This document shows positions 1-64,000 of a stretch of DNA of 64,000 bases, in pieces (the stretch's first letter is position 1; the number at the start of each line of letters is the position of its first letter). The translations under genes were made by a program, and so were the position numbers. The DNA is taken from NCBI RefSeq assembly GCF_052425735.1, contig NC_135767.1, forward strand, positions 19,220,001 through 19,284,000. Direction: 5' to 3'. The DNA is from Oculina patagonica. Lineage: Eukaryota. Below the pieces are notes generated by a model. That model searched no databases, had not been told where the DNA came from, and worked only from the letters and a program-made list of their open reading frames with translations.

Positions 1-40630: not shown

Positions 40631-41565
40631 CAAATTACTACTGATTTGAATCACCCTTGGGCGGCTGGAGTTACTTTTTTGTACCTGTATTTCTCGGCTC
40701 TTCGTAGTAGACAAAATATGAGCGGGAAAACTGTATGGCCTTTTACAATGGCGAGGCTATCGTCTCGCCATTGTAAAAGGCCATACAGTTCGGACGCGAA
40801 TATTTTTTTCTACTTGTGAAATAAAAACAATAAATGAATGCAAAGTATTGTTATGCGAATCGGTAGATATCTGTATCAAAAGTTAATGAATACTAATTAG
40901 CCGACCAGGAGTTTAATTTGTATCAAAAGTTAATTCTATTGTTTGATTGTATTGGGGTTTACATGTACAGTTGTGTACATGTAATCTGAATACTGTGCTG
41001 GGATTGGTTTGCTCCCTTACAATCCCGTATAATGAAAGCCTATTAATTCGTCTTCATTTCCTCGGCTAGACACCATTGACACTTAAATAAAGTTATCTTT
41101 AATATTTTTTGTAACTATACTACAGCGTGATTATGTATAAAGCAGGTGTCTCAAGAAAGGTTAAAATGACATCGTTCTGCAAAGATGTGCAAAGCTTCGT
41201 ACAAGTGTACATGGAATCAAATATATATAAAGCAGTTTTAAATCAATAAATTTTTAGCAAGCGTTTTAGGTCTACGGAGACCTCCTATTTATTATATATA
41301 CCTACAAATAGTTGTCAGTGTACGGTCTCCCTTCTCTGCCTTGTTCACATTTAATTTGTAATCATTTAATGCAAGATCAGTACACAATCATACTTTGCGT
41401 TTTGGGTTTGATTATCCGTTGCTAGTATCTTAAAATCTATTTCTCGATCACGTCTTTTGGCTGTTTGAACAAGTATCAATACTAGCGAAGACTCGATTTC
41501 AGTTGATTGATTTTACAATTTAATATTAAATCTGACTCGGTGTGTCATGATTACCCATAGACAAC

Positions 41566-42540
41566 TCAACAACATTTAAGAAGATTTCTTAGACTTTGGC
41601 GATAGTTTTCACTGAAAAGAAAGCAGATGCAAGGATTTATAGCACAATATGCGTGCGCCAAAAAGACGGCAACCAAATGAAAGTATCGAAAGCCACAAGA
41701 CCATATTTCCGACACAAAGTAGAATAGAATCAACCCGATACTGACAGGAAGCCAGCATACTGCAAAGCCTAACACAATAGCAATGGTTAGCTTTAACACA
41801 TTTTTTTCCCTTTTCACGCGTTGCTGTCTGGCGTTGGTCGCTTGCTCGCCTGGAATTGTCTGTGACTTCAGCTTTATATAAATGATAGTGTAAATTATGG
41901 CTATCAACACCAAAGGGATAAAAATGTTCACCACATATGTTGTCAAAAGATGATTTTTGACAGACCAAGACTCTCCATAGACTTCTTTCCATTGTGCTAC
42001 ACACACTTGCCCTCCTTGATATTCAACAAGTTTGTATCTGAAGAAATTAGGGGAGAAGTAAGCCATCGCGACGATCCAAGTGGCAAGAATAAAGAAGGGG
42101 CACAGCTTTGAACTGATAAGTGGGGAACGGAGGGGAAATACGACAGCACCAAATCGATCCACTGCTATGAGAACCAGGCTCTGCACAGACACAGTAGCGG
42201 AGACATTTGGTAAGGGAACCAGCTTACATAACGCCTGGCCAAGAGGACCACTGATCAGCCACGAGTCGACGTACATCTATGTTATTATGCGCGGGATCAG
42301 GAAAGTTGGGTACAGCAGATCGGACATGGCCATGTTTACGATAAAAAAGTTGATGGGTTTTCTCATGGCTTTCGTCTTGTAGACAACTATTCCGATTAAG
42401 ATGTTTCCAGCCATCGAAACAATAAAGATCAGGCAGTAAGCGAAGGTTCTTCCTATTCTTGCCGCTGCAGGATTGTAACAGCTCGCTGACTGTATTGATG
42501 ACTGTGTCCCGTTCACCGTTGTGTTCAACATTGCCGACAT
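41566..42540 (-). pseudogene. Class A GPCR copy 2 with an in-frame TAG at 42277-42279
   Basis: ORFs 42277-42540 and 41566-42276 are contiguous in one frame. ATA ACA TAG here vs ATA ACA CAG in copy 1. The rest of the 7TM frame is open. Confidence 0.88.
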
Positions 42541-44238
42541 TAGATAGCAAAGTTTGTTATCGGGTTATTTCTCAGGCTATTTCTTGCTTGGTTTCATAAG
42601 AAGCAAACGCCGCTCTGTTTGTTTGGACTTAGAAGAGAAGTCAGTCAAGTTTGACTGATTATTTCTGGACTGCTATCATCAATTATTGAAAGCTGGCGAT
42701 GAATGCACGAAAGAGACCAATGATAAACTAGTAGCTGTTTGCTTAGGCCTAAAAAGGGAACTTTTAATTAAAATAGACCACCTCCAAAATTAAAGACATG
42801 AAAGGTTCTCTTTCTAAAAGTGAAGTTGTTTTGCTTGCAGAAAGAACATAGAAATATTTAATTACGAGAGCTTTAAGGTGCGCGTGGTCTGACCATCTGC
42901 ACCTGCGTAATATATACTATCTCACTCGTCTGTTTCAATAAGAGTAACTTTTCGTCTGTTTGATTATCCACTGCACCTTTTCAACTTGAAGGATGACGAA
43001 GAGCTGTGTTTTGCCATAGACAGTTTTATTAGCCGTTTCCGAACCATAAGTGGTAATCTGTACTAAATAATTCGCGACCCTTACTTCTCAAAAAGTATCG
43101 TGCAAAACTTGGTGTCCTACATTAACACCTAAATAGGAGGTCTCAGTCGACCTAAACTTGTAACAAATATTTCTTTAAGACTGCTCTGTATTTTATTCAA
43201 TGTAAACTTGTAAGAAGTTTTGTAGAACGGTAGGCAACTTTTCTTAAGATATTACGATGTCTGAAGTTATTTGCAAACTGTATATACATAAAAAAAAAAC
43301 TTCAAAATAACACAGGACGAATTATCAAGATTCCGTAAACTGAAACATAGCGGAAACACATGACACCGTTGCGGAAACGCAACGGATCATGACGTTTACT
43401 CGACGTTTCCGTCGCTGCGGACACAGCGGAACCGGACTACTTTTTTCCATGTTTCCGTCGGTTTTCCGATGCAGGAAACAAGTGTTTCCACAAGCGTAAC
43501 TGTGTGTTGCAAGTTGTGGAGACACAAGAAAACACTTCGGAAACTGATGTCTGTTTCGTGTCACTTCTCCGAGTTTTCGCGTCGGAAACATGGTAATTCA
43601 CAATGTTTTCTCTCTCTTATATATGCACTTAACTGCATTTGCAAAAATTCTTTAAGTCGTTATAACTGAAATGTTTTGTTAGCTCATGCGTCTATCAGTA
43701 TAAATTGTATACAAGGCAAAAGTCTTCTTTAACTTAAAGAAATTGTACCACAGCAATAATCCGCCAAAACTTAATTATTTATTTTCCCTTCAAGAATCAC
43801 CCCAAAGTTAATTTACAGCTGTACTAGTATCGTTTACCTTTCTCATTTAGTCGAAGAAAGGGTTATTAACTGAAAAAAAAAACTACATACGTATTCAATA
43901 CAATACCATATAGCAGAATGTAATTTTTAAGGTGTTGGTCGCAGACGATACACAAAAAAATACCGTCTTCTCAATGGTTATAAATATTGACGAATTTGTA
44001 GGTCTACAACTAAACAGGTCCACATCTCAATTCTCCGTAAATCGGTGGCTTATAAATGACAAACAAAAATTGTCAACTCTTATTTACCAGAAAAGCATTT
44101 TATATTTACGCATAACCTAATAATAAAACAAATGAACAGGACGCGTCTTCGTTCGTTCTCGCCGTGTTCTTTGAACATAAAAATGTTCGCAAAGTAGCGT
44201 TGTAGATTGCCATAGTGTTCTTAAATGATGTCTCGCCC

Positions 44239-44335
44239 CAACCTCGTACCAAGGGCCTCTCTCCTTTTCCTCCCTTGTCGTCGAGGAGAGAGACGACAAG
44301 GGAGAAAAAGGAGAGAGGCCCTGGGTACGAGGTTG
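44239..44335. mobile_element. 97-bp hairpin MITE with a 9-bp TSD
   Basis: GTCTCGCCC|CAACCTCGTACCAAGGGCCTCTCTCC ... GGAGAGAGGCCCTGGGTACGAGGTTG|GTCTCGCCC. Confidence 0.85.
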
Positions 44336-45734
44336 GTCTCGCCCAGGGAGCTTTTGTTTATGTTTGTTGCATTGAGCTAATCACTACGTATTGCCCAACG
44401 AGGGCCATTTGTGGGGCAGGGCCGTGCAGATGGCTTTTCCATTCTTTTCACCTGAGCACGATTTCCGTATAATTGACGCGGTTCGCGGGAAAAATTATAG
44501 ACAATGTATGGAAAAATTGAAAACGTAACTGAACGCTTTCTAGCCCAGCTGCATCCTTCATATTCGGCGAATAAAAACCTCTGCCTTATTTTTTAACTTT
44601 ACAACCCAGAAGTTGCCCAGAATTCGTTTTTTGTAAAAGATATTTGCCGTCGGATTCTCATACAAACACTGTAATTTCTACCCGCTTTGCCCATCGTCAA
44701 GATGGCGTCGAAAGCCGTAATAAGGCCTATTCTCTTGATCCTCTTGTTGCTCTCGATCTCGGTCCTTTGTTAGTTCCTTGTTCACTTTCCTGACAGCGTT
44801 CTTGTAATTTTTAAAAATAAAAGAAACCGCGTTTTATATAACTTTAAGTGTCAATGGTGTCCAGCCGAGGGAATGGAGTTGAATTATTAGGCTTTCAGAA
44901 CAGCCAAGAAACACAGGTGCAGACAATTAACTAGGTGAAACGAAATTGCCTCTGTTTTAGGCTGCCAGATTAGTTGACGCAGTTGTTTCAAAATAGACAA
45001 ACTGATAGGTCACCTTTGGCCAATTCACAGCAAACATGAATGTTGGGATAATAAATTTCTTACTTCCAATTTCCAACATAAATAGAACATGTTCTTTGCT
45101 CCTGAAACTCAGGATCAGATTTTGGATGCATTTTAACGCCATCCGAGGGTTCACCTAGAACTGTCCCATAAAAGTGTGAGATTCTCTTTGCCTCTCAAAC
45201 TTAATCATGAACCAAAATACCGGCTTTGCTTGTTGGCTTCAATTTGAAAACAAAGAATTATTAGCAATTTGCCAAATTCAAAACGTTTTGCATAGAAATT
45301 GTCTTATTTAATGTAGCAGTGTTTTAGTAGATAGAAAATTTGCAATTTGGAGTGAACTGTTCGTTAAATATCGCAACCTTTTTTTGTTCACCGCCTTTTC
45401 ACTGGCCAATCATTTGTATGACCCGAAAAACGACTTCACCTATAGGAAGAAAACCTTTAATTTTGGACAATCTTCCAGGTGGTCTATAGTTTAATTAAAG
45501 GTTGCCTTTTAGGCCTGAAACATAGCAAATAGCTAATAGTTTATCATTGGTCTCTTTTGTGCAGTGTCATCGAGGGCTGTCAATAATCGGTGAAAGCAGT
45601 CCAAATATAATCTCTCAAACTTGTTTGACTCCATTTCCAGAAGTCTAAATAAACAGAGCGGCCGCGTTTGCTTCTTAAGAAACGGAGCAAAAAACAGCCT
45701 GAGAAATACCTCGATAACGAAACTTTGCTATCTA

Positions 45735-46712
45735 ATGTCGACAATGTTGAACACAACGATGAATGGAACGCAGTCATCAATACAGTCATCAAGCTGTTAC
45801 AATCCTGCAGCGGCAAGAATAGGACAAACCTTCGCTTACTGCCTGATCTTTGTTGTTTCGATGGCTGGAAACATCTTCATCGGAATAATTGTCTACAAAA
45901 CGAAAGCCATGAGAAAACCCATCAATTTTTTAATCGCAAATATGGCTATGTCCGATCTGCTGTTTCCGATTTTCATGTTCCCGGAGAGATTAGCAGAAAT
46001 ATACGTCGGTTCCTGGCGAATCAGTGGTCCTCTTGGCCAGGCCTTATGTAAGTTGGTTTCCGCCTTACACAATGTCTCCTTTACTGTGTCTATTCTAAGC
46101 CTGGTTCTGATCGCAGTGGATCGATTTGGTGCTGTCGTATTTCCCCTCCGTTCCCCACTCATCAGTTCAAAGCTGTGCCCCTTCTTCATTCTTGCTACTT
46201 GGATCGTCGCGATGGCTATCAACTCCTCTTATCTCTTTACCTACAAACTTGTTGAATATCCAGAAGGGCTACGGTGTGTATTGCAGTGGAATGAAGTTTT
46301 TGGAGATTCCTGGTCTTTTGAAAATTATTTTTTAACGGCATTTGTTGCATTCATTGTTATCCCGTTGGTGTTGATAGCCGTACTTTACACTACCATTTAT
46401 TTGAAGCTGAAGTCACAGACAATCCCAGGCGAACAATCGACCAACGCAAGACAGCAACGCGTGAAAAGGGAACGAAATGTTCTGAAGATGGCCATTGCTA
46501 TTGTGTTAGGTTTTGCAGTATGCTGGCTGCCCAACTGTATCTGGTGGATTCTGGTCCTCTTCGTTTCGGACTCATGGTCTTGTGGCTTCCAGTACTTCCG
46601 GTCCGTTGCTGACTTTTTGGCGAACGCAAATTGTGCTATAAATCCATGCATATGCTTTCTTTTCAGTGAAAATTATCGCCAAAGTCTCAGGACTCTTCTT
46701 AAATGTTTTTGA
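45735..46712 (+). CDS. Intronless class A (rhodopsin-family, neuropeptide-receptor-like) GPCR, copy 3, intact, ~325 aa
   Basis: Seven hydrophobic segments. N-glycosylation sequons in the N-terminus, GN (TM1), NMAMSD (TM2), CK...DRF (TM3), ECL2 Cys, FAVCWLP (TM6), NCAINPCIC (TM7) and FSENYR helix 8. ATG chosen by alignment with paralogs. Confidence 0.92.
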   Translation: MSTMLNTTMNGTQSSIQSSSCYNPAAARIGQTFAYCLIFVVSMAGNIFIGIIVYKTKAMRKPINFLIANMAMSDLLFPIFMFPERLAEIYVGSWRISGPLGQALCKLVSALHNVSFTVSILSLVLIAVDRFGAVVFPLRSPLISSKLCPFFILATWIVAMAINSSYLFTYKLVEYPEGLRCVLQWNEVFGDSWSFENYFLTAFVAFIVIPLVLIAVLYTTIYLKLKSQTIPGEQSTNARQQRVKRERNVLKMAIAIVLGFAVCWLPNCIWWILVLFVSDSWSCGFQYFRSVADFLANANCAINPCICFLFSENYRQSLRTLLKCF

Positions 46713-48653
46713 TCTCTCCATGGGTAATCAGGCCAAGGCGTGTTCGTAAAAACAGTCCACTATCAAGTCACACTTCCAAGAGACAATTGTGATCGAGGAA
46801 TGGATTTTCAGTTGCTTCCAGCGGACAATCAAACCAAAAACGCAAAATATGATTGTGTACTGACCCTGTATAAATGATGACAAATTGAATGTGTACGAAG
46901 TAGAGAACGGAGCCCTTTCCGTTTCGGTTAACCCAACTATATTTACAGGTAACGAGGTCTCAGTTGACCTAGATTTGTAAAAAAAATATTCAGTGAAAAC
47001 TGCTTTGTATTTGATTCAATGTACACTTGTATGAAACTTTGCACAACCGGGTTTAACCGTTCTTGGGACACTAACTTTATATTATCATGTTGTAGTTATT
47101 TATAAAGTTTCAGTCGACCTGAAACTTTTTATTTATATTTATTTCCAAAGTTAAGTGCGTATGTCATTTTATGTAGAATTGAGAAACTCTAGATCCCTAG
47201 AGAAATGGGGTAGGGGGCGAGTTTTATGGTCATTGTTTGCTTAGGCTTTTTTCGTTTCTCGTTCGACTATGTTTTTCAGGTAAACGTGCTTCTTCTTATT
47301 CTGCTAGTATTTGCACTCGCATAAGAAACCTCGCACAACTATTGTGTTGTAAACTGCAAATAAGAGGACATCATGTGAAAGGACAACAGGTCCATTTTAT
47401 GTATGTAAATCTAGCAAACACTTTTATCCACTTATTAATTGCAACTATCTCCGGATTCTACTGGTTTTATGTGTCACCTGTTCAAATCGCTATTTGTTGA
47501 ATACAATGTTGGCAAGACAAGCGTGTCTTAATCAAAACTAATAACTGATGATATAAAGTCCTTTCTGTTATCCAACATGTTGTAACATAAGTGCCGTATC
47601 CTAGGCCATCCATGTTTTGGGCGAGCTGGAATTAAGGTTACTAAGCTTAAACCAATTCCACATAACGTTAATTGCATAAAACAATATGCTTTCCACTGAC
47701 GATTTTAATGGGTTTTGAACTGTAGGAAATGGAGTTAAGTTAATACGCTATCAGAAAACGAGAAACACAGGTGCAGAAAATTGACGAGGCGGAAAGAATT
47801 GCCTTTGTTTTAACCTGCCAAATTATTTGACGCTTTTTTCAAAATAAACAAATAGCTTGGTCACTTTTTAGCAATTCACTGCAATAGACCAGTGTGTGAG
47901 AGGAGAAGTAATCAGCTGAAACGGGAATGTTCCAATAGTTTCTTACTTGCAATTTCCAACATAAATAGAACATGTTATTTGCTCTAAAACTCAGGATCAA
48001 ATTTTGGATGCATTTTCACGCCATCTGAGGGTTCACCTAGAACTCTCCTATAAAAGTGTGAGACCCTCTTGGCCTCTCAAAGTCAACCATAAGCCAAAAT
48101 AGCGGCTTTGCTAACAAGCAATTTGTCAAATCTAAAACGGTTTTATTAGAAATGCTCTAATTTGATGTAGCGATGTTTTAGAAGATAGAAAATAGTCTGC
48201 ATTTTGGAGTGGACTGTTCTTTAAATGTTGCAACTTTTTTGGAGCTTTGAAGAACGGTGTATAACTTTCCTTGAGATCACTGGCTGGCTTTACGTGGTCT
48301 TGAAGTTTTTTTAAACTGCACCTATAAAAAAAGTACAAAAATAAATTGATTTTAAGTGTGAATGGTGTTCAGCCGAGGGGATGGAGTTGAATTATTAAGC
48401 TTTAAGAAGAGCCAAAAACCACAGGTGCAGAAAATTAACTATTAAAGCGGGAAGAAATGGCTTTGTTTCAGCATCCCAAATTATTTCACGCTTTTTTCAA
48501 AATAGACAAATAGCTTGGTCACTTTTTAGCAATTCACTGCAATAGACCAGCGTGCGAGAGGAGCAGTAATCAGCTGAAACATGAATGTTCAAGTAATTTC
48601 TTACTTCCAATTTGCAACATAAATAAAACATGTTATTTGCTCCTAAAACTCAG

Positions 48654-48816
48654 CGCCAGCAGGCAGTGCCTGCGGCATTAGTATTGTTGTATGCGCGCGC
48701 ATGTTTTCGCGCCACATGTTCGGTATGTGCAATATGTCAGCCATCTTGGTTGCATTAAAAACTGCTGTTGAAGTTCTTTCGTTGTGACGTGCGTTCTTGT
48801 CTCTTAAACATTGGCG
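48654..48816 (+). repeat. 5' LTR
   Basis: CGCCAGC...ATTGGCG. Contains ATTAAA. Identical by eye to the 3' LTR. Confidence 0.93.
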
Positions 48817-48827
48817 TGGTGGCAGCG
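48817..48827 (+). other. Primer-binding site (tRNA-Leu type)
   Basis: TGGTGGCAGCG immediately follows the 5' LTR and is complementary to the ...CGCUGCCA-CCA 3' end of animal tRNA-Leu(AAG/UAG). Confidence 0.7.
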
Positions 48828-48979
48828 ACGATTAATCCACGTCCTCAAGAGCCTGAGTGTCGTCTCGCTGGTCCAAGCAACAACGAGTCTACCTATCCTA
48901 TGGTCGAGTGAACTCTGAACAGCCGTCTCATCGTAAGGAAAGTATAACTTCACTGTTCCTTACTGTTACTGTGTTAAAC

Positions 48980-51900
48980 ATGCATTCAAATAGAGCCCCG
49001 AAACAGTGGTCCCTAACAAAGAATGAAAGTATCACATCATTTGAAGCCTGGCGCCAGAATCTTCAGTATTCCCTGTCTTTAGACGCTAATTTCGCCCCGT
49101 TTTTAGCAGACAATTTTACATGGCAGAAAAAGTCGTCCACTGCCCCCAATAGAGGGCTCACTACCGATGGGGAAGACGTCAATTTAACTCGCCGACGTAC
49201 CGCCGCACAGAAGAACGTACACCTTGAACTCATGTTAGGTCAGATAGCAAATTTTTGCCCCGTTATTTCACGCAATACCATTGTGAAGAATACCACTTCA
49301 GTCAAGTCCATTTGGCAAGCAATAAGGTCCCACTTTGGCTTTCAGTCCACGGGTGCTCATTTTCTAGATTTCTCTAACATTAAACTCGAAGTTGATGAAC
49401 GCCCTGAAGACTTGTTTCAACGGTTAATGTCCTTCACTGAAGATAATTTGCTTGTTGCAAATGGCAACATAACCCACCATAGGGAAGTCATTACTGTTGA
49501 TGAGGAACTGTCACCCACACTTGAGAATTTCGTGGTTTTAACCTGGCTAAGACTCATTCATAACGATCTACCTGCCCTTGTCAAGCAGCGCTACGGAACT
49601 GAGTTAAGATCAAGAACACTTGCTTCCTTAAAACCTGAAATCTCGCAGGCGCTAGACTCTCTTCTCGATGAGATTCGCTCCAACGCCGACACCAAAGTTC
49701 TCCGAACCACTGCTTCACGGTTCAGGCAGCCACCTCCTCGCCCCTCCGTTAAGTCTTCTGCACAACCATGGCCTCCGAGGCGACCGAGGTCCTGTCCTTT
49801 ATGTAAACAAGCTGGTCGCAACGACCAGCACTTCTTAAGTGCATGCTCATATTTACCTCCGGAGGACCGTACTTACCTTTCTCGTTCTCGCCTTACCTCT
49901 ACCCTTGACGACGAGGAACCTGACTACTCAGACTATGTGCCCTCAGCCTTCCCCGACGAGGACGACCCCCCTCCACACACTACAGCTCGTACAGTTTCAC
50001 GCCGTGTCAGCACTAAACAGTCACCCCACTTTAAGGCTTTTTACAAACAGCATCCACTCCGACTGACCCTAGACACAGGTGCAGAGACTAGTATGATCAA
50101 GTCATCCGTGGCCCGTTCAATTGGTGCAACCATTGTAAAGTCTTCCCAGCAAGCTTTACAAGCCGACGGCATGACTCCCTTAGCTGTAGCCGGGGAAACT
50201 CACCTCATCTTATCCCGAGCAGACAAACAACTCGGTCTTGACGCCCTCGTTGTTGACGACTTAGACGTAGACGTCCTGGCTGGCACACCCTTCCTTATTG
50301 CTAACGACATCACCGTCCGTCCCGCTTTGTGCCAAGTACGTATTCAGGACTCTGAGGTCATACATTATGACCCCGATAGTGATTCAACTGGCTCTCATGC
50401 TGTGCGACGTGCACAAAGTTACGTCCTACGCGCTTCCTCCTCCGCAACCGTTGTTTGGCCTGGTGAATACTTGGAACTGGACGTCCCTTCCGACCTAGGT
50501 GACGATTGCGTACTAGCACTTCAACCGCGCACAGACACCCCAATATCGAAACACACCAAACCCACCTGCATTTGGCCTGAACCTCAAGTTGTAGAAGCTG
50601 TCGGATCCAAAATCCGCTTAACCAACACTTCCAACGAGCCGAAAGCCATAGGTCGCCACGAGCACCTCAGCGAGATTCTACCCACAGCAGAAACACCGTC
50701 ACCGACCCCCAACCCAGCATCCACCACTAAGTCAATTCCAGTGAAGCCACACAGTCTACCTCCCTTCTCGTCTTCCGTGTCCTTAGACCCCGACAAATTG
50801 CTGCCAGATGAAACCCGTCTCAAGTTTCAACAGCTGCTGCAGTCATACGACAGAGTCTTCAACCCCGACATAGCCGGTTACAATGGTGCTGCTGGTCCCA
50901 TCCAAGCAACTGTGAATATAGGCCCCGTACAGCCTCCACAACGGAAAGGCCGCGTACCTCAGTACTCTCGCAACCAACTGGTAGAACTCCAAGCTAAGTT
51001 TGACGAGCTGGAACAGGCCCAGGTCTTCCGTCGCCCCGAGGATCTGGGCATAACCGTTGAGTATCTTAATCCTTCATTTCTTGTAAAAAAGCCTTCAGGT
51101 GGTCACCGACTCGTGACCGCATTTGCCGACGTAGCACGCTACAGTAAACCGCAGCCATCTCTAATGCCAGACGTCGACACAACCCTGCGCACTATCACAC
51201 CATGGCGCTACATGATCCAAACTGATCTCACCCGAGCATTCTACCAGATACCTCTCTCCCAGTCTTCTCTAAAGTACTGTGGTGTAGCCACCCCCTTCCG
51301 TGGAATCCGTGTATACACAAGATCAGCAATGGGGATGCCTGGCTCCGAGACCGCACTCGAGGAAATGATGTGTCGTGTTCTGGGTGACTTAATTCAAGAA
51401 GGCTGCGTGGCTAAACTCGCAGACGACCTGTACTGTGGCGGCGATACACCCGAAACCCTCTTGACCAACTGGAGACGGGTACTGGAGGCGCTTGATCGTT
51501 GTAACCTCCGTTTGTCCCCTACGAAGACTGTCATCTGTCCAAAGTCTACCACCATCCTTGGCTGGATCTGGTCTCAAGGCCGTCTATCAGCCAGCCCTCA
51601 TCGTATTGCCGTCTTGCAATCATGCCCTCCTCCCCAAAGTGTGAAAGGCCTACGTTCCTTCATTGGAGCCTATAAAGTCCTCAGTCGCGTACTCCCAAAC
51701 TGCTCGGACATAGTGGACCCCCTCGAGAGCACCCTCACGGGCCTCCAGTCTAACGACAAGCTGCTTTGGGATGAGAACCTCACCTTCAGGTTCAAGCGTG
51801 CCCAGGAGTATCTGTCCAAACACAAATCCATAGTCCTACCACGTCCTTCTGACACTCTTTGGATAGTCACCGATGACTCAGTCACCAAGAGAGGCCTTGG

Positions 51901-62271: not shown

Positions 62272-62720
62272 GTAAGTATTTTTAGTTGAAAGCAAATTCT
62301 GCAATATTAATTCATACTTCAATATATTGCTGTTTCAAGTTAAAAGTGCTTTCTATGGAATTCACATGTTGCTGTTTCAAATATAAAATAATGTTGTCTT
62401 TAACCTTAAAGGAACAGTGCCACAGCTGAGTTTAAGTTTGAACTTTGAACTGTGTCGTTACTTTCATACTTGTGTGTTACACATAACACACATTCAAAGA
62501 CAAGCAATTGTCATTCATTCTTGGAATTAATAAAGTTATTGTTCACAGTTTATTCGCAATCAATGTTGTTAAATTATTCTTACAAACATTTCACCTTCCT
62601 CTTTTGTCCCATCACCAACAAATTGTACAAGAAAAAGGGGAAATCTCAGTCAACACCAAAAACTACCCCTCCTTTCAAGCCTTACTCGAACGCATTCCCC
62701 TAATCGCTGATTACTACTAG

Positions 62721-64000
62721 TTGAGTAGAAAGCGCTTATCTAACCTCTACAAAATGACATTATTTTGTTGGCTGTGACGTCATATGATGTCACACTGAGT
62801 CATTAGAGCCGCCATCTTGGATTTCCTCACTCTCAACCTCGAGCAACTGCTGAGTTATATATTGCCTGACAACGATTAGATTCCCTGACCAGAACCCTCG
62901 TCAACAGCAAATCATTTCAATGGTGCATTGTAAAAATACGAAGACAGTCCTGTTATCGAACATGTAGTAACAAAAGTGCCGTATCTTAGATCATTCATGT
63001 TTTAGATAAACTAAAATACGGGTTATTGAGCTTACAACACAAAGTTAATTACATAAGACACTGAAGCCTTCCACTGACAATTTTAATGGGTTTTGAACTG
63101 CAAAAAAGAGCCGAGAAACACAGGTGCAGAAAAAATAACTAGCCGGGAAGGAATTGCCTTTGTTTTAGCCAACCAAATTATTTGACGCTTTTTTCAAAAT
63201 AACAAAATAGCTTGGTCACTTTTTAGCAATTCACTGCAATAGACCAGTGTGTGAGAGGAGCATTAATCAGCTAAAACATGAATGTTCCAATAATTTCTTA
63301 CTTTAAATTTGCAACAAAAATAGAACATGTTATTTGCTCCTGAAACTCAGGATCAGATTTTGGACGCATTTTCACACCATCTGAGGGTTCACTTAGAACT
63401 TTCCTACAAAAGTGTGGAACCCTCTGCCCCTCAAACTTTATCATGAACCAAAATACTGGCATTGTTGGTTGATTTTAATTTGAGAGCAACGTATTATAAG
63501 CAATTTGACAAATCCAAAACTTGCTTAGAAATGCTCTTATTTGATGTAGCAACGTTTTAGTAGATAGAAAATTTGCAATTTGAAGTGAACTGTTCGTTAA
63601 ATATCGCAACTTTTTGTGCAACGCCTTTTCATTGGCCAACCATTTTGTATGATACTTATTATTAAGTCAGGGAAGCGAATTATTTAGTACATATCATCAC
63701 TAAGTGTTCAAAAACACTATTAATAAAAGCTTTTTATGGCACAACAACACTATAATTGAAGCTCTTTGACAACCTGAAAGTAAAGAAGACTTCGTAAATA
63801 ATCACTGACCAAAAAGATACTGCTATTGTATTAGAAAAAAAGTGAGATAGCACCAATTATGCAAGTACAGATGGTCAGACCACCTTAAAGCGCTGGTAAT
63901 TAAATGTTTCTATTTTCACTTCGACCCGAAAAACGACTTCACTTATAGGAAGAGATCCTTCAATATTGGGGAATCTTCGAGGCCGGGAGGTGGTCCATTC
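62721..64000 (+). repeat. Intergenic/upstream flank of a further GPCR duplication unit (its CDS would begin beyond the window)
   Basis: Colinear with ~56575-57800 and with 47560-48650 + 54292-54900 (GAAACACAGGTGCAGAAAA, AACTCAGGATCAGATTTTGG, GCACCAATTATGCAAGT). Confidence 0.8.

Follow-up and report, generated by a model that had tools for sequence, protein, structure and literature searches.

Can a reverse transcriptase (RT) that reads LADD in place of YxDD, and AMG in place of PQG or PFG, be a working enzyme, and to what kind of element does it belong? The window analyzed here, a stretch of 64,000 nucleotides from Oculina patagonica, encodes such an RT, and the original prediction held it to be functional, atypical in its active site and possibly different in fidelity or nucleotide-analogue sensitivity. 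We hold with high confidence that it is the RT of a young Troyka (Kuafuortervirus) element in which K-[L/I/V]-A-D-D and xMG stand family-wide for YxDD and PQG/PFG, and that its synthesis of DNA on RNA likely follows the usual two-metal chemistry.

Structure of the element

The RT is part of an element of 5638 bp (48654-54291) with CAG flanking each side. Its features, in window positions, are as follows.

48651..48653, unstranded: left copy of the target-site duplication (TSD), 3 bp, CAG, from comparison with paralogous empty sites
48654..48816, plus strand: 5' LTR, 163 bp, ends CGCCA..TGGCG, from alignment of both LTRs and sister copies
48817..48827, plus strand: putative primer-binding site (PBS), TGGTGGCAGCG, able to pair with the CCA-extended 3' terminus of host tRNA-Leu (AAG/TAG), the presumed primer
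48980..53920, plus strand: Gag-Pol, one ORF of 1646 aa, from the ORF list and translation
49793..49846, plus strand: Gag zinc finger CX2CX8HX4C, Troyka type, after the pattern in PMC12440569
50048..50296, plus strand: aspartic protease (LDTG), Pfam PF13975 and PF13650 at E 2e-4, under the curated cut-offs
51143..51565, plus strand: RT palm core, Pfam RVT_1 at E 6.7e-10, also from model and fold searches
51224..51241, plus strand: RT motif A, DLTRAF; D749 is catalytic, and the aromatic residue F754 is the likely steric gate
51323..51346, plus strand: RT motif B, SAMGMPGS, from the sequence and alignments of copies and homologues
51413..51427, plus strand: RT motif C, K-LADD; the catalytic pair D815 and D816 is predicted to lie at the turn of a beta-hairpin
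51767..52240, plus strand: RNase H, immediately after the RT with no tether; D965, E1008, D1035 and D1083 present
52574..53600, plus strand: integrase with HHCC finger and D,D(35)E triad (52814, 52985, 53093), no GPY/F; right end approximate
54112..54125, plus strand: polypurine tract, then TTG and the 3' LTR; probable plus-strand primer
54129..54291, plus strand: 3' LTR, same sequence as the 5' LTR
54292..54294, unstranded: right copy of the TSD, 3 bp, CAG

The two LTRs showed 0 mismatches over 163 bp, as originally claimed, and their termini are CGCCA..TGGCG, not TG..CA. Longer ends, TGCGCCA..TGGCGCA, were suggested by the 3' LTR alone and were excluded by the 5' LTR and 17 sister copies; because these agree on CG..CG, the ends were set there. 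Empty paralogous spacers in the same window (near 45105, 47986 and 63343) read AAACTCAGGATCA, with CAG once only. The ORF, described earlier as uninterrupted, runs from the ATG at 48980 to the stop at 53920 with zero internal stops. The Gag finger letters, CPLCKQAGRNDQHFLSAC, fit CX2CX8-10HX4C, and Pfam domains follow along the ORF in the order protease, RT, RNase H, then integrase zinc finger, whereas neither the Gag region nor the core of the integrase gave a Pfam match. The Gag-Pol ORF is free of GPY and GPF strings throughout, and an ORF search found no env frame in the element.

Around the element (38105-59650) lie at least five GPCR ORFs of the rhodopsin family, clustered in tandem and inverted arrangement, and the insertion occupies one of the spacers between them; two of these ORFs were scanned and matched 7tm_1 at E 1e-44 or better. 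Elsewhere in the window, 18-bp repeat arrays at 587-964 and 2113-2436 lie in opposite orientation, 1.2-1.3 kb apart, and possibly bound an element of the foldback type; at 16551-19558 and 10203-10739 are TRIM-NHL-like exons (RING plus NHL) and an exon of cytochrome b561.

Register of the RT motifs

The three motifs on which the original prediction rested are real: QTDLTRAFYQI, RSAMGMPGSE and AKLADDLYCGG share one frame in the Gag-Pol translation, with D749 at 51224, SAMG at 51323-51334 and LADD at 51416-51427 (codons CTC GCA GAC GAC). Checked against solved RTs, SAMG aligned with MPFG in Ty3 and with LPQG in foamy virus, and KLADD with VYLDD and YVDD. All three catalytic Asp (D749, D815 and D816) are present and the motif-B proline is absent. 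Alignment to HIV-1 RT Q151M chains was weak (E 0.04) and serves for register only; it set SAMG against LPMG and KLADD against QYMDD, which makes Leu813, Ala814, Ala783 and Met784 the equivalents of Tyr183, Met184, Pro150 and Gln151. The Lys/Arg directly before motif C (51413-51415) falls at the position of MMLV Q221, and yeast TERT KLADD has a Lys before the motif too. Modelling of the structure, proposed earlier, gave a predicted RT (mean pLDDT 86.7) with L-A-D-D at the beta-hairpin turn, and a fold search with it matched MMLV, Ty3, CaMV and HIV-1 RT, the best being MMLV and Ty3 (against Ty3, Z 17.9 with an rmsd of 4.5 across 234 residues).

Fixation of LADD and AMG in copies and relatives

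Alignment of homologous RTs had been proposed as a check on whether LADD is fixed, with sister copies carrying YADD or FADD as the contrary outcome. A search of the animal's own genome, in which 150 of 561 candidates were scored, gave 139 matches, 19 of them (window copy included) at 98-100% identity. Across the top 30 loci, KLADDL was read in all 19 near-identical copies, KIADDL in all 11 others and AMG in 29. IADD was also present at 18 of 18 loci of other subfamilies, which are partly the same places as the top 30. No aromatic residue was seen in other copies or in close homologues, and the contrary outcome did not occur.

Database homologues agreed. Motif C among the best 120 of 935 hits read LADD in 90, IADD in 28 (118 of the 120 together), LAND in 1 and ISDD in 1, and all 120 carried AMG. 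More distant relatives were sampled through cluster representatives, of which the best 150 reached as low as 43% identity. The 119 that cover motif C read IADD (49), LADD (26), VADD (13) or something else (31, many of these degenerate fragments), with Tyr in none and Phe in one at the aromatic position. Motif B was AMG in 96, VMG in 13 and CMG in 5 of the 137 representatives covering it, with Pro in 1, and the D and F/Y of motif A were retained in 130 of the 137 covering that motif. In near-full-length representatives, K/R stood directly before motif C in 49/51 and Ala at X in 48/51, and K812, A814, M784, P787 and G788 were each retained in 46 to 50 of 51.

The closest named RT homologue was from Acropora millepora (91%), which points to a stony coral as the likely host. 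Contigs from four public runs (three studies) showed no variant letter across 50507-51875, RT core included; none of these contigs joined across the insertion site, on which they are uninformative. A look for expression found no RNA run listed as containing the sequence.

Active-site chemistry and fidelity

In the mechanism that we propose, D749, D815 and D816 would bind two metals, and F754 would be the steric gate that excludes ribonucleotides, like HIV-1 Tyr115, which is given that role in the available part of PMC2850067. Leu813 would sit where HIV-1 Tyr183 makes its hydrophobic fit but would bring no hydroxyl, the arrangement also found in telomerases (LVDD, LTDD and LADD); the accessible text of PMC1851649 has Tyr183 provide hydrophobic packing against the primer end. 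Replacement of the motif-C Tyr by Ala or Ser nearly abolishes the activity of MMLV RT, and changes at Q190 lower it 10-40-fold (PMC8640165, available part), losses which show that the residue matters in a retroviral setting and call for some compensation in a Troyka RT. Loss of the hydroxyl would likely be absorbed by the co-fixed neighbors K812, A814, M784, P787 and G788.

The fidelity of the Troyka RT is likely within the ordinary range of LTR elements. Pairwise divergence of 18 aligned copies averaged 6.8/kb (range 1.7-13.2), and young YxDD Gypsy pairs of the same genome differed by 4.0 and 7.4/kb (two pairs) or by 17-19/kb (three pairs, from a third family). These controls came from a second set, with LTR pairs resolved at 18 of 20 loci (some ends partly); in a first set, two of three families were themselves non-aromatic and the third did not have its LTRs resolved. 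Private substitutions amounted to about 12 per copy (221 in 94,410 sites), and private variants of the LTRs were found in both LTRs 14 times and in one LTR 5 times, so that most arose before insertion. Because the number of cycles is not known and the control families overlap, no mutation rate can be derived. As a rough and weak test, copy divergence shows no excess mutation load and speaks against a grossly error-prone enzyme.

The alternative that survives best keeps the same family and proposes that K-LADD/AMG gives clearly different kinetics: the Km for dNTPs would be lower, fidelity would be changed, or dideoxy-type analogues would be taken up less. We consider this possible but on balance doubtful. 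The near-constant K/R before the motif and Ala at X are in keeping with it, and K812/A814 resemble the MMLV pair Q221R and V223A/M, which directed evolution at low dNTP selected and each of which lowers Km(dNTP); Q221R alone reduces fidelity five-fold, and the second change of the pair partly restores it (PMC8640165, in the portion available). The corresponding human telomerase change, L866Y, altered neither fidelity nor processivity, however, although the next residue did affect fidelity (available part of PMC1851649). M784 lies at the place of HIV-1 Q151, and the Q151M complex reduces incorporation of several nucleoside analogues (PMC2850067, available part), yet Met at this motif-B position is common in hepadnaviruses and Penelope-like elements (PLEs), as seen in the accessible part of the PMC11673190 alignment, and also occurs in one Gypsy family of this genome. 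The divergence values of the 18 copies, moreover, overlap with those measured for young Gypsy pairs of the YxDD type, a weak comparison of few pairs over an unspecified number of cycles. A literature search on Y183F found nothing.

Assignment to Troyka

Troyka LTR retrotransposons are said to have been reported by Kapitonov and Jurka in 2008. Their marks, according to Kojima 2025 (PMC12440569), are CGCCA..TGGCG ends, a 3-bp TSD and a CX2CX8-10HX4C finger, together with a single Gag-Pol and no tether, GPY/F or env; LTRs measure 100-400 bp and interiors 1553-7691 bp, and the elements are common in corals. Kuafuorterviruses (Gong and Han 2024, PMC11673190) are 5-6 kb long, have the order PR-RT-RH-IN and carry IADD, VADD or LADD where YXDD is expected. 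Kuafuorterviruses and Troyka are one group under two names, and LADD is already a published trait of it. The earlier description of the active site as atypical accordingly stands against retroviruses but not within this group, where the motif is the published norm (PMC11673190). AMG is visible in the available part of the alignment in that paper, whose main text makes no remark on it, and the main text of PMC12440569 does not discuss RT motifs, primer tRNA or target preference.

The element in the window has CG..CG ends, a 3-bp TSD, the finger, a single Gag-Pol with PR-RT-RH-IN, no GPF/Y, and LADD. In a tree of 28 RT cores, the window RT, four sister-subfamily loci and 14 database relatives parted at 100/100 support from the RTs of nine other LTR elements in the genome; since no named Troyka or Gypsy reference was included, the tree supports Troyka membership without being proof alone.

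An unusual RT in an otherwise ordinary member of Ty3/Gypsy (Metaviridae) is a highly improbable reading. The PR-RT-RH-IN order agrees with that reading, but it is common to Ty3/Gypsy, Troyka and BEL and so is not diagnostic, and the best solved match is Ty3 RT. Gypsy families with IADD, ISDD, IMDD or SIDD do occur in the same genome; their ends, however, are TG..CA, their TSDs measure 5 bp, and the 100/100 branch separates them from the window RT. The CG..CG ends, 3-bp TSDs and Troyka-type finger of our element stand against it as well, and the TG..CA ends with a 4-6-bp TSD that characterize Metaviridae are absent.

The Gypsy-type sample comprised nine families at 40 loci and was biased, having been chosen by likeness to the window RT; the elements in it had TG..CA ends and 4-5-bp TSDs. 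Motif C was non-aromatic in five of the nine families, as IMDD, IADD (two families, one from a single copy), SIDD and ISDD (L073-L080, L088-L092, L097, L098-L102 and L103-L106), and two of the five also lacked the motif-B proline (SFG and LFG). We take these non-aromatic families to be possibly Mag-type. In a Gypsy-like family (L081-L087), YWDD, with Trp at X, was read at 7/7 loci, and LTRs did not resolve within 10 kb. The original prediction called the motif-C aromatic residue near-invariant, which is right for RTs of retroviruses and of most Gypsy elements but too broad for RTs generally, given the telomerases and the five of nine Gypsy families in this sample.

The Troyka assignment has a practical side. 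LADD with AMG in an LTR element of a marine animal points to Troyka, an element easily classed as Gypsy, or overlooked, because of its CG..CG ends.

Age, selection and likely activity

Of the 19 near-identical copies fetched, one ends in N and 18 were readable at both ends; all 18 had CGCCA..TGGCG ends and a 3-bp TSD. Their LTR pairs were identical in 12 and differed by one base in 6, and the full-length frame was intact in 13 of the 19 copies and missing in 6. Among loci of other subfamilies, an LTR pair was resolved at 11 of 18, with a 3-bp TSD in 10 of those 11.

Between subfamilies, pN was 0.13-0.23 and pS 0.74-0.87, with synonymous sites saturated; in two distant pairs where dS was estimable, dN/dS was about 0.045. 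Selection appeared weaker in close pairs, with dN/dS about 1 (L020/L026) and 0.3 (L020/L023). Within the young family, omega was 0.15 for changes shared by several copies and 0.45 for private ones, the pattern expected if copies that replicate further are filtered for function.

Every copy found has the aliphatic motif, so it was almost certainly present as well in the RT responsible for these insertions. Young copies together with purifying selection indicate that the family RT very likely works, a view that comes from population genetics. The earlier proposal of a functional RT, rather than decay, gains support in the same way, from LADD in all 19 copies, its hold in distant relatives and purifying selection on the RT. 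No biochemical assay of any Troyka RT was found in the literature searched (mostly non-subscription papers), the available part of the meeting report PMC12859917 included.

We reject as barely credible the idea of a dead copy, mobilized in trans, whose motifs reflect decay or private mutation: the window copy does have 13 private substitutions, and identical LTRs date its insertion without proving that its enzyme worked, but fixation in copies and homologues, with no aromatic residue in any copy or close homologue, an aliphatic residue held through different codons (CTC, ATC and ATA) while synonymous sites are saturated, the selection on the RT and the invariant public contigs all speak against it. 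One private substitution of the window copy (51869-51880) lies beside the first RNase H catalytic Asp and is missing from all 29 other loci and all 120 homologues. With 13 such changes, one of them at this place, the window copy's own enzyme may be impaired, even if the family RT works.

Proposed replication cycle and target-site choice

The general cycle of LTR retrotransposons suggests how the element would replicate. An LTR-driven transcript would yield one Gag-Pol, and minus-strand synthesis would start at the PBS from host tRNA-Leu. RNase H would spare the purine tract at 54112-54125, which would prime the plus strand, and integrase would insert the CG-3' ends at a cut staggered by 3 bp, with a preference for C-[A/T]-G.

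The PBS has an 11-base match to host tRNA-Leu(AAG/TAG) genes, which in three copies (L031, L036 and L048) is lengthened to 14 bases (48817-48830), as re-copying of the PBS from the tRNA would predict. The same PBS was found in other subfamilies. TSDs were tallied for the window (48651-48653) and for L031-L048 and L055-L072. In the 28 TSDs, the middle base was A/T in 27, the first C in 18 and the last G in 20 (binomial p 1e-5, 4e-7 and 5e-9, respectively, against the window's flanking composition), and the 10 TSDs from other subfamilies show the bias independently, more weakly. Neither the tRNA-Leu primer nor the C-[A/T]-G bias appears in the main texts of PMC12440569 and PMC11673190, and the word "preference" is absent from the former. 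The bias offers a small handle on integrase site choice.

Comparison with known systems

In ends, 3-bp TSD, finger, single Gag-Pol and lack of tether, GPY/F and env, the element matches Troyka as described in the main text of PMC12440569, against which no differing feature was found, and its 163-bp LTR and 5312-bp interior both lie inside the Troyka ranges. With Kuafuorterviruses it shares LADD, the 5-6 kb size and the PR-RT-RH-IN order (PMC11673190). A Kuafuortervirus of Pachyseris speciosa, seen in the available part of the supplementary alignment of that paper, has an RT about 80% identical by eye to the window RT, with SAMGMPGSE and KLADDL. The same alignment, as far as available, has AMG in hepadnavirus TFHBV and in Penelope-like RTs.

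Among solved structures, Ty3 RT (4OL8) is the closest and has the same tetherless RT-RNase H layout, but it carries MPFG and YLDD and is about 21% identical.

Telomerases have an hhDD motif C, which is LVDD in human, LTDD in ciliates and LADD in yeast (available part of PMC1851649). Yeast TERT reads LFQG and KLADD in the accessible part of the PMC11673190 alignment, and so is without both the motif-C aromatic residue and the motif-B proline. Leu thus replaces the aromatic residue in telomerase and in the window RT alike, and yeast Est2 also shares the K before the motif. The fold match to telomerase RT is nevertheless distant (Z 7.7-10.5, compared with 17.9 for Ty3 RT), and telomerase is a cellular gene without LTRs, protease, RNase H or integrase, whereas the window RT lies within an LTR-flanked Gag-Pol. 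The likeness in motif C is most likely convergent.

A bolder view, which we offer tentatively and think less probable than an enzyme of ordinary properties, is that the Troyka RT is a natural alternative active site, in which co-fixed K-[LIV]-A-D-D and xMGxPGS converge on telomerase and mirror MMLV Q221R + V223A, with a low Km, distinct fidelity and built-in resistance to chain terminators, alongside an integrase targeting C-[A/T]-G. With its many young intact copies, the family allows tests of what the aromatic residue of motif C does in LTR-type RTs, and telomerase provides the precedent for a working hhDD active site.
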